Shown here: in pieces, positions 1 to 64,000 of the stretch
How positions within the stretch are numbered: the stretch's first letter is position 1
Layout: every line of letters starts with the position of its first letter
Virus record (IMG/VR): IMGVR_UViG_3300028025_002789
Location: 1-64,000 of that record
DNA: 64,000 bases
Source of the DNA: a virus
Reading direction: 5' to 3' (one strand)
Program-made: the position numbers and the translations under genes
Notes under the pieces: model-generated
Databases searched by the model: none
What the model was told of the DNA's origin: nothing
What the model saw: only the letters and a program-made list of their open reading frames with translations

Positions 1-685
1 CTTTACCGTAGACACATAGGCCACATGATACGCAGGCGGAACCAGCGGAAGAAATAAGCGGAATACTCTTCATATTCTCAGGACACTTAGCCCCAGGCTT
101 ACCCGTTAATTCTTTCATAGTACTTTCAGTAACAGCGAATGTCTTGCCTAGATAAGCCAGGCGGACACCGTCATTAAGTTTTAAATCATGAGCAATAGTT
201 TTATTCTCATCATCCGTTGAATAATAAAGTGATAGATTAGAAATATCTTTAAGGATTAATGCTGCAGACTTAACTCGTGTATATACCCAAAATTGAATAT
301 CTGAATTCTGATCAATCACAGTCTTCCACGCATATGCGTACGTGTCATTAAAGAAATCTCCGTCCCAGTGGATACGGAATAATAACTTAGCATTGCGCTT
401 CTCGCAATCCTTGCGAAAGTCTGCAATCATAGATTCAATTAAGTTAACCATGGTAGGACCGTCGGCGTCCTTTAATAAATTCCAATTATGCATGAGCACA
501 TTGCGAACGCCCTTATATACTTTTTCTAACTTACCCGCATAACATACGCTTTCGCAAATACTAGTAGCGCCAGGGCATGAGAATGCTTTACCTGCAGGCA
601 GGCCAAAGGTATTAGCAATTGTAGGAGTTTTACCGTTAGGGGAAACGGCATTCGTTACTTTACGGTCCATTGAGCGCTTTAACAT
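1..685 (-). CDS. Gp88-like Cys-rich (putative Fe-S) phage protein, runs off the left edge; leaderless
   Basis: Not in ORF track. Manual translation MLKRSMDRKV...SCPGATSICESVCYAG...FRIHWDGDF...FWVYTR...CVSCGLC; ATG lies 7 nt after TATAAT. Confidence 0.8.
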   Translation of the reverse strand, partial: MLKRSMDRKVTNAVSPNGKTPTIANTFGLPAGKAFSCPGATSICESVCYAGKLEKVYKGVRNVLMHNWNLLKDADGPTMVNLIESMIADFRKDCEKRNAKLLFRIHWDGDFFNDTYAYAWKTVIDQNSDIQFWVYTRVKSAALILKDISNLSLYYSTDDENKTIAHDLKLNDGVRLAYLGKTFAVTESTMKELTGKPGAKCPENMKSIPLISSAGSACVSCGLCVYGK

Positions 686-692
686 GGGCCCA

Positions 693-714
693 ATTATAGC
701 AGGAGACACTGACA
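693..714 (-). promoter_or_regulatory. PafBC/RecA-NDp-type promoter
   Basis: TGTCAG-tgtctcctgc-TATAAT. Confidence 0.8.
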
Positions 715-858
715 TTATAAGTCCCCCATTTCTGCATCCGCCATGCGTGACATCATGCGCCACATATCTTGCTTAATAGCATCGTCGGAACCATAGAGAG
801 ATCCATCGCAATCATTCATTTCATGACCGCAGCAAGGAAAATCTTCGCAAGTATTCAT
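715..858 (-). CDS. small Cys-rich hypothetical protein (CEDFPCCGH)
   Basis: Start moved to ATG 858, downstream of promoter 887-908 and SD CGAAAGG; 47 aa. Confidence 0.7.
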   Translation of the reverse strand: MNTCEDFPCCGHEMNDCDGSLYGSDDAIKQDMWRMMSRMADAEMGDL

Positions 859-886
859 TAGTTGACCTTTCGTTGGAGAGGTTGAA

Positions 887-908
887 AGTATAACAGATCT
901 AACTGACA
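887..908 (-). promoter_or_regulatory. PafBC/RecA-NDp-type promoter
   Basis: TGTCAG-ttagatctgt-TATACT; also TTGGAA 17 bp upstream of the -10. Confidence 0.8.
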
Positions 909-947
909 TTTCCAATACGACACGCCGATTTCAGGGCATTATTTATA

Positions 948-963
948 TGTGTCTTAAATCACA
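948..963. promoter_or_regulatory. CRP/GlxR-like box
   Basis: TGTGT-N6-TCACA. Confidence 0.6.
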
Positions 964-967
964 AAAT

Positions 968-989
968 GCCCCCTCACATCTGTGGGCGC
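968..989. repeat. GCCCCCNCA-N3/4-CTGTGGGCGC repeat, copy 1 of 4
   Basis: gccccctcacatctgtgggcgc; other copies at 3413, 4569, 5110. Confidence 0.8.
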
Positions 990-1006
990 ATTTGTCGATA
1001 AAAGGG

Positions 1007-1034
1007 AAATGGGGCGGGAAGAACCCGCCCCAAG
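1007..1034 (-). terminator. intrinsic terminator
   Basis: GGGGCGGG-ttctt-CCCGCCCC-attt just downstream of CDS 1038..1295. Confidence 0.65.
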
Positions 1035-1037
1035 CCT

Positions 1038-1295
1038 TTAATTTATACTGATACTTAGTTTATTAGGTATAAGAGATTTAACAAACTGTATAGTTTCCAT
1101 TGGTAGGAAAATTGCGGTTGTCTTTTTCTTTTTTAGATTATCAAACACAAACGCTTTTACATTTCCGTCAAACCTTTTTAGATTTGAGAACACAATCTCT
1201 CTTAGGTATTCTTGGTCAACACCTTGTTCAGAGTAGATAGTTAAATCATTTGACTTTACTTCGTCATAGATTTCAATACGAAATCTTTCTGCCAT
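1038..1295 (-). CDS. hypothetical protein
   Basis: ORF with AAAGGAAAG SD. Confidence 0.75.
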   Translation of the reverse strand: MAERFRIEIYDEVKSNDLTIYSEQGVDQEYLREIVFSNLKRFDGNVKAFVFDNLKKKKTTAIFLPMETIQFVKSLIPNKLSISIN

Positions 1296-1323
1296 TGTCT
1301 TTCCTTTGTTAGTAGGGATAGGA

Positions 1324-1362
1324 AGTATAACATAGGGGGCTAGATTTTGTCTAGCCCCCTAT
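1324..1362 (-). terminator. hairpin overlapping a TAGACA-18-TATACT promoter
   Basis: ATAGGGGGCTAGA-ttttg-TCTAGCCCCCTAT inverted repeat. Confidence 0.55.
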
Positions 1363-1366
1363 AAGA

Positions 1367-1549
1367 TTATGCGCCGATTTTTACCATAGCCCAACGCAAA
1401 CCATTTTCTGTATTAAGCCCCAGCTTTGTTAATGTAGGGCGAATAGAAATGATCTCGCTGATTGTGCCAGTAATGCCAGACTTGCCTGTGGTGAATACAT
1501 CGCCTTTACGATAGAAGCGACCCTTAGCGGTATCTAGAATTGGTGACAT
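1367..1549 (-). CDS. small beta-rich (SH3-like) hypothetical protein
   Basis: ORF with SD; similar to 2165..2320. Confidence 0.7.
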   Translation of the reverse strand: MSPILDTAKGRFYRKGDVFTTGKSGITGTISEIISIRPTLTKLGLNTENGLRWAMVKIGA

Positions 1550-1577
1550 TTTATTTCCTTTCGTTAGTTGGTGTGTG

Positions 1578-1604
1578 TGAGCAGTTTTTAGACTTGCTCA
1601 GGTC
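1578..1604 (-). other. predicted H-type RNA pseudoknot, intergenic
   Basis: GAC-C-UGAGCA-A-GUC-UAAAAAC-UGCUCA. Confidence 0.5.
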
Positions 1605-1616
1605 GTTGCTTGTTAT

Positions 1617-2039
1617 TTATAGATAACGAGCAATAGCGTTGTATGTGGAAGCATTTACTGTTTCCTCGTCGGTCATTTTAAGAATACGAATAGCGTTTTC
1701 CATCTCATCTTTCATCTCACGATAAGTGTGCTGATGGATAGTTTCGTAGTCCTTTTCAGGTTCTTTTGGAAAATCTTTCTCATCAACTGTTAGGTCAAAA
1801 TCAACATTGAGAGTTTTGTTCCAAGAACGATAGTTGGTGCGTAGGTTTTCAGCCTTTGAGAATTGACCAATAGCCCACTTCCCAATTTCTTTTTTCCACG
1901 CTTCCATCTTTTTGTTAAACTTTGCCTCGTTTTCATCTTGCTTTGCGTAGTCAGCATTTAGTTGTGCTAACTTTGCTTCTAAGGCTTTAATAACCTTATC
2001 AGTAGCAATTTTTACCTGTATTGCTTTACCTCTAGCCAT
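1617..2039 (-). CDS. hypothetical coiled-coil protein
   Basis: 140-aa ORF, SD CGAAAGGG, own promoter. Confidence 0.85.
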   Translation of the reverse strand: MARGKAIQVKIATDKVIKALEAKLAQLNADYAKQDENEAKFNKKMEAWKKEIGKWAIGQFSKAENLRTNYRSWNKTLNVDFDLTVDEKDFPKEPEKDYETIHQHTYREMKDEMENAIRILKMTDEETVNASTYNAIARYL

Positions 2040-2069
2040 TTGTATTTCCCTTTCGTTGGTTGTTGGAGT

Positions 2070-2091
2070 ATTGTATCAGTTGCCACCGACA
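2070..2091 (-). promoter_or_regulatory. PafBC/RecA-NDp-type promoter
   Basis: TGTCGG-tggcaactga-TACAAT. Confidence 0.85.
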
Positions 2092-2101
2092 CAAATAGTG
2101 T

Positions 2102-2149
2102 GAGAGTTCTTACTTACGACATTGGGCGAGATACTCTCTAAACTGCCCC
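2102..2149 (+). other. predicted RNA pseudoknot, intergenic
   Basis: GAGAGU..GGGCG..ACUCUC-UAAAC-UGCCC. Confidence 0.4.
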
Positions 2150-2164
2150 TGTTTCGTTATTCAG

Positions 2165-2320
2165 TTATTTAGCAGGTGCGCTTGTCCAGCGTTCCTTACC
2201 ATTTACATCAAGCAGGATACGATTTGTTCCGCTAGGGTGGTTATCAACGGCTTTAATAACTCCTGTGATACCGCTTGTTGTAGTTGTGTAGGTTTGACCT
2301 ACCTCTAGTGTTGTGTTCAT
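2165..2320 (-). CDS. small SH3-like hypothetical protein (51 aa)
   Basis: Manual: MNTTLEVGQTYTTTTSGITGVIKAVDNHPSGTNRILLDVNGKERWTSAPAK; SD and promoter present. Confidence 0.75.
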   Translation of the reverse strand: MNTTLEVGQTYTTTTSGITGVIKAVDNHPSGTNRILLDVNGKERWTSAPAK

Positions 2321-2349
2321 TGTGTTTCCTTTCGTTTGGTTATAGCAGT

Positions 2350-2371
2350 ATTATAGTGGATACCACCGACA
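2350..2371 (-). promoter_or_regulatory. PafBC/RecA-NDp-type promoter
   Basis: TGTCGG-tggtatccac-TATAAT. Confidence 0.85.
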
Positions 2372-2399
2372 TTTCCCCTCATTTCGTAGGGGAGTGTCG

Positions 2400-2415
2400 T
2401 GTGAGATACATCACA
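2400..2415. promoter_or_regulatory. CRP/GlxR box (perfect)
   Basis: TGTGA-gataca-TCACA. Confidence 0.75.
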
Positions 2416-2551
2416 AGTATTCGGTTAGGTCGCCGTCCATAATCTCAGATACTGATACGCCTTCGAGTTCGGCGATAGCATCCCATAGTTCAGCTTCGGT
2501 ATAGTTTCCATCAGGATACCAATCAGATAAGATAGAATAAAGATTATTCAT
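2411..2551 (-). CDS. small acidic hypothetical protein (46 aa)
   Basis: Manual: MNNLYSILSDWYPDGNYTEAELWDAIAELEGVSVSEIMDGDLTEYL; SD GGAGG; overlaps upstream stop. Confidence 0.7.
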   Translation of the reverse strand: MNNLYSILSDWYPDGNYTEAELWDAIAELEGVSVSEIMDGDLTEYL

Positions 2552-2819
2552 AGTAGTCCTCCTGTGGTAGCCACGCATCTAGGTGGTGCTGCTCAATAAT
2601 TGCGGAAGCAGGTGCAAACTTACTTCCTCGATAAGATACGCCTTCGGGCATTTCGATCATTTTGTTATAGTCCTCATCATAGTATGCGTCAATAGCATCT
2701 ATGCAAGGTTGCACCATAGATAGCGGAACGGGTGGGTAGTGATTACCCTGCAAGTGATAGCCTATTGCCATCTCTAAATCTAATTCCTCAGATAAACTTA
2801 CTGCTGTGTTGTATCCCAT
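2544..2819 (-). CDS. hypothetical protein (HLQGNHYPP motif)
   Basis: ORF in leftward operon. Confidence 0.8.
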   Translation of the reverse strand: MGYNTAVSLSEELDLEMAIGYHLQGNHYPPVPLSMVQPCIDAIDAYYDEDYNKMIEMPEGVSYRGSKFAPASAIIEQHHLDAWLPQEDYYE

Positions 2820-3095
2820 TTATTCGTTCTCCTCTAAGATAGTTTCTGATAGGTTGTCCATTTCGGCTATTGTATCGCATAGCACCGACATTTCTGATTC
2901 TGTTAGTAATACCTTAGTAATTCCATCGGCTACCTTGCTAGATAGGGCGGCAGAATACATAAATAGATACCTGGCGAATACATCATCAGATAATTCATTT
3001 CTGCGTGTGTGTAATTCACCCGCAAGCCCCATTATCTCATCGTCAAACACGCTATCTTTAGTAACCGATAATAACTCTAATGCAGTAGATAACAT
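2820..3095 (-). CDS. acidic hypothetical protein
   Basis: ORF, translationally coupled. Confidence 0.8.
   Translation of the reverse strand: MLSTALELLSVTKDSVFDDEIMGLAGELHTRRNELSDDVFARYLFMYSAALSSKVADGITKVLLTESEMSVLCDTIAEMDNLSETILEENE
2869..2890 (-). promoter_or_regulatory. PafBC/RecA-NDp-type promoter embedded in a CDS
   Basis: TGTCGG-tgctatgcga-TACAAT, about 50 bp upstream of ATG 2819. Confidence 0.75.
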
Positions 3096-3301
3096 TATTT
3101 AGCCACCTTTAACTTTGCCCAAGAGGTACCTTCATTTAATTCGTTAATAGTTGGTTGGATAATAGGCACTAGATGGTCTTTCAATAAGCCTTCTAGAATA
3201 GCAGTTATTTCATCTTTCCCCAAGGCAAGTAATCGAATTGCGCTAGGGTGTGTTTCGTCAAACTCAGTTACGAATTTGAGATAGTGTTCTACTTTTTTCA
3301 T
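3095..3301 (-). CDS. hypothetical protein
   Basis: Start moved to ATG 3301 (MKKVEH), after SD CGAAAGG and promoter 3331-3352. Confidence 0.75.
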   Translation of the reverse strand: MKKVEHYLKFVTEFDETHPSAIRLLALGKDEITAILEGLLKDHLVPIIQPTINELNEGTSWAKLKVAK

Positions 3302-3330
3302 TTGTAGCCTTTCGTTGTTGGGATGAGAGT

Positions 3331-3352
3331 ATTTTAGCATAGGCTACCGACA
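3331..3352 (-). promoter_or_regulatory. PafBC/RecA-NDp-type promoter
   Basis: TGTCGG-tagcctatgc-TAAAAT. Confidence 0.85.
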
Positions 3353-3379
3353 TTTTTTGCAACACGCCTCAAAATCCAG

Positions 3380-3395
3380 GGTGTTTTATATCACA
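3380..3395. promoter_or_regulatory. CRP/GlxR-like box
   Basis: GGTGT-tttata-TCACA. Confidence 0.5.
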
Positions 3396-3412
3396 CTCTT
3401 AACGACACGCCC

Positions 3413-3434
3413 GACCCCGCACCTCTGTGGGCGC
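3413..3434. repeat. GCCCCCNCA-N3/4-CTGTGGGCGC repeat, copy 2
   Basis: gaccccgcacctctgtgggcgc. Confidence 0.8.
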
Positions 3435-3473
3435 AGCTGGCGATCTTGTCAAATCGCCACGCCGTTTATTTAA

Positions 3474-3662
3474 TTACACACGCCCAAAAATTGTTGTGTA
3501 ATTACTCGCCTCGTGAAATCTCACGACATCAAATCGCTCATTATCTTTAGCAAACATTTCAGCAAAATCATTTACCATTTTAGAAAATAAAGCAGGGTGA
3601 GTTTTATTGCTCGCATACTTTAAAATTTCTGCGGTTGCGATGTAATCTTTTCTAGTCATCAT
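3474..3662 (-). CDS. hypothetical protein (MTRKDY...RFD..RF type)
   Basis: ORF with ATGA coupling. Confidence 0.8.
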   Translation of the reverse strand: MMTRKDYIATAEILKYASNKTHPALFSKMVNDFAEMFAKDNERFDVVRFHEASNYTTIFGRV

Positions 3663-3862
3663 CGTTTTACTACCTTTCCATTTCGGTGAAAAATCTTAGT
3701 GTAACATTTACCGCTAGGGGTAAATAAGTTAATTGTTGAGTATTCATCAGCGAAGCCCCAGTCAATAAACTTAGCAAACTCTTCGTGTGCGTTTAATTCG
3801 TCTGAGTATTCTTTACTCCAATGAATTGCGTTTTCATCATTAGCAACAGTTATCTTATACAT
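3659..3862 (-). CDS. hypothetical protein
   Basis: Start moved to ATG 3862 (MYKITV), coupled to the upstream TAA. Confidence 0.75.
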   Translation of the reverse strand: MYKITVANDENAIHWSKEYSDELNAHEEFAKFIDWGFADEYSTINLFTPSGKCYTKIFHRNGKVVKR

Positions 3863-3993
3863 TAGATACCCCACATTTCTAGAGCGCAATCGCAACTCTC
3901 TACATCATAATTGTTTTCATCGCCAAAGAAAATAAATCCAGCACCGCCACACTCATCGCAAGCGACCCCGATTATTTCTATTAAGTTTCCCAT
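3862..3993 (-). CDS. small Zn-finger-like protein (CDECGGAG...CDC), 43 aa
   Basis: Manual translation; SD CGAAAGG; promoter 4026-4047. Confidence 0.7.
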   Translation of the reverse strand: MGNLIEIIGVACDECGGAGFIFFGDENNYDVESCDCALEMWGI

Positions 3994-4025
3994 TTTAGTT
4001 TTCCTTTCGTGTTTTGTTATTAGTA

Positions 4026-4047
4026 ATTATAGCCTAAGCCACCGACA
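4026..4047 (-). promoter_or_regulatory. PafBC/RecA-NDp-type promoter
   Basis: TGTCGG-tggcttaggc-TATAAT. Confidence 0.85.
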
Positions 4048-4067
4048 ATTTCGGGGAACGACACGCC

Positions 4068-4190
4068 CTAAAGCGCACCTTCCTGAAATAAGCCGATTTC
4101 TAAATCCAGTAATTCTTGCGGGTTGGCTTCGGATAAATCTACCCAGCCAGCACCTTGCTCATCTAATCTAAAAATTTCAATGTATCCCAT
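4068..4190 (-). CDS. small acidic hypothetical protein (40 aa)
   Basis: Manual: MGYIEIFRLDEQGAGWVDLSEANPQELLDLEIGLFQEGAL. Confidence 0.65.
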   Translation of the reverse strand: MGYIEIFRLDEQGAGWVDLSEANPQELLDLEIGLFQEGAL

Positions 4191-4192
4191 TA

Positions 4193-4384
4193 TTATTCAC
4201 CAACCTTTACTGCTATTGTTCGGTAAGTGTATTTACCAGTATTAGATTTAATTTGTACTAAATAACTTTCGGCGTTATCGTACCAAACAGAAGATTTTTC
4301 TGCGGAGATAATTTCACCACGCAAAGTTTTAGAGTTGTAAGTTTTACCAATTAGTAAATCTTGTATTGTGTATAAGTTAGCCAT
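4193..4384 (-). CDS. small beta-rich hypothetical protein
   Basis: ORF, SD CGAAAGG, promoter 4420-4441. Confidence 0.8.
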   Translation of the reverse strand: MANLYTIQDLLIGKTYNSKTLRGEIISAEKSSVWYDNAESYLVQIKSNTGKYTYRTIAVKVGE

Positions 4385-4419
4385 TGTTAGCCACTTCCTT
4401 TCGTTTTCGTTATGCCGTA

Positions 4420-4441
4420 ATTATAGCGGATAGCACCGACA
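4420..4441 (-). promoter_or_regulatory. PafBC/RecA-NDp-type promoter
   Basis: TGTCGG-tgctatccgc-TATAAT. Confidence 0.85.
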
Positions 4442-4490
4442 ATTTTCTACCTACTAGCCAGTAATTCCAAATAATGAGACGCTCAAGCCA

Positions 4491-4506
4491 TGTGATAAAA
4501 CTCACA
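4491..4506. promoter_or_regulatory. CRP/GlxR box (perfect)
   Basis: TGTGA-taaaac-TCACA. Confidence 0.75.
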
Positions 4507-4568
4507 AGATCTCGGGCGTGTCGCAGGATTTTCAGGGCTTTTCTTAAATCGGACATAACAGACAAATT

Positions 4569-4590
4569 GCCCCCGCAGTTCTGTGGGCGC
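4569..4590. repeat. GCCCCCNCA-N3/4-CTGTGGGCGC repeat, copy 3
   Basis: gcccccgcagttctgtgggcgc. Confidence 0.8.
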
Positions 4591-4619
4591 TTTCAGCAGT
4601 TTGTCAAGCTGACACGCCG

Positions 4620-4847
4620 TTACCCTTCATCATATTCTAAAGAAAGCGGGAAGTCATCAGACATTCCCTCATTCATAGCATCTTGATAATCTAAAAGACC
4701 TTGCTCATACATAATTGGATCACAATTAAAAAGAATCTCAGATGCGGTAAAAGTTGAGTAACCAATCTTTACATCTGGATAACATTCGTCAAGCATTGCA
4801 TCATATGCTTCTTTTATTTCAAGAGCGATTTCAAAATCTGTTTTCAT
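4620..4847 (-). CDS. highly acidic hypothetical protein
   Basis: 75 aa with 19 D/E and 3 K. Confidence 0.8.
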   Translation of the reverse strand: MKTDFEIALEIKEAYDAMLDECYPDVKIGYSTFTASEILFNCDPIMYEQGLLDYQDAMNEGMSDDFPLSLEYDEG

Positions 4848-4957
4848 TATTTATTTCCTTTCAATGACTCTGCATAAGCAGGGTCGGAAACTGAGTCCGC
4901 ACCAAACTCCTCGTAGATTTCTAGATAGATTTCATCATAGTATTCGTTATAGTCCAT
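4847..4957 (-). CDS. small acidic hypothetical protein (36 aa)
   Basis: Manual: MDYNEYYDEIYLEIYEEFGADSVSDPAYAESLKGNK; TAATG coupling. Confidence 0.65.
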   Translation of the reverse strand: MDYNEYYDEIYLEIYEEFGADSVSDPAYAESLKGNK

Positions 4958-4993
4958 AAGTTGAACCAACCTTTCTTTATCTTGATACTAAGT

Positions 4994-5015
4994 ATCCTAT
5001 CATAGACCACTGACA
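4994..5015 (-). promoter_or_regulatory. PafBC/RecA-NDp-type promoter
   Basis: TGTCAG-tggtctatga-TAGGAT. Confidence 0.8.
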
Positions 5016-5053
5016 TTTTGACTCATTTTTCGGGTGTGTCGGGAAAGTATTTT

Positions 5054-5069
5054 TGTGAATTGCGCCACA
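5054..5069. promoter_or_regulatory. CRP/GlxR-like box
   Basis: TGTGA-attgcg-CCACA. Confidence 0.6.
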
Positions 5070-5109
5070 TTTCTAGGGTGTTTCTTAAATCGGACATAAG
5101 GTACAAAAT

Positions 5110-5132
5110 GCCCCCACAAAAGCTGTGGGCGC
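5110..5132. repeat. GCCCCCNCA-N3/4-CTGTGGGCGC repeat, copy 4
   Basis: gcccccacaaaagctgtgggcgc. Confidence 0.8.
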
Positions 5133-5162
5133 TATCGCCTATTGTCAAGGCGACACGCCGTG

Positions 5163-5303
5163 CTATCTACCGAAAGTATAGTGAGTTAGCACACACTCCC
5201 TGCCCTCTATGGTTTGCTTACAGTCACCATAGTGCGGGGTAGAGAACAGAGAGAATACTAGTATGCCTACTAGTAACGATACATAACCTATCAGGGCTTT
5301 CAT
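5163..5303 (-). CDS. small membrane/secreted protein (46 aa)
   Basis: Manual: MKALIGYVSLLVGILVFSLFSTPHYGDCKQTIEGRECVLTHYTFGR. Confidence 0.6.
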   Translation of the reverse strand: MKALIGYVSLLVGILVFSLFSTPHYGDCKQTIEGRECVLTHYTFGR

Positions 5304-5458
5304 TACTTATTCTTCTTTCTCTTATAGATCTTATAGCCTACTACTAGTAAGGCGGTGGCAATGATGGTGTGCCAAGGTAGATAGATAGCCCCTAAGAAAC
5401 TATCTAACTCTATACCATAGTCACTAGTTATATATAACTCTAGTCCGTCTGTAATCAT
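5303..5458 (-). CDS. small membrane protein (51 aa)
   Basis: Manual: MITDGLELY...IYLPWHTIIATALLVVGYKIYKRKKNK; TAATG coupling. Confidence 0.65.
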   Translation of the reverse strand: MITDGLELYITSDYGIELDSFLGAIYLPWHTIIATALLVVGYKIYKRKKNK

Positions 5459-5643
5459 TACTTATCTCCAAACATGTTAAAGACCTCATCTATTTGGTCA
5501 TCTGTTAAGTGGTCAATCTCGATAGCCTTAGAGAAACCGAATACATCTTCTTCATCTGTTATCTCTTGCTCTGCTAATTCTTCATCTAAGTAGGTGTATG
5601 CGTCTGCTACATCTGCTTGAATAGTATCCCATTTAGTCATCAT
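5458..5643 (-). CDS. highly acidic hypothetical protein
   Basis: 61 aa with 19 D/E and 3 K. Confidence 0.8.
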   Translation of the reverse strand: MMTKWDTIQADVADAYTYLDEELAEQEITDEEDVFGFSKAIEIDHLTDDQIDEVFNMFGDK

Positions 5644-5810
5644 TACTTAGTCACCTTTATCTCTTGAATGTTAGCGGAAAACTTTTGAGCCTTACCTATT
5701 GCGCTATCGTTTAACTCTGCTACTACTTTATCAACATCTTTAATGTTAGTAGCGATGTTACCAATAGACAATAGGCGAGAGCCTTGCCATAGTGCGTATG
5801 TTATAGTCAT
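5643..5810 (-). CDS. hypothetical protein (55 aa)
   Basis: Manual: MTITYALWQGSRLLSIGNIATNIKDVDKVVAELNDSAIGKAQKFSANIQEIKVTK. Confidence 0.7.
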   Translation of the reverse strand: MTITYALWQGSRLLSIGNIATNIKDVDKVVAELNDSAIGKAQKFSANIQEIKVTK

Positions 5811-5845
5811 TTACTGTTCTTCTTTCTCTAGTTTGTTATAGTGGA

Positions 5846-5867
5846 ATAGTAGCGGATAGGGCAGACA
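5846..5867 (-). promoter_or_regulatory. PafBC/RecA-NDp-type promoter (variant)
   Basis: TGTCTG-ccctatccgc-TACTAT. Confidence 0.6.
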
Positions 5868-5889
5868 ATTACAAGCGACACGCTGTCGC

Positions 5890-6042
5890 TTATTCTGTGA
5901 CCTTAGTCACAGTAGGCAAGGAGATTAGATAGCGTAGGACACGCTTTCTATCTGCTACGGATAGCCCGTAGGTAGAGGTAACGCCACCGTTACGGTAGTC
6001 GTTCTCTATTTTCTCTAATAGAGTTTCTGTTAGTGTAGTCAT
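5890..6042 (-). CDS. hypothetical protein (50 aa), first gene of the leftward array
   Basis: Manual: MTTLTETLLEKIENDYRNGGVTSTYGLSVADRKRVLRYLISLPTVTKVTE; SD GAAAGGTGG. Confidence 0.65.
   Translation of the reverse strand: MTTLTETLLEKIENDYRNGGVTSTYGLSVADRKRVLRYLISLPTVTKVTE
5896..5911. promoter_or_regulatory. CRP/GlxR box (perfect)
   Basis: TGTGA-ccttag-TCACA. Confidence 0.75.
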
Positions 6043-6098
6043 TTTATGACCACCTTTCTTTTTTTAAGATTAACTATTTGTTAATTGCTTATAGTATA

Positions 6099-6120
6099 AG
6101 CCTAGCAGGGGGGACTGACA
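6099..6120 (-). promoter_or_regulatory. PafBC/RecA-NDp-type promoter
   Basis: TGTCAG-tcccccctgc-TAGGCT. Confidence 0.75.
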
Positions 6121-6177
6121 TTTTCAAGTCTCAAATCGGACATGTCGGACATTTTGTAAGTTAATTTTATAAATTAG

Positions 6178-6193
6178 CGTGAGATAGGTCACA
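6178..6193. promoter_or_regulatory. CRP/GlxR-like box
   Basis: CGTGA-gatagg-TCACA. Confidence 0.65.
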
Positions 6194-6287
6194 TTTATGG
6201 TCGCTCTATCCCATTTGTCCGTTTTTATAGATACGTGTATCGTACAAATAAAACCTATATTAACATTTTGGTAAATCTAAAAAATAG

Positions 6288-6316
6288 TTGACTGAAATAT
6301 TTTATATTAGTATAAT
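6288..6316 (+). promoter_or_regulatory. sigma-A promoter
   Basis: TTGACT-17-TATAAT. Confidence 0.8.
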
Positions 6317-6322
6317 ACAATA

Positions 6323-6430
6323 ATGGCTGCTAATCGAATCGTTATATGTGAGACATGTGGGCGGGAAATAGAAGTTAGATCAGGCTTTGCTCACATGACA
6401 CTTGCTCGTCATATGAAAGAACACAAATAA
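6323..6430 (+). CDS. 35-aa C2H2 zinc-finger mini-protein, leaderless
   Basis: Manual: MAANRIVICETCGREIEVRSGFAHMTLARHMKEHK; ATG 6 nt after the -10. Confidence 0.7.
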   Translation: MAANRIVICETCGREIEVRSGFAHMTLARHMKEHK

Positions 6431-6503
6431 GCTCTTATAGCCCAATGGCAGAGGCATACGACTTAAAATCGTACAAGTGTTGGTTCGAGTCCAACTAGGA
6501 GCA
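6431..6503 (+). tRNA. tRNA-Leu(TAA), short variable arm
   Basis: Cloverleaf; anticodon arm TACGA-cttaaaa-TCGTA; GGTTCGAGTCC. Confidence 0.88.
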
Positions 6504-6504
6504 C

Positions 6505-6578
6505 GGAGACATAGCTTAGTTGGTTAAAGCCCCAAACTCATAATTTGGTAATCGTAGGTTCGAGTCCTACTGTCTCTA
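6505..6578 (+). tRNA. tRNA-CAT (elongator Met or Ile2)
   Basis: Cloverleaf; CCAAA-ctcataa-TTTGG. Confidence 0.9.
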
Positions 6579-6598
6579 CAGATATTTTTCAAAAGCTA

Positions 6599-6735
6599 TT
6601 GACCTATCAAAATATTCCATGTTATACTAAAGGCTGGTTTGTGGGGGCTTACACTGGAAACTCAAATGTACTAAGTGTCTGCTTCTCTATCCTACATAAT
6701 TGATTTTAAATTATGGGGGGTAGGGGGGCTTTCCT
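6599..6735 (+). other. promoter plus structured G-rich non-coding element
   Basis: TTGACC-18-TATACT, then a 21-bp stem (6681-6729) with 5 G.U pairs and a G6-TA-G6 tract; no ORF. Confidence 0.45.
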
Positions 6736-6859
6736 AAAAATCTAAATCCCTAAGTATCAACTTAAATAATATATAATATATATAATACGAAAAAAATAAT
6801 TTTATTAACATTTACTATAATCTAATATTACAGTTGACTAGAATTAATTAAGGATATAT

Positions 6860-7498
6860 ATGACATCAGGGTTAGTTGATCTAAGCATAGCTAATGAGTT
6901 TGTCGACATTCAGAAAATACTAAAACCACAGCTATCCATAGAGGTAGGTGCATTTGACGCAGAGTTTTCACTAATGATGCTAGATAAGAATATATGCGAG
7001 AATATCTATGCATACGAAGCATCTAAGGACGTATATAATAAATTTAAAGCTTCACTATCTGGAATTGACTATACGAACCTTGCGATAACTAATTATAGCG
7101 GAACGGCAACACTTGAAATTGATCCAGATGTTAATGCTTCAGATAACGGATCTAATGGAATTAAAAATAAGCGAGAAGTTAAAAAATATAACTATCTAGA
7201 GGTAGAGTGTAATAGTTTAGATAATCTCCATACATCTGATGAAACAAATTGTTTATGGATAGATGTCGAAGGGGCAAATAAGGAAGTTCTTCTTGGAGCA
7301 GAAAAATTGCTGGAAAATACAGATAGTCTTTTTATAGAAACTGAAACTCATAATTATTGGCAGGAACAGTGGCTGCATAATGATGTAGTTAATTATCTAG
7401 CTAAATACAATTTAACTTTTTATAAATGGAAGAAACAACACACTAGCCAATATAACTGCATATTCATTAAGGATGATCTAATAAGTTTAATATCCTAG
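6860..7498 (+). CDS. FkbM-family SAM-dependent methyltransferase
   Basis: EVGAFDAEFS motif I, YAYEA, WIDVEGA. Confidence 0.85.
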   Translation: MTSGLVDLSIANEFVDIQKILKPQLSIEVGAFDAEFSLMMLDKNICENIYAYEASKDVYNKFKASLSGIDYTNLAITNYSGTATLEIDPDVNASDNGSNGIKNKREVKKYNYLEVECNSLDNLHTSDETNCLWIDVEGANKEVLLGAEKLLENTDSLFIETETHNYWQEQWLHNDVVNYLAKYNLTFYKWKKQHTSQYNCIFIKDDLISLIS

Positions 7499-7531
7499 TC
7501 GACTATAATAATTATCATATATAATTAAGGT

Positions 7532-7813
7532 ATGAAGTCGGAAAAAACGACGGATAGACAACACAGATCTTATTTGGTTAAATATATCCAAGAGATGAAG
7601 TCAAGTACTCCCTGTATGGACTGTAAGGAATCTTTTCCATACTATGTAATGGATTTTGACCATGTGCGTGGGCGGAAGCATAAGAATGTAATGGAACTTA
7701 TTCCTACATTGTCCAAGAAGAAGATAGATGAAGAAATAGCTAAGTGTGAGATCGTTTGCTCAAATTGTCATAGAGTCAGAACTCATACTCGTAAATCTAA
7801 TAAATCTAAATAA
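7532..7813 (+). CDS. HNH endonuclease-like protein
   Basis: CMDC...DFDHV...CSNCH. Confidence 0.8.
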   Translation: MKSEKTTDRQHRSYLVKYIQEMKSSTPCMDCKESFPYYVMDFDHVRGRKHKNVMELIPTLSKKKIDEEIAKCEIVCSNCHRVRTHTRKSNKSK

Positions 7814-7856
7814 TATCCTAGTTGACTAGAATATATATCTAATGTTATAATAAAAT

Positions 7857-7940
7857 ATGTTTGAATTTCTATTTATATCAGGATTGATACTGTTTAGTTT
7901 ATTAGTGGTTATTACTCTTATTATGGATATAATTAATTAA
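7857..7940 (+). CDS. 27-aa membrane peptide, leaderless
   Basis: MFEFLFISGLILFSLLVVITLIMDIIN after TTGACT-18-TATAAT. Confidence 0.5.
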   Translation: MFEFLFISGLILFSLLVVITLIMDIIN

Positions 7941-7948
7941 GGATGCGT

Positions 7949-8095
7949 ATGAAAAAGAAATTTGTAGGAATAATGGTTCTTATTGCGACAGCAATAGCTT
8001 TTGGAACATTTCTAGTTAATATTATTAAAAAGGCGGGACTCGAAGACATCTTTGACTTCGACCTAAATGAAGATATAGATGAAGAACTATTCTAA
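7949..8095 (+). CDS. 48-aa membrane protein with acidic tail
   Basis: MKKKFVGIMVLIATAIAFGTFLVNII...DIFDFDLNEDIDEELF. Confidence 0.6.
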   Translation: MKKKFVGIMVLIATAIAFGTFLVNIIKKAGLEDIFDFDLNEDIDEELF

Positions 8096-8168
8096 ACTTC
8101 TAGTTTGGTCAATATTGATCCTAATGCTTATATCTAGCTTATCTATGTTATCTGTTATATTGGAGTAA
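8079..8168 (+). CDS. 29-aa membrane peptide
   Basis: MKNYSKLLVWSILILMLISSLSMLSVILE. Confidence 0.4.
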   Translation: MKNYSKLLVWSILILMLISSLSMLSVILE

Positions 8169-8412
8169 ATTGGGAGATTCCCTTCTCCCGCCCGTTTCTG
8201 CCTTGATCGACCCGTAGGGTCATAATATGGCTAAAAGTGGCTTAGAGGGCCTACAGAGCAATTTAGAGGCATATTCTGGCAAATGGGGTAAAGAGAGAAT
8301 GTCTCTTCTCGCCGAAGCACTTTTTTCGGGCGCACTTTTAAATCGCACTATATAAGATTAATTATAGTAGACATTGCCATGTCCGCCGCAAAATAGTATA
8401 ATGATAATACGT

Positions 8413-8483
8413 TTCAGGTTCGTCTAATGGTCGGACCTCTGCCTCCGAAGCAGATAATGTTGGTTCGATTCCCGCACCTGAAG
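8413..8483 (+). tRNA. tRNA-Arg(CCG)
   Basis: TCTGC-ctccgaa-GCAGA; acceptor TTCAGGT/ACCTGAA; T-stem mismatch. Confidence 0.8.
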
Positions 8484-8490
8484 CCCACAT

Positions 8491-8563
8491 TGACCCATAG
8501 CTCAGTCGGTAGAGCGCAGAGCTGTTAACTCTGATGTCCCAGGATCGAGGCCTGGTGGGTCAG
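8491..8563 (+). tRNA. tRNA-Asn(GTT)
   Basis: CAGAG-ctgttaa-CTCTG; atypical T-loop ATCGAGG. Confidence 0.88.
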
Positions 8564-8630
8564 CGTAAAGCATAGATACCTTCTATGCGGAATAAGTAAA
8601 CTCAGACAGAGTTTATATTATGGAGGTAAT

Positions 8631-9296
8631 ATGAAAAAGAAAAATATTGTTGTTGTTCTATCTTTAGTTCTATCTTCAATAGTTTTTGTTCAACCATCAG
8701 CTAATGCAGAATGTACAGCTTCAGATCCTTGCGGAGTTTGGTCAGTAGTTGATTCATCTGGCACAATAACCAATAACATCGTTTGCCAGTCATCTGTTTG
8801 TGGCAGTGGCCGACTTGGAGACTTAACAGTAGTTCCTCAAGTTGCTGCAAATCCAATTACTAATGATACTACAGCACGAGGCGGTTCATGGGGTACATAT
8901 GATGCACCTACAGAAACTTTCACAATTGATAGAAGTGGTCCTGGATCAAATATTGAAACACAGTCTGAAACAGATGCATCTGGAGTTACTATATCTGTAG
9001 AGTCTCAACGAGCAGGGTATCAGTTTAAGTATTCAGACACCGTTCAGCCATCATACGAGTTAGATAGATCATACGAGAGATTCATTCCTCTACCAGAAAA
9101 TACTACGGCTAAGGTATCTGGAACCCAAAAGTATATTGATGAAGAAGAGAAAGAACAGACATACTCTGAGTCCTATACATTTAATAATAGACAAACTGCT
9201 GAAGAAGTAAACGTGGTTCTTGTTAGAGAAAGAATGAGACTGCTTATGGAGAATATAGATAGAATATTATCTAAGCTAAGTAAGTGGTTAAAGTAA
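8631..9296 (+). CDS. secreted hypothetical protein
   Basis: Signal peptide MKKK...ANA; SD GGAGG. Confidence 0.85.
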   Translation: MKKKNIVVVLSLVLSSIVFVQPSANAECTASDPCGVWSVVDSSGTITNNIVCQSSVCGSGRLGDLTVVPQVAANPITNDTTARGGSWGTYDAPTETFTIDRSGPGSNIETQSETDASGVTISVESQRAGYQFKYSDTVQPSYELDRSYERFIPLPENTTAKVSGTQKYIDEEEKEQTYSESYTFNNRQTAEEVNVVLVRERMRLLMENIDRILSKLSKWLK

Positions 9297-9311
9297 CAAT
9301 ATAAAGTTACT

Positions 9312-9385
9312 GCGGATGTTACATAATGGTAGTGTCTCTGCCTTCCAAGCAGATAGTGAGAGTTCGATTCTCTTCATCCGCTCCA
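9312..9385 (+). tRNA. tRNA-Gly(TCC) with encoded CCA
   Basis: TCTGC-cttccaa-GCAGA; 3' end TCCA. Confidence 0.9.
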
Positions 9386-9386
9386 C

Positions 9387-9458
9387 ATCTCTATAGCTCA
9401 GTGGAAGAGCAACAGGTTTCTACCCTGTGTGTCGGGAGTTCGAATCTCTCTAGGGATA
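9387..9458 (+). tRNA. tRNA-Arg(TCT)
   Basis: ACAGG-tttctac-CCTGT. Confidence 0.88.
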
Positions 9459-9464
9459 CAAAGT

Positions 9465-9552
9465 ACAAAACCCAATCAGAGGCGGATCCGATTGGGTTTT
9501 GTTGATCTTGCGATCATGTACTGGGAGCAAGTGGGATGCTACGACCAGTACT
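9465..9552 (-). ncRNA. candidate small RNA (about 88 nt, three hairpins)
   Basis: Own promoter TTGACT-17-TACAAT (9586-9558), no ORF, ends in a terminator. Confidence 0.6.
9467..9500. terminator. bidirectional terminator
   Basis: AAAACCCAATC...GATTGGGTTTT at convergent transcripts. Confidence 0.75.
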
Positions 9553-9604
9553 TATTAATTGTAAAATAATGTAGATATTAAGTCAACTACTTTTTAGATA
9601 TTTT

Positions 9605-9820
9605 TTATTCTTTTTCTTGATCAGGTGTATATGCTGGATTTGGGCCAAGCAGGTATCCTTTTTCATGATACTCAATCATCTTAGATGTTTTTTCAGAACC
9701 AGCTACCTTGTCTGATATTAGCGTAAGCATGTCATAGATTCTGTGTAGCATAATATAAGTAACCATTGGAAGATTCTCTTCTATAGTTCCATTTTCGTCT
9801 GGTGTATTATTCTCAGTCAT
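9605..9820 (-). CDS. hypothetical protein
   Basis: ORF in operon. Confidence 0.75.
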   Translation of the reverse strand: MTENNTPDENGTIEENLPMVTYIMLHRIYDMLTLISDKVAGSEKTSKMIEYHEKGYLLGPNPAYTPDQEKE

Positions 9821-9998
9821 TTGGTCTCCCTAAGTCTTCCCAAAATTTTTCTCTACCCATAGCGTCTTTTTCTGAAATACTACCGCCATCTGTCTGAATG
9901 CTTTCAAATAGAATTCCAGAAGCAAGGTTCGGCCCGATAACTAAATCTTTGTGTTCATCACATCGATTATTAAAATCTACACAAGCACAATCTTCCAT
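9813..9998 (-). CDS. hypothetical protein
   Basis: ORF in operon. Confidence 0.65.
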   Translation of the reverse strand: MEDCACVDFNNRCDEHKDLVIGPNLASGILFESIQTDGGSISEKDAMGREKFWEDLGRPND

Positions 9999-10207
9999 TA
10001 TAGACCCTCCTCAACTTTATTTTTAATTTTTTCATAAAAATCTACACCTAAATATTTTTTATAATCACAGGAAGTACAGTATAAATATATCTTATCTTCC
10101 CAGTCTAGGTTAGACATAAGAAGGCCCTGATCCATTGGACATTCAAGTCTAGGAACAAGGCCTTCTTCTGCTAATTGAAGGTATTTAGATACGTACTGTA
10201 TCCTCAT
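9998..10207 (-). CDS. Zn-ribbon-like hypothetical protein
   Basis: CPMD...CTSC. Confidence 0.75.
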   Translation of the reverse strand: MRIQYVSKYLQLAEEGLVPRLECPMDQGLLMSNLDWEDKIYLYCTSCDYKKYLGVDFYEKIKNKVEEGL

Positions 10208-10219
10208 TAACCTTCCTTT

Positions 10220-10777
10220 CTAATAAGAGAACTCATTTAAGAATTCTTTGAATCTTGCCCCGTTAAGGGAAGACCATGATGACCAATCGGTTCCGCCCTT
10301 AGTCATATAATACGTTATCTCTGAGTTTATTACTGGATCAAATAATAAGATATTTGACCTTAATTCAAATTTTTCTTTACGATCAATGCCGAGTTGTCCC
10401 AACATATTAATCTGAAAAATTCCGTAGGAACTGTCTCCAGTATTCCTGTTACCATTGTAAGCCATAGGCCTTGCATTGGATTCTGACTTAGCAATAGCCC
10501 AAGCCATTTTAAGGGCTTTTCCTTCAAAACCAACAGCTGATAAAAGTTCTTTTAGTTCTTTGTCTGTTAGATTCTCAGAAGGCTTGTACACAGTAGTGCT
10601 GTACTTCTCTAAGGTTTCTTTCTTTAGTTGTACCGTTGATTTAGGTGTTTCCACCGTCAATGCTTGAGTTACTGTTGGACCAGGCTGGACTGTAAACAAG
10701 AATAATGTTATCATTCCTATATAAGACCAGTTGTGAGCAACATCGCTCAAACGCTCTTTGATTCTCTCCATTGGCAT
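10220..10777 (-). CDS. membrane-anchored lytic transglycosylase/lysozyme-like protein
   Basis: N-terminal hydrophobic segment; AIAKSES, SYGIFQIN, WSSW motifs. Confidence 0.85.
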   Translation of the reverse strand: MPMERIKERLSDVAHNWSYIGMITLFLFTVQPGPTVTQALTVETPKSTVQLKKETLEKYSTTVYKPSENLTDKELKELLSAVGFEGKALKMAWAIAKSESNARPMAYNGNRNTGDSSYGIFQINMLGQLGIDRKEKFELRSNILLFDPVINSEITYYMTKGGTDWSSWSSLNGARFKEFLNEFSY

Positions 10778-10857
10778 TTCCTCCTTTAGAGATAACGAAC
10801 TATAATAGTAGCATTGTAATTAAGTTACTGTCAAGTCGGTCAACCAGAAAGAATTAA

Positions 10858-11868
10858 GTGGAATTATCTTATTATACTATTAGAGCAGGACTTAACCCTT
10901 CTGTTGGATTTGGCTATGCGGGACAAAATATAGTTAATACGCTGCAGGAATTAGGACATACTGTTAAATTTGCAAGCCCTAAAGCTCCAGTACAGATAAA
11001 CTTTACTCAACCACATCATTTTAAATTACATAAAGGACAGTATCAAATTGGTTATACTCCTTGGGAATCTACTTTAATTAGACCTGAGTGGAGAGATATA
11101 TTTAATCAATGTGATGAAGTTTGGGCTACATCAGATTGGACGGCAGAAGTATATAAAAATAATGGAGTTACTAAACCTATCTATGTATACCCTCACGGAA
11201 TTGAATCTTTATGGAAACCATATAAAAGAATTTTACATCCAGGAAAACCACTTAAGTTTTTACATATAGGAGAACCATCACCTAGAAAAGATGGACAACT
11301 AGTTGTTGATACATTTATAAAATTATTCGGTAATAATCCAGAGTACCACTTAACAGTTAAATGCCATGGGTCATCAACCATTAGAATATACAACAACAGG
11401 AAAGAACTCGTATCTCCAGACTCAGTATATAGTAATATATCGATAATTAAAGAAGAGTACTCAATAGAACAGTTAGTACAGATTTATCATATGCACCACG
11501 TTCTTGTTTATCCAAGCTGGGGAGAAGGTTTTGGCTTTATTCCGCTTCAAGGATTAGCTACTGGAATGCCAGTAATTTCAACTTATGATTGGGCTCATTA
11601 TCAGAAGTTTTTGGGGCCATTGAAGTTAAGGTCAAAACTAACAGATGCTTCAATTGACGGGGTTCCAAAAGCTGTTGGCGACGCACACCTAGGAAGTTTT
11701 TATCAGCCAGACAAGGATCACCTATCTGATCAAATGGTTGATGCAGCAATTAATTTTAAAGCCTACTCTTCATATTACTTTGCACAGGCTCAAAAAATAC
11801 ATGATGAGTATAACTGGAAAAATTTAACCACACAGGCATTTAGTAATATATTTGATAAATTCTCTTGA
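10858..11868 (+). CDS. glycosyltransferase, GT-B/GT4 type
   Basis: RKDG and PSWGEGFGFIPLQGLATGMPVI motifs. Confidence 0.9.
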   Translation: MELSYYTIRAGLNPSVGFGYAGQNIVNTLQELGHTVKFASPKAPVQINFTQPHHFKLHKGQYQIGYTPWESTLIRPEWRDIFNQCDEVWATSDWTAEVYKNNGVTKPIYVYPHGIESLWKPYKRILHPGKPLKFLHIGEPSPRKDGQLVVDTFIKLFGNNPEYHLTVKCHGSSTIRIYNNRKELVSPDSVYSNISIIKEEYSIEQLVQIYHMHHVLVYPSWGEGFGFIPLQGLATGMPVISTYDWAHYQKFLGPLKLRSKLTDASIDGVPKAVGDAHLGSFYQPDKDHLSDQMVDAAINFKAYSSYYFAQAQKIHDEYNWKNLTTQAFSNIFDKFS

Positions 11869-11915
11869 CTAAACTATTACTATTTGATAAGATAAAGACT
11901 TAATAAGGAGATAAA

Positions 11916-12263
11916 ATGGGAAAAGCAAGTTTTATGGTAGACGACTCAATGATTCCAGAAGATCAGATGGCAACTGACTTAGACACAAGGACAAAGATAC
12001 TAGGGCAATTTTACGTAAATAGAGAAAAGTTTCAAAACGCACAGGATATGTTTCAACAGAATGACGTTGGTATTCCTTACGCATTTTTAGTAGCATCTGG
12101 AATTACAATTATGATGGAAGAGTCATCTTCCTATATTAAAGATTCCTGGATAAATGTTTGTAAGTATCTAAGTATTGAGCCAAGGGGACTATATACTGAC
12201 ATCAATGACCTATTAGACATTTCTATTCTTTCTAAAAAAATTAAAGAAGAAGAAGTAGAGTAA
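11916..12263 (+). CDS. hypothetical protein
   Basis: ORF with TTGACT-17-TAAGAT promoter and SD AGGAG. Confidence 0.8.
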   Translation: MGKASFMVDDSMIPEDQMATDLDTRTKILGQFYVNREKFQNAQDMFQQNDVGIPYAFLVASGITIMMEESSSYIKDSWINVCKYLSIEPRGLYTDINDLLDISILSKKIKEEEVE

Positions 12264-13001
12264 ATGAGCGTCGAGGCGGAACAAGAAATAACCTTAACAC
12301 CAATACCACATTATGATGTAGTTATATGTACTCCAGGTAGTAGTATGACAAACTCATATATTTCTAGCTTATTAAATACAATTCAAGCTTTAAACTCAAT
12401 GGGAATTTCTTGGAAATATCAAAATGAATATACTTCAATAGTTGCAACAGCAAGAGAAGGGACAATTGCTGACACTATGAACTTCCAGGTAGATACAAAC
12501 AAACCTGGTCTTGGCAAGTATACATATAATAAAATTTTTATGATTGACTCTGATATTTCATGGGATGTAGATTCATTTTTAAAGTTATATAATTCTGAAG
12601 AAAATATAGTTTCTGGATGTTACTCTGTAATACAATACGAATATATTGCAGCATTTAAATCAATACATGATGGTGTTCCAATTAATTATAATGAAATTAA
12701 AAATGAAGAGTCTTTGATTGAAGTTGGGTCGGTAGGTCTAGGATTTTGTTGTGTAAAAAGTGGAGTATTTGAATCTATTTCAAGGCCATGGTTTTTTTAC
12801 CCAGTTATTCCATATACTGCGGAAGATGGATCTACAATGCAGTCTCCAAATTTTTCAGAAGACACGGCTATTTGCTACAAATGGGTAAATGAGGGAAATA
12901 ACAAGATTATGCTAGATGCTAAAGTAACGGTAACTCATAATAAAATATTTGGATTTAACCTAGATTATTTAAAAAACAAAAACTCTAAAGATGAAGTATA
13001 G
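12264..13001 (+). CDS. GT-A-fold glycosyltransferase-like protein
   Basis: FMIDSDI DxD motif, GLGF, SED...C, THNK. Confidence 0.75.
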   Translation: MSVEAEQEITLTPIPHYDVVICTPGSSMTNSYISSLLNTIQALNSMGISWKYQNEYTSIVATAREGTIADTMNFQVDTNKPGLGKYTYNKIFMIDSDISWDVDSFLKLYNSEENIVSGCYSVIQYEYIAAFKSIHDGVPINYNEIKNEESLIEVGSVGLGFCCVKSGVFESISRPWFFYPVIPYTAEDGSTMQSPNFSEDTAICYKWVNEGNNKIMLDAKVTVTHNKIFGFNLDYLKNKNSKDEV

Positions 13002-13152
13002 GAATACCAGTCAACTAAACTTGGTTGACTAATAAACATATATTATTTTTTTTAAAATATAAAAAACTGCTTCCCATACTAATAAAAGTTTGGTAGAATT
13101 AGTATCTTACTAAAAATTAAATCAAACGACTAAGTCGTAGAAAGAGTGTATT

Positions 13153-15087
13153 ATGTCAAGAGCTATAGAAAACCCTTATGAAAACTTTATTGCATTATCA
13201 AGATATGCACGATGGATTTCTGAAGAAAACCGTCGTGAAACATGGGGGGAAACTGTAGATAGATATTTTGACTACATGCTAGATCATTTAAAAGATAACA
13301 ATAACTATACTCCAGATTTAAAGCTAGTAGAAGAATTAAAAGAGGCAGTCTATAATAGAAACGTTATGCCTTCAATGCGATCTGTAATGACTGCAGGTGC
13401 AGCATTAGATAGAGACCATGTTGCTGGTTACAACTGTTCATTTGTTCCAGTCGATAACCCAAGATCATTTGATGAAACCATGTATATCCTTATGTGTGGA
13501 ACTGGAGTAGGATTCTCTGTTGAGTACAAGTATGTTAATAAACTTCCTTCCGTCCCAGAAACATTTGAAAAGTCTACAACTGTAATTATTGTAGAAGACT
13601 CTAAGCAGGGATGGGCTAAATCTTATCGTGAATTACTAGCCCTACTTTGGACAGGACAGATTCCAGCAATTGATGTTTCTAAAGTCCGTCCAGCGGGAGC
13701 AAGACTTAAAACAATGGGTGGAAGATCTTCTGGTCCACAACCACTTGTAAATCTTTTTGATTTTACTATTGCAAAGTTTAAAAATGCAGCTGGTCGTCAA
13801 TTAAAACCAATTGAAGCTCATGACATTATGTGTAAGATCGGTGAAGTTGTAGTTGTTGGAGGAGTTCGTCGTTCAGCAATGATTTCTCTTTCTAATATTA
13901 ATGATATTGAAATGGCTGCAGCAAAATCAGGTAACTGGTGGGAAAATAATACTCAACGTGCACTTTCAAATAACTCTGTTGCATATTCACGCAAACCAGA
14001 GATGGAACAGTTTATAGCAGAATGGAAAAATCTTTATGACTCAAAATCAGGAGAACGAGGTATATACAATGTGGCCGCAGCTCAGGCCCAAGCAGCCAAG
14101 TTTGGAAGAAGAGATCCAGATATTCACTACGGAACTAACCCATGCTCAGAAATTATTTTACGTCCTTACCAGTTTTGTAACCTTTCAGAAGTCGTACTAC
14201 GTGAAAATGATACAAAGAAAGATATCCAACGCAAAGTCGAACTTGCAACAATTCTTGGTACGTGGCAATCAACACTAACAGATTTTAAGTATCTTCGTAA
14301 AATATGGAAAGACAATACAGAAGAAGAGCGCTTATTAGGTGTTTCATTAACTGGACAGTTTGGACATAAGTTCATGTCTGGTAAAGAGGACCTAGTTTCC
14401 TTAGAGGCATTTTTAATGACTCTAAGAGAAAAGGCAAGAGAAACAAATAAAGATGAGGCTGGGAAAATTGGGATTCCAGAGTCTGCAGCTATTACATGTG
14501 TAAAGCCATCTGGAACAGTATCTCAATTGGTCGGGGTATCTTCAGGAATGCATGCATGGCATTCTCCATATTATATTAGAACAGTACGTGGATCTAAGGG
14601 AGACCCCATTTCTGTTTTCTTGAAAGAAGTTGGGATTCCAGTAGAAGACGATGTAATGAAACCAAACGATACATATGTCTTCTCATTTCCAGTAAAAGCA
14701 CCAGAAGGTGCAATTGTTAGAAATGATTTAACTGCTATAGAGCACCTAAATATTTGGTTGGTATACCAACGTGCTTGGTGTGAACATAAGCCATCTATTA
14801 CTGTTTCTGTAAAGGAAGAAGAGTGGATGGAAGTTGGAGCTTGGGTATATAAGCACTTTGATGAAGTATCTGGAATTTCATTCCTACCTCACTCAGATCA
14901 TTCATATAAGCAGGCACCATATCAGGAAGTTTCAAAAGAAGAGTATGAAGATCTACTAAGCAAGATGCCAAAAACAATTAGATGGGAAGATTTATCTTTC
15001 TATGAGACAGAAGACGGAACATCTACAAACGCCACTCTGGCTTGCAGTTCAGATGGCAATTGCGAACTCGTAGACATTTCTTCATAA
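13153..15087 (+). CDS. nrdJ: class II (adenosylcobalamin) ribonucleotide reductase
   Basis: YNCSF, VVVGGVRRSA, TNPCSEI, KPSGTVS, C-terminal Cys pair; no adjacent small-subunit gene. Confidence 0.93.
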   Translation: MSRAIENPYENFIALSRYARWISEENRRETWGETVDRYFDYMLDHLKDNNNYTPDLKLVEELKEAVYNRNVMPSMRSVMTAGAALDRDHVAGYNCSFVPVDNPRSFDETMYILMCGTGVGFSVEYKYVNKLPSVPETFEKSTTVIIVEDSKQGWAKSYRELLALLWTGQIPAIDVSKVRPAGARLKTMGGRSSGPQPLVNLFDFTIAKFKNAAGRQLKPIEAHDIMCKIGEVVVVGGVRRSAMISLSNINDIEMAAAKSGNWWENNTQRALSNNSVAYSRKPEMEQFIAEWKNLYDSKSGERGIYNVAAAQAQAAKFGRRDPDIHYGTNPCSEIILRPYQFCNLSEVVLRENDTKKDIQRKVELATILGTWQSTLTDFKYLRKIWKDNTEEERLLGVSLTGQFGHKFMSGKEDLVSLEAFLMTLREKARETNKDEAGKIGIPESAAITCVKPSGTVSQLVGVSSGMHAWHSPYYIRTVRGSKGDPISVFLKEVGIPVEDDVMKPNDTYVFSFPVKAPEGAIVRNDLTAIEHLNIWLVYQRAWCEHKPSITVSVKEEEWMEVGAWVYKHFDEVSGISFLPHSDHSYKQAPYQEVSKEEYEDLLSKMPKTIRWEDLSFYETEDGTSTNATLACSSDGNCELVDISS

Positions 15088-15157
15088 TAGGTATATAATA
15101 TAAATTGGGGTAACACCCAAATTCCTGGGCGCAATGCCTAGAAATAGGAGGATCTAC

Positions 15158-15382
15158 ATGACAAAAGATCTTAAAAAGAACGGACTAGTAGAAATGCAAG
15201 AAAAAATTCTAGCAGCGCTAGCAAGTTATGGTCGCCACTTCTTAGGTGCGTCTATTGCTCTTTACATGACTGGAAATACTGACCCAGCAGATTTAATTAA
15301 GGGCGGAATAGCAGCATGTTTGCCAGTTATTCTAAAAGCACTTAATAGCAACGAGCCAGCTTTCGGCTTTACAAAGAAGTAA
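15158..15382 (+). CDS. holin-like small membrane protein
   Basis: Two hydrophobic segments; SD AGGAGG before ATG 15158; second in-frame ATG at 15194. Confidence 0.55.
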   Translation: MTKDLKKNGLVEMQEKILAALASYGRHFLGASIALYMTGNTDPADLIKGGIAACLPVILKALNSNEPAFGFTKK

Positions 15383-15396
15383 TTCTTAAAATCAAT

Positions 15397-15442
15397 TAGG
15401 ATAGCTCCTGTGCTAAAATAAGCATAGGAGTTTTCCTATTTT
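15397..15442 (+). terminator. hairpin/terminator with a TGCTAAAAT extended -10 at its apex
   Basis: TAGGAtAGCTCCTGTGCT...AGCATAGGAGTTtTCCTA-tttt. Confidence 0.55.
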
Positions 15443-15456
15443 AGGAGATTTTGCAA

Positions 15457-15804
15457 ATGGCAGGTAAAAAGAATTTCGAAGTGGATCAAAATACCACTTT
15501 TAGCTTTATTGTTGAGTATAAAGACAACAATGACAATCCAATCAACCTAACAGGGTCCTTGGCTAAACTTCAGGCTAGAGATACACAAGGCGGATCTAAA
15601 CTAGCATTTAGCTTAACTAGTCCAGCAGGCGGAATTACAATTGATGGACCAAATGGTAAAGTAACATGCAAAATGACTCCCACACAAACAAACAAATTAT
15701 TTTATCCAAAGTCCTCATATGACCTTATGATCATAGACTCTAATGGAAATAGAATTAAGCTGCTTGAAGGATTTTTCACACTCAGCAGATCGGTAACTAT
15801 ATAA
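15457..15804 (+). CDS. virion structural protein (BppU N-terminal-like)
   Basis: DQNTTF...PINLTG...YDL...LLEG pattern. Confidence 0.65.
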   Translation: MAGKKNFEVDQNTTFSFIVEYKDNNDNPINLTGSLAKLQARDTQGGSKLAFSLTSPAGGITIDGPNGKVTCKMTPTQTNKLFYPKSSYDLMIIDSNGNRIKLLEGFFTLSRSVTI

Positions 15805-16247
15805 TGGTAGAAAATGTAATTGTAACCGAACAAATAAATAAAGTCATAATTCAAACTCCTGGACCACAAGGCCCAAGAGGAAGAAGTATATTAAATGGAA
15901 ATGGCTCTCCCGCTGAAAATTTTGGTCTCGAAGGAGACTTTTATTACGATAAACTAACAACTAGATTTTATGGCCCAAAACCATCAGATATAACATGGGC
16001 AGGTGCCCCAAACTACCTTTTGAATACAGAAGTTGCTTTTCAGTATGCTTGGGAAATGGTCAATATTACTGGACCAGTATCTGGCATATACTCTGTTGTA
16101 ATAAATCACAATTTAGGATTCTCTCCAAACGTCACTGTTAAGTCAAGCGCTGGAGATGTTTTAGAAACGGGAATAGACTATAATAGTCTTAATACTTTAA
16201 CACTGACAATGGCCCAACCATTCTCAGGGACAGCATATCTGTCCTAA
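15804..16247 (+). CDS. virion protein with short collagen segment
   Basis: GPQGPRG, GDFYYD, HNLG. Confidence 0.7.
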   Translation: MVENVIVTEQINKVIIQTPGPQGPRGRSILNGNGSPAENFGLEGDFYYDKLTTRFYGPKPSDITWAGAPNYLLNTEVAFQYAWEMVNITGPVSGIYSVVINHNLGFSPNVTVKSSAGDVLETGIDYNSLNTLTLTMAQPFSGTAYLS

Positions 16248-16262
16248 GAAGGAGCAAAGAAA

Positions 16263-17669
16263 ATGGCAAGAAAATTTTTAGTAAGCGTTGATCTCAACAA
16301 GAATGAGTTACTCAATGCCAGAATTCAGAACTTAGGTTCTGCCCCATCAAGTCCAGTCACTGGTCAAGTTTACTATGACACATCGAACAACACGATGTAC
16401 TACTACAATGGACTATCCTCACCAGATGGCCCATGGATGCCAATGTCTGGCTCCACAGAGGTTATTCAAGATGTAATTGGTTCATCCGTATTAGCTGGAA
16501 CAGCATTAACATCAACATATAACGACACAGCAGGAACAACAACATTAAGTTTAAATAATACAGCGGTAACAGCTGGAGCATATGGCTCACAAACAAAAAT
16601 TCCTACATTCACAGTAGACGCACAAGGTCGTTTAACTGCAGCTGGTGAAGTAGACGTAGCAACAACACTTACAATTTCAGATGATACCTCCGCAACAATT
16701 GGTATTAACCTTCTAACAGAAACTCTTGAAATAAATGGTGGAGAAGGAATTGATGTATCCGTAACTGGAGACACAGTAACAATTTCAGGAGAAGACGCAT
16801 CCTATACAAACAAGGGTGTTGCATCATTTAGCGCAACAGATTTCGTAGTAACATCTGGAGCTGTAGCACTTAATACTGAATCAATTCAGGACATGATTGG
16901 TGGGATGGTAACATCTCCAAATACTGAAAATGGAATTACAGTAACTTATGATGATTTAAATGGTAAGGTAAACTTTGATGTAAATGATCCAACTATAACA
17001 CTTTCAGGTGACGTAGCAGGATCTGCAACAATGACAGACCTTGGCAACGTAGAAATCACAACAACAATTCAGCCTAACTCTGTAGCCTTGGGAACAGATA
17101 CAACAGGTAACTATGTAGCAACAATTTCTGGAACAACAAACGAAATTGAAGTTTCTGGCTCAGGTTCAGAAAACTCTGCAGTTACAATTGGTCTTCCAAA
17201 TGATGTTCAAATTACTGGAAACCTACAGGTTGGCGGTAACTTAAACGTAGTAGGAACAATTAACTCTGTTAATACTACTCAGGTAAACATTGTTGATAAT
17301 AAGATCAACCTTAATACAGACTTTACTGGAACCCCAACAACAGATGCAGGAATCCGTGTTGAGCGTGGAGATTCCCCAGACGTTGAAATTCTTTGGAATG
17401 AAACAAATGATAATTGGACATTAACAAATAATGGTACAAATTATCACGCAATTACAAGAAAGTTTGTAGAAACTCTATCTACTTCTGCAACATCTTATGT
17501 AGTAACACATAATTTAGGAACATCAGATGTAATGGTACAGGTATCTGAAACAGCATCACCTTACGCAAAAGTAGAAACTGATATTGAACTTACTTCAGCG
17601 TCTACTGTAACAGTAAAGTTTGCTTCAGCACCAGCATCAGGAGCATATAAAGTAGTAGTAATAGGATAA
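16263..17669 (+). CDS. tail fibre-like structural protein
   Basis: T/G/S-rich, VDAQGRLTAA, C-terminal HNLG domain. Confidence 0.75.
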   Translation: MARKFLVSVDLNKNELLNARIQNLGSAPSSPVTGQVYYDTSNNTMYYYNGLSSPDGPWMPMSGSTEVIQDVIGSSVLAGTALTSTYNDTAGTTTLSLNNTAVTAGAYGSQTKIPTFTVDAQGRLTAAGEVDVATTLTISDDTSATIGINLLTETLEINGGEGIDVSVTGDTVTISGEDASYTNKGVASFSATDFVVTSGAVALNTESIQDMIGGMVTSPNTENGITVTYDDLNGKVNFDVNDPTITLSGDVAGSATMTDLGNVEITTTIQPNSVALGTDTTGNYVATISGTTNEIEVSGSGSENSAVTIGLPNDVQITGNLQVGGNLNVVGTINSVNTTQVNIVDNKINLNTDFTGTPTTDAGIRVERGDSPDVEILWNETNDNWTLTNNGTNYHAITRKFVETLSTSATSYVVTHNLGTSDVMVQVSETASPYAKVETDIELTSASTVTVKFASAPASGAYKVVVIG

Positions 17670-17673
17670 AAGA

Positions 17674-18027
17674 ATGGCTAAACAATTTTTAGTACCGCTA
17701 AAACTTGTAAATCTTTCTCAAGATCCAACGGTAGGAACTACTGGAGAGCTTTATCTAAATAGCGTAACTGGTAAGATAAGATTATATGTAAATGGAGCAT
17801 GGGGAGACCTAAGTTCAGGCAGTGGTGGCGGATCTGCAGGATTACTAGAGCACTCACACTCTTATGACGGAACGGTAGTTGGAGTACAAACTACAATTGC
17901 TATTTCGTTTCCAAATTTAGACGGAGGCTCTGTTTATAACATAGTCTCAGCAATTGGAAATGTAGACGGAGGATTCCCAGAATCCTTCTATAGTTTAGAA
18001 GCAGCATATGATGGAGGAGTAGTCTAA
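17674..18027 (+). CDS. virion structural protein
   Basis: N-terminus similar to 16263; DGG repeats. Confidence 0.7.
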   Translation: MAKQFLVPLKLVNLSQDPTVGTTGELYLNSVTGKIRLYVNGAWGDLSSGSGGGSAGLLEHSHSYDGTVVGVQTTIAISFPNLDGGSVYNIVSAIGNVDGGFPESFYSLEAAYDGGVV

Positions 18028-19340
18028 TGGCAGTAACAATTCAATCACGCAGAGGTACTCTATCCAATTGGACAACAGTAAACCCCATCCTTGCCGATGG
18101 CGAAATTGGTATAGACTTAACATCTCTTAGACTTAAAGTAGGTAATGGTACATCAACATGGAATCAGCTAGACTACTCATTTGCTAAGATATTCTTTGGA
18201 TCAAATGCTCCAGCTTCAAATTTAGGATTTAAAAATGACGTATATATTGATAGCCTTACAGGCTTAATTTATAATAAAACAAATGACACTACATGGGCAG
18301 CAGGAACATCTATTGCTGGTAACTATGTAAATCTTTCTGATGTCGGAGTTACAGTAGCATCTCTTTCTGGCGGCAAAATTCCAGATACACAAATACCAGA
18401 TGGAATTGCAAGAGATTCAGAAGTAACAACTGCATTATCAAGTTATGTGCCCACTTCTCAAAAGGGTGCTGTTAGCGGAGTTGCAACATTAGATACTAAT
18501 GGAACAATTCCAGATACACAGATTCCAGCAGCAATTGCTAGAGATTCTGAAGTTACAACAGCAATTAATAATTTAAGCTCAACGCTAACAACATCAATAG
18601 GAAACGTAGCAACAGATTTATCAACAAACTATGTTCCAAATACAGCTAAAGGCACTGCTAACGGAGTAGCAACTTTAGGGTCAGACGGTAAATTAACTGC
18701 TGGACAAATTCCAGCGATTTCAATTGTCGATACTCATGTTGTAGCTAGCCTAGCAGCTCAAAACGCTTTAACTGTTCAAAAAGGTGACTTTGTAATTAGA
18801 ACAGATGAAGGCAAAACATATGTTTATGACGGAGCGGTATATCAAGAAATTCTTACACCAGGCGGTGGAGGAGGATCGGCATTAATCACTTATCAAGCAT
18901 GGTCTCCAACAATAGGTGGATCATTCAGTCTTGGCAATGGATCGGTATCTACTAGATACACGAAGAGCGGACAGTTTGTTCAGGCCAATTTAAGAATTTC
19001 ATGTGGTTCAACGACTAACCTAGGAACAGGACTAACTTTTACAATGCCTACTACACCAGTCGGCACAGTAAATATGTACGGAGCTATCACAAACAATAAG
19101 GTGGGGTACCCACTAACTAAGTTTGCTGAAACCTCTGGAGTAGTAACCGTGGCTGGAGAAGAGAAAAAAATCAGCTACTCAGACTTAACCTCTATTGGAA
19201 CATACCAGGATTTGGCAAATTCATTTGTCAGATATGGAAGAATTACTGGAAATTCTTTCCACACCCCATTAAAGAATAATGGGTTGCTTTTAACTAATCA
19301 GTATGCTACAATAAATTTAACATTTACTTACGAAGGATAA
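18027..19340 (+). CDS. tail fibre with Mtd-N/hyaluronidase-N-like N-terminus
   Basis: IQSRRGT..W...NPILADGEIG...KVGNG; GVATL repeats; IPDTQIP..IARDSEVTTA twice. Confidence 0.8.
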   Translation: MAVTIQSRRGTLSNWTTVNPILADGEIGIDLTSLRLKVGNGTSTWNQLDYSFAKIFFGSNAPASNLGFKNDVYIDSLTGLIYNKTNDTTWAAGTSIAGNYVNLSDVGVTVASLSGGKIPDTQIPDGIARDSEVTTALSSYVPTSQKGAVSGVATLDTNGTIPDTQIPAAIARDSEVTTAINNLSSTLTTSIGNVATDLSTNYVPNTAKGTANGVATLGSDGKLTAGQIPAISIVDTHVVASLAAQNALTVQKGDFVIRTDEGKTYVYDGAVYQEILTPGGGGGSALITYQAWSPTIGGSFSLGNGSVSTRYTKSGQFVQANLRISCGSTTNLGTGLTFTMPTTPVGTVNMYGAITNNKVGYPLTKFAETSGVVTVAGEEKKISYSDLTSIGTYQDLANSFVRYGRITGNSFHTPLKNNGLLLTNQYATINLTFTYEG

Positions 19341-19348
19341 CATAGATT

Positions 19349-19639
19349 ATGGCAGGAACAACTACTAACGGATTACCATATCCTAGTTCTGGAGACAACA
19401 TTGATGTCCCAGCGGATATTCAGGCATTAGCTCAAGCAATTGAGTCTAATTTTATTACAGAAAATATTGTTGATGCAAAAGGTGACTTAATTGTTGCTAC
19501 GGCAAGCAACACTGTAACTAAAGTTCCTCTTGGTTCAAACGGTTATGTTCTAACAGCAGATTCTTCAGAAAGTTCAGGAGTAAAATGGGCGGTACCCTCA
19601 GCGGGTGCTTTCGACCCAATTCTCTTTTTAGGAGTATAA
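19349..19639 (+). CDS. fibre adaptor protein
   Basis: GLPYP..D..DVP N-terminus; AKGDLIVATA repeat; ends DPILFLGV. Confidence 0.7.
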   Translation: MAGTTTNGLPYPSSGDNIDVPADIQALAQAIESNFITENIVDAKGDLIVATASNTVTKVPLGSNGYVLTADSSESSGVKWAVPSAGAFDPILFLGV

Positions 19640-19642
19640 AAA

Positions 19643-19969
19643 ATGGCATCAGATTATAAAGTACTTGGACAGGTAGCACCAGCATCAAACACTGTTGATC
19701 TTTATACCGTTCCTTCAGGAAAATCAGCAGTTGTAACAAATATTATTGTTACAAATCGTCACTCATCTACATCATCATATAGAATTGCTGTAAGACCAGC
19801 AGCCTCAGCAACAAGCAACGAGCACTACATTGCTTACGACATAGATGCCCCAGGCCTTGGAACAACAGCTTTAACATTAGCTTTAACATTGCAGGCAGGC
19901 TATGATCTTGAAGTAACTTCAAGTTCTGCAAATTTATCATTCAGCGCATTTGGAACGGAGATATCATAA
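19643..19969 (+). CDS. small virion beta-sandwich protein
   Basis: YKVLGQ...LYTVP...FGTEI; paralog of the ends of 23322. Confidence 0.75.
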   Translation: MASDYKVLGQVAPASNTVDLYTVPSGKSAVVTNIIVTNRHSSTSSYRIAVRPAASATSNEHYIAYDIDAPGLGTTALTLALTLQAGYDLEVTSSSANLSFSAFGTEIS

Positions 19970-19970
19970 A

Positions 19971-21395
19971 ATGGCAATTAATCAATTAGGTGGCGGTAGC
20001 GCTGCTTTAGAAGCAAAGTTTAATGCAAAGGGAGATATTCTAGTAGCAACAGCAAATGATGCTTCTACCGCAGTTTCAGTTGGAACGAATGGACAAGTTT
20101 TAGTTGCGGATTCCTCTCAAGCAGCAGGAGTAGTTTGGGCAGCAAATGCTCCAGATGTAGCAACAACAAAGGGTGATTTAATCACACGTACAGCATCAGG
20201 ATACGCAAGAATTGGAGTTGGATCTAACGGACAAGGTCTTCTAGCTGACTCATCTACAGCAACAGGATTAGTCTGGGGAGCTCCAGCATCAGTTGCTTAT
20301 TATGACAGAACTCAGGTATTTACATCATCAGGAACATGGACTGCACCAGCTTCAGTAAACAAAGTTAACGTGCTATGTATTGGTGCAGGTGGCGGAGGCG
20401 CTGCAGGTGCACGTATTGGCGCAGGTGCTTCGGCAACAGCAGGTGGTGGTGGCGCAGGAGGAAACGCAGTATACATTAAAGACGTTCCAGTAACCCCAGG
20501 AACAACATACACAGTTGCAATTGGCAGCGGAGGACTTGGTGGAGTAGGATTAAACGTATTCCAGTCAAGCTCTAATACAACACAAACAACTGGCCCAGGT
20601 GGTTCAAATGGTGGAGACACATCATTTGGTTCACTAAACACAGTTCAGTATGTTCTTGCAGCAGGTGGTGAAGGCGGAGGAACATCTAACGTATCAGGTG
20701 GTAGAAATAGACCAAATAACTACTTAGGACAATACACATTTAACTACGGATCAACTTATGGTGGTCAAATGTGGATGGGATACTGGACACAACAAGACGG
20801 ACAGACATTTGATTCCAGTACCGCAAACATGAGAGCTAGATGGTTCAGCACTGAAAGATTCATTGAAACAGGAGACAGCTTTACATATTTAACTGTTGAT
20901 GGAAGCCAGGTAATGCCTGGTGGAGGATCTTCAAGCGGATATGACACAACCACAACTCCAGATCAACAATGGATTAACGGAAAACATGCTGGATCTGGTA
21001 ATCAATCTTCTAGAGATCAGCAACAGCGTTGGAAATCTCCACAATTCTCAAACCTATTAAATATAGTAGGTGGAGGCTCAGCAGGAGCTACAGGAAACGC
21101 TAAAGGTGGAGGCGCAGGTACTCCAGCAGGATACATGGGTGGTGGAGGACTTGGTGGTCGTGCAGATCAAAGTTCTGCAGCTCTTTCTTCAGTAGGTCAT
21201 CAAGGAAACGTAGGAGCAGGTTCTGGCGGAGGCTCTGGATTTAACGGTAACGCTGGAAACGGTGGAAACGCTGCAGCAAACACTGGCTCAGGTGGCGGAG
21301 GTGGCGGAGGTTCATTTGGAGCTTCTACTTATATCTCTGGCTCTGGTGGTACTGGTGGTTCTGGAATAGTAGCACTTTCATGGATAGGAGCATAA
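19971..21395 (+). CDS. glycine-rich fibre/receptor-binding protein
   Basis: Two KGD repeats; FTSSGTWTAP..GAGGGG glycine-rich domain. Confidence 0.8.
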   Translation: MAINQLGGGSAALEAKFNAKGDILVATANDASTAVSVGTNGQVLVADSSQAAGVVWAANAPDVATTKGDLITRTASGYARIGVGSNGQGLLADSSTATGLVWGAPASVAYYDRTQVFTSSGTWTAPASVNKVNVLCIGAGGGGAAGARIGAGASATAGGGGAGGNAVYIKDVPVTPGTTYTVAIGSGGLGGVGLNVFQSSSNTTQTTGPGGSNGGDTSFGSLNTVQYVLAAGGEGGGTSNVSGGRNRPNNYLGQYTFNYGSTYGGQMWMGYWTQQDGQTFDSSTANMRARWFSTERFIETGDSFTYLTVDGSQVMPGGGSSSGYDTTTTPDQQWINGKHAGSGNQSSRDQQQRWKSPQFSNLLNIVGGGSAGATGNAKGGGAGTPAGYMGGGGLGGRADQSSAALSSVGHQGNVGAGSGGGSGFNGNAGNGGNAAANTGSGGGGGGGSFGASTYISGSGGTGGSGIVALSWIGA

Positions 21396-21396
21396 C

Positions 21397-21693
21397 ATGT
21401 CACAATATGTATATGTAAAAGATAATAAAGTAGTAAACCTTGTTGATTTTGTAGATCCCTCAGCGGCTACATTAGACTTGTTTAGAATTTCTGCTGGAGT
21501 AGATTCAATAGTAGAATTCGATGGCTACATTGCAGTAGGAGACGGTTTTGTAAATGGAGTAAGAACTCCTAACAAACCATTTGAAGGATGGGTTCTATCA
21601 GAAGATGGTTCTTACTACCTTCCTCCAACAAACAAACCTTCAGACGATCATGTATGGTCTGATGAAGATGAAGACTGGGTTTTACCAGCTTAA
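21397..21693 (+). CDS. fibre-associated chaperone-like protein
   Basis: KPFEGWVL...PP..KP...WSDEDEDW. Confidence 0.65.
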   Translation: MSQYVYVKDNKVVNLVDFVDPSAATLDLFRISAGVDSIVEFDGYIAVGDGFVNGVRTPNKPFEGWVLSEDGSYYLPPTNKPSDDHVWSDEDEDWVLPA

Positions 21694-21708
21694 TTAAAAT
21701 GCATTAAT

Positions 21709-21742
21709 AATAAATGGCCTACTTCGGTAGGCCATTTATTTT
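21709..21742 (+). terminator. intrinsic terminator
   Basis: AATAAATGGCCTAC-TTCG-GTAGGCCATTTATTTT. Confidence 0.9.
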
Positions 21743-21781
21743 ATACTTAATTAAATTAAATTGTGAGGTATAATAAGATAT

Positions 21782-22870
21782 ATGGCAACTAATTTCCCAA
21801 CATCTTTAGATACATTAGTTAATCCTTTATCAGGAGATAATGTTAATGCTCCTTCACATGCCGCTCAACATACAAATGCTAATGATGCTATTGAAGCACT
21901 AGAGCAAAAAGTTGGTATAACAAATTCGGCGGTAACAACAACTCATGATTATAGAATTTCTCAAGTAGAGGCTTTAGCAGCAACCGCAGCAGCGGGATCA
22001 AAGTCAATTATTCAAGATGTTAGAAATCAAAGCGGATCATCTTTAACTAAAGGAACTCCAGTATATGTATCTGGATCAGAAGGAGCTTCTGGAAAGTTAT
22101 TAGTTTCACCAGCTTCAAATTCTGCAGAATCAAGTTCATCAAAAACAATGGGATTAACCTCTTCAACAATTTTAAATAACAACAATGGACAAGTAGTATC
22201 TGAAGGAATTTTAGAAGGAATTAATACAACTGGATCGGTAGACGGAGATCCAGTATGGCTGGGCACAAGCGGTCAAAAGATATATGGACTTGCTAATAAA
22301 CCTTATGGATCATCACACCTTGTATTTCTAGGAATTGTAATTCGTGGCGGACAACAAAATACAGGATCCATGTATGTAAAAATACAAAATGGTTTTGAGA
22401 TAGAAGAATTGCATAATGTATCAGCTAGAAATGCAGCTACTGGTGATATTTTAGTATATAACGCAACAAGCGGATTATGGGAATTAGAAACATCTACAAC
22501 ATTTGTAACAACAACAGATTTAGGAAACTCTCTAGGAAGCTATGTTCTATCCTCAGAAGTAGGAAACCCAGATGGCGTAGCCTCTCTTGATTCAACTGGT
22601 AATATTCCAGTTGCCCAACTTGGTAATATTATAGATGCCGCACCAAATGCTTTAAATACATTAAATGAATTAGCAGCGGCATTAAATGATGATGAGAATT
22701 ATGCTACTACAGTAACTACAGCACTATCAGGAAAGGCTCCACTGGCCTCTCCAGCCCTTACTGGAACACCAACTGCTCCAACAGCGGCATCAGGTACAAG
22801 TACAACACAAATAGCCACTACAGCTTATGTACAAGACTCTTTAGCCATGGCAATGGCGTTAGCCTTATAA
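21782..22870 (+). CDS. tail fibre-like protein, leaderless
   Basis: MATNFPTSLD; APNALNTLNELAAAL; SPALTGTPTAPT fibre repeats. Confidence 0.8.
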   Translation: MATNFPTSLDTLVNPLSGDNVNAPSHAAQHTNANDAIEALEQKVGITNSAVTTTHDYRISQVEALAATAAAGSKSIIQDVRNQSGSSLTKGTPVYVSGSEGASGKLLVSPASNSAESSSSKTMGLTSSTILNNNNGQVVSEGILEGINTTGSVDGDPVWLGTSGQKIYGLANKPYGSSHLVFLGIVIRGGQQNTGSMYVKIQNGFEIEELHNVSARNAATGDILVYNATSGLWELETSTTFVTTTDLGNSLGSYVLSSEVGNPDGVASLDSTGNIPVAQLGNIIDAAPNALNTLNELAAALNDDENYATTVTTALSGKAPLASPALTGTPTAPTAASGTSTTQIATTAYVQDSLAMAMALAL

Positions 22871-22904
22871 GCCCTTAAATGGTAAAATTTGTTAGGAGAT
22901 AAAT

Positions 22905-23318
22905 ATGTCAGTACAATTTGATTTAACCAATTTCAACTCTGTCATTCAGGCGAAGATGAATCAACTGCATTCAACTACATCTGCAAACGAGATGATTTTG
23001 ATACTGAAGGCACTTGAATCGGCATATGCAACTATTCTTAATGGTACTGCAATAAACAATGCAAATGCTATTACAGATATTGGTAATACTAAAGTAGCAG
23101 CAGTTAATACAGCAGGAACAACTCAGGTAGCCGCAGTAAATACCGCAGGTACCACTCAGGTAACAGCAGTAAACACAGCTGGAACAACTGGCGTAACAAA
23201 TATTAATACAAATAAGACAACAGCGTTATCAGAAATAGATGTTGCTAAGACACAAGCAACAGCATTAGTAATGAGCGCAGCGGGTGGAACAAATCCGTTT
23301 TTGTTGATGGGAGCGTAA
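22905..23318 (+). CDS. fibre adaptor with 11-aa tandem repeats
   Basis: AVNTAGTTQV repeats; ends NPFLLMGA. Confidence 0.75.
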   Translation: MSVQFDLTNFNSVIQAKMNQLHSTTSANEMILILKALESAYATILNGTAINNANAITDIGNTKVAAVNTAGTTQVAAVNTAGTTQVTAVNTAGTTGVTNINTNKTTALSEIDVAKTQATALVMSAAGGTNPFLLMGA

Positions 23319-23321
23319 TAA

Positions 23322-24383
23322 ATGGCAACAAACTATAAAATATTAGGTCAAGTTCAAGCTTCATCTGCTGGAGCAACTCAAAATTTAAATATCTGGCCAG
23401 ATCCAAACTTTGAATTTTATCCAGCATCACACACAAGTGGTCACGGTCCATCCAGTGGTGGCGCTAATGCAACAAGTCCAACTTTTGCACCATGGCAAGG
23501 ATCTAACTGGCAATCAAATGAATACATAGACTATCTTGACGGAGATGGATATACCGTTGGATCTCGTTCAGACTCTATTAGATTTAACGCTCACCATCAC
23601 AATGCAAACCCTCACTGGATTACCAGAGACTCAAATAAGCCATACCTAGATTCATCAAAGGTTTATACGCTATCTTTATGGTATAAAGGAACTAGCGATG
23701 GACACTGGAATAAAACATTTGCTTGGTCAAGAAATGACGGATCTAGCTGGACAACTATTGAAGACTGGGGTTCAAATGGAGATGCTCACACCCAAACAAA
23801 TAACAGAGGCTACTTGAATAGTTGGAAACAATACTATACAACATTTAGCGGAACAAATAACTGGTTTAGAATGTATTACAGATCAGGACAATATAACTCA
23901 AATAACTGGAATAGATTTCAGATAGATAATATTTATTTAACAGAAGGAGCTATTCCTCAAGCATTAATTCCCACACGTGCTCCAGATGGTTCTACTGGAA
24001 ATCCAAATATTGTATATGCTGCTCCATTTACTGTTAGATCAGAAGGATGGGCTGGAGATGCATACAACTCTTCAACAATTAGAAAATTAACTGGAGCATG
24101 GCAGACACTATACACAGTTCCAGATACATACCAGACTGTTGCATCAACCATATCTATAACAAATATATCTGCAACATTACCAGCAACGTATAGAATTGCT
24201 GTTGTTAAATATGGAGAAGCATTAACTCACAAGCATTTGCTAGCTTTTGATCAACCAATTGCAGTAAGTTCAAATGAATCATACACAGTTGGTATGACAC
24301 TATCAGCTGGAGACAGAATTATGGTTCAGTCAGATACAGATAGAGTTCAGTTCTCATTATTTGGTTCGGAAATTACTCCATGA
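23322..24383 (+). CDS. virion protein with inserted carbohydrate-binding-like domain
   Basis: Both ends match 19643; W/N/H-rich insert (YTLSLWYK...IDNIYL). Confidence 0.75.
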   Translation: MATNYKILGQVQASSAGATQNLNIWPDPNFEFYPASHTSGHGPSSGGANATSPTFAPWQGSNWQSNEYIDYLDGDGYTVGSRSDSIRFNAHHHNANPHWITRDSNKPYLDSSKVYTLSLWYKGTSDGHWNKTFAWSRNDGSSWTTIEDWGSNGDAHTQTNNRGYLNSWKQYYTTFSGTNNWFRMYYRSGQYNSNNWNRFQIDNIYLTEGAIPQALIPTRAPDGSTGNPNIVYAAPFTVRSEGWAGDAYNSSTIRKLTGAWQTLYTVPDTYQTVASTISITNISATLPATYRIAVVKYGEALTHKHLLAFDQPIAVSSNESYTVGMTLSAGDRIMVQSDTDRVQFSLFGSEITP

Positions 24384-25012
24384 TAAAAAGAAGTGGAGCA
24401 TATAGAGAAAGAAAGTCATATTCAGACGGACTTACACTTATTTGTGAAACAACACCATATGCTGGTACAATAAATGCAAATAGCGGAATGATAAACCCTC
24501 AATTAGTTGATGGTACTTCAACAATTTCTTTTTCAAATATACCGCAACATTTTAGAGATATTAAATTAGTATTTTCTCAAATGGCTCATAATACAGCAAA
24601 TAGCACTGGCTATAGAATTGTTATGAACCTTAATGGAGATACTACAAATAATAGATATTATACTAGAGCTGGATTTAGAGCGACTGGTAGCGGAGGAAAT
24701 ACATCGGTATCAGCTCCAACCTGGAATGCTGATAACACTAATTCTTTTTATTATGGATCAGTATTTAGACCAGAAAATGTTACTTGGACTGGAAGCGGAG
24801 AAATCACATTTCCGTCATATTCTGCAGTTACTGGCTGGTCTAGATCAGCATATGGAAACTGGTACCACTTAAACCAATCAGACTACAACCTTCCATATGG
24901 GTTTAACTATTATAATGGAAGCAATATGGCAATATCAAGCATTAATATTTCCCTAGAGTCTTCAGTTACATTTAGACAAAATTCAAAAATAACCCTTTAC
25001 GGAATAGGATAA
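24380..25012 (+). CDS. virion structural protein
   Basis: ISFSNIPQ...ITLYGI. Confidence 0.7.
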   Translation: MIKRSGAYRERKSYSDGLTLICETTPYAGTINANSGMINPQLVDGTSTISFSNIPQHFRDIKLVFSQMAHNTANSTGYRIVMNLNGDTTNNRYYTRAGFRATGSGGNTSVSAPTWNADNTNSFYYGSVFRPENVTWTGSGEITFPSYSAVTGWSRSAYGNWYHLNQSDYNLPYGFNYYNGSNMAISSINISLESSVTFRQNSKITLYGIG

Positions 25013-25045
25013 TTGTAGTATAATATATACAAGGAGACAATAAAC

Positions 25046-26473
25046 ATGCCATCAACATATCATTTATATCAAAGATACGGATTAATCTCACCAACCGAGA
25101 CTGGTACTGGGGTATATGCAATGTGCAAATATTTACCATCACCAGTAATTCAACAAGGAATTACAAACGCTGTTTACGCATTTGATGCTACCGCAGACTA
25201 TTCAACATTTTCTCCAACTGGAGCAGTATCGTACTACGACGCTCAATTTGGAATGGTTGGAGTAGGCTCAACTCGTGTAATTCTAGATGGATCTTCTCCT
25301 ACACCAAATATTAAAATACCAAGCTCATCTTACTATGACACTGGAGTGGTTACATATAAAACAGCATCTGTATATGTTTGGAGCGAATTCGCACTTCAAA
25401 TTAGATTAGATTTAAACTTACAAGATGCTTCTAATAATTCTGTAGGCGGAACAGATAGCACAACAGTAACTCTTACTCCTTATAAATGGACAAGAATTGA
25501 AACTATTTCAACTGCAAATGCTCAAAAAGTTCTAGCAACATTAAATGTATTAAATTTTAATTCTGCAACAGACACAGGAAAAATATTTTATATGGACTGT
25601 GTTCAAATTGAAAATCAAAGATGGTCGACTTCTTTTATGAATCAGCCAACTAGAGTTCAGACAGATATAACATTTACTGTTCCAAGATTGGGCCCAGACT
25701 ATACTGTAACTGGATGGGCAAAAATGGGAAGACATACAACTACCGTAGCTGGAGGCTCAGCACCATTTTTTACATTATATAATGGCGCCACAGACTATGC
25801 AACAATGCGGTATGTAGAAGGAACTACAAAAGTTCAAGCTTTTAAAGACGATACTGATCCAAATACAGATTTCTCTACAACAAACTTTGACTTAAACCCA
25901 TCAGACCTTGTATTTTTTGCATTAGTTAATGATGGATTAACAATGACAATGTACGTAGCAAAAACTGGGGACTCATCTTTAACCACAGCAAATCAAGCAA
26001 CAGATTTTAGCGTATTTAACACAATTTATATTGGAAGAGATACTGCTTCAAATTATTTAAATGGACCAGTAGAAAATTTATTAATTCATAAAAAAGCACT
26101 AAGTTCATCAGATATTTTAGCTATTTTTAATAGTGCAAATTCTTATGATTATGCTTCAACTCAGGATATAATTTTTTCATACGCCACACCATCTACAACT
26201 GGAACCAGCAAAGCCCTTGCATATACAGGGACTGGGTACCTTAGATATAAGAATGTTACCGCATCTTTAGATATTATTCCAGCAACTGGAATGGCGTCTA
26301 ATTCTTTAGTTGGATCATCTACACATCTAGTTTATGGAGATGACGTAGAGGAGTTAGAGCTCTACGGACAGATTGCAACATCAACTAATTTAACAACAGC
26401 AACACTCTATACAGTAGATCAAATAATTGATGTACCAGGAATTGGAAGAACTGCTTTCGTAACTAAGCAGTAA
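25046..26473 (+). CDS. ConA/LamG-like lectin-domain virion protein
   Basis: YTVTGWAK...IYIG...GPVENLLIHKKALSSSDI. Confidence 0.7.
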   Translation: MPSTYHLYQRYGLISPTETGTGVYAMCKYLPSPVIQQGITNAVYAFDATADYSTFSPTGAVSYYDAQFGMVGVGSTRVILDGSSPTPNIKIPSSSYYDTGVVTYKTASVYVWSEFALQIRLDLNLQDASNNSVGGTDSTTVTLTPYKWTRIETISTANAQKVLATLNVLNFNSATDTGKIFYMDCVQIENQRWSTSFMNQPTRVQTDITFTVPRLGPDYTVTGWAKMGRHTTTVAGGSAPFFTLYNGATDYATMRYVEGTTKVQAFKDDTDPNTDFSTTNFDLNPSDLVFFALVNDGLTMTMYVAKTGDSSLTTANQATDFSVFNTIYIGRDTASNYLNGPVENLLIHKKALSSSDILAIFNSANSYDYASTQDIIFSYATPSTTGTSKALAYTGTGYLRYKNVTASLDIIPATGMASNSLVGSSTHLVYGDDVEELELYGQIATSTNLTTATLYTVDQIIDVPGIGRTAFVTKQ

Positions 26474-26481
26474 GGAGAACT

Positions 26482-26664
26482 ATGATTAATTATATTTGGG
26501 CAACAGAAGATACGCTCAAGCGTTATAACGAAGACGGAACACACTCCTTTGTTAGCAAAGAAGATTCAGATTACTTAGAGTGGTCTTCATCTGGAAATAC
26601 AGCTCAGGACACAGATGAAGCATTGTCAACAACAGAAACAGAGCCATCTCCAAACCATATTTAA
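26482..26664 (+). CDS. small fibre-associated protein
   Basis: DYLEW...GNT; SD AGGAG. Confidence 0.6.
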   Translation: MINYIWATEDTLKRYNEDGTHSFVSKEDSDYLEWSSSGNTAQDTDEALSTTETEPSPNHI

Positions 26665-26702
26665 TATATAATTTATTAAATGTAAAGTAGAAAGATCTGG
26701 CA

Positions 26703-28277
26703 TTGCCAAAGCTAAAAAAAATAACTATTGTCGGCGGAGGATCTGCTGGCTGGATGTCTGCTGCTACGCTTATATCAAATTTTCCACAATATGAAATTTC
26801 ATTAATAGAAAGTCCAGAAATACCTAGAATTGGTGTTGGAGAAAGCACACAACAAAAGATAGCGGTATGGGCTAAAAATATTGGTATTAGCCATAAAGAC
26901 TTTATGGAAAAAACTGATGCTTCCTATAAATTTAGCATTAGGTTTAAAGATTTTAATCATGTTGGAGATGACGGATTTCATTATCCATTCGGCAGTATAC
27001 ATTTAGGAAACACAAATAAAGGCACAAATGAATGGGCTTTAAAAAAAATAAAATATCCAGAAACACCTAATTCTGATTTTGCAGACTGTTTTTTTCCACA
27101 AATGTCTTTAATACATAATAACACAATCAGTGAAAATAAGTATAATGTTTTTGAAGAATTTAATTTTGAAAATGAGCATGCATACCATTTTGATGCGATT
27201 AAGTTCGCTAACTGGCTTGCCGAAAATTTTGCAAAACCAAAAGGCGTTCATCATATATTAGCTACAGTTACTAAAGTAAATGTTGATGAAAATGGCGTAT
27301 CATCATTAGAGTTAGACAATGGAGATATTGTAGAGTCTGATCTATATATAGATTGCACTGGTTTTAAAGCATTATTAATATCAGAATCTTTAAAAGAAGA
27401 ATTTATAGACTATTCAAAAGGATTGCCATGCAATAGGGCTTGGGCAGTTCAAATTCCATATGTAGACAAAGAAAAAGAAATTGAAAATTATACAAACTGT
27501 ACAGCTCTAGGATATGGTTGGGTTTGGAACACACCGCTTTATTCTAGAATAGGAACGGGGTATGTTTATTCAGATAAATTTACTACACCAGAAGCAGCCT
27601 TAGAAGAATTTAAAGAATACTTAAAAAATAAAATAGACCCCATTCATGCTCCAGAAAGAATTACTGATGATTTAAAATTTAACGATGTTAGATTTAAAAC
27701 AGGAATCCATAAAAAGCTTTGGTCTAAAAATGTTGTCGCAATTGGGCTTTCCGCTGGATTCATAGAACCACTTGAAAGCAATGGCCTATACACAGTTCAT
27801 GAATTTTTAAATATTTTATCAAAATCTATTAATAAAGGCTACTATAATGAAATTGATAGAAAAGGATTTAATCATATTACTAGAAGAATATTTGAATCAT
27901 TTTTTCAGTTTGTTCAATTGCATTATAGCCTTAGCCAAAGAGATGACACAGAGTTTTGGAAATATATGACGGAGCAGGATATAGGCATAGTAGATAATTT
28001 TGACTCTACAAGAGAATTTAACAAACAGAGAATGATTGATTCAGAATATAAAGAAACTGGACCAATGTGTGTTGCTTATGGACATGGCGTAGTTCCTTTA
28101 GGAACAGAAGAGATAATTCAATATAATGATGTTTCTAATGAAGACTTAGACACCACTGTTTCTGGTTTTATATTTAAAACAAATAAATCTATTGAAAAAT
28201 GGAATAATGAAGCTAAAGACTCTATGTCTCATTACCAATATTTAAAAAAGAATTTTCATTATATGGATAAGGAGTAA
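26703..28277 (+). CDS. flavin-dependent (tryptophan-halogenase-like) halogenase
   Basis: GGGSAGW, GVGES, ASYK (catalytic Lys position), GWVWNTP, FIEPLESNG. Confidence 0.9.
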   Translation: MPKLKKITIVGGGSAGWMSAATLISNFPQYEISLIESPEIPRIGVGESTQQKIAVWAKNIGISHKDFMEKTDASYKFSIRFKDFNHVGDDGFHYPFGSIHLGNTNKGTNEWALKKIKYPETPNSDFADCFFPQMSLIHNNTISENKYNVFEEFNFENEHAYHFDAIKFANWLAENFAKPKGVHHILATVTKVNVDENGVSSLELDNGDIVESDLYIDCTGFKALLISESLKEEFIDYSKGLPCNRAWAVQIPYVDKEKEIENYTNCTALGYGWVWNTPLYSRIGTGYVYSDKFTTPEAALEEFKEYLKNKIDPIHAPERITDDLKFNDVRFKTGIHKKLWSKNVVAIGLSAGFIEPLESNGLYTVHEFLNILSKSINKGYYNEIDRKGFNHITRRIFESFFQFVQLHYSLSQRDDTEFWKYMTEQDIGIVDNFDSTREFNKQRMIDSEYKETGPMCVAYGHGVVPLGTEEIIQYNDVSNEDLDTTVSGFIFKTNKSIEKWNNEAKDSMSHYQYLKKNFHYMDKE

Positions 28278-28278
28278 T

Positions 28279-28980
28279 ATGTCTAAAAAAATAGTATTTA
28301 CAAATGTTCCTACAATGCTAGTTTCAGAAGAATACTTTCCGTCTCCAGCCTCTAAATATTTACCAGAGTGGTATAAAAAAACTAATTCATACTATAACGA
28401 TAAAAAAATGCCACAACAAATTACTATTAAAAAATGTATTCCCGTATTTGATGTTTTATCAATGGGCTATTATATTTTACTAGCACGGGATGTTTTTATA
28501 GAAAATGGAAAAAATGGAATGCCACCAGTCATACATGACGCTGAACCAGATTTTAATAAGTACCCTATAATTAGTACACATGAGTTTGAGCAAGCCCCAT
28601 TTCACCCTTATCCAAAGTTTCACAATAAAATTTTAAAGTGGACCAATCAATTTAGCATTAAAACTGAACCAGGATATAGCTGCTATTTTACAACCCCTCC
28701 CCATCAGGATCTGCCATTTTTAAATTTCGATGGTGTTGTAGATACAGATCGCTACCATTCTCCAGTAAATATTCCATTTTCTATAGATCCAGATTTTGAA
28801 GGATTAATTGAATCTGGAACACCAATTATTCATGTAGTACCATTCAAGAGAGATTCTTTTAAGATGGAAATAGGATCTGAAAAAGAATTGAATTTAGAAA
28901 AAAAGCAAGAACTTAGGCTTCATTCAAAAATATTTGATAGATATAAATCTATGTTTTGGATAAAAAAGGAATACAAGTAA
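28279..28980 (+). CDS. hypothetical protein in the halogenase cassette
   Basis: PEWYK...KKCIPVFD...GVVDTD...GTPIIHVVPFKR. Confidence 0.75.
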   Translation: MSKKIVFTNVPTMLVSEEYFPSPASKYLPEWYKKTNSYYNDKKMPQQITIKKCIPVFDVLSMGYYILLARDVFIENGKNGMPPVIHDAEPDFNKYPIISTHEFEQAPFHPYPKFHNKILKWTNQFSIKTEPGYSCYFTTPPHQDLPFLNFDGVVDTDRYHSPVNIPFSIDPDFEGLIESGTPIIHVVPFKRDSFKMEIGSEKELNLEKKQELRLHSKIFDRYKSMFWIKKEYK

Positions 28981-29279
28981 TGAAGAATAAAAATCGCATG
29001 GAATGGGTTATAGCCCTTAAAACAATGGGGCATAAAGAATATTGGAATAGAGCAAACACCGTTGAGTTTTTTGCATTTGTTGCCAAGGCAGCTATTATTA
29101 TCCCAGGACTTATATTTGATGTAAGCATCTGGTGGTTCTACATATTTGCCTTAGTTTCAAGTCTTGGGCTTATTTGGTCATCTACCGTTAAAACCATTCC
29201 CACTCTTATTTGGTTTAATATTCTATGGAGTACTCTAGCAATAGCTTATATAGCTAAGCACTTTGGACTTATCCTTTAA
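28980..29279 (+). CDS. multi-pass membrane protein
   Basis: About three hydrophobic segments; TAATG coupling. Confidence 0.7.
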   Translation: MKNKNRMEWVIALKTMGHKEYWNRANTVEFFAFVAKAAIIIPGLIFDVSIWWFYIFALVSSLGLIWSSTVKTIPTLIWFNILWSTLAIAYIAKHFGLIL

Positions 29280-29280
29280 A

Positions 29281-30339
29281 ATGCGTTTTCATGTGGTTAG
29301 TCTTCCACATACTCAAACGACTAAAGAGTATGTCAATTGTGCCTTTACTGAAAAAGTAAGGCGCTTTTGTCTTATGATGAAAGACTTAGGGCATGAAGTT
29401 TACCTATATGCTGGAGAAGAAAATGAAGCCCCATGCGATGAACTAATTACCTGTATATCTAATCAAGAAAGAATTGATGGTCTAGCAGGAAAACATTTTA
29501 CATCAGCTTCGTTTGATATTGCCCAGCCTTTCTGGGATAAATTTTTAAATACCGTAATAAAAGAAATGAGCCCACGACTTCAACAAAAAGATTTTATATG
29601 TTTAATTGGCGGTACATCTCATAAGCCAATAGCAGATGCATTTCCAGAACATATGTCAGTAGAGTTTGGAATAGGATACGGATCAACATTTGCAAAGTAT
29701 CGTGTGTGGGAATCCTACTCATGGATGCATTCATCATATGCTTCCTATAAAGATCCAACTAAAATAGATGGTTTATTTTATGACACGGTAATTCCAGGTT
29801 ATTTTGAACCAGAGATGTTTCCATTCCAGCCAAATAAAAAAGACTACTATCTTTATATTGGTAGAATGATAGAGCGAAAAGGTGTTGGAATAGCTTCAGA
29901 GATGTGTAAAGCAATTGGGGCTAAATTAATTATGGCGGGTCCTGGAGATTACATTCCTTCATATGGCGAATATATTGGACCAGTAGATTCAGATAAAAGA
30001 GCAGAACTAATGAGTAATGCAATTGCAGTTATTGCACCAACAACTTATATAGAACCATTTGGCAACATAGTTCCAGAGGCACATTTTTGTGGAACCCCAA
30101 CAATTACAACGGACTGGGGAGCATTTGTAGAAACAAATCCAAACGGAATAACTGGATATAGATGTAGAACCCTAGATGAATTTTGCAAAGCGGCAGAAGA
30201 TGTTAAGAAATTAAATCCTCAAATAATACATGATCGTGCAATGGCCATATACTCAGTAGACGTTATAAAATACAAGTATGACAAGTATTTTAAAGGCCTT
30301 TTAACCCTATGGGACCAAGGATGGTACACAAGATTATAA
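29281..30339 (+). CDS. glycosyltransferase, GT4 type
   Basis: YIGR..ERKG; EPFGNIVPEAHFCGTPTI. Confidence 0.9.
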   Translation: MRFHVVSLPHTQTTKEYVNCAFTEKVRRFCLMMKDLGHEVYLYAGEENEAPCDELITCISNQERIDGLAGKHFTSASFDIAQPFWDKFLNTVIKEMSPRLQQKDFICLIGGTSHKPIADAFPEHMSVEFGIGYGSTFAKYRVWESYSWMHSSYASYKDPTKIDGLFYDTVIPGYFEPEMFPFQPNKKDYYLYIGRMIERKGVGIASEMCKAIGAKLIMAGPGDYIPSYGEYIGPVDSDKRAELMSNAIAVIAPTTYIEPFGNIVPEAHFCGTPTITTDWGAFVETNPNGITGYRCRTLDEFCKAAEDVKKLNPQIIHDRAMAIYSVDVIKYKYDKYFKGLLTLWDQGWYTRL

Positions 30340-30363
30340 GGCTAATAATGGTACAATATAAAA

Positions 30364-31488
30364 ATGGCAACCACAGGTAAAGGTTTTCGATACCCAGATT
30401 ATTCAAACACTCCAGATGTCCCTAGAGACCTTGGATACCTTGCCGCAGACGTAGATACCTATTTAGGTACACACCCTGGCCCTACGGGCCCTACAGGCCC
30501 AACTGGACCCGCAGGAGCTACTGGTCCGTCAGGACCACAAGGTGCAATAGGAGTTACAGGCGCAACAGGTCCTACAGGACCAACTGGACCACAAGGCCCA
30601 CAAGGAACTGCAGTAACAATTTTAGGAACATATAATTCATTAGGTGAATTACAAACAGCCCATCCAACTGGAAGTGCTGGAGATGGATATTTAATTGGCG
30701 GAACGTTATATGTTTGGTCAGTAAGTACAACATCATGGGTAAATGTTGGAAACATTCAAGGACCAACGGGTGCAACAGGACCAACGGGTGCAACTGGTCC
30801 ACAAGGAGCTTCAGGTGCAGACTCAGTTGTTGCTGGACCAGCAGGACCAACTGGACCAGCGGGAGCAACAGGACCTTCAGGGCCACAAGGCATACAAGGA
30901 ATTCAAGGAGTATCTGGACCAACTGGACCAGTAGGAGCAAGCGGCCCAACAGGGCCATCAGGAGCAGACTCTACAGTTCCTGGTCCTACAGGACCAACAG
31001 GACCAGCAGGAGCCACAGGACCAACGGGACCAGCAGGAGAAGTAACACTACTTGGAGCACAGACACTTGTAGATAAAACATTAAATTATCCTACATTTTT
31101 ATCTGGTACAGAAACAGTAAATATAGTTGCTTCAGCAGCAACTGGAACAATTAACATTGATGCTGAAACATCAACAATTTATTATTATACTTCTGATGCA
31201 ACAGCAAATCATACTTTAAATTTTAGATATAATTCTTCTACATCATTATCTTCAAAGTTAAGTGTTGGAGAATCAATTACATTTGTGTGGATGAATACAA
31301 GTGGCGCAACAGCATATTACCCATCTGTCATTCAAGTTGATGGATCATCAATTACACCAAAGTGGCAAGGAGGAACTGCACCAACTGGAGGCAATACAAG
31401 CTCTGTAGATCTTTATACTTTTACCGTTTTAAAAACAACGGCTTCTCCAGCTTACGTAGTTCTTGGATCACAAACTAAGTTCGCATAG
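30364..31488 (+). CDS. collagen-like fibre protein, leaderless
   Basis: Two GPT/GAT Gly-X-Y blocks; N-terminus similar to 19349. Confidence 0.9.
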
Positions 31489-31497
31489 GAATAGCAT

Positions 31498-33114
31498 ATG
31501 CCAATAATATCATCTAGAGGTTCAGGCTCTTCAAGAGGGTTTGGTTTTGGCATTGGTAAATCTGGACCAATTGCAAACGGTGGAGACATAATTGCAACAT
31601 ACGGATCCTATACATATCATACATTTTTAAATAGCGGAACATTTACAATGCTTTCATCTAAGCCAGTTGAAGTTTTAACAATTGGTGGAGGAGGAGCAGG
31701 CGGAGGACACCACTCAACACTATACACAACATATGGTGGAGGAGCAGGAGCTTTACTATTACAAAATACAACTCTTTCCCCAAACACTTACTCAGTTACA
31801 GTTGGTAGTGGAGGAGCTGCCCCATATTCTACACAAGGAGTTAGAGGTCCAAATGGATCTTCATCCCAATTTGGAAGTTTAACTGCAGCATCAGGTGGCG
31901 GAGGTGGTGGAGCTAGTAGTGGAAATTCAGCATATTTTAATTCAGCTTCTCAAGACGGATCTGCTGGAGCAAGCGGTGGAAATGGTGGCGGAGGCTCACC
32001 AGCAGGCTCTGGAACACAAGGATTTGCAGGCGCACTTGGTGGTGGAGGAGGAGCAGGCGGAGTAGCATCATCAACATTAGCTGGGTCTGGTGCAACATAT
32101 ACAGATTGGTTTATAGCTTCAGGAAAAGGAATCAGCGGTCTTTTTGCAGGTGGCGGAGGCTCTGCAGATTATATTACAGTTAGCGGTGGTGGAGGACAGG
32201 GCGGTGGCCCAGCACCATGGGGTGCAAGTGGACAAAGTGGAATTGAAAATACTGGTGGTGGCGGTGGCGGTGCAGGAAAAAATCAAGACTCTTTTCAGCC
32301 TGGAGGAAGTGGCGCAAAAGGAATTGTAATTGTTAGATACTTAGGATCTCATCCAGATGCAATTATACGGACAGCACCAGGTGCAGTTCCTACAAACTCT
32401 GGAGCACCAGCAATTGGAGGATCTGCATCAGCAGGAAGCACATTAACAAAAACATCTGACGGTTCTTGGAGCGGACAAACATATTTAGAATACAAATGGC
32501 AATACTCTAATGATGGATCGATATGGGGAGATAGAACTTCATGGTCAGCAACTTATTCAGATTATTCAATAAGCCCAGCATCAGCTGGACAAGCACCTTG
32601 GCAATATTTTACTTCTTATCCTGCAAAAAATTCTACTAATCAGACATATAGTTTAAGACAAGGATTAAATGGAAGTAAAGATCAAGGACTATACTATAGA
32701 CTAGCTGTAAGAGGCGTTAACTCAAGTGGATCTTCGGCTCCAGCATATTCTGCAGCTACATCACAAATACCATTAATTCCAGTATATTCTGGAGGAGGAA
32801 GCTACACTGGTTCTTTATCATCTGGTAGCACAATATCAGCAACAAGAGGAACATGGAGTTCAACTGCTCCTCAATGGTTATATTCTTTTATGAGAGCATC
32901 AAATCCAGATGGAAGTAATACTACAGCTTTTATGCAAACAAGTTCTACTGATAGCGCAGGAAACCCATCCGCAGGATGGGGAAACTCATTTGGAAGAAAC
33001 TACACAATTACTGCGTCAGACAGGGGATCGTACCTTGGAGTCATACTTACACCAATAGGTGGTAGTATTAGTGGAGGAAGCGGTGTTACAATTATGTTTG
33101 GATATGTACCATGA
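31498..33114 (+). CDS. glycine-rich virion protein with Ig-like C-terminal repeats
   Basis: YTYHTF..SG, GGGG tracts, GIVIVRY, YKWQ. Confidence 0.8.
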   Translation: MPIISSRGSGSSRGFGFGIGKSGPIANGGDIIATYGSYTYHTFLNSGTFTMLSSKPVEVLTIGGGGAGGGHHSTLYTTYGGGAGALLLQNTTLSPNTYSVTVGSGGAAPYSTQGVRGPNGSSSQFGSLTAASGGGGGGASSGNSAYFNSASQDGSAGASGGNGGGGSPAGSGTQGFAGALGGGGGAGGVASSTLAGSGATYTDWFIASGKGISGLFAGGGGSADYITVSGGGGQGGGPAPWGASGQSGIENTGGGGGGAGKNQDSFQPGGSGAKGIVIVRYLGSHPDAIIRTAPGAVPTNSGAPAIGGSASAGSTLTKTSDGSWSGQTYLEYKWQYSNDGSIWGDRTSWSATYSDYSISPASAGQAPWQYFTSYPAKNSTNQTYSLRQGLNGSKDQGLYYRLAVRGVNSSGSSAPAYSAATSQIPLIPVYSGGGSYTGSLSSGSTISATRGTWSSTAPQWLYSFMRASNPDGSNTTAFMQTSSTDSAGNPSAGWGNSFGRNYTITASDRGSYLGVILTPIGGSISGGSGVTIMFGYVP

Positions 33115-33338
33115 TAAATGAAATATTAATAGAAAGACCAGAAGAGGCTCCAACCTTTTTTAAAGTTTCTTTAAATAATCCAAATGATGAATCATACATT
33201 CAATGGATTAAATCTACTGTAGGAGCAAGATGGGTAGATATTCAAGGAACTACATTAAACCTAATTAGAGAAAATAGGGACGGAACAATATATATTTATA
33301 ATGAAGCTTTAGATAGTTGGGATATAGATGTCATATAA
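33111..33338 (+). CDS. hypothetical protein
   Basis: Coupled ORF. Confidence 0.6.
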   Translation: MINEILIERPEEAPTFFKVSLNNPNDESYIQWIKSTVGARWVDIQGTTLNLIRENRDGTIYIYNEALDSWDIDVI

Positions 33339-35166
33339 ATTAGATGTTCTTTCTCATTCACCACTAGCCTTTTGGCCACTAGAATCTGTTTCTAGCAGTG
33401 GTTTATTGACCTATCAAGATTTATTAGATGACTATTCTACATATACTCAATTCTTAAACGGATTTGATACGTATGCTGAATCTAGCGGATCAATTACCCC
33501 AGACATTTCTGGCTCAAATAATACTGGTATATACATAGGCCTTTTATATGAAAACAATATTCCTTTAGTATCAGGATTAACTCAATCAAGAAAAATTAAA
33601 GGATCTTCTTCTATATTTTATCCAACCTTAAATGATCATACTCAGCCTCAGTCATCAGCAGGCTTTGGAACATCAAATGCTTCAGACAATGATTTTACTT
33701 TAGAATGCTGGGCATATGTAGATACATCCTCTACCTTAGATATACCATTAGTTGGAGACTCATCATCAGATGTAGGATTGTTCTATAGCAATAAGAATAT
33801 TACATTTAAATTAAATTCTCAAGAAATTACATGGACGATTCCATATACAAAGAAAGCGCTTCATATAGTAGCTACATATACCCCTACAAATGCATATCTT
33901 TACATTGACGGTAAGATGGAGGTCCAGAAAGATCTTACTAATTTTGCATTTAATAACTCTAGCCTAAATCTATCTTCTGGCCCAGTAAATAACTCTAATG
34001 ACTACATGCTAATAAATTCAGTTGCTATCTACAGATACTCACTAAGTCCTCAATCAATTAAAAGCCATTATGATAATGGAAAGACAATTGATTCAAATCA
34101 GGTAGTATATCCAGATGGGGGAGAGCTATTTAACATATACGATAATGCATTGTCGACAAAGTACTCATACTCTTATCCAGCTAATAGACAATGGGAAGAC
34201 TTTTTGACTGATGATTTATACTATGACAATATAAATGATGCGATAAGAATTTCTTCAGGAACTGGTATTGCAAAAACCGTTATACTTAATGATTTTATAA
34301 CTATCCCAAGCGGTGCAGAAATGGATGACTCCAGAATAGAATGGAGCGGAAATAATGGAATTACAGTCCAGACAAGTATTGACGGGATAACCTATCAGTC
34401 TTGTGTAAATGGTCAAGCAATTCCTCAATATTCTCTAGCATCATTTAATGCCTCTAGAAATCTATATATAAGAATTACAATGACAACATCAAATGATAGC
34501 CTATACCTTCCTAAACTATATAGCCTATCAATGAGCTTTTATAATAATCAAGTATTCTATGCAAATAACTCAGCCTCATATATCTCTCCTCTTCAGGGAG
34601 ATGTAGGATTAAGCAATAGTAGATATGAGCTATTATCAAGGGATGCAAGAAATGGAATAGCCCTAGAAACAGGATCAGCATTTTCAATTAATACTAGTAC
34701 CTTAACTAAATCATTAGAGTTCTTCTATACTCCATCTACAATAAATAACGGCGGGCTAGTAAAATCAACTTCTGGATCTGGATATTCAGCATCTAACTTC
34801 TCTTGGTCATCAGGAACAATATCCAAAACCAATATAGCCAAGATATATGTCAATGGAGTAGATAAGAGCACCCAGACAGATATCCATAATATTTTTGCCA
34901 AGGATCAGATGTATTATGTGGTTATCACATTTACTAATCCTATATCTGGGCAGATTGATATAAACTACTCTACCGCTGGCGCAATTTCGGCACTTTACCA
35001 GAATATAGCCATATATGATTATGCCCTAACCTTAAGTCAGGTAGTAGAACATTTTAACCTATACCTAGGAAATGCAACCGTATCCCTATCTAATTCGTTA
35101 ATGACCATGACAGAAAACTCTTTTAATTACTATAATTACGACTGGACCGTAGTACAAAATATATAA
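33328..35166 (+). CDS. LamG/ConA-domain minor tail protein
   Basis: PLAFWPL, FTLECW, HIVATY, VAIYRYSLS. Confidence 0.8.
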   Translation: MSYKLDVLSHSPLAFWPLESVSSSGLLTYQDLLDDYSTYTQFLNGFDTYAESSGSITPDISGSNNTGIYIGLLYENNIPLVSGLTQSRKIKGSSSIFYPTLNDHTQPQSSAGFGTSNASDNDFTLECWAYVDTSSTLDIPLVGDSSSDVGLFYSNKNITFKLNSQEITWTIPYTKKALHIVATYTPTNAYLYIDGKMEVQKDLTNFAFNNSSLNLSSGPVNNSNDYMLINSVAIYRYSLSPQSIKSHYDNGKTIDSNQVVYPDGGELFNIYDNALSTKYSYSYPANRQWEDFLTDDLYYDNINDAIRISSGTGIAKTVILNDFITIPSGAEMDDSRIEWSGNNGITVQTSIDGITYQSCVNGQAIPQYSLASFNASRNLYIRITMTTSNDSLYLPKLYSLSMSFYNNQVFYANNSASYISPLQGDVGLSNSRYELLSRDARNGIALETGSAFSINTSTLTKSLEFFYTPSTINNGGLVKSTSGSGYSASNFSWSSGTISKTNIAKIYVNGVDKSTQTDIHNIFAKDQMYYVVITFTNPISGQIDINYSTAGAISALYQNIAIYDYALTLSQVVEHFNLYLGNATVSLSNSLMTMTENSFNYYNYDWTVVQNI

Positions 35167-35228
35167 TTTTGTCACAACCCCTGACAATATCTGGACTTTA
35201 ACCCAAAAGAATGGTAAAATTGTGATCT

Positions 35229-35576
35229 ATGGATATTAATAAGATCAATACTCAGGTATTAGAAGAAGAAACTAGATTAGGCATATATGTTTGGGAAATG
35301 CCTGACGGAAAGTGGATAGGCGATGACGAAGGAAATTTTCTCTCAATCACATCAACAAAAGGAAACAAATCTAGAGTTAATGCACTGGCTGATGAAGTTA
35401 GGTCATACGGTATTCTTGAAGGCAGGCCTTTATTTCTTTCTGGACGCAGGAAGATCGACGACGAAGAATACCAGTATCAACAACAAAGATTAAAGTGGGG
35501 CCTTGTCCCAGATCCTATGGATGTAGGAAACTATAAAGACGAGATGAAAGCTTTGAAAAACGGAGGAGCAAAATAA
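35229..35576 (+). CDS. hypothetical protein upstream of portal
   Basis: ORF; TGGTAAAAT 8 nt before ATG. Confidence 0.8.
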   Translation: MDINKINTQVLEEETRLGIYVWEMPDGKWIGDDEGNFLSITSTKGNKSRVNALADEVRSYGILEGRPLFLSGRRKIDDEEYQYQQQRLKWGLVPDPMDVGNYKDEMKALKNGGAK

Positions 35577-37159
35577 TGGAATATGTAGAAGACAACGATA
35601 CATTTAGCAATGAGGTATCTATATCAAATTCATCTGATTTATTTAGCTTTAGCCAACCAGTAGTAATTGAAACCGATCCATTTAAAATAGAAGGCGAAGA
35701 TTTAAAAAAAGTAATTGGACTAAGTCCAGCATTTCGTAGAAAAGTATCTAGAGATCTACAGAAAAGCTTTACTGGAATTGAAGGAACTGGAACACAGCAG
35801 AACCTATTGCAGCAAGCAGTAACTGGCTATGCAATGTTTGACCTTGTTCAACCAGTATACAATTTAGAATATCTTTCAAAGATATATGAAATTTCTCCAT
35901 ACAACTATGCAGCAATTAATGCTAAGGTTGCAAACATAGTCGGACTTGGATACTCATTTGTTGAAAGCAAAAAAGCGATGGAAGCACTAGACAATATTGA
36001 AGATGCTACACAGCTAACTCGTGCTAGACGAAAGATGGATAGAGTCAGACAGCAGTTAGATATTTGGCTAGAGGATGTAAATCAGGAAGAAACATTTGTT
36101 GAAACTCTAGTAAAAGTATATACAGATTTAGAAGCAACAGGAAATGGCTTCATTGAAATAGGCAGAACAACTAGCGGGAACATAGGATATATTGGACATA
36201 TTCCAGCAAAGACTATGCGTGTTCGTAGACTTCGTGACGGATTTATACAGCTACTTTACGGCAAGGCAGTATTCTTTAGAAACTTTGGCGACATGGAAAC
36301 AGAGAATCCAATTGCTGGTCAAGAAGATAGACCAAATGAAATTATTCATTTGAAGAAATATACCCCTATGAATAATTACTATGGAATTCCAGATATTGTT
36401 GCATCACAAAATGCAATGGCTGGAAACGAGTTTGCTGGTAAATACAACCTAGACTACTTTGAAAACAAGGCAGTACCACGTTATATTATTACAGTAAAGG
36501 GAGCAAAGCTTTCACCAGAATCAGAAAGAAAGCTTCTTGAGTTTTTCCAGGTAGGCCTTAAGGGCAAGAACCATAGATCACTTTATGTTCCACTTCCAGC
36601 AGATTCATCTGACTCGAAGGTAGAATTTAAGATGGATCCAGTAGAGGCTAATATTCAGGACTCATCATTTAATAATTATAGAAAAGCTAACCGTGATGAA
36701 ATTCTTTTATCTCATCGTGTTCCAATTAATAAAATTGGAGTCCCAGAAGGAGTCAGCCTTGCCTCAGCGAGAGATGCCGATAAAATGTTTAAAGAGCAGG
36801 TATGTCGTCCAGCACAGGATATTCTAGAAAAGAAATTAAATAGAATTATTGCAGAAAAAACAGACATACTTATTTTGAAGTTTAATGAGCTAACCCTTAC
36901 AGACGAAGACACTCAATCTAAAATTGATGAGAGATATTTGCGTATGCAGGTTATTACCCCAAATGAGGTAAGAATCCGAAAGGGAATGATTCCAATTGAC
37001 GGTGGGGATGAAGTAATTCAATTAAAGCCTCAACAGGCAGCGGAACAAACAGCCCAAGCAATGAATAGTAGAGCCCGAACTCAAGAAAGAGATTCTAACT
37101 CACCTGATATTTCAGGGGAGGCCAGAAACCCAAAAGGTGAGGGTAGGGTCACAGCTTAA
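35576..37159 (+). CDS. portal protein
   Basis: DLEATGNGFIE, EIIHLK...YYGIP, YFENKAVP, ITPNEVR. Confidence 0.92.
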   Translation: MEYVEDNDTFSNEVSISNSSDLFSFSQPVVIETDPFKIEGEDLKKVIGLSPAFRRKVSRDLQKSFTGIEGTGTQQNLLQQAVTGYAMFDLVQPVYNLEYLSKIYEISPYNYAAINAKVANIVGLGYSFVESKKAMEALDNIEDATQLTRARRKMDRVRQQLDIWLEDVNQEETFVETLVKVYTDLEATGNGFIEIGRTTSGNIGYIGHIPAKTMRVRRLRDGFIQLLYGKAVFFRNFGDMETENPIAGQEDRPNEIIHLKKYTPMNNYYGIPDIVASQNAMAGNEFAGKYNLDYFENKAVPRYIITVKGAKLSPESERKLLEFFQVGLKGKNHRSLYVPLPADSSDSKVEFKMDPVEANIQDSSFNNYRKANRDEILLSHRVPINKIGVPEGVSLASARDADKMFKEQVCRPAQDILEKKLNRIIAEKTDILILKFNELTLTDEDTQSKIDERYLRMQVITPNEVRIRKGMIPIDGGDEVIQLKPQQAAEQTAQAMNSRARTQERDSNSPDISGEARNPKGEGRVTA

Positions 37160-37214
37160 TTATTAGGCAACTAGTTATTTGCCTTTTTACATTTTAAAAG
37201 ATAAAATTAAGCAT

Positions 37215-38525
37215 ATGAATATTGAAAAATCTTTATGGTCTTCTCATGGCGATAACATCAGCTTATCTGTCCCATTCACTAAAGTCAATCGTGAAAAAAG
37301 AACTGTTTCTGGATTCGCAACTTTAGATAACATTGATCAAACAAATGATCTAGTAACTGCAGAAGCAAGCCTGAAAGCTTTTGAAAATTTCCGTGGCAAT
37401 ATCCGTGAAATGCATGGATCAAATGCTGTAGGCAAAATGCTTTCATTTAGACCAGAAACATTTTATGACCCAGCAACAAAAGAATTTTATAGCGGAGTAT
37501 ATGTAGATGCATATGTTTCTAAAGGCGCACAAGATACATGGGAAAAAGTTTTAGATGGAACTCTACAGGGATTTTCAATTGGCGGGAAAATCACAGAGTC
37601 AGATAACGAAGTAAATAAGTCAACAGGTAAGACTGTAAGATTTATTAAAGGCTACGACCTACTTGAGCTTTCAATTGTAGACTCGCCAGCAAATGAATTG
37701 TGTAATATTTTATCAATTCAGAAAGCAAACGGTTCTTTAATTTTTAAAGGTATTGCGGCAGAAGTTACTACAGAAAACATTTTTTATTGCGAAGAAAGCA
37801 AATCAGTATTCATCTCACAAGATGCATCATATGATTCCCCTGTTACTGGTAAACCAGCAGCACTAATTGGGTGGGTAGAGTCAAACGATGTTAATAAATC
37901 AAAAGAGATAGATAAAATTCTTGATTCATTTTTGAAGTCAAGATTACCGTTGCCTGAAAGACAAACAATTGCAAAACAGGCAAACGTAGAAGGAGGTAGT
38001 GAAGTGTCAGAAAACACAGAAACAGTAGTAGTTGAAGAAACTGCTCCAGTAGAAACACCAGTTGTTGCTGAGGAAGCACCAGCTGTTGAAGTAGCTGCAG
38101 AAGATGCAGTTGCAGACGCTTCTGCCGAAACTCTAGAAAAAGCAGCCGACGTATCAGAAGTTGAGGTTGATGAACCTGATTTTGCAAAGATGCTTGGTGA
38201 TTTAAAGGGCTTTTTCTCAGAGACTCTAAATAAAGCTTCTGAGGCAAATGCAGCACAGGTTTCAACTATTAAAGAAACAGTAGAAACTTTTAGCAAGAGC
38301 GTCGATAGCAGAATTTCAGAATTGGCAGAACAACATGCCGTACTAAGCAAGGCTGTTGAAGATATCAAGGGCACAATTGATGGCGTAGAAAAGCGTGTCG
38401 ATGCAGTTGAATCAGAGACTGCAATTAAGAAGTCCTCTGACCTTGGCGGGTCACAGGAAGTAACAATCAAAAAATCTAAATGGAACGGTTCTTTCCTCGG
38501 TTCCGTGAACGAATTATTTAACTAA
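37215..38525 (+). CDS. capsid maturation protease with scaffold-like acidic C-terminus
   Basis: REMH, GFSIGG, ELSIVDSPAN; leaderless start after TTGCCT-17-TAAAAT. Confidence 0.9.
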   Translation: MNIEKSLWSSHGDNISLSVPFTKVNREKRTVSGFATLDNIDQTNDLVTAEASLKAFENFRGNIREMHGSNAVGKMLSFRPETFYDPATKEFYSGVYVDAYVSKGAQDTWEKVLDGTLQGFSIGGKITESDNEVNKSTGKTVRFIKGYDLLELSIVDSPANELCNILSIQKANGSLIFKGIAAEVTTENIFYCEESKSVFISQDASYDSPVTGKPAALIGWVESNDVNKSKEIDKILDSFLKSRLPLPERQTIAKQANVEGGSEVSENTETVVVEETAPVETPVVAEEAPAVEVAAEDAVADASAETLEKAADVSEVEVDEPDFAKMLGDLKGFFSETLNKASEANAAQVSTIKETVETFSKSVDSRISELAEQHAVLSKAVEDIKGTIDGVEKRVDAVESETAIKKSSDLGGSQEVTIKKSKWNGSFLGSVNELFN

Positions 38526-38546
38526 AAAGGGTAGGTGAAACAAACA

Positions 38547-39599
38547 ATGAGCAATGAATTATTAGAAAAGACAATTGCAGCAGGTACAACTGCTACAGGT
38601 ACATTCGCATCCACTACAGGTGGGTCAGGAGTACACCGTGGATCAGAAAATGGCAACGGTGGTCTATTAAATGCAGAACAATCAGCTCGCTTTTTAGACT
38701 ATATGTTCGACGCAACCGTAATTGGTAAAGTCGCCCGTACAGTCCGCATGAGAGCAGACACTACAGAAATTGATCGTATGTCAGTTGGAGAGAAGCTTAT
38801 GAAGCTTGCAACTGAAGGAGACGACACAGCAGCAAACAGCGCTGTTACTTTCTCAAAGATCTCTTTGACAACAAAGAAACTTCGCTTGGATTGGGAGCTT
38901 TCAACAGAGTCTCTAGAAGACAACATTGAAGGTGCTGATCTAGAAGATCACATTGCCCGCTTGATGGCAACACAGGCAGGTAATGACATTGAAGATGTAA
39001 TCCTTAACGGAAATACATCTCTAACTTCAGATGCACTATACAAGTCATTTGACGGTATTGTTAAGAAGGCAAAGGCTAGCGGTCACGTTGTTGACGCAGG
39101 TGGAGCTGCAGTAAGTCGTGCTGTATTTAACAGCGCTCTTAAGGCTCTTCCACGTAAGTACAAGCAACGCCGTTCAGATCTTCGCTTCCTAGCAGGATCA
39201 AACTTGATTCAAGATTTCCTATATGCTAACAGCATTGGAACAAACAACACAATTCCACAAGATATTGCTTCAAGCATTATCCGTGGACAAGAGGTACAAC
39301 CATTAGGTGGACCTGCAGGATATGTGGCACCATTCGCATTCGGTATTCCGATTGTTGAAGTTCCACTTCTTCCAGAAGCACAAGATGGCGATTACACAGG
39401 AGAGACTGGCAACCACGGAGACATCCACTTGACATTCCCAAATAACGTAGTTATTGGTATCAAGCGTGACGTAACTGTTTACCGCTTCTTCTGGCCACGT
39501 AAGGACTCAATTGAGTACACAATGTATACTCGTGTTGGTGTTCAAATCGAGCAGGCAGATGCCTGGGTCGTTGTGAAGAACGTAAAAGTAGCTTCATAA
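38547..39599 (+). CDS. major capsid protein (HK97 fold)
   Basis: Position after protease; ELSTESLEDNIEG, ILNG, FDG; terminator downstream. Confidence 0.92.
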   Translation: MSNELLEKTIAAGTTATGTFASTTGGSGVHRGSENGNGGLLNAEQSARFLDYMFDATVIGKVARTVRMRADTTEIDRMSVGEKLMKLATEGDDTAANSAVTFSKISLTTKKLRLDWELSTESLEDNIEGADLEDHIARLMATQAGNDIEDVILNGNTSLTSDALYKSFDGIVKKAKASGHVVDAGGAAVSRAVFNSALKALPRKYKQRRSDLRFLAGSNLIQDFLYANSIGTNNTIPQDIASSIIRGQEVQPLGGPAGYVAPFAFGIPIVEVPLLPEAQDGDYTGETGNHGDIHLTFPNNVVIGIKRDVTVYRFFWPRKDSIEYTMYTRVGVQIEQADAWVVVKNVKVAS

Positions 39600-39616
39600 T
39601 AGGATTAATTCCGCAA

Positions 39617-39653
39617 GAAAGGCCCCCAATTAATTTTGGGGGCTTTTCATTTT
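39617..39653 (+). terminator. intrinsic terminator
   Basis: GAAAGGCCCCCAA...TTGGGGGCTTTTC. Confidence 0.85.
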
Positions 39654-39699
39654 AATTTAGTAATGCTATAATTAAATAACCTAGATTAAGGAGATTACT

Positions 39700-40101
39700 A
39701 TGTCATTCGAGACATTAAAGATATCTGAACTTAGAAAGATCGCTGAAGATTTCGGCGTAGACACAGAAACATTAAAGAATAAAAATGATATTGTTGCATC
39801 CCTAGCAGACGAAGGCGTTACTTGGGCGGTATATCAAAAAACCATTAAAGACGTAGAGGATGCCAAGGAAGATATTTCTCACGAAATTCTACCTAAATTT
39901 GATCCAAAAGCGGAGCAGCCAGAAAATACTGTTTTAGTTAGAATGACAAGAGCTAACTTTAGGTATGATATTATGGGATTCACCTTTACTAAAGATCACC
40001 CATTTGTGGCAATGGATAAAGAAAAGGCACAAGAAATTTTTGACAAGGAGGAGGGTTTTAGATTAGCTAATCCAAAGGAAGTTCAAGAGTTCTATAGCTA
40101 A
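39700..40101 (+). CDS. hypothetical protein with Rho-N/HeH-like N-terminus
   Basis: LKISELRKIAEDFGV....KNDIV. Confidence 0.65.
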   Translation: MSFETLKISELRKIAEDFGVDTETLKNKNDIVASLADEGVTWAVYQKTIKDVEDAKEDISHEILPKFDPKAEQPENTVLVRMTRANFRYDIMGFTFTKDHPFVAMDKEKAQEIFDKEEGFRLANPKEVQEFYS

Positions 40102-40113
40102 TAAAACCCATGT

Positions 40114-41091
40114 ATGGCAGAGGTATACAAAAATTCTAACGCACCAATAAGTACAAAGATATTTTTTGGTGGAGAAATTGTTGACGCAGACTCAACAGTT
40201 TTAGTTCAGCTATACGATATTACTAGTCCTTCTGCATCTACAAATCCATATAACCCAGGCACCCCAGTAGGAATATACCAGGCAACAAAAGTTGAAACGG
40301 ATACTGGATCATATAAATTAAACTTACCATTTACATTAACGACTGTAGATAGAAAATTTAGGGTTCACTGGATTTATCAGTATCAAGGTCAAGAATTAAT
40401 GCATTACACATTTGCCGATGTAGTAACCCCATACTGCAATATAATTGAGGCCATAGAGGATTTAAACATAGGATCAGATCAGTCTGACCCAAACTATAAG
40501 ACATATCATGAAATTGCCATGGCTGAAAAGTATGCTAGAAAAATAATTGATGACTATACTGGACAGAACTTTACTCTGTATACAGACACAGAAACAGTAT
40601 ATGGATCTGGCTCAGACATTCTACCAACTTCATATAAACTTCATACTTTAGAAAAGCTATACGCTAATGATATTTTATTAATAGACAACATTAATCAAAT
40701 AAACAATATTGGCTATAACTTACAGGTATCAGAATCTGGTTTTGGTATAAGATTAAATAGAAATAATATAGTTGACAACACAGTATACGTTGCAAATGGA
40801 ATGGTTCCGCCATCTCTATACGGAGAAGGATTTTTTAATAAAAATACAACATATATTTTGCAAGGAAAATTTGGATGGAATAGAGTTCCAGACGAAGTAG
40901 AGCAAGCATGTATACAGCTCATCGGACATTTCTTTGATAAAGATAGACACTGGAAAGATCAGTATGTAAAATCAATACAGACATTCGACTGGAAGATTGA
41001 TTATAATTCAGACATTCATTCTGGCACAGGCTGCGCCTACGCAGACAAGCTTCTATCCCCATATGTTTTAAATCAAATGGTTGTGATCTAA
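40114..41091 (+). CDS. head-tail adaptor
   Basis: Position; IDDYTGQ, GWNRVPDEVEQAC, DKLLSPY. Confidence 0.75.
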   Translation: MAEVYKNSNAPISTKIFFGGEIVDADSTVLVQLYDITSPSASTNPYNPGTPVGIYQATKVETDTGSYKLNLPFTLTTVDRKFRVHWIYQYQGQELMHYTFADVVTPYCNIIEAIEDLNIGSDQSDPNYKTYHEIAMAEKYARKIIDDYTGQNFTLYTDTETVYGSGSDILPTSYKLHTLEKLYANDILLIDNINQINNIGYNLQVSESGFGIRLNRNNIVDNTVYVANGMVPPSLYGEGFFNKNTTYILQGKFGWNRVPDEVEQACIQLIGHFFDKDRHWKDQYVKSIQTFDWKIDYNSDIHSGTGCAYADKLLSPYVLNQMVVI

Positions 41092-41520
41092 ATGTTTTCA
41101 GTCATAGACTCAGTTCTGTCTATGAAAATGGATGTGTATAGACAGTCTGATGCACAGAATCCAGATACTGGGGCAATCATAAAAGAGTGGAATTATTACA
41201 AGACACTAGATTGTCATGCAAAAGGCGTCATTAGCAATTCAGCTACTACCCGCTCAAGCGATAAGCAAGTATTTGATAATAGATATTTAAACGATCAGGT
41301 GATTCAAATTAGAACATCTGAGAGACTTATTCTCAGAGAAAAAATTACTAACGTTAGAGATAAAGACGGTAATATAATCTGGGCAGAGATTAACTTTCCC
41401 ACAGAAACACCAACAGTATTTGAAGTAATAGGAACAACCCCGATAACAGATCCATTTGGAAGAGTAATTGGATACAACTCATCTATGAAGAGATCGGAGA
41501 ACCAGCAAATTGGAATCTAG
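41092..41520 (+). CDS. head closure/stopper protein
   Basis: Synteny and size. Confidence 0.6.
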   Translation: MFSVIDSVLSMKMDVYRQSDAQNPDTGAIIKEWNYYKTLDCHAKGVISNSATTRSSDKQVFDNRYLNDQVIQIRTSERLILREKITNVRDKDGNIIWAEINFPTETPTVFEVIGTTPITDPFGRVIGYNSSMKRSENQQIGI

Positions 41521-42298
41521 TAAATTACTGGTACAGGCAGCAAGCAGCCTTGAAAGATTAATGGTTGGAAACTCAAGAGATGCCTCAATTAAGGATAGCA
41601 ATGTAGCGCAAATATCTGCAGCAATATACTATCAGGCTAATGTCATTGCTAAATTGACAGAAAGCAAGCAATTTAAAGACAAATTTAAATCTGTGATATT
41701 CGCACAAATTCTAAAAGACTTTGGAAATTATGTAGACGCACAGGCTAGAGTAAAACCTAATTCCCTACATCATATGTATGAGTGGAAAAAGGCAGGAGAT
41801 GAAAAGGCAAGACTATTTAATCTAAGAATGATAGATGGAGAAGGAGTCTCATTTAAAATATCTTATGAGTATAAATTATCTAAATCATTTGTTCCAGCCC
41901 CAGAAGGAAGAAGAAGACACGTATTCTCAAATAAAGCTTCCGTGATGGAGGCTGGAATGCCTCTAATAATTGCTCCACGCCATTCTGAGAGGCTTGTATT
42001 CGATTCTAATGGTCAGACTATCTTTATGCCCAAAGGGGCCTCAGTGACCGTTAAAAGGCCTGGAGGAAGCGGTGTAAAAAATCAGTTTACTTTAAAGTAT
42101 AGTATATTTTTTAGAAGTCAATTAGTTAATCAATCTATTAAGGCTTCAGGATTCCAGAGACTATTTAACTCATCATTGACAAAAGCAATGAATCTTCCAG
42201 CATCAATTAAAAAGGTTCAATATTCATTCTCACCAAATACTATTAGATCTATGGCGGACTCAGCAGTAACACAATCATTTGGAGGTGCAATGGTATGA
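41510..42298 (+). CDS. neck/tail completion protein
   Basis: Synteny; basic protein. Confidence 0.55.
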   Translation: MESSKLLVQAASSLERLMVGNSRDASIKDSNVAQISAAIYYQANVIAKLTESKQFKDKFKSVIFAQILKDFGNYVDAQARVKPNSLHHMYEWKKAGDEKARLFNLRMIDGEGVSFKISYEYKLSKSFVPAPEGRRRHVFSNKASVMEAGMPLIIAPRHSERLVFDSNGQTIFMPKGASVTVKRPGGSGVKNQFTLKYSIFFRSQLVNQSIKASGFQRLFNSSLTKAMNLPASIKKVQYSFSPNTIRSMADSAVTQSFGGAMV

Positions 42299-42807
42299 CA
42301 CCTGATTATAAATTAGACGCTATGTTTGAGCTAAGAAAATTTTTATGGAGTAAGCTTGTTCTGACTGGAATATTCGATAATGATGAATACTACAGCGACA
42401 ACCTTGCCGAAACAATAATTCCAATTATTCCAGTTCAGCAGGCTCCAGAAATGAATCAATTTTTGAGCGGGAAAAAGCATATAGTCTACGATAAGATAGG
42501 TACCTCTTATGAGGAAAACTGGATGGTATGCTGTGAGCAAATCCTATTTACAATATACTCCACAGACTTTTCGGAAATTAATGAAATTAGAAACTTTATG
42601 ATGGATCAGTTTAGAAGAATGGATGAGTCTGCTAGGGATATAAATAGGTACTCTGGATTATCTGATAAATTTAAATTTCATAGCATATTTATAGCAGATA
42701 TATCTCCAACTGAGCCATCTCAAGAATTACAGGGATTCCTCTCTGCAGACGTCATTTTAGAAGTAAAGTATTCAAGAATGGTCGACTCAGTAGGTAGATT
42801 TTTATAA
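42295..42807 (+). CDS. tail terminator
   Basis: Synteny before the major tail protein. Confidence 0.55.
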   Translation: MTPDYKLDAMFELRKFLWSKLVLTGIFDNDEYYSDNLAETIIPIIPVQQAPEMNQFLSGKKHIVYDKIGTSYEENWMVCCEQILFTIYSTDFSEINEIRNFMMDQFRRMDESARDINRYSGLSDKFKFHSIFIADISPTEPSQELQGFLSADVILEVKYSRMVDSVGRFL

Positions 42808-42903
42808 TTTGCCTTATAGCCTATTATGGCCTAAAATTGGACTAGAGGAAAGAGCCTAGCCAGCGAAACAAATTTTTAGAAACCACAGGAGGTGGAAATA
42901 AAT

Positions 42904-43629
42904 ATGGCAATTCAAAATACAGGTAATGCCCGCAATATTCTTGTAGGAGCATCACCACTATTCTTGACAGTTGAAGATTCAACTGTTTCAGGGTATGTTG
43001 AAGACATGGAAGCAGGATCACTCAGCGCTTTTGTTGCAAACAAAAACAGATCTGTACCAGCTTTCGTTCCGTCACAATCATACACTACTACATTAAATAA
43101 CGTCGAGACAGTATCAGCAGCAACCGACACACCAGCAGGTACAAAGGGTGCAGCATACCGTAACGTAGGTTATACAAATAACGGTCTTCAAATTACTTAC
43201 AATCCAACATACGATTCAGTAACAGTAGATCAGTTGCTAGATACAGCAAAGCTTTTCAAGTCTGCGATGGAAGTTATGATCGCAACAGAAATGTCAGAAG
43301 GAACACTAGAAAACGTTCTAGTTGTATTCGGACAGAAAGCTGCAACATTAAATTCAGGAACTCTAGGATTAGAGGCAGGAGCACTTGGCTCAGCCCCTAC
43401 AGAGCGTCAATTAATTGCAGTTGGACAAGCTCCAACTACAGCAGTTAACGCAAACACAGAGCGTGTATACTATGCACGTCGTGTTCTATCTGTTCAGCAA
43501 TCACAGTTCTCTCTATCACGCAGCACACCAACAACATTCCCAGTAACCTTCCGTCTTTTGCCATCAGGTAGCTCAAGCTACGTTGGCTCAGAGTACGGTA
43601 AGATTATTGACCGTGTAATCACTGCATAA
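42904..43629 (+). CDS. major tail tube protein
   Basis: NILVGA, VGYTNNG, VDQL, FPVTFRL; strong SD; terminator downstream. Confidence 0.85.
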   Translation: MAIQNTGNARNILVGASPLFLTVEDSTVSGYVEDMEAGSLSAFVANKNRSVPAFVPSQSYTTTLNNVETVSAATDTPAGTKGAAYRNVGYTNNGLQITYNPTYDSVTVDQLLDTAKLFKSAMEVMIATEMSEGTLENVLVVFGQKAATLNSGTLGLEAGALGSAPTERQLIAVGQAPTTAVNANTERVYYARRVLSVQQSQFSLSRSTPTTFPVTFRLLPSGSSSYVGSEYGKIIDRVITA

Positions 43630-43650
43630 TAATTTAATTAAATTATTAAC

Positions 43651-43677
43651 GGAAGCCCTCAGAAATGAGGGCTTTCT
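43651..43677 (+). terminator. intrinsic terminator
   Basis: GAAGCCCTCA-gaaa-TGAGGGCTTT. Confidence 0.8.
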
Positions 43678-43736
43678 GCTTGTATTATTAAATCAAGTTT
43701 AGTATAATGATTAGGACTATCCAAGGAGGATATAAA

Positions 43737-44075
43737 TTGGCTACAACCGTATACGACGTAGAAGAAATCACCTTACAGAATGGTGACAAGGTCCGACTTA
43801 AGCCCTTAACAATTAAGGCGCTAAGAAAATTTATGGCGGCTATCGCAAAGACAGCAACATCTCAAACAGAGGATGAAACACTAACAATTCTTATTGATGC
43901 ATGTGCCGTTGCTATAGAACTACAACTACCAGAGTTAGCAAACAACAGAGAGGCATTAGAGTCAGCATTAGATATGCCAACTATTAATCGCATCCTTGAA
44001 GTTTGCGGAGGAATTAAACTAGACGACCCAAACCTGGGAGCGGCAGCAGTTCTTCCTGGTCAGAACTCGATCTAG
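43737..44075 (+). CDS. tail assembly chaperone (G)
   Basis: TTG start after AGGAGG; lies between major tail and tape measure genes. Confidence 0.8.
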   Translation: MATTVYDVEEITLQNGDKVRLKPLTIKALRKFMAAIAKTATSQTEDETLTILIDACAVAIELQLPELANNREALESALDMPTINRILEVCGGIKLDDPNLGAAAVLPGQNSI

Positions 44076-44395
44076 CCGCTCTTGAAGGAGAAGTTTTTCT
44101 TTTAGGTAATTGGAAAAATTACGAAGAACTAGAAGAAAATATTTCTATGCCAGAGCTTATACAGACTTTTAAATCTATGCAAAAAACTGAAGAAGAGAAA
44201 AGAAAATTTCTAGCATCTCTTCAGGGCATAAATTTAAATGAAGAAAAAGAAGAAGAAGGTTCTACCTTTGAAGATGTACGAAAGAGAGCACTTGGAATAG
44301 ATACATCATCTGATGATGTTGTTTCTTTACAAGGCCCTTATGCAGCAGAAGCTGGTTTCGGAATCGGAGCAGGGTTAGGATACTCTAGGGAGTAA
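44027..44395 (+). CDS. tail assembly chaperone GT extension via -1 frameshift
   Basis: Slippery C CCA AAC at 44027-44033; -1 frame open to 44395. Confidence 0.8.
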   Translation, partial: PKPGSGSSSSWSELDLAALEGEVFLLGNWKNYEELEENISMPELIQTFKSMQKTEEEKRKFLASLQGINLNEEKEEEGSTFEDVRKRALGIDTSSDDVVSLQGPYAAEAGFGIGAGLGYSRE

Positions 44396-44404
44396 TATAG
44401 TTAA

Positions 44405-47400
44405 ATGGCCGACGAACAAATAGTCACCAATATAGTCGCAACCTCCGACTTTTCAAATCTTATTACAGATCTCAATAAGGTTTCTTCGGCATTAACAAAA
44501 TTACAGGATAAGCTTCAGGCAACAAATAAAACATTAGCCGCACAAGTTGCGGTGATGAATAGATCATTCGCAGATACCATAAGAAGTACTGGTCAATTCT
44601 CTACACACTTTGTTAGCTTAACATCTGATGTAGATAAGTTTGGACAGCAATTAGATAGAGGCCAAATGAAACTTGGCCAGTTCTTCAGGGTATATGCTCA
44701 GCATGCTAAATCAAATGGCGGATTAATAAGAGACTTAGCAAAACAACAAGTTCAACTACAAAACTCAGTTCTACAGCCACTAGGCAAAAATGCTGAAGGG
44801 TTAATGCAATACAATGTTCATATTCCAAGAGGAATTGATGTAATAAAGAACAAGACAGCAATTGCAAGACAAGAACTTCAGATCATGAATAAGGTTGTTC
44901 AAGAGGGCGCAGGACAATTAATTAACTGGGGTAAAAATACACAGTGGGCAGGACGTCAGTTAACAGTAGGTCTTACTGTTCCGATGGCGGCATTTGGTAA
45001 AGCATCAGCTGATGCATTCAGAACTGCTGACGAACAATTAGTTAGATTAACAAAGGTTTATGGTGGTATATCTCAAACATCTAGTTCAGAATTATTGAAA
45101 GTAAGAAAAGATGTAATAGAGACAGCTAGACAAATTTCAAAATCAATGGGTGCAAGTTTTAATGAAACAATTGGATTAGCAGCAGATATTGCAGCAACTG
45201 GTAAAACAGGAAACGAATTACTAAAGTCGGTTCAGGAAACAACACGTTTAGCAGTACTTGGTGAAGTAGATAGACAAGAAGCTATGAAGGCTACCCTGGC
45301 AATTCAAACAGCTTTTAAATCAAATACTGAAGAGCTAACAGAATCAATTAACTTTTTAAACGCAGTTGAAAACCAGACATCAACAACTCTAAACGATTTA
45401 GTAGAAGCAATTCCAAAAGCTGGACCAATTGTTAAAGGTCTAGGCGGAGATGTAAAAGACCTTGCCTTATACCTTACAGCAATGCGTGAAGGTGGAATTA
45501 ATGCATCTGAAGGAGCAAACGCATTAAAGTCAGGTTTAGCATCTCTTATTAATCCAACTAAAGTAGCAACAGGCATGTTTGCTGATTTTGGCATAGATTT
45601 AAAAAATATAGTACAAAAAAATGCTGGAGATACAACTGCTACTATTTTAGAATTGCAGTCAGCATTAGAAACATTAAATCCTTTACAGAAACAACAGGCT
45701 TTAGAGCAGCTATTTGGTAAGTTCCAGTTTGCACGTATGAACGCATTGTTTGAGAATCTTGGAAAACAAGGAAGTCAGACACTACAAGTACTAGACTTGA
45801 TGAAGGCAAGCAGTCAAGATTTATCTAATTTAGCAGGACGAGAATTAGCACAAGTAACAGAGTCTGCTTCTGGTAGATACCGCAGAGCCCTAGAAGGATT
45901 AAAAGCTGATCTTGCAGCCGTAGGAGATCAATTCTTGAATATTAATACAAGTCTTATTAACTTTGTAGATGGAATATTGAAGTTTATTCAGAAACTTCCA
46001 GACCCAATAAAGAAAATACTTGGATTCCTGGGAATGTTTACTGCAGCGGCAGGACCTTTAATTATGTTAACTGGTGTTCTTGGAAACTTCTTTGGATACA
46101 TAATCAAGGGTGTATCTCATATGAGAGCATTATTTAAAGGCGGAGAAGGATGGAAACTTTTAACACCAGAAATTTTAGCAGCTAATAAAGCTGGTAATTT
46201 AGTAGAACAAACATTTTATAGCGATGCAAAAGCCGCAGCAGTATTAAAACAATCTATTGCTGGTCTAACAGCAGAGTTTGCAGTATTACAGCAAAAGGCT
46301 ACGTCTGCTGCAGTATCAATTAATCCAGGAATTTCAACTATGGCTGGCAATGTTATTGTTGCAGGAGGCCCAAGAGTAGTAGATCCTAGACATCCATTAG
46401 TTGGAAAGCCTGACACAAGAGCAGCAGCACATCATAATCCAAGAGGAATGATGACTCAGGCACAAAGAGATGCTCAAACAATTCACTCAGTAACACCAGG
46501 ATCAATTGATGTAAACCAAAGAATTGGTACAACTCCTCAAATGTTTATGTCTGGAGACCTTCCAAAAATTGAAGGACTTACAGCAGTAAAGGGAGTATCA
46601 ACTGGAATAGTTGCAGGAGAAGCAGCTAAGTGGCATGCTCTTATGGGATCACTTTCGATGTTGAGCAAAAAAGAAGTTGCAACATTAAAGAAAGAAATTG
46701 CAAGAACTGGAACTTTTAGCACAGACATAAGCCAGTCATTTGGACAACTTCTTCCAGTAATGACAGATATAACAAATAATGCTGCAAGAAGATCTGCTCA
46801 AATAGTTGCACAACTTCAAGCTGGAAAAATTACTTTAGATGCAGCCCGTTCAAAAATTATTGCATTAAATGCTGAAATAGAAGCAATGATGGCACAGGCA
46901 ACAACACAAGTTGCAACTGGTCTAGGACGAACAGCATCATTAACTCAGACACCTTTAACTGGACAACCTATTGTAAGTCCTACAGGAAAATCAAATATTA
47001 AAGAAATTTTTAGATCTGGGAGAAAAGGCAAAGCGGTAATTGATACTATTGCCAGATCTCTTGGAATTAGAACTTATGGAGCTGGATACTCAACAGAAAC
47101 AACTATACCTAAAAAGATGGCTACTGGTGGAATTGTTCCAGGAGTTGGTAATACAGATACATATTCTACAACTCTTCCAGAAGGTGCATTTGTTGTAAAT
47201 AAACAAGCAACTGCACAAAATATGGATATCATCGCCCCAATGCTTGGAATGAATATGGGCGGACAAGTTCCAGTAATGCTTACTCCTGGAGAAGCAGTAA
47301 TTGATCCTAAAACAGCTAGCGCTAATTTAGATACACTTTATGGCATTAATGGTCCAGGAGCACAAGGACCTGGATATAGGCTAGGTGGATACGTACCATC

Positions 47401-50400
47401 TGCAATAGCAAACTCAATTCTTAGCGCATTTAAAATTTCATCAAGATCTACAAAGTCAGCAAAACTTCTTGGTAACTGGGGAATGCTTTTACCAAAAGGC
47501 ATTAACAGCGGACTTGCTGGCAACAAGAGCGTAAGAGGCGCAGAGTTAATAAAATACACACAAGATCCTTCTAGACAAACATCCGTTGGAGAATTTTTAG
47601 CTCACGTAGGAGTTCCTGCAAAAGAAATTAAAAGAATTCAGTCTAACATAGCTAAAAAAATTACAGAATCAATAGACCCAAGAGATTCTTATAACGATGC
47701 AATGTTAGGCCAAGTATCATTTTCTGTTATAGATAAAGAAATCAGATCTCTTGAAAGTAGGCTCCCAGGAATATCTTTAGCATATCAAAAAGATAGAATG
47801 ACTCCTGGAAGAAGAGATACACGCAAAACTCCTAGAGCTGGAGAGACACAAGCAGAAGCAGATAAACGTGGCGGCGGAAGCCCTACAGGACTAAGAGCGC
47901 CAGGTGGAAGAAAGAGCGGATATAAAACTGGAAAAGACGGAGAAGCCTTTGCTCATTTTACAGATGCAGACTTTGAAGAAAACTTAGCTTTAATTGGACA
48001 GTCAATGGGGCACATGGTTGGAGGTTATAATCCAGCAGTCCGTGGCATACATCCAAATAGTTATTCTATTAATTCACATGGCAGAATGACAAATCTTGGG
48101 ATGCCTTTACGAAAGTTAGAACGTGGATGGTCAAATCCAAGATATGTGGCGCCTGATCCAAATTCAATAGCATTAACTAATAAATGGAGAAGAGGATATA
48201 ACTCTGGCGGAATGGTTTCAATGCCAAGATCAATTCCAGTTCCACAACAAAATGGTAAGTATAATATGGGCGGAAAAGTTCAAGGATACAATGCTGGCGG
48301 AATGATTGCATCCACACTACTCGGACTACTTGCATCACAAGGAGGCTCAGCGCTTGGATCTAAGTTTGGCGGAGAAACTGGTTCAATGATTGGTGGAATG
48401 TTAGGATTCTCAATTCCAGGAATGTTAATGGCTGGTAGAGGACCTAGAATGGCAAAGGGTTCAGAAGAAGCACAAGGATTCTATGGAAACAAATTAGACA
48501 AATCAATTATAGGTAATACTAAGTTTGGCGCATCTTTAGCAAATACTGCAGCACAAGGATCTAAGGTATCTAGAGTCCTTATGGGAATGGCTGGTATATT
48601 AACAAAGACAAACTTAATTTTAGCTGGAGTCACAACAGCAGCAGTACTTGGATATAAAGCTTGGCAAAATCATAAAGAAGCACTTAGACTAAATCAATTA
48701 AGTTATGGCTTAACAGCAGAGGCAGCTCAAAAGGCTGGATTAAAGTTTGTTGATTATAATGCTAAGATCAAAGATTCTATTAATAATGTAAAGATGGTTA
48801 CAGAAAGAAACAAGCTTATGTACGAAAGCATGAAGAGTGCTGGATTACCTATTCAAATGACTATTGAGCAATATAAGAAGTTAAGAAAAGAAGTTAAGTC
48901 TACAATGTCAGATTATGTAAAGATGATTGACAGAGCTAAAGACGGAGACCTTGCTTCTATGGCAGAAAGATTAAAGACACAATTTATTGCTGCTGGAATG
49001 TCTGCAGATGAAGCAGCAAAGAAGATTTATATAGCCTTTACATTATCTAATAAGGCTGCATCAGCAGCTGTATCAACAGTTGGAAATGCTAACTTTAATA
49101 AAATAATTGATGCTCAAACAGCAGCAGTTCAAGCAATGGAATCATTTAATAAGGCAGCATCATTTGAGGACGCAAAGACACAGGCAACCGCATTAAACAC
49201 AGCTTTGCAGGCAGTAGATGGAAGCCTAGAAAATATTGTATCTGAAAGTCAAAAGAAAGCTGATGCGGATAAAACTGGAAAGACTGAAGTTATCAGTAGA
49301 TATGAAGCTGAAAAACAAATGCTTAATGGAATTACTTCAAATATTAAGGGACAGAAAAAACTTACTCAAGGATTAATTGATGAGCTAGCAAAACAAAACC
49401 CACTTATAAGAGACTTTGCTACTACACAAGACACAGTACTAAGCCTTTGGCAGAAGATGAGATTAGCAGCACAAGGGTATACTGGTGATTTAACAATGGG
49501 TGCTCAACAAACTAAAGCACTGTATACAGTCTATAATAAAGTTGCATCAGCTGTAGAAGCTAAAAATAAAGTAGGTGCATTAAAATCACAGTATGCTAAT
49601 TTAAATACATTACAGACACAGCTAGAAAAAGCTCAGAATGCAGCAAAGGGACAATCTGTACAACAACAGATTGATTCAAAGAAAGCAATTGAAGCTATCG
49701 ATGATAGAATTAAAAAGATTAAAGAAGAGGCAGACGCTAGACGTAAGGCTCTTTCTCAACAACAACAAGATGAAGATTCTTTAACTCAAATAAAGAAAAA
49801 GCAGTTAGAGTATCAGCAAGCACTAGCTTCTGGAGATATGGCTGCTGCAGCACAGGCTCAATTAGATATACAGTCATTAAATAGACAGCAACAGGTAACT
49901 CAGGCAACAAGAGCAATTGATGATAAAGAATCTTCAGATATAGCCAAGTTAGAAAAACAAAGAGACGCTCTATCCAAGAAAGAAGAGAATCTTGCCAACA
50001 AGGCTGCATTAGCAGCGGAGTCAATGGGATCATTAACAGAAAAGATTAGAAAGCAACAAGAAGCAATTGATACATTTAATTCTGCAGTGACTAACTTACA
50101 AGTAGCAATCATTGAAAAGAAAAAAGATATAAGCGGAGAGTCTGCGGCTGTTGTAAAGGCTGGAGAGGCAGCGGGAGTTAAAACAACTGGATCAGATAAA
50201 GTTGGTGTTTATGATGGTAGCAGGTTAACATATAGAGATAAAACTCCACAAGAACGTGCAAAAGATTTTATGCCAAAAGATTTAAATAAGACCTTGAATA
50301 CGGATACAGTTTACGTAAATGCAAAAAACCTTATTGATAACGCTGGTACATTTAATAAACCAAAAGATTTTGGTAGAGTTCCTGGGCTAGATCCTAGAGA

Positions 50401-50860
50401 TATTTATAAAACAGCATGGGGCAGAATAGGCCCAAATAGCGCACAGCAAAAGGTTGAAGAGTATGCTAGACAACAAGGAGTTAAGCCTGGGCAGCAGTTT
50501 ACACTTGGAGCTGGAAACAAAAAAGATAATACATACAAAGATTATCAATTTAGAGTAAGAGAAGACGGAACCGTCGTCCTTGTTAAAAAATTTGCAGCTG
50601 GTGGAATGGTCACAAATAGACCACTTGCAATGCCTAAGTTTAATAAAATGGGAATGGGCGGACCAGTAGTTAATTCAGTTCCTAGATATAATTCTGGAGG
50701 ATATGTATCTTCATCTAAGTCTTCTTCATCTTCAGTTATTATTAAAAATTTAAATGTCGAATTTCCAACTACCCCACCTAATGCTAAAGAATTCTATGCA
50801 CAAATAAAAGAAATAGCAAGACTAGAGGGAACTAAGGTTTCAGATGGGAAAAGAGCATAA
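44405..50860 (+). CDS. tape measure protein
   Basis: 2151 aa, Ala-rich helical, TP901-type core, follows the chaperones. Confidence 0.93.
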   Translation: MADEQIVTNIVATSDFSNLITDLNKVSSALTKLQDKLQATNKTLAAQVAVMNRSFADTIRSTGQFSTHFVSLTSDVDKFGQQLDRGQMKLGQFFRVYAQHAKSNGGLIRDLAKQQVQLQNSVLQPLGKNAEGLMQYNVHIPRGIDVIKNKTAIARQELQIMNKVVQEGAGQLINWGKNTQWAGRQLTVGLTVPMAAFGKASADAFRTADEQLVRLTKVYGGISQTSSSELLKVRKDVIETARQISKSMGASFNETIGLAADIAATGKTGNELLKSVQETTRLAVLGEVDRQEAMKATLAIQTAFKSNTEELTESINFLNAVENQTSTTLNDLVEAIPKAGPIVKGLGGDVKDLALYLTAMREGGINASEGANALKSGLASLINPTKVATGMFADFGIDLKNIVQKNAGDTTATILELQSALETLNPLQKQQALEQLFGKFQFARMNALFENLGKQGSQTLQVLDLMKASSQDLSNLAGRELAQVTESASGRYRRALEGLKADLAAVGDQFLNINTSLINFVDGILKFIQKLPDPIKKILGFLGMFTAAAGPLIMLTGVLGNFFGYIIKGVSHMRALFKGGEGWKLLTPEILAANKAGNLVEQTFYSDAKAAAVLKQSIAGLTAEFAVLQQKATSAAVSINPGISTMAGNVIVAGGPRVVDPRHPLVGKPDTRAAAHHNPRGMMTQAQRDAQTIHSVTPGSIDVNQRIGTTPQMFMSGDLPKIEGLTAVKGVSTGIVAGEAAKWHALMGSLSMLSKKEVATLKKEIARTGTFSTDISQSFGQLLPVMTDITNNAARRSAQIVAQLQAGKITLDAARSKIIALNAEIEAMMAQATTQVATGLGRTASLTQTPLTGQPIVSPTGKSNIKEIFRSGRKGKAVIDTIARSLGIRTYGAGYSTETTIPKKMATGGIVPGVGNTDTYSTTLPEGAFVVNKQATAQNMDIIAPMLGMNMGGQVPVMLTPGEAVIDPKTASANLDTLYGINGPGAQGPGYRLGGYVPSAIANSILSAFKISSRSTKSAKLLGNWGMLLPKGINSGLAGNKSVRGAELIKYTQDPSRQTSVGEFLAHVGVPAKEIKRIQSNIAKKITESIDPRDSYNDAMLGQVSFSVIDKEIRSLESRLPGISLAYQKDRMTPGRRDTRKTPRAGETQAEADKRGGGSPTGLRAPGGRKSGYKTGKDGEAFAHFTDADFEENLALIGQSMGHMVGGYNPAVRGIHPNSYSINSHGRMTNLGMPLRKLERGWSNPRYVAPDPNSIALTNKWRRGYNSGGMVSMPRSIPVPQQNGKYNMGGKVQGYNAGGMIASTLLGLLASQGGSALGSKFGGETGSMIGGMLGFSIPGMLMAGRGPRMAKGSEEAQGFYGNKLDKSIIGNTKFGASLANTAAQGSKVSRVLMGMAGILTKTNLILAGVTTAAVLGYKAWQNHKEALRLNQLSYGLTAEAAQKAGLKFVDYNAKIKDSINNVKMVTERNKLMYESMKSAGLPIQMTIEQYKKLRKEVKSTMSDYVKMIDRAKDGDLASMAERLKTQFIAAGMSADEAAKKIYIAFTLSNKAASAAVSTVGNANFNKIIDAQTAAVQAMESFNKAASFEDAKTQATALNTALQAVDGSLENIVSESQKKADADKTGKTEVISRYEAEKQMLNGITSNIKGQKKLTQGLIDELAKQNPLIRDFATTQDTVLSLWQKMRLAAQGYTGDLTMGAQQTKALYTVYNKVASAVEAKNKVGALKSQYANLNTLQTQLEKAQNAAKGQSVQQQIDSKKAIEAIDDRIKKIKEEADARRKALSQQQQDEDSLTQIKKKQLEYQQALASGDMAAAAQAQLDIQSLNRQQQVTQATRAIDDKESSDIAKLEKQRDALSKKEENLANKAALAAESMGSLTEKIRKQQEAIDTFNSAVTNLQVAIIEKKKDISGESAAVVKAGEAAGVKTTGSDKVGVYDGSRLTYRDKTPQERAKDFMPKDLNKTLNTDTVYVNAKNLIDNAGTFNKPKDFGRVPGLDPRDIYKTAWGRIGPNSAQQKVEEYARQQGVKPGQQFTLGAGNKKDNTYKDYQFRVREDGTVVLVKKFAAGGMVTNRPLAMPKFNKMGMGGPVVNSVPRYNSGGYVSSSKSSSSSVIIKNLNVEFPTTPPNAKEFYAQIKEIARLEGTKVSDGKRA

Positions 50861-51318
50861 TGTCAACTATATATCTTCCAGTAGGATCGGTTTTATATTT
50901 TAATTCAACAATTAAAGTATCAGAGCATAATCGTCAACCAGTCTCAATTGGTAAGACAAGAATTGAACAAACTAAGAGAATGTCTAATGGGCTTATGCGT
51001 AAGTTCTTTATTGCCGATAAGGAAACAATTAGCGTTTCTTGGAACATGCTACCTTCATTTACAACTATGACAGTTGACGGAGGATATGGGGCAGTAGACT
51101 TAAAATCATTTTATGATGGATCTGCTACAAAAGCAGCGGGAGCATTATCAGGAAGATCCTCATTTGATGTAACCATTGCATATGGCAATACAACAAAAAC
51201 AATGGAAATGATGTTTACAAGTTGCTCATTTGAAATAGTTAAGCGAAATGTAAAGGAACAAACAACAGACCTTCCCCAAGAGTTTTGGAACGTATCTCTT
51301 TCTATGGAAGAGGTATAA
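50860..51318 (+). CDS. distal tail protein-like
   Basis: Synteny after tape measure. Confidence 0.6.
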   Translation: MSTIYLPVGSVLYFNSTIKVSEHNRQPVSIGKTRIEQTKRMSNGLMRKFFIADKETISVSWNMLPSFTTMTVDGGYGAVDLKSFYDGSATKAAGALSGRSSFDVTIAYGNTTKTMEMMFTSCSFEIVKRNVKEQTTDLPQEFWNVSLSMEEV

Positions 51319-54300
51319 TGATAGATTCAGGTAAAACAGCTTTACAGAATATATTCAAGCAACAAAAAACAATTCAAGTAGAAGCTGGTTGCGAAATTGA
51401 ATATAACATGAATTCTTTAATTGATGGAATAACTATTTCTTCTGCCACTCCAGACTCCTCATATACATCACAAATATCTGGATGGCCAACAGGAAAAGCA
51501 AACCCATACAAAAAGCTTTTTCCAATAGATTCAATAATTAAACCATTTAGACCACTAGATTCAGGAATCAAGTACTTTGTATTTTTGTCAAACGATACGA
51601 CATCAAATACATTTTCTCCATATAGATCTTTACAATATCCATCTTCTCAGCCGAGAATATACTATCCAGGCGTAACCACTCAGTATAAATATTGGCTAGG
51701 GGCTAAAGACACAAATGTAAATTTAACATTAACATATAAGCAAACATCTAGCTCATCTATTGGCAACAAGCATGCATTGGCAAATAAAATAGTTATTAGG
51801 TTTGAAAAGTATCACGCTCTTCCATTATCGTATACTGTCACCGTAACAAGGTCTGATGGGTCAATACAGACTCTAGGCCCAATCGCTCCACCATCAAGTG
51901 GAAATATTGAATTAAACTATACTGGATCAGCCTGGACTCAGCATGCATTAACAGAGCCAGTTTCTTATGCTACTCCAATTTCAATTAAATCTATTAATCT
52001 AGTTGCAACATCTCCAGGCGGTGGAGAAGTAATTGGAGTCATAGAACTATCTGCAAGATGGGTAAAGGACATATCCTCAGACGTAGTATCATTTGATATA
52101 CAGAAAGAGTCATCATCTTCTTCAGAAGACATATTGCCAGTAGGATCAGTTACTGCTAATAGCATAACAGCAAACATAGTTAAATATAATCAATCTACAT
52201 TGCAGACAGTCTCATATAACAGAGAGTCAACATCGATTGATCCATCATTAATATACTTAGTTAAAAATGCAGAAATAAGACCATTCTTTAAAGTTTATCA
52301 TTCTGGTGGAACTACAGTTGCAGGCTCATATGATAAGGTTAAACAAGGAACATTCTATATAAATGATTTCAATATTGATGCCTATGGAGACACATCCATA
52401 AATGCTCTAGATGGATCAAAGTATTTAATGGAAACATTATGCCCAGATATTGTTTGTGAATTTTATCCAGTAACAGCAATTTTAAGAAGATTATTAGATT
52501 CAGTAGGGTTTTCAAACTATAACTTTAATTTACATGCTACATCAGAAACATCAATTCCTCAGATTAATTATTGGTGGACAGACGATACTACAACAGTATG
52601 GCAAGCAATTCAAGATCTATGTAGAGATATTCAGATGAACTCCTTCTTTGATGAAAACAATGTTCTTCAGTTTTATAGCAGAGACTACATATACGATAAA
52701 GCAAGGTCTTCTGTATGGGATTTTTACAATGAAGCAGAGGGTTCTTCTTTACCAAACATAATTGATTTTACTCAAAAAGAAATAGTTGCAGCAAACTATG
52801 TAAAAGTTTTATGGCAATCAGCTTTAACATCTAACTACACTGGAACATCAAGCGAGCTTTGGACAGCACCAACAACATTTTTAAGTGCTGGTGGATTACA
52901 GCAGTCTATAACAGACTCACAAATGGAACTTGTGATAGATACTAAAACAATAGATATATATTCAAAACAACAGGCATTCTATAACTTTTCAGGTTTTGTT
53001 TTGATAGACTCTGAGATTATTGAATATGAAGCAATTGGTTATGACGTAACTTTGCAAAATGGAACAAAAGAACATCAATGGATTTATTCAGAATCTGATG
53101 TAAATAAATACAGGTCGTTATCAAAACCTGGATACGAGGACGTCAATAATCCAGCAAACACATCTTACTTTAAGCCAAGCGGAAGATACAAGGTTAAAAA
53201 GAGAGGTGCACTTGGAACAGTAGCAGCTGCACATTCATCTGGAAATTCAAATCTAGGAAATTGGACTGGAAGAGAAGTAACTTGGGATAACAAGGCAACA
53301 ACAACATATGGAACTTCAACAACCCCTAGCAGTTTAGATTTTTATTATAACGTTAAGCCAAAACAAATATCTTTAACTAGCGTTGAGTTAGACTTTGTTG
53401 AGCCTACTACTAATCCTACTTCATATATAGTAGAAGTTCAAAGATTAAATGATGATGGGTCAAACGATGGAGCAGCAATAACTCTTCCAGCATTTACTGG
53501 AAATCCCCCATTATTAATTGAAAATCTTTTTCCAGGATCAAAGTATAAATTTAAAGTTACACCAAAAAACGGAGCTGTATCTGGAAATAGTATAATTAGT
53601 GCAGTTTTTACACTTAGCGCTGTATCGTATAATGGAAACTTCTCTTCTAACCCAGTATTAGCAACAGCATTAACACCAGGAAAATCTTACCTGACATTAA
53701 CTAATTCAACAACAGCTAAAGATAAATATGTTATGGCATATAGAGACTTCAATGGAATTAATTTAACTTCTTTTACACCAAACACATCTTATCCGCCATA
53801 CTCATATACCCCAAATACATATAGCGAAGCATACTACGCATTTGGCACTAGCATATTTTTAGATTCAGATATAAAATCACAAGCATCGTCAGCTGGCATG
53901 GGATTCTTCGTTGATGATTTAGGGAAAACTGGATACTTTATTGTTGTTGAAACTACAAAATCTGCAACCGCAAAAGAAACTAAATCAGTTAGAATATTAA
54001 AAGCTGACGGGTCTGGAGTTAGAATATTAGCAGACTCACAAAGAACAGCCACGTCAACATTTGAAGGAGTATATGGCGGTAAACAGTACAACTTAGATGT
54101 CAGAGTTAAGGTTCTTGGAAACGATCTAAGCATTATTGCATACGTAAATGGATTTAAAATAGAGGCAAAAGATTCTAATGGGATGCTAAACGCCAAGGAG
54201 ACCAATAAGATTTTAGATCAAACAAAAACAGTATCAGTTATTTGTGGAAATGGTACAGTCGCATTTGATTATGTTTATGCAACAGATATGAGTAAAACAA

Positions 54301-54980
54301 AGTATGAACAATCACTAGTTGACCCAAACATGTACCTAGCACAATTTTCAAATGATCTACTAGACATGTCATTTGGAGATATTGTATATGACGCCAAGAA
54401 CTCAGAAAATACATTAAAGAGTCAAACAGTGGATGATTTTGGAACAGTAGTGAGAGAAATTTATTATGTTAAAACTAAGTTAAATACAAGACCAGCATTT
54501 CCTGTATTATGGTCTACTGGAGGAAACAAGGCAGTAAATATTATTGGACAGACAGTATCTAACTTTAATGCAGAGGCGTATGTATTAAATAATACTTCTA
54601 CAACTGTTCCATTAAGTAACGGTGCCGAAGCTGGATTCTTTATATATGGAAACAGTATTGGTCAGTCTGGAACCTTAGAATATTCAACTGACGACAGTTC
54701 AGAATACGCAAATAAAGAACCAGTAATTTTTGAGTCTAGGTGGCTACAAAATGAATATGATGTCAAGCAATTGGCAAACTTTATAAAAAATAAAGCTATT
54801 AATAAGGGCAAACTTATAGACATGGAAGTATTTGGAAACCCATTACTTTCAGTAGGAGACATAGTTAAAGTTAAATATACCTATCAGGGACTACTTGGAA
54901 CTGAATCCCTGATCATCACAGATATTAACCAATCTTTTCAGGAAGGAATAAATACATCCATTACATGTCGAACTTTGTAG
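51318..54980 (+). CDS. large tail tip/hub protein with FN3-like domain
   Basis: NLFPGSKYKFKVTP; C-terminal GNPLLSVGDIV. Confidence 0.75.
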   Translation: MIDSGKTALQNIFKQQKTIQVEAGCEIEYNMNSLIDGITISSATPDSSYTSQISGWPTGKANPYKKLFPIDSIIKPFRPLDSGIKYFVFLSNDTTSNTFSPYRSLQYPSSQPRIYYPGVTTQYKYWLGAKDTNVNLTLTYKQTSSSSIGNKHALANKIVIRFEKYHALPLSYTVTVTRSDGSIQTLGPIAPPSSGNIELNYTGSAWTQHALTEPVSYATPISIKSINLVATSPGGGEVIGVIELSARWVKDISSDVVSFDIQKESSSSSEDILPVGSVTANSITANIVKYNQSTLQTVSYNRESTSIDPSLIYLVKNAEIRPFFKVYHSGGTTVAGSYDKVKQGTFYINDFNIDAYGDTSINALDGSKYLMETLCPDIVCEFYPVTAILRRLLDSVGFSNYNFNLHATSETSIPQINYWWTDDTTTVWQAIQDLCRDIQMNSFFDENNVLQFYSRDYIYDKARSSVWDFYNEAEGSSLPNIIDFTQKEIVAANYVKVLWQSALTSNYTGTSSELWTAPTTFLSAGGLQQSITDSQMELVIDTKTIDIYSKQQAFYNFSGFVLIDSEIIEYEAIGYDVTLQNGTKEHQWIYSESDVNKYRSLSKPGYEDVNNPANTSYFKPSGRYKVKKRGALGTVAAAHSSGNSNLGNWTGREVTWDNKATTTYGTSTTPSSLDFYYNVKPKQISLTSVELDFVEPTTNPTSYIVEVQRLNDDGSNDGAAITLPAFTGNPPLLIENLFPGSKYKFKVTPKNGAVSGNSIISAVFTLSAVSYNGNFSSNPVLATALTPGKSYLTLTNSTTAKDKYVMAYRDFNGINLTSFTPNTSYPPYSYTPNTYSEAYYAFGTSIFLDSDIKSQASSAGMGFFVDDLGKTGYFIVVETTKSATAKETKSVRILKADGSGVRILADSQRTATSTFEGVYGGKQYNLDVRVKVLGNDLSIIAYVNGFKIEAKDSNGMLNAKETNKILDQTKTVSVICGNGTVAFDYVYATDMSKTKYEQSLVDPNMYLAQFSNDLLDMSFGDIVYDAKNSENTLKSQTVDDFGTVVREIYYVKTKLNTRPAFPVLWSTGGNKAVNIIGQTVSNFNAEAYVLNNTSTTVPLSNGAEAGFFIYGNSIGQSGTLEYSTDDSSEYANKEPVIFESRWLQNEYDVKQLANFIKNKAINKGKLIDMEVFGNPLLSVGDIVKVKYTYQGLLGTESLIITDINQSFQEGINTSITCRTL

Positions 54981-55004
54981 TTGACCAAATGGTATAATAT
55001 TAAA

Positions 55005-55811
55005 ATGAAAGCAGACCAATCAAAAAATAGAATCCCGTCCAAAAAGATTACTCCAGGGACTCCTATTATTCTGCAAAAAGATAGTCCAGATTTAATATTT
55101 TTAAATCCTAAAAACGTTATTATTAAAGATGGTAGCGGATTTGTTTATGATAAATTTTCAGGTGGAATTAATTTAGGAACACTTGGAGACGAAACACAAG
55201 GCGGCGACGAAAGCGTAGACTCAGATAACCCGCTTCCATTTGTAGACACCGTTGATATGACAGATATAGAAAGCATCACATTTGAAGAATATATTGATCC
55301 TACAACAAAAATAACTAAATATAATGCTATAATTAAAATTAGAAACGGTAGCGTAAATGCAAGTAGTGTTGTAGGTGTAGATGCAAGAATTTATGATTCA
55401 TCTTCATCATCATATACGGCCTCTACTGCAATCTCTGCTAATAGCAATAGCCCTACATTTATTACTCCAACACCGACAGTACCATCAGTAATTTTTGATA
55501 GAACTGGATCAACTGGAGTATCTTGGGGATGGAATGACTCAAGCGGATTTGGATCTTATGACTCAATATCCTATGAGTGGATTATAACAACTTTACAAAC
55601 TGGAGGAACGGTTATTAGTTCAGGAACAAAAGCCTATCCTTCTTCATCATATTACGGTATAGGTGATAGCGGAAAAACTAGACAATATAGAATTAGCTCT
55701 TCACAAGGAGATACGCCAGCTTCTGCATCTGCAAGATGGCTTAAAGTTAGGACAGTGGTAACTGGAACAAATGGTAAAAAATACTATTCCAATTACTCCA
55801 CTGCAATTTGA
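55005..55811 (+). CDS. minor tail protein, leaderless
   Basis: ATG 6 nt after TGGTATAAT; FN3-like C-terminus. Confidence 0.65.
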   Translation: MKADQSKNRIPSKKITPGTPIILQKDSPDLIFLNPKNVIIKDGSGFVYDKFSGGINLGTLGDETQGGDESVDSDNPLPFVDTVDMTDIESITFEEYIDPTTKITKYNAIIKIRNGSVNASSVVGVDARIYDSSSSSYTASTAISANSNSPTFITPTPTVPSVIFDRTGSTGVSWGWNDSSGFGSYDSISYEWIITTLQTGGTVISSGTKAYPSSSYYGIGDSGKTRQYRISSSQGDTPASASARWLKVRTVVTGTNGKKYYSNYSTAI

Positions 55812-55822
55812 TAGGGGACAAA

Positions 55823-56965
55823 ATGATAAAAGGTGAATATGTAATATATGAAAACGGAAAAGAAATATTCCGATCCCCTAATATTATAACAAAGTTTGGC
55901 AAAAGATACTTCACACGCCAGCTTGCTGGAATGATTCAAAATAATTCTAAAGATATGGCAATCGGAATTAGTGAATCGAAGTCTATATCTACTGTTTCTG
56001 GAAACGGTACATCTATAACATTTACTACAACTTCTGCACATGGACTATCTGTGGGTAATAAGGTTAGCATTGTGAACGTAAATCCAATAGCCTACAATTT
56101 ATCTGATGTTATAATTGATACAGTTCCAACATCCACTACTTTTACTGTACTGGGAACAACATCTTCAACATATGTATCTGGCGGGAATGTATGCTCAGAC
56201 GTAGACACTAGACTAGGATTTGAAATATACAGAACTCCAGTATCTCTTGGAAGCACAGACATACAGGTTCAAAATGATACTGCTACATATTCAATTATTT
56301 ATAAAGCTACAATACCACAAGATGTGTCTGGAGTTATATCAGAAATTGGATTATATCCATCACTAAGAACATCTTCAAATAGCTACGACAGCAAGTTTGT
56401 AGCAGATTTTGATAAGTACTTTGACTGGGTAGATTTAAATAATTATAGTCCAGCAACATCTCCAATTGGAGCAAAGGTAGGAGGAAATGTATTAACAATG
56501 ACATCTAATGCTTCTTCCTCTAATGAGTATAAGACTAACATATCTTTAGATCTAGAAGGATATAGCAATCAAGATTCTTTAACAATTGCATACTATAAAG
56601 AAGATACAAATCTTAATAAGATTACTTTAAAGTTTTATAGCTCTGATTCAGATTATTATTATGTGGATATTACTCCACAATCTGGAACTGGACATAAAAT
56701 ATCTTCCGATATTAATTTAAGCACACTATTTGGAAACATAGTAGGGTCACCATCTAAATCAGAGATTATTAAAATTGGAGTGGTAATTGTTCCAAATGCT
56801 TCTACATCTACATCTGTAGGAATAGACTCATTAAGAATTAATGATGAGGATACCTTTGACCCTTTATTTGGATTACTAAGTAGAACAATTCTTTCTTCCC
56901 CATATTTAACTAAAATGGCTGGAAGACAAATAGACATAGAGTATAGATTAGACTTGGACTTTTAA
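55823..56965 (+). CDS. minor tail/baseplate protein
   Basis: NIITKFG, ISEIGLY, TTTSAHGLSVG insert. Confidence 0.65.
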   Translation: MIKGEYVIYENGKEIFRSPNIITKFGKRYFTRQLAGMIQNNSKDMAIGISESKSISTVSGNGTSITFTTTSAHGLSVGNKVSIVNVNPIAYNLSDVIIDTVPTSTTFTVLGTTSSTYVSGGNVCSDVDTRLGFEIYRTPVSLGSTDIQVQNDTATYSIIYKATIPQDVSGVISEIGLYPSLRTSSNSYDSKFVADFDKYFDWVDLNNYSPATSPIGAKVGGNVLTMTSNASSSNEYKTNISLDLEGYSNQDSLTIAYYKEDTNLNKITLKFYSSDSDYYYVDITPQSGTGHKISSDINLSTLFGNIVGSPSKSEIIKIGVVIVPNASTSTSVGIDSLRINDEDTFDPLFGLLSRTILSSPYLTKMAGRQIDIEYRLDLDF

Positions 56966-59371
56966 ATGGCATATGAAGACCTATTAAAAGATACCTCTAG
57001 GGTTGATTCAAGCAATAGTAATTACTTTTTAGTTACTATTACAGATATAGATGTAAACCAGTCATACCCAATTCAATTTAGATGGAAATATAATGATGGA
57101 ACATTTTCTCCATGGTCTGCGGTTAGAGTAATAACAACTCCTGGAGAATCGGATCCAAATACTCCTAAATTTGTTTCTACAAATGTAGATGTGTCTACTC
57201 CTGGATTTTTAAAAATTACATGGGATGGAACTTCTGATGATGCTACACCAACACCACTTACAGATATAGATAGAGTAGATGTTTATATAAATGGTTTGCC
57301 ATTTGATGGAACAAAGCCAGCAGCATCATTTAAAACAGCTGGCACACAAGTAATAGCAGCTCCAGGTGGAACATATCAAATAGTTTTATACGCTGTTTCA
57401 AAACTAGGTAAACTTTCACCAGTTAGCGCAGCAGTTACTAAAACAGTTTCAGACATAAGCAACCCAGTAGTTGATCCAGAAGATCCAGAAGCGCCAACCG
57501 TAACCGCAGGACTTGCATCTGTTATCGTTGAATGGAGTGGTAAAAAAACTGGTGGTTTAGATTTTCCCACAGGAAGCTTTGCTGGAGCAAAAGTATTTAT
57601 AGGAACCTCAGCAGGATTTACTCCAAGTGACAACAACTGGGTACACACATTAAATTTTGCAAATGGTTCAAACAAAGTATCAATTGGCGTAGGAACAATT
57701 ATTGATAAAACTGCTGGAACCCTTCTACAATACAATACTCCATACTATGTAAAAATAGATACGATTAACGCAAGTGGCACATCAAATAATAATCCCATTG
57801 CAGCCTCTGGTAATCCAATTACTGTAAATAAAGTTGCCGCAAGCGAAATTAAAACAGGAACACTTGCAGCAGATGCATCAATTACGGCTGGAATAGATGG
57901 TGGATCTAGGGTTGTTTTATCTGGTGGAGCCAACCCACTTGTAATATATGGAACTAATGGAACTACAGAATTATTAAAATTTACTGGTGGAGCAACTGGA
58001 ACATTAACCGTAAATGGAGGCGGAACATTTACAGGAGATTTATCAGCTGGATCAGGATCCTCTATATTTAAATCAGATACAAGCGGAATATATCTTGGAA
58101 ATGCAGTATATGCTTCTGCGCCGTTTAGTGTTTCTAGAAATGGTGTATTAAAAGCAGAGTCTGGAACTATTGGAGGATGGGTTCTTGGAAGCACATATTT
58201 ACAAAATGCTTCAGTATCCCCAACAATCAAAATTGACACTACTGGAATTATAGTAGGATCTACATCTAATCCATATATTGATATCACATCTTCTGGTATT
58301 ACTCATAGAAATGCAAATGGAACCGCAAGCGGCAAATTTACTTTAACCACTGGGCCGTCAGCGCAATTAACAATTGATGGCACATTTACAATTAGTGGGT
58401 CCTCAACCATTGATGGAACAGCAGCATCTACAGTTGTATCTAATGCTTCAACTGGGTCAACAGCAATTCAATCTGGAAATGGAGTTACAAAAAATTCTAG
58501 TAATCAAATAACTAGAATTAGTACTAATGGTGGAATTGTAGTTTCAAGTTCTACAGCTTCAAGCGGAGCAAGAGTAGAATTAACAAATACTGGATTTTAT
58601 TCTTATAACGGAAGCGGTCAGGAAACTGTTAGTATAAATGCATCAGATGGATCCGCCTCATTTGCTGGAACAGTAAATGCTAATTCTGGATACTTAGGAA
58701 ACTCATCTTCTGGATGGAATATTACATCTACATCGATAAATAATAACGCTAGTACATCAGCAGGAGTTACAGCAATTTTTGCAACCCCATCTGCTGGATA
58801 TAGCATACTTGTTCCTGGAAAAATAGTTTCTGACGGCGGATTCCAGTCAGATCTTGGAATTCAATTAGTAAGAGGCGGAAGCACAACTTCAAACTCATTC
58901 TGGAAGTCTCTTGGAAACATGTCACCATTTTTTGACAACGGATATACAGTTGGCTCATCTAGCTGGAAATGGTCTGCAATATGGGCATACACTGGAACAA
59001 TTCAGACTTCTGATCAAAGGCTTAAAAAAGATATTATAGAGTCTAGTCTGGGCCTAGAATTCATTAATGCTCTAAATCCAGTTTCTTATAAATGGATAAT
59101 TGGAGGACGAAAGCCAATATATGACGAAGAAACAAAATCTTTTACAAGCACAGAAGATGTACCAGGAACAAGAACACATTATGGATTTTTGGCACAAGAA
59201 GTAAAACAAGCTTTAGATACGGTGGCACCTGGAAAAGATTTCTCTGGCTGGGTTCTAACAGATAAAGATGATCCAGAGTCTGAGCAAGCACTAAGATATG
59301 AAGAATTTATATCCCCAATGGTAAAGGCCATACAAGAGTTATCAGCAAGGCTTGACGCCCTAGAAGCATAA
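56966..59371 (+). CDS. tail fibre/spike with C-terminal S74 intramolecular chaperone
   Basis: TSDQRLKKDI...GFLAQEV...KAIQEL. Confidence 0.88.
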   Translation: MAYEDLLKDTSRVDSSNSNYFLVTITDIDVNQSYPIQFRWKYNDGTFSPWSAVRVITTPGESDPNTPKFVSTNVDVSTPGFLKITWDGTSDDATPTPLTDIDRVDVYINGLPFDGTKPAASFKTAGTQVIAAPGGTYQIVLYAVSKLGKLSPVSAAVTKTVSDISNPVVDPEDPEAPTVTAGLASVIVEWSGKKTGGLDFPTGSFAGAKVFIGTSAGFTPSDNNWVHTLNFANGSNKVSIGVGTIIDKTAGTLLQYNTPYYVKIDTINASGTSNNNPIAASGNPITVNKVAASEIKTGTLAADASITAGIDGGSRVVLSGGANPLVIYGTNGTTELLKFTGGATGTLTVNGGGTFTGDLSAGSGSSIFKSDTSGIYLGNAVYASAPFSVSRNGVLKAESGTIGGWVLGSTYLQNASVSPTIKIDTTGIIVGSTSNPYIDITSSGITHRNANGTASGKFTLTTGPSAQLTIDGTFTISGSSTIDGTAASTVVSNASTGSTAIQSGNGVTKNSSNQITRISTNGGIVVSSSTASSGARVELTNTGFYSYNGSGQETVSINASDGSASFAGTVNANSGYLGNSSSGWNITSTSINNNASTSAGVTAIFATPSAGYSILVPGKIVSDGGFQSDLGIQLVRGGSTTSNSFWKSLGNMSPFFDNGYTVGSSSWKWSAIWAYTGTIQTSDQRLKKDIIESSLGLEFINALNPVSYKWIIGGRKPIYDEETKSFTSTEDVPGTRTHYGFLAQEVKQALDTVAPGKDFSGWVLTDKDDPESEQALRYEEFISPMVKAIQELSARLDALEA

Positions 59372-59403
59372 TGCTATTATAGGTATCTACAGATAGGATA
59401 GTT

Positions 59404-59559
59404 ATGTCAAATAAGGCAGAATTAGTAATTACCGCTCTACAACAGCGTATAGGAGAAATTGTATCTAATTATGAAACTCAGATTGCAGTTTTACGTGCAG
59501 AGATTACTCAACTTATGGAAGCAAATGATTCGAAAGAAACAGACACAGACTCTAACTAA
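59404..59559 (+). CDS. small coiled-coil protein (51 aa)
   Basis: Manual: MSNKAELVITALQQRIGEIVSNYETQIAVLRAEITQLMEANDSKETDTDSN. Confidence 0.7.
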   Translation: MSNKAELVITALQQRIGEIVSNYETQIAVLRAEITQLMEANDSKETDTDSN

Positions 59560-59914
59560 TCCAGTAATACTTCCATCAGGTCTAGCAGTAAAAACAGACA
59601 GTGGAGTATATTGGGTTAAAGACGGTAAAAGGTTTAAACTTATATCTGACCGTGCCGCAAAGTCATGGAATTTCCCTACAGTAAATGCTACAGATCAAGC
59701 AGTTTCCTCTATGAAAATTGTTGGAAAACTAGGATTCAGAGACGGAACCTTGATAAAGAACATAGCAGATGGTAAAATATATTTAGTATCACAGAATAAA
59801 CGTAGGCATATAGTAACCCCAGATTCGTTTGCTAAATATGGCCTTAATAGATCTAGCACGATAGAAGTTAGTGAATCTGAAACAAATATGCACGACTTAG
59901 GAGAAAACTTATAA
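59525..59914 (+). CDS. hypothetical protein
   Basis: RDGTLIK...IYLV..NKRRHI; start moved to ATG 59525. Confidence 0.75.
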   Translation: MIRKKQTQTLTNPVILPSGLAVKTDSGVYWVKDGKRFKLISDRAAKSWNFPTVNATDQAVSSMKIVGKLGFRDGTLIKNIADGKIYLVSQNKRRHIVTPDSFAKYGLNRSSTIEVSESETNMHDLGENL

Positions 59915-60309
59915 TGGCATCTTTAATACCAGTAACTTTCAATGAAGGTGAGCCATTAGACGTTACTAAGTTAAATAATCTTAGGCTTAATATTACAGAA
60001 ACATATGCTACGGCAGCGGCTCTTCAGAACGCTACTCTTGACGGCAAATCAATTCCAGTAATTGACTCTGGAACAGTACAGGTAAAAACTAAAGTTGGAA
60101 AATCAGATCCAGTAAATTTACCAATTAATCCAAACTTTTCTGGAACACCAATGTTTATTGTATCAATTGGTGGAGGGTCTACTTCTGGAGCACAGATCAC
60201 CCTAGCTATTCAAAATGCAGCATCAGCCCCACAAGTATATGCAATTTCAAATAAAGCTGATTTAAATATAGTAGTTAATTATATAGCAATAGAAAAAAAG
60301 AGTATTTAG
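59914..60309 (+). CDS. hypothetical structural protein
   Basis: F.EGEPLD..KLN; ends VNYIAI. Confidence 0.7.
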   Translation: MASLIPVTFNEGEPLDVTKLNNLRLNITETYATAAALQNATLDGKSIPVIDSGTVQVKTKVGKSDPVNLPINPNFSGTPMFIVSIGGGSTSGAQITLAIQNAASAPQVYAISNKADLNIVVNYIAIEKKSI

Positions 60310-60312
60310 TAC

Positions 60313-60376
60313 TTGACACCTCAAATCAATATGTTACAATTACTGTAACATTAAAGTCACGGCCTCGTGACTTTTT
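60313..60376 (+). promoter_or_regulatory. promoter with overlapping palindrome and downstream hairpin
   Basis: TTGACA-16-TACAAT; ATGTTACA..TGTAACAT; AAAGTCACG..CGTGACTTTTT. Confidence 0.55.
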
Positions 60377-60393
60377 CCACATTAAGGTATAAA

Positions 60394-61194
60394 ATGAGTA
60401 ACGATTTAAAATGGATGCTATCTTCAGATCAGCAGTTTCCATATCAAGATGATAAGATGATTGCCCTGTGGTTTAAAGTCATGAAATGGTTTAAGCCAGA
60501 CGTAGTTGACTACCTTGGAGATACAGATGATCAGGCATGCTATAGCAAATACACGGAAGGTAAGTCAGCAGAGTTTTTAAACTATCATAAGAGTGATAGT
60601 AAAGATTTAATTGTTCCAATGATGCGCCATGAAGCAAAGGGTGCAAGGGATTTTTATGCTAAGACAAGAGAGATGTTGCCAGATGCACAATTATTTTCAG
60701 CATTAGGTAATCACGATATTAGAATATTTAATTATGTAGACGCAAAGCTTCCAGAATATATTTCTGAGGTAACACCAGAGTCCATGTGGAGCTTAGATTC
60801 ATTAGGATATGAATATATTTATTACAATGAATTACCAAAGAGACGTTTTGGAGACATTCACGTACATCACGGACTTTCAATTGCAGCAGGTGGAGCAGTA
60901 AGAAAAGACATGGAAGATCTACAAATATCTTTAATACGTGGGCACTCACATAGAATTGCTTCACATATGGTAACCTATGAGCTTAGAAATAATGGAGAAG
61001 GCGAAACACTTCGTGGCTACGAAATTGGTCACATGTGTGACGAAAAGAGTGACGGAATGAAATATAGCCAACACCATGATTGGCAAAAGGGATTTGCAGT
61101 TGCTCACATTGTAAATGATTACCCACATATTCAAATGATTCACATTGCCCCAGATTACTCATGCGTTGTGGATGGAAAAGTATTCACGCTATGA
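60394..61194 (+). CDS. calcineurin-like metallophosphoesterase
   Basis: SDQQ, LGD, GNHD, HHG, GHSH. Confidence 0.88.
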   Translation: MSNDLKWMLSSDQQFPYQDDKMIALWFKVMKWFKPDVVDYLGDTDDQACYSKYTEGKSAEFLNYHKSDSKDLIVPMMRHEAKGARDFYAKTREMLPDAQLFSALGNHDIRIFNYVDAKLPEYISEVTPESMWSLDSLGYEYIYYNELPKRRFGDIHVHHGLSIAAGGAVRKDMEDLQISLIRGHSHRIASHMVTYELRNNGEGETLRGYEIGHMCDEKSDGMKYSQHHDWQKGFAVAHIVNDYPHIQMIHIAPDYSCVVDGKVFTL

Positions 61195-61379
61195 TGAAAT
61201 GTCAGAGATGTAAGGGCAGAGTATTTATTGATAGAGTGTTTTCACAAAAATTACATATAGAACTTTTCTGCATATTGTGTGGAAAACGATGGATGATCAA
61301 CAAAGAATTGAATGCATTTGCCAAATGGTTAGATCAAAACGACAGAGAACACGCAAAAAATTACTCTATTTCTTCTTAA
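61191..61379 (+). CDS. Zn-ribbon protein
   Basis: CQRC...CILCG. Confidence 0.75.
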   Translation: MMKCQRCKGRVFIDRVFSQKLHIELFCILCGKRWMINKELNAFAKWLDQNDREHAKNYSISS

Positions 61380-61807
61380 ACGGGAAGATACATAAAGTAA
61401 TTAGAACATCAAAAGCTAGGGATGAGCTAGTTGCTTGGTGCTACCCAGATAAAAAAAGAGTTATGTATGCCTATTCTCAGGTAAAAAAGAATATGGGTAA
61501 TGCTTACTCTATTAAAAATGTATGCGAAATCTTAAATAGGCACAGAGTTACGGTAGAAGAATATATTCTTCAGGGCAAAATTAAAGAGCCTCAGAGAGTT
61601 TATCCTATTAGTAACCCAGACTCAACATGGTATAAGTTTATGTTTAGCGAGTCCGATATATACGATTTGCACCAATTTATACTAGATGCTGGCTATACAA
61701 AAGATTTTCCATCTAAGGCAGAATTGACTGCTCTTCTCAAACACAACTTAATATTGTATACTAAGACAGACGAGGGTAGCTTCGTACCAGTATGGAAGGC
61801 GGAATAA
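61325..61807 (+). CDS. MerR/excisionase-like HTH DNA-binding protein
   Basis: YSIKNVCEILNRHRVTVEEYILQGKI...FSESDI. Confidence 0.65.
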   Translation: MVRSKRQRTRKKLLYFFLNGKIHKVIRTSKARDELVAWCYPDKKRVMYAYSQVKKNMGNAYSIKNVCEILNRHRVTVEEYILQGKIKEPQRVYPISNPDSTWYKFMFSESDIYDLHQFILDAGYTKDFPSKAELTALLKHNLILYTKTDEGSFVPVWKAE

Positions 61808-62013
61808 TGGCAGAGACTAGAGTAAAGGTAGATCTTTCTTTTACTAGAAATCTTGGTAACTACGAGAGTATCAAGATAGGTATTGGTATTGAGGATGATA
61901 TTAGGCATGGAGAAAATGTTGATACTGCAACAGAAAGAGTTTATAAGTTTGTAGAAGAAAAGCTTATTCAAAAAACTCGTGAGGTAGAGGAAGAATTAAA
62001 GCATGGCAAATAA
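61807..62013 (+). CDS. hypothetical protein (TRNLGNYES motif)
   Basis: Coupled ORF. Confidence 0.75.
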   Translation: MAETRVKVDLSFTRNLGNYESIKIGIGIEDDIRHGENVDTATERVYKFVEEKLIQKTREVEEELKHGK

Positions 62014-62320
62014 TAGAGAGCCTTATATTTTGCTAACAATGTATCAAAATCTATATAGCGAAAAATATGGTAAGGCTGCTACTATAAATAAGTTTAGAGA
62101 GAAGTGGGGAATGCAAGACGTTATAGAGAGTGTTGGCTTTGATCGTGCAAAACAACTTATTGAGTATTATTTCACAACATCAAAGATAAACCACACACTG
62201 CAATTCTTCTTCTATAACTTTGACAAGCTAGACATAATGCAAAAAGAAATTGAAAAGGATAAAGCAAACCGTAAACTATTACGGCAGGCTACTAAAAGAT
62301 TAGTGGAGGGCGGAGAATAA
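62003..62320 (+). CDS. hypothetical protein upstream of helicase
   Basis: Coupled ORF. Confidence 0.75.
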   Translation: MANNREPYILLTMYQNLYSEKYGKAATINKFREKWGMQDVIESVGFDRAKQLIEYYFTTSKINHTLQFFFYNFDKLDIMQKEIEKDKANRKLLRQATKRLVEGGE

Positions 62321-63558
62321 TGAATACAGAAGCAACTTTAATATCTGCGGTATGCAAAAATAAAGACATTAGCACTCTGCTAGCAGACAATGTTGATGAA
62401 CTGTTTACCTCTCATAGAGATATATGGGAAGGCCTAAAATCGTATTACTATAAGTTTAAAGCTGTGCCAGAAGTTGGAGTTCTTCAGGAGAAGTTTAAAG
62501 ACTTTGAGCCAGACAATAATGTAAAAGCAGAAACTGGATACTATTTAGATACACTAAAGAATGAATACCTTTCTGCAAGACTAAAGAGTGTTATTCTTAG
62601 AAGTGGTTCTGCATTAAAAGAAGAGGCAGCATCCAGAGTACTTGCTGAAATGCAAAGTCAGTTAGCAGGCCTATCAAAGTTTACAAACAATGTTCGTGAC
62701 TTAGACGTAACAGATTTAGAATCAGCAGAAAGACATTTTCAATCAGTAAAAGATCGTTCTGCAGTAATGGGTGGAAGTCCAGGAATATCAACTGGATTCC
62801 AAGCTATTGATACAGCATATCCAACTGGTATGGCTCCAGGACATTTAATTGTTGCAATTGGTTGGCCAGGAAAAGGTAAGACATGGTTCACATCGTATCT
62901 TGCATGTAAGGCATGGGAGCAAGGATTTAAGCCAATGATCATATCCCTTGAAATGTCTCCAGAAAATATGCGTGATCGTATTTATACAATGTTGGGATCT
63001 GGCCTATTCAAGGCTAGTGATTTATCAAAAGGTGATATTAATATAGATGATTTCAGGACGTGGGGTAAAAAGAAGTTTGAAGGAAAGAATAGCTTTGTCC
63101 TTGTATCTAATGAAGGCACGGCTGAAGTTACTCCTGCTACGGTACAAGGTAAGATCGATCAGCACAAACCAGATCTCGTTATCTTGGATTATCATCAGCT
63201 CTTTAATGATAATAAGCGCAGTAATTCTGAAGTAGAGCGTAACCGTAATATTTCTCGTGAGTTTAAGTTGCTTGCTGTATCTAATAATATTCCAATTATA
63301 GATATTACTGCTGCAACTGCTGACGACATTTCAGATCAAGAGAATCCGCCTATGATGTCACAGGTTGCTTGGTCAAAAGCAATTGAGTATGATGCTGATA
63401 TGGCTATGGCTATTCATAGATATCCAGGAACAAATTTAATTGAAGTTGTTTCAAGAAAGAATAGACACGGGCACGAGTTTGATTTCCACCTAGACTGGGA
63501 TATCAATAGAGGTATTATTAAAGAGTTATATGACTACGTACCACCACAAACAAATTAA
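62320..63558 (+). CDS. DnaB-like replicative helicase
   Basis: GWPGKGKT, SLEM, ILDY, IEYDAD, KNRHG. Confidence 0.92.
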   Translation: MNTEATLISAVCKNKDISTLLADNVDELFTSHRDIWEGLKSYYYKFKAVPEVGVLQEKFKDFEPDNNVKAETGYYLDTLKNEYLSARLKSVILRSGSALKEEAASRVLAEMQSQLAGLSKFTNNVRDLDVTDLESAERHFQSVKDRSAVMGGSPGISTGFQAIDTAYPTGMAPGHLIVAIGWPGKGKTWFTSYLACKAWEQGFKPMIISLEMSPENMRDRIYTMLGSGLFKASDLSKGDINIDDFRTWGKKKFEGKNSFVLVSNEGTAEVTPATVQGKIDQHKPDLVILDYHQLFNDNKRSNSEVERNRNISREFKLLAVSNNIPIIDITAATADDISDQENPPMMSQVAWSKAIEYDADMAMAIHRYPGTNLIEVVSRKNRHGHEFDFHLDWDINRGIIKELYDYVPPQTN

Positions 63559-63841
63559 AAGATTTCAGGTGTCTGTACAATTTCGTGACGATTCTGACAT
63601 AATTAGAATGAGGCATCAGTACGAAAGCTTATTGTTAGATAAAATGCGTGGAGATGGATATGCAAGAATACTTGACATAGACACTGCATTTTCGATAGAA
63701 TTTACTGGAGAGACATGGAAGTTCTTAATGACTCTTCAGGGAATATACGTAGGAAGGAAAAAGGCATGGCAATCAGAGGGAATTACGCAAGGAAAGTTGA
63801 TTCCACGCAGTACTCGCCAAACCACATTAAGTCAATTCTAA
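63530..63841 (+). CDS. hypothetical protein
   Basis: ORF between helicase and primase. Confidence 0.7.
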   Translation: MTTYHHKQIKRFQVSVQFRDDSDIIRMRHQYESLLLDKMRGDGYARILDIDTAFSIEFTGETWKFLMTLQGIYVGRKKAWQSEGITQGKLIPRSTRQTTLSQF

Positions 63842-64000
63842 AAGGACTTGGACTTGATATAACTGGTGAGACGTCAAATGATTTCCTATGCTACTGCCCA
63901 TTTCATTCTAATAGACACACTTCAAGCTTTAGCGTAAGCAGAGAGTATGGTGCTTTTATATGTTTTAATCCAGCATGCGGAGAAGCTGGAACTCTTATAG
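63766..64000 (+). CDS. DNA primase, N-terminal CHC2 Zn finger (partial)
   Basis: Manual: ...LCYCPFHSNRHTSSFSV...FICFNPACGEAG. Confidence 0.85.
   Translation, partial: MAIRGNYARKVDSTQYSPNHIKSILKGLGLDITGETSNDFLCYCPFHSNRHTSSFSVSREYGAFICFNPACGEAGTLI

Follow-up and report, generated by a model that had tools for sequence, protein, structure and literature searches.

A one-strand array of promoter elements in a block of orphan genes

Which transcription factor reads the repeated promoter elements that head a block of small genes in an abundant but uncultured phage from fresh water (lake)? The whole stretch analyzed, hereafter the window, comprises 64,000 nt (positions 1 to 64,000 of the 97.7-kb record IMGVR_UViG_3300028025_002789) and belongs to a phage of roughly 110 kb with 37% GC. 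A motif scan with shuffles found 11 exact matches to TGTCRG-N10-TANNNT in the window, as compared to 1.16 expected, and 0 of 100 shuffles gave as many. Ten of these matches, TGTC(A/G)G-N10-TANNNT, form together with one TGTCTG variant a minus-strand array between 693 and 6120. All ten exact positions listed in a preliminary description of this DNA were recovered, its variant element is present, and its count of seven sites reading TGTCRGTG is correct. The features are the following.

1 to 6120, minus strand: small-gene block, window part; about 22 ORFs of 36-140 aa plus the GP88-family gene, nearly all orphans
2 to 685, minus strand: GP88-family gene (PF17338); leaderless ATG at 685; runs off the contig start
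693 to 714, minus strand: PafBC-type promoter, TGTCAGTG...TGcTATAAT; 7 nt upstream of the leaderless GP88-family ATG
887 to 908, minus strand: PafBC-type promoter, TGTCAGTT...TGtTATACT; ORF start 858
2070 to 2091, minus strand: PafBC-type promoter, TGTCGGTG...TGaTACAAT; 140-aa ORF, start 2039
2350 to 2371, minus strand: PafBC-type promoter, TGTCGGTG-N8-TATAAT; ORF start 2320
2869 to 2890, minus strand: PafBC-type promoter, TGTCGGTG-N8-TACAAT, within the 3' end of the upstream ORF; ORF start 2819
3331 to 3352, minus strand: PafBC-type promoter, TGTCGGTA...TGcTAAAAT; ORF start 3292
4026 to 4047, minus strand: PafBC-type promoter, TGTCGGTG-N8-TATAAT; ORF start 3993
4420 to 4441, minus strand: PafBC-type promoter, TGTCGGTG-N8-TATAAT; ORF start 4384
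4994 to 5015, minus strand: PafBC-type promoter, TGTCAGTG...TGaTAGGAT; ORF start 4957
5846 to 5867, minus strand: variant promoter, TGTCTG-N10-TACTAT; ORF start 5810
6099 to 6120, minus strand: PafBC-type promoter 1, array head, TGTCAGTC...TGcTAGGCT, also with a TTGAAA -35-like hexamer at 17 nt; ORF start 6042
6288 to 6316, plus strand: divergent promoter of the canonical sigma-A type (TTGACT-17-TATAAT); precedes a 35-aa Zn-ribbon ORF (6323-6430) and tRNA genes

The tiny orphan genes of the block are densely packed on one strand, apart from the other genes of the phage. Many strong promoters follow one another at short distances, ribosome-binding sites are strong, and terminators lie scattered between the genes; PHROGs gave no name to any of the small proteins of the block. 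For the GP88-family gene, a mechanical ORF (2..763) was rejected as over-extended, the true start being the ATG at 685. A gene start lies downstream of every array element, each of which heads a small gene, and a ACGAAAGG-type Shine-Dalgarno sequence is found 20-50 nt downstream at 10 of the 11. The element at 693 precedes its ATG by 7 nt, which implies a leaderless transcript. Moreover, 11 elements is a lower bound, as the contig start cuts the array; a 97%-identical relative (L014) has six further such promoters beyond the GP88 gene.

The eleventh exact match of the window (43108-43129, minus strand) lies inside a plus-strand gene of the structural region, for which the preliminary description had reported none; we consider it a chance match, one such occurrence being about what is expected. 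The full record holds, in addition, a plus-strand match at 83874 that overlaps the first codons of whiB, and is therefore probably due to chance as well. Otherwise, in this phage and in five complete relatives alike, the matches fall within a single block and on the same strand, in line with the restricted distribution anticipated earlier.

The plus-strand genes are served by another promoter class, namely canonical TTGACN-16/18-TANAAT promoters, 10 of which are found on that strand. Canonical sigma-A promoters are marked by a TTGACA-like hexamer that precedes the -10 by 16-18 nt, and most array promoters lack it. As the plus-strand genes use ordinary -35/-10 promoters, the block constitutes a distinct regulatory class. 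In an RNA-library run (X20, assembled contigs only), short pieces fall on 1367-2756, 3837-3962 and the 4201-4500 depth bin; one contig of this run continues through a relative's promoter, and therefore neither start sites nor an origin from RNA as opposed to carried-over DNA follow from these pieces.

Conservation and anatomy of the elements in related phages

We then focused our attention on 80 related metagenomic contigs, which carry 6-20 copies of the motif each, all on one strand; arrays of the relatives comprise 15-20 promoters. Across these loci, the array strand shows the N10 spacing 1041 times, N9 8 times and N11 7 times, the opposite strand has 7 occurrences of N10, and TANNNT follows at N10 after 462 of 470 occurrences of AATGTCRGT. 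The distance of 10 nt from the upstream box to the -10 is absolute. A chance or compositional artefact, for which nothing speaks beyond the one or two isolated matches elsewhere in the genome, can be practically dismissed in view of the 1041 sites in relatives, a reversed control near zero, the excess over expectation in the window, and the location of the array on one strand within 5.4 kb.

The family logo reads AAA-TGTC-R-G-T-S-S...TAtAAT. Among 794 unique units, 68 have their start codon 6-7 nt past the -10, i.e., are leaderless, only two have it 8-20 nt after the -10, and a second, broad peak with Shine-Dalgarno sequences lies at 23-36 nt. The leaderless starts therefore place the transcription start about 7 nt after TANNNT, and this start site sets TGTCRG at -28 to -23, where published work locates the PafBC -26 element.

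The array strand holds 625 unique extended -10 sites, 332 of which show an exact TGTC at -16, and one-mismatch variants are near background (27, versus 8-22 at control offsets); those that recur are AGTC and CGTC only, so that GTC is kept and is the invariant core. Likewise, among 52 distinct sequences upstream of GP88 genes, the spacer is free to vary and both TGTC and the -10 are retained. A TTGACA-like hexamer (5/6 or better) is missing from 562 of 674 unique sites (83%), a TTGAAA-like -35 being also present at 17% of the family sites. Further TGTC-containing boxes (GCGTGTC, ATGTCCGA) recur just upstream of the array promoters.

One explanation for this anatomy is that the elements are activator-independent, extended -10 sigma A promoters, TGTCRG being a spacer or upstream element with a different function, for instance an operator bound by a repressor of the host or the phage, or a site touched directly by the polymerase. 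Indeed, G occupies position -14 in 82% of the family sites, mostly as TGn, T occupies position -15 in 67%, and the -10 comes close to the TATAAT consensus. Promoters of this kind can work without a -35; the recurrent upstream boxes also suggest more DNA-binding inputs. However, TGTC is kept where TGn is absent, at about half of the window sites and 37% of the family sites. TGn frequency is lowest, at 43%, in TGTCGGTG sites, and reaches 92% where TGTCGG is followed by other bases, which looks like compensation between two activating elements. Since the box lies, moreover, exactly at the PafBC binding position and not at a typical operator position, we regard activator independence as unlikely.

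Relation to PafBC promoters and the search for a reader

PafBC-dependent promoters (RecA-NDp, recA P1-type) of Mycobacterium and other Actinobacteria are read by 'sigma adaptation' (PMC8635444, PMC11804915, PMC6789036), and the motif extends to other Actinobacteria (PMC8223512). Their consensus is tGTCgg(N10)tA(N3)T, the upstream box lies at -23 to -28 from the transcription start, and the strictly conserved GTC triplet corresponds to the PafB R46/R50 contacts (PMC8635444). The motif identity proposed in the preliminary description is borne out, as sequence, spacing and deduced position of the phage elements equal this consensus: both groups have TGTCRG(tg)-N10-TANNNT with fixed spacing at -28 to -23, an invariant GTC, usually no -35, and a housekeeping-type -10. 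In addition, PafBC joins promoter-bound polymerase and needs ssDNA (PMC11804915), and the former property fits the extended -10 of the phage sites. The phage sites differ from known PafBC promoters in forming an array of at least 11 copies (relatives have 15-20), in heading orphan small genes and not repair genes, and in having an AAA tract just upstream, mostly a TGn, and a near-perfect TATAAT.

Based on these results, the array probably consists of sigma A promoters boosted by host PafBC through the TGTCRG box. The 11 elements would serve the host housekeeping RNA polymerase, with the -35 box replaced by the PafBC -26 element (TGTCRG, -28 to -23) beside a strong, often extended -10. The polymerase would first settle on the -10 or extended -10, and host PafBC, loaded with ssDNA, would then insert between sigma region 4 and the TGTC box, boosting transcription of the whole block as about 15-20 short units. 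The block would thereby be tied to ssDNA arising from genome entry, end resection, replication or nuclease attack, and the remaining phage genes would run from ordinary -35/-10 promoters.

Several observations count against a dependence on PafBC. With TGn and a near-consensus -10, the promoters could be active without an activator, and 17% of the sites have the TTGAAA-like -35 mentioned above. A requirement for a damage signal would also be odd for immediate-early genes. Finally, Streptomyces does have PafBC, yet in its related phage BillNye the motif is matched only at 2 scattered positions and forms no array.

The absence of an array from BillNye also means that the motif follows the phage lineage and not simply the host phylum, as it would if the reader of the box were an activator that the phage makes or brings in with the virion, comparable to MotA/AsiA of T4. 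The block would then be a middle class switched on by the product of a gene with a canonical promoter, the separate set of canonical sigma-A promoters could drive the first wave, and the likeness to PafBC sites would reflect convergence or mimicry. Most phage genes have no assigned function, and a short ORF (record positions 73306-73368) gave a sub-threshold HTH_11 match. Nevertheless, at E<=1 there were zero matches to the WYL domain in the phage record and five complete relatives, and zero to HTH_PafC in the record and four complete relatives, which speaks against the phage-borne WYL factor that had been offered as an alternative. Sigma-70 region 2 was not found in the phage, and no MotA/AsiA-type Pfam match was obtained among the phage proteins scanned against Pfam. 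An unrelated factor would, furthermore, have to copy by chance a 6-8 nt sequence together with the exact 10-nt spacing, and the invariance of GTC alone agrees with the published PafB contacts. A phage activator is thus rather doubtful, and we infer that PafBC is the reader.

The phage and its host

The phage carries whiB (WhiB, 39.7 bits, above the cut-off), its portal is 60% identical to those of Streptomyces Stanwilliamsviridae, and homologues of its GP88 protein occur in Mycobacterium and Streptomyces phages, with 50-55% identity to those of Mycobacterium. Together with the leaderless starts, these features indicate an actinobacterial host, in agreement with the setting assumed in the preliminary description. 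A low-GC host outside the Actinobacteria (cyanobacteria, Firmicutes, Bacteroidetes) was considered and rejected, as the same evidence argues against it.

Three bin labels hint weakly at a Nanopelagicaceae host. The phage collection held no near-identical isolate. Against the genome collection, the phage WhiB retrieved only two phage contigs, binned in Bacteroidia and Saccharibacteria MAGs, and the best 120 matches to the phage RecA were all phage relatives. A metagenome scan for the motif anchored to the recA FGKGS sequence with low-GC codons yielded 12 matches, three of which are actinobacterial-type recA loci of 56-67% GC, useful only as a positive control. The remaining matches resemble sequences of other phyla and probably arose by chance, and no low-GC actinobacterial recA was among the 12. 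For the PafBC reading to apply, the actinobacterial host would have to carry PafBC, which we infer it does.

Comparison with other phage systems and meaning for the phage family

Like Streptomyces cluster BE phages (Stanwilliamsviridae; BillNye, Muntaha), the phage has a large siphovirus-type genome with a portal of the same kind (~60% identity), many tRNAs, a class II RNR, and a GC content far below that of typical actinobacteria; unlike them, it is a freshwater phage with 37% GC. Dense tiny orphan genes with closely spaced strong promoters on one strand, strong ribosome-binding sites and terminators in between are also found, separated from the remaining genome, in the host-takeover or pre-early modules of large lytic phages, such as the SPO1 terminal-redundancy module and the T5 pre-early region, whose promoters follow the plain host sigma-A or sigma-70 consensus, in contrast to the PafBC-type promoters described here. 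By analogy, the block may be expressed early, in host takeover.

Regarding promoter architecture, T4 middle promoters have been cited as the nearest analogue of PafBC promoters (PMC8635444). As in that phage class (MotA box at -30 plus a -10), an activator box replaces the -35 beside a normal -10. In T4, a phage-encoded activator remodels sigma region 4 (AsiA/MotA sigma appropriation), whereas the searches of the present phage recovered no activator of its own, and the box is the same as the one used by a host activator. PafBC-type promoters on a phage were not described in the literature searched, consistent with the earlier impression of novelty. To our knowledge, 'sigma adaptation' promoters of this type are known only from actinobacterial chromosomal DNA-repair regulons.

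The ideas of counter-defence and of PafBC titration raised in the preliminary description are speculation. We put forward tentatively, as a possibility, that PafBC acts as the master switch of one block in a very abundant family of lake actinophages, with ssDNA from genome entry, replication or the action of defence nucleases turning on 15-20 units at once, and that the boxes, amplified by replication to hundreds of high-affinity copies per cell, may soak up PafBC, blunting the host damage response.

Altogether, in a phage family widespread in lakes, 15-20 near-consensus copies of the element are the sole promoter type of one block. If PafBC does read them, which is directly testable in the in vitro system already available for M. 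smegmatis, this would be the first virus plugged into the PafBC pathway, and the family would offer hundreds of naturally occurring promoter variants with which PafBC recognition could be dissected. Phage infection would also be linked to an ssDNA alarm in a bacterial group that ranks among the most abundant in fresh water.

Promoter elements of the small-gene block

A pattern search of positions 693-6120 on the minus strand returned ten exact TGTC(A/G)G-N10-TANNNT matches and one copy of a TGTCTG variant, at 5846, which bears out the elements of the preliminary description. Across the 64-kb window, 11 exact matches were counted against 1.16 expected, a number reached in none of 100 shuffles. 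The eleventh, at 43108, lies within a plus-strand gene, about as many as chance permits; hence the earlier remark that the structural region had none needs this one correction. Within the window the array has the consensus aaaTGTCGGTG-N8-TATAAT. At ten sites, a ACGAAAGG-type ribosome-binding site lies 20-50 nt downstream and precedes an ATG; at site 693 the ATG at 685 comes exactly 7 nt later. As the Pfam match of GP88, the PF17338-family gene at the contig start, begins at this very ATG, the gene is leaderless and the mechanical ORF 2..763 overlong. The block contains about 22 ORFs of 36-140 aa, and a PHROGs search of its small proteins named none of them.

Other elements around the promoters

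Several further elements accompany the array promoters:

5060-5190, 4520-4650, 3380-3480 and 930-1010, minus strand: four copies of a repeated cassette of about 100-130 nt, upstream of promoters
5944, 5883, 5158, 4617, 4066, 3410 and 925 (minus-strand 5' coordinates), minus strand: seven GCGTGTC boxes
2400-2415, 4491-4506 and 5896-5911: perfect TGTGA-N6-TCACA palindromes, upstream of promoters 2350, 4420 and 5846

The order within the cassette is fixed: ACGGCGTGTC..TTGACAA, a hairpin GCGCCCACAG-N-TGnGGGGGC that resembles a terminator together with the ATTTTGT after it, TATGTCCGATTTAAGAAA and CCCTGAAA. In the 97.7-kb record, GCGCCCACAG has four copies, all on the array strand, and GCGTGTC, whose reverse complement includes GACAC, the WhiA-type core, occurs seven times on that strand versus twice on the plus strand. 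Five promoters (887, 3331, 4026, 5846 and 6099) have a TGTC-containing box 13-23 nt ahead of their -26 element (TGTCRG), in the form of the near-variant GCGTGTT at 3331 and of ATGTCCGA at 6099. The latter octamer is also present in two cassettes (5097, 4556), and as a tandem, ATGTCCGA-ATGTCCGA, immediately upstream of the first promoter (6143-6159), where it resembles a -26 box lacking a -10 at N10. The three palindromes, which have the CRP/GlxR-type consensus, compare with about 0.01 expected by chance in 6 kb. Moreover, ORF 1295 is preceded by an extended -10 promoter (TGtTATACT) that shares its position with a 14-bp hairpin, TATAGGGGGCTAGA...TCTAGCCCCCTATG (1324-1363, minus strand); having no TGTC box, this is another type of promoter inside the block.

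Conservation across related phages

With GP88 as the bait, 80 of at least 596 related IMG/VR loci were gathered. The motif is present 6-20 times in every one of them, nearly always on the GP88 strand, against 0-1 for the reversed-pattern control. Spacing is absolute, as N10 separates the two elements at 1041 sites, N9 at 8 and N11 at 7, with 7 sites on the other strand; likewise, AATGTCRGT occurs 470 times and is followed by TANNNT at N10 in 462 of these. Restriction to one region, as first proposed, was also seen in five complete relatives (107-113 kb), where the motif is essentially limited to one same-strand block of 10-12 kb with about 15-20 copies. BillNye, a related Streptomyces phage, has no array. 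In L014, a related record 97% identical to ours, the block reaches about 7 kb beyond GP88; this extension includes DUF932 among other genes, has six further promoters and stops where it meets the genes for AdoMet decarboxylase and PduO, which are convergent to it. In the 97.7-kb record, PduO is among the last annotated genes, indicating that the contig breaks within the array and that about half of it is absent from the record. In G002, another related record (complete, 112 kb), a direct terminal repeat of about 3.3 kb reported by IMG/VR lies inside the promoter array and doubles four promoters (501-2446 and 109243-111188); it may reflect either genuine terminal redundancy or overlapping ends of the assembly.

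Predicted start sites and sequence core

Among 794 unique promoter units, the first long-ORF start codon falls 6-7 nt past the -10 in 68, almost never at 8-20 nt, and again in a broad peak at 23-36 nt, accompanied by a Shine-Dalgarno sequence. Since leaderless translation requires an AUG at the 5' end of the transcript, the 68 units put transcription initiation about 7 nt downstream of TANNNT, so that TGTCRG would occupy -28 to -23. GP88 itself is leaderless in some relatives and leadered in others, and the spacer of its promoter varies freely among them while TGTC and the -10 are kept.

To define the core without bias, array-strand sites were picked by the extended -10 alone, ignoring the upstream box (625 unique). 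Exact TGTC was present at -16 in 332 of them, and its one-mismatch variants were near background except AGTC and CGTC, which leaves GTC as the invariant core. Throughout the family, the -10 is extended (G at -14 in 82% of sites, T at -15 in 67%), and a TTGAAA-like -35 is present at 17%. The extension (TGn) is rarest at sites with the full TGTCGGTG octamer, 43%, compared with 92% where TGTCGG continues differently; these percentages come from related sequences, so the counts are non-independent, but they hint that octamer and TGn compensate for each other.

Comparison with PafBC promoters and the reader of the box

The in vivo consensus of PafBC promoters is tGTCgg(N10)tA(N3)T, with an upstream element that spans -23 to -28, a GTC triplet that is read base-specifically and is strictly conserved among actinobacterial recA promoters, and no -35 consensus (PMC8635444). 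PafBC is activated by binding ssDNA and joins an RNAP-sigma A that already occupies the promoter (PMC11804915). The phage sites agree with all these sequence features, including the inferred position, but differ from the class in the AAA tract preceding TGTC, the near-perfect -10, its extension across the family and the minority of TTGAAA-like -35 boxes. The strong, extended -10 would suit promoters that need no activator, TGTCRG having another role; we regard this as improbable.

The preliminary description had also allowed for a WYL factor encoded elsewhere by the phage, and none was found: domain searches detected no WYL domain in the full record or five complete relatives, no HTH_PafC in the record or four of these five, and no sigma-70 region 2 in the record. 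A phage-made, MotA-like activator could likewise read the box, and a sub-threshold HTH_11 match (73306-73368 of the record) was the only one of its kind; such a reader is unlikely, if slightly less so than activator-independent promoters. Most economically, the reader is a host factor. To our knowledge, PafBC is the only factor with this box and geometry, and on sequence grounds we consider host PafBC the probable reader of the array. Overall, the promoter class was correctly named at the outset and the array goes beyond that claim in being family-wide, strict in geometry and provided with inferred start sites, whereas PafBC as reader, the host and the timing are what we infer. Literature searches on RecA-NDp and on PafBC in phages, mycobacteriophages and actinophages turned up no description of such phage promoters, in agreement with the initial impression of novelty. 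By analogy with SPO1/T5-type takeover modules, the block may be expressed early.

Phage genome, host and two promoter classes

The window covers the first 64 kb of a linear IMG/VR record, which has 37% GC and is 86% complete. The record encodes one WhiB, as well as DnaB, primase, Hsp20 and PduO; the portal shares about 60% identity with those of Streptomyces cluster BE / Stanwilliamsviridae phages, and the GP88 protein 50-55% with Mycobacterium phage proteins, with homologues in Streptomyces phages too. Near-identical DNA was found in 10 studies of freshwater, lake, pond, aquatic and subsurface metagenomes. Judged from such sequence relationships, the host is actinobacterial, probably of a low-GC, freshwater lineage. 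For one RecA relative, the three NCBI accessions it carries bear the label of Candidatus Nanopelagicaceae MAGs; since binning frequently groups phage contigs with their hosts, this gives a weak hint of the host. The full record also encodes RecA (69349-70353), DnaE (65514-68780), a RuvC-like nuclease (72686-73252), a pyrimidine-dimer glycosylase (87447-87953) and a proteasome-subunit-like protein (91837-92370), functions that we take to be part of, or to interact with, the host PafBC / Pup-proteasome damage response. One of the structural-region genes (26703-28277, plus strand) encodes a full-length homologue of tryptophan halogenase (PF04820, E 6e-107).

The plus-strand genes of the record have ten TTGACN-16/18-TANA(A/C)T promoters, including:

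6288, 7822, 60313, 63672 (primase), 74473, 86257 and 91120, plus strand: canonical promoters that lie directly upstream of genes

The first of these (6288-6316) serves a 35-aa Cys/His zinc-ribbon-like microprotein, MAANRIVICETCGREIEV... (6323-6430, plus strand), which is divergent from the array and adjoins a tRNA-Leu. The record closes with two minus-strand genes (96336-97668) that have canonical TTGACA/TTGACC promoters at 97668 and 96795, so the minus-strand block uses the ordinary class at its far end. Given the canonical promoters on the plus strand, ordinary -35 boxes should be readable by the host polymerase, and the small-gene block thus forms a class of its own, with its own input.

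Follow-up and report, generated by a model that had tools for sequence, protein, structure and literature searches.

The window analyzed here comprises the first 64,000 nucleotides of a 97,728-base viral contig (IMG/VR record IMGVR_UViG_3300028025_002789), which is estimated to be 86% complete. This uncultured lake phage has a GC content of 37% and is an actinophage, as it carries a WhiB gene and a portal about 60% identical to Streptomyces phage portals. Phages of this group probably infect streamlined, hard-to-grow freshwater actinobacteria. Near the left end of the contig lies a leftward block of small genes of unassigned function, and the size and position of these genes suggest that they are expressed early.

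Within 693-6120 the minus strand contains 11 PafBC-type promoters (TGTCRGTG-N8-TAnnnT; GTC lies near -26, and a -35 hexamer is lacking), and the plus strand contains none (Table 1). The same orientation bias was found in related loci, with 1,057 promoters pointing forward and 2 in reverse; there the promoters take the form aaaTGTCRGTgg-N4-tGnTAnAAT. Two streamlined actinobacteria (G095 and G140) have recA promoters, TGTCAGTGG-N4-TGCTACCTT, of the same form as the phage promoters. PafB contacts positions -23 to -28 (PMC8635444), and WYL proteins are encoded in 150 of the 151 actinobacterial genomes of the class. PafBC would be the expected reader of the phage promoters. With its -10 so close to an ATG of the phrog_1392 gene, the promoter at 693-714 probably yields a leaderless transcript; relatives of this ORF align only from about residue 17-28 onward.

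Table 1. Predicted CRP-type boxes and PafBC-type promoters in the small-gene block; box centers are given relative to the linked promoter
Feature	Coordinates	Strand	Sequence	Remarks
CRP-type box, 1 mismatch	948..963		TGTGATTTAAGACACA (minus-strand reading)	center -75.5 of promoter 887-908
CRP-type box, perfect	2400..2415		TGTGAGATACATCACA	center -64.5 of promoter 2350-2371
Degenerate box, 2 mismatches	3380..3395		TGTGATATAAAACACC (minus-strand reading)	center -63.5 of promoter 3331-3352
CRP-type box, perfect	4491..4506		TGTGATAAAACTCACA	center -85.5 of promoter 4420-4441
CRP-type box, 1 mismatch	5054..5069		TGTGAATTGCGCCACA	center -74.5 of promoter 4994-5015
CRP-type box, perfect	5896..5911		TGTGACCTTAGTCACA	center -64.5 of weak promoter variant 5846-5867
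CRP-type box, 1 mismatch	6178..6193		CGTGAGATAGGTCACA	center -93.5 of promoter 6099-6120
Possible eighth box, degenerate, 2 mismatches	2099..2114			center -43.5 of promoter 2070-2091; weak evidence
Degenerate box, 2 mismatches, second context	5180..5195			31 nt upstream of GGCGTGTCG..TTGACA hairpin and terminator hairpin; not adjoining a promoter
PafBC-type promoter	693..714	-		no box; -10 lies 7 nt before an ATG of phrog_1392 gene
PafBC-type promoter	887..908	-	TGTCAGTT-N8-TATACT	profile score 24
PafBC-type promoter	2070..2091	-		no good box (just the 2-mismatch site at 2099)
PafBC-type promoter	2350..2371	-	TGTCGGTG-N8-TATAAT
PafBC-type promoter	2869..2890	-		no box; inside coding sequence
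PafBC-type promoter	3331..3352	-	TGTCGGTA-N8-TAAAAT
PafBC-type promoter	4026..4047	-		no box
PafBC-type promoter	4420..4441	-	TGTCGGTG-N8-TATAAT
PafBC-type promoter	4994..5015	-	TGTCAGTG-N8-TAGGAT
Weak PafBC-type promoter variant	5846..5867	-	TGTCTGCC-N8-TACTAT	linked to the box at 5896; profile score 12
PafBC-type promoter	6099..6120	-	TGTCAGTC-N8-TAGGCT	outermost of the block

Seven boxes built on the inverted repeat TGTGA-N6-TCACA precede promoters of this block, as a first-pass annotation of the sequence had proposed. The three copies that it listed as perfect (2400, 4491, and 5896) are so, compared with 0.12 expected, and three or more were obtained in 0 of 100 shuffles. The copies at 948, 5054, and 6178 depart from the repeat at one position and that at 3380 at two, again as claimed. 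The three perfect and three one-mismatch sites of the window are also the only boxes in the entire contig with no more than one mismatch, and all six lie inside 948-6193, where 0.24 were expected and the maximum in 300 resamplings was 2. That annotation had named a similar density elsewhere in the genome as an observation that would count against it; the other 91.4 kb contained 0 such boxes, where about 3.5 would be expected from the difference between 3.7 for the full contig and 0.24 for the arm.

Two-mismatch sites showed no excess over the entire window (25 versus 35 expected). The box at 3380 is thus counted only because two related loci (L009 and L013) have a one-mismatch box, TGTGATATAAATCACC, at the equivalent position. 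Relatives also carry boxes at -84.5/-85.5 of the promoter corresponding to 4420-4441 (family 0) and at -94.5 of that corresponding to 6099-6120, and the box at 948 recurs in a locus that is 97% identical (L005). The possible eighth box, at 2099, is centered close to -44.5, a position in use among relatives. The box-linked promoters other than 5846-5867 have family-profile scores of 24 to 32, versus 12 for that variant. Two of the boxes overlap other features: that at 948 the T-tract following a GC hairpin (968-989), and that at 2400 the stop codon of gene 2411-2578(-), which lies upstream.

The motif was evaluated across 1.25 Mb of related phage sequence, comprising 80 IMG/VR loci, with a reversed control. 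Perfect boxes numbered 333 versus 0 in the control, and at the one-mismatch level the counts were 652 and 32. The spacer was strictly N6: this length gave the 333 matches, and no other spacer from N2 to N10 gave more than 3. The resulting logo is symmetric, TGTGA-K-n-W-W-n-M-TCACA, with flanks devoid of information; T (0.56) and G (0.29) prevail at position 6, where A is rare (0.01), position 11 favors A (0.61) over T (0.03), and positions 8 and 9 favor T (0.53) and A (0.48), respectively. It equals the CRP/GlxR consensus at all ten positions of the core, in the preferences at positions 6 and 11 (T and A in Escherichia coli CRP), and in the central TA, which is characteristic of GlxR (consensus TGTGANNTANNTCACA; PMC4254451). 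Sequence, symmetry, and strict spacing thus bear out the earlier assignment to the CRP family (Crp/GlxR).

The boxes are confined to the PafBC-type promoter block. Among 800 unique promoters of the related loci, 369 have exactly one box, and no box center falls between -42 and +10. In one family of promoters (family 17), all 19 members have a box whose half-sites are 97% conserved, compared with 49% for the flanks. A second context accounts for 41 boxes (approximately 9%), which have no adjoining promoter but a hairpin element 20, 21, or 31 nt downstream. The phage lineage is large, and its members are abundant in metagenomes from lakes: a flanking gene alone retrieves at least 596 IMG/VR loci.

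The distances between boxes and promoters are helically phased. When the first T of the linked -10 is set at -12, so that start positions are assumed with an error of at least 1 bp, the seven centers (Table 1) agree exactly with those calculated in the first-pass annotation. These seven alone give R = 0.89 at 10 bp (Rayleigh p of about 0.004). In the relatives, box centers peak at -44.5, -54.5, -64.5, -74.5, -84.5, and -94.5, and about 400 unique boxes have a best period of 10 to 10.25 bp (R = 0.65). The signal remained very strong across the 80 loci when each downstream-gene family was counted once by its modal position (n = 54; R = 0.70 at 10.25 bp; p of about 2e-12), in full accord with the proposed steps of about 10 bp on one face of the helix. 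Within families the box is conserved but shifts by whole turns; in family 2 it is found at -54.5, -64.5, -74.5, and -84.5. An exception of half a turn is a group at -69.5, on the opposite face; most of its members belong to orthologues of gene 3095-3340(-) of the window.

These features suggest that a host cAMP-receptor-type regulator helps control the small genes. On balance, we favor an explanation in which the boxes are predicted CRP-family dimer sites wired to PafBC-type promoters. Each box would bind a symmetric CRP-family dimer, most likely the single Crp/GlxR orthologue of the host. About half of the PafBC-type promoters that drive the leftward block have one such site upstream. It is never placed in the core promoter, and its distance from the -10 is nearly always a whole number of helical turns. 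Because of this spacing, the bound dimer would approach RNA polymerase, or PafBC bound at -28 to -21, always from the same side of the helix, and it may act in the manner of a class I-type activator. Both Crp as the binder and activation as the effect are what we infer from the sequence.

The domains HTH_Crp_2, cNMP_binding, and WYL had no match in the phage contig, and tblastn with a host-type Crp retrieved nothing from the phage genome or the 80 loci. A host factor is therefore the simplest binder. Each of five streamlined actinobacterial genomes encodes a single Crp of 230 to 232 amino acids with the recognition helix RETVNKAL. The class III adenylate cyclase domain PF00211, the one cyclase class searched for, had no match in these five genomes, which are of the same class and may not include the host. 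This weakens the proposal that early transcription reads host cAMP or carbon status. The first-pass interpretation is partly supported: the consensus, confinement to the promoter block, phasing, and actinophage origin stood, and the fit to E. coli class I geometry was weakened by an offset of about 3 bp and by the group at -69.5.

The boxes might instead be read by a dimeric protein other than host Crp, such as the product of a small phage gene, a protein coinjected with the DNA, or another host regulator, which would turn expression of the block on or off in the course of infection. A 5-N6-5 palindrome could evolve as the target of any symmetric helix-turn-helix dimer, the 20 or so small ORFs of the arm have no recognizable domain (none matched Pfam), and part of the contig is missing. 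In addition, the streamlined genomes show no genome-wide box excess of their own (9 to 19 versus 8 to 15 in the control; their GC content is 49 to 58%, and they may not be the host). We nevertheless consider such a protein unlikely: it would have to share the CRP/GlxR preference at every informative position of the logo, no Crp-like phage sequence was found in the genome or the 80 loci, and the arm ORFs, mostly 40 to 90 amino acids long, are small for a dimeric regulator with such a footprint.

Host Crp could also bind the boxes to an end other than class I activation, namely, its titration off host promoters, repression or insulation, or modulation of the terminator hairpins. Many sites of consensus strength could titrate Crp as phage DNA replicates, given a box density of approximately 1 per kb in the arm versus approximately 0.01 per kb in the streamlined genomes, and up to 8 perfect boxes per phage locus versus 0 to 1 per host-type genome. 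Activator-dependent promoters are usually weak, yet those with a box are not weaker than the others (median profile scores of 26.9 with a box and 25.9 without). The 41 boxes beside a hairpin element instead of a promoter and the group at -69.5 also fit such roles. However, the strict phasing would be superfluous for sites that act purely as decoys, and no box overlaps the core promoter, where steric repressors normally bind. A role for Crp other than activation is, in our judgment, distinctly unlikely. It is highly improbable that the boxes are not protein sites at all and came about through duplication of intergenic cassettes, at recombination boundaries, or as restriction-type palindromes: the intergenic regions are indeed made of repeated parts (GACACGCC and ATGTCCGA repeats and twin hairpins), but the half-sites are nearly invariant beside uninformative flanks, the boxes precede 54 unrelated gene families, they move by whole turns within families with a strictly N6 spacer, and restriction sites are usually depleted in phages, not enriched as the boxes are.

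The preferred reading, CRP-family sites wired to PafBC-type promoters, can be extended to a model that is possible, if somewhat doubtful. Here, the promoters would be two-input devices without a counterpart in the sampled host genomes, each made of a PafBC core and a phased Crp dimer. The PafBC-type sigma-adaptation core would fire when entry or replication of phage DNA exposes single-stranded DNA. The dimer would contact the complex of PafBC and RNA polymerase from upstream and set the output by the physiological state of the host.

If the CRP-family reading is true, about half of the promoters of the small-gene block join a site for PafBC, a DNA-damage switch of the host, to one for Crp, a global regulator of its metabolism. 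They would then offer a specific and testable model of the way in which a lytic-type phage senses the state of its host as infection begins. The spacing series from -44.5 to -94.5, together with the half-turn position at -69.5, is a natural resource for studying an upstream activator against a sigma-adapted polymerase. The two-input model, if true, would provide the first example in which a classical class I activator acts together with a sigma adaptor, on a phage-made promoter class widespread in lakes. Our literature search found no published description of phased CRP-type boxes on such phage promoters.

Among known systems, one close likeness is to class I CRP-dependent promoters of E. coli, of which lac P1 is the archetype and in which CAP is centered at -61.5, -71.5, -82.5, or -92.5. 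These share TGTGA-N6-TCACA, carry their one site outside the core promoter, on its upstream side, and likewise allow positions one turn apart, implying a face-specific contact with the transcription complex. The phage boxes, apart from the -69.5 group, also lie upstream on one helix face in one-turn steps. Their series does not coincide with that of E. coli: it includes -54.5 and runs approximately 3 bp further upstream, a difference to be read against the uncertainty of at least 1 bp in the assumed starts. Class I promoters have a weak core that needs the activator, which contacts the alpha C-terminal domain; such a weak core is not seen either, as box-bearing phage promoters score slightly higher than the rest, and the phage core has a TGTCRGTG element at -28 to -21 instead of a -35 hexamer.

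Actinobacterial Crp/GlxR regulons are exemplified by those of Corynebacterium glutamicum GlxR and Mycobacterium tuberculosis Crp (Rv3676). The phage boxes share the GlxR consensus, including the central T/A preference, and differ from these regulons in being phage borne, of consensus strength, and densely spaced. The sampled genomes are also essentially without the composite of box and PafBC-type promoter (1 match in 151 actinobacterial genomes versus 129 in the phage loci), and neither recA promoter examined (G095 and G140) has a box. The core itself resembles PafBC-dependent (RecA-NDp) promoters, which, as described in the available part of PMC8635444, have the same TGTCRGTG at -28 to -21 with a conserved GTC, no -35 hexamer, and the same canonical -10 eight bases downstream. 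An upstream coactivator site is not described in that part of the report. The phage promoters go beyond this core in having the predicted Crp site, an A-tract that precedes the TGTCRGTG element, and a TG that extends the -10.

The window covers the leading 64 kb of an IMG/VR virus contig of 97,728 bases (GC 37%; completeness estimate 86%). Judged from its genes, the phage is an actinophage, since it carries a WhiB gene, its portal shares ~60% identity with portals of Streptomyces phages placed in Stanwilliamsviridae, and its phrog_1392 gene also occurs in phages of Mycobacterium and Streptomyces. A high-identity DNA search against phages gave no match, and a distant one matched only short gene stretches of Streptomyces and Mycobacterium phages. 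Bases 1-6200 hold ~20 small ORFs, all on the minus strand, in which no Pfam domain was found. Ahead of them lie 11 PafBC-type promoters (TGTCRGTG-N8-TAnnnT, lacking a -35 hexamer), 11 of 11 on the minus strand. The small-gene arm of the cultured relative, Streptomyces phage Muntaha, contains neither this motif nor the boxes described below; thus, the architecture does not extend to the family Stanwilliamsviridae as a whole. A set of tRNA genes sits immediately to the right of the divergent control region.

The first-pass annotation had reported three perfect CRP-type palindromes (boxes), TGTGA-N6-TCACA, and four imperfect ones in the arm (948-6193 for box counts), helically phased upstream of these promoters. 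All seven were recovered. Three perfect boxes compare with 0.12 expected, and three or more occurred in 0 of 100 shuffles. Box centers, for which the leading T of the linked -10 was numbered -12, were reproduced exactly, and for the seven boxes alone the phasing was R = 0.89 at 10 bp (p ~0.004). Box density elsewhere had been set beforehand as a refuting test: at one mismatch or fewer, the arm contains 6 boxes (0.24 expected) and the remaining 91.4 kb contains 0, so that every such box of the whole contig falls within the arm and the test did not refute the first-pass claim. Composition alone predicts ~3.5 boxes in that remainder (contig 6301-97728), and the shortage possibly reflects mild avoidance. 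The idea that the 948 and 3380 boxes are mere fragments of another repeat (ATGTCCGATTTAAGAAACACCC) was rejected; both were retained as weak boxes because relatives have better, in-phase boxes at the same places.

Coordinates of features (window positions unless marked as contig) and centers of boxes relative to the linked promoter
Feature	Position	Box center	Remark
Box	948	-75.5	1 mismatch
Box	2400	-64.5	perfect
Box	3380	-63.5	2 mismatches
Box	4491	-85.5	perfect
Box	5054	-74.5	1 mismatch
Box	5896	-64.5	perfect; linked promoter a weak variant
Box	6178	-93.5	1 mismatch
Promoters without a good box	693, 2070, 2869, 4026
Promoter of phrog_1392 gene	693-714		-10 and ATG within 684-714
Outermost promoter	6099-6120		preceded by doubled repeat ATGTCCGACATGTCCGA
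phrog_1392 gene	2-763(-)		listed start GTG at 763
Twin hairpins (minus strand)	3425-3470, 4581-4618, 5110-5160		simpler form 968-1000
Motif CGACACGCC/GGCGTGTCG	918-5884
Repeat ATGTCCGA(TTTAAGAAA)	4546-4556, 5087-5097, 6133-6152		between terminator and box
Six tRNA genes (plus strand)	6431-6579, 8412-8564, 9312-9459		Leu-TAA, Met, Arg-CCG, Asn, Gly-TCC, Arg-TCT
WhiB gene	contig 83921-84094

Relatives were gathered with the phrog_1392 protein, which marked 596 or more related loci in IMG/VR; the best 80 of these loci (1.25 Mb, 35-40% GC), oriented with the small-gene arm on the plus strand, formed the comparative set. They contained 333 perfect boxes versus 0 for the pattern read backwards, and 652 versus 32 when one mismatch was allowed. 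A promoter-derived profile, aaaTGTCRGTgg-N4-tGnTAnAAT with an extended -10, matched 1,057 promoters forward and 2 in reverse. Of 477 unique boxes, 406 lay within 130 nt upstream of a profile promoter, with centers clustered at -44.5, -54.5, -64.5, -74.5, -84.5 and -94.5 and none between -42 and +10; over the boxes upstream of promoters, the best period was 10-10.25 bp (R = 0.65). Because the loci are related, the first ORFs after each promoter were clustered into 74 families, and one modal box position was taken per family. The phasing was still evident (R = 0.70 at a period of 10.25 bp, n = 54, Rayleigh p ~2e-12). Within families, the box shifts by whole turns: to -54.5, -64.5, -73.5/-74.5 and -84.5 in family 2, and to -74.5 and -84.5 in family 19. 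The boxes are real and lineage-wide.

Not every promoter carries a box. Among 800 unique promoters, 369 had one, 23 had two or three and 408 had none, and in some downstream-gene families a box is never present. A set of ~34 unique boxes, half a turn out of phase, was found at -68.5 to -70.5, most of them at -69.5. The boxes at -69.5, perfect ones included, stand mainly ahead of orthologues of window gene 3095-3340(-), each followed by AAAnCTGCGACACGCC; the window's own promoter for this gene has a degenerate box at -63.5 in place of the -69.5 box.

Several other elements share the arm. The first twin hairpin between gene cassettes has covarying stems (TCGCCT/AGGCGA, CAGC/GCTG and GGCGAT/ATCGCC) and a conserved loop, UUGACAA, with GGCGTGTCG ahead; the second, GCGCCCACAG..UGUGGGGGC followed by AUUUUGU, resembles a terminator. 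Of the 71 boxes in relatives that do not adjoin a promoter, 41 precede a twin-hairpin element by 20, 21 or 31 nt. When up to one mismatch is allowed, the motif CGACACGCC/GGCGTGTCG is present 13 times (1.5 expected), 11 of the 13 being in the arm in both orientations; it often directly precedes the -26 element. The ATGTCCGA repeat is kept in relatives. DnaA-box-like TTATCCACA/TGTGGATAA lies between hairpins and box in many relatives (e.g., 8469, 7386 and 2401 of loci L009, L010 and L013), and TTATCCACA is not enriched in the window (23 versus 22 expected). The phrog_1392 gene probably has a leaderless mRNA, since the -10 is only 7 nt before an ATG; its listed ORF likely starts ~27 codons too early, given that alignments with relatives begin only at residue 17-28.

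When the phage ribonucleotide reductase was used as a host marker, it matched only phage contigs mis-binned into MAGs of unrelated phyla. Via one such MAG, Aquiluna (G001), we reached 151 actinobacterial genomes of the same class. The WYL and composite tallies over this set include seven genomes flagged as unpublished (G007, G015, G024, G030, G032, G036 and G043), and no single one of these seven underlies a claim. WYL proteins were found in 150 of the 151. In two of the genomes, G095 and G140, recA has TGTCAGTGG-N4-TGCTACCTT and a LexA-type box upstream and no CRP box; therefore, such hosts do have a PafBC-type promoter built exactly like those of the phage. In both, GACACACC stands immediately upstream of TGTCAGTGG. 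According to PMC8635444, PafB touches such promoters at -23 to -28, with a GTC triplet as the conserved core; in the phage promoters, this triplet occupies -27 to -25. The phage loci (1.25 Mb) contained the composite GTGA-N6-TCAC-N15-45-TGTCRGTG-N8-TAnnnT 129 times versus once in the 151 genomes, where the sole match was GC-rich and outside an A/T-rich promoter context. The composite thus belongs to the phage. A full-text literature search on PafBC, RecA-NDp or GlxR with phage promoters returned no account of CRP-type boxes on PafBC-type phage promoters.

The best reading of this arrangement is that a host Crp-family dimer would bind one DNA face upstream of the PafBC-type core and touch the transcription complex in the manner of class I activators. 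Box anatomy, phase and conservation are observed; which protein binds, whether it activates, the PafBC dependence of the promoters and the early timing of the block are inferences. The first alternative is a binder other than Crp. The phage contig had no match to HTH_Crp_2, cNMP_binding or WYL domains, and tblastn with a host-type Crp found nothing in the phage genome and 80 loci (best E-value, 7.6). Each of five streamlined genomes (G010, G095, G108, G131 and G140; 1.2-1.4 Mb; GC 49-58% near crp), which may not be the host, encodes one Crp of 230-232 aa with the recognition helix RETVNKAL. The second alternative is Crp titration or repression by the boxes; the same five genomes carry 0-1 perfect boxes each, and 9-19 with at most one mismatch versus 8-15 for the control. 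Box-bearing promoters were considered as the weaker ones, as class I logic predicts, and this was rejected: they are not weaker than box-less ones. The first-pass interpretation is partly supported. Its proposal that early transcription reads host cAMP is the weakest part because no PF00211 adenylate cyclase was found in any of the five streamlined genomes, which may not be the host.

A third alternative, an unlikely one, is a non-protein origin of the boxes. A spacer of strictly six separates the half-sites (333 matches for N6 and at most 3 for any other from N2 to N10), and the logo, T-G-T-G-A-K-n-W-W-n-M-T-C-A-C-A, is symmetric with flanks near background. Conservation figures are partly circular where family members were picked by box presence, and fair footprints come only from families with a box in every member (16, 17 and 19). 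Family 17 is free of this selection bias because all 19 of its promoters have a box; conservation there was 97% in the half-sites, 49% in the flanks and 85% in the -26 element.

By sequence, the logo equals the CRP core. E. coli CRP sites prefer T6/A11, and the phage logo has this preference in common with them. The GlxR consensus is TGTGANNTANNTCACA, and its central TA is also found in the phage logo (PMC4254451). The whole would place the logic of a class I-type CRP site on a phage's sigma-adaptation promoter, with predicted binding and function. A simple class I copy is opposed by three points: the phage series lies ~3 bp further upstream than the E. coli class I positions, -54.5 is used, and promoters with a box are no weaker than those lacking one. 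A geometry shifted relative to E. coli class I is plausible, since PafBC sits between sigma region 4 and DNA (PMC8635444).
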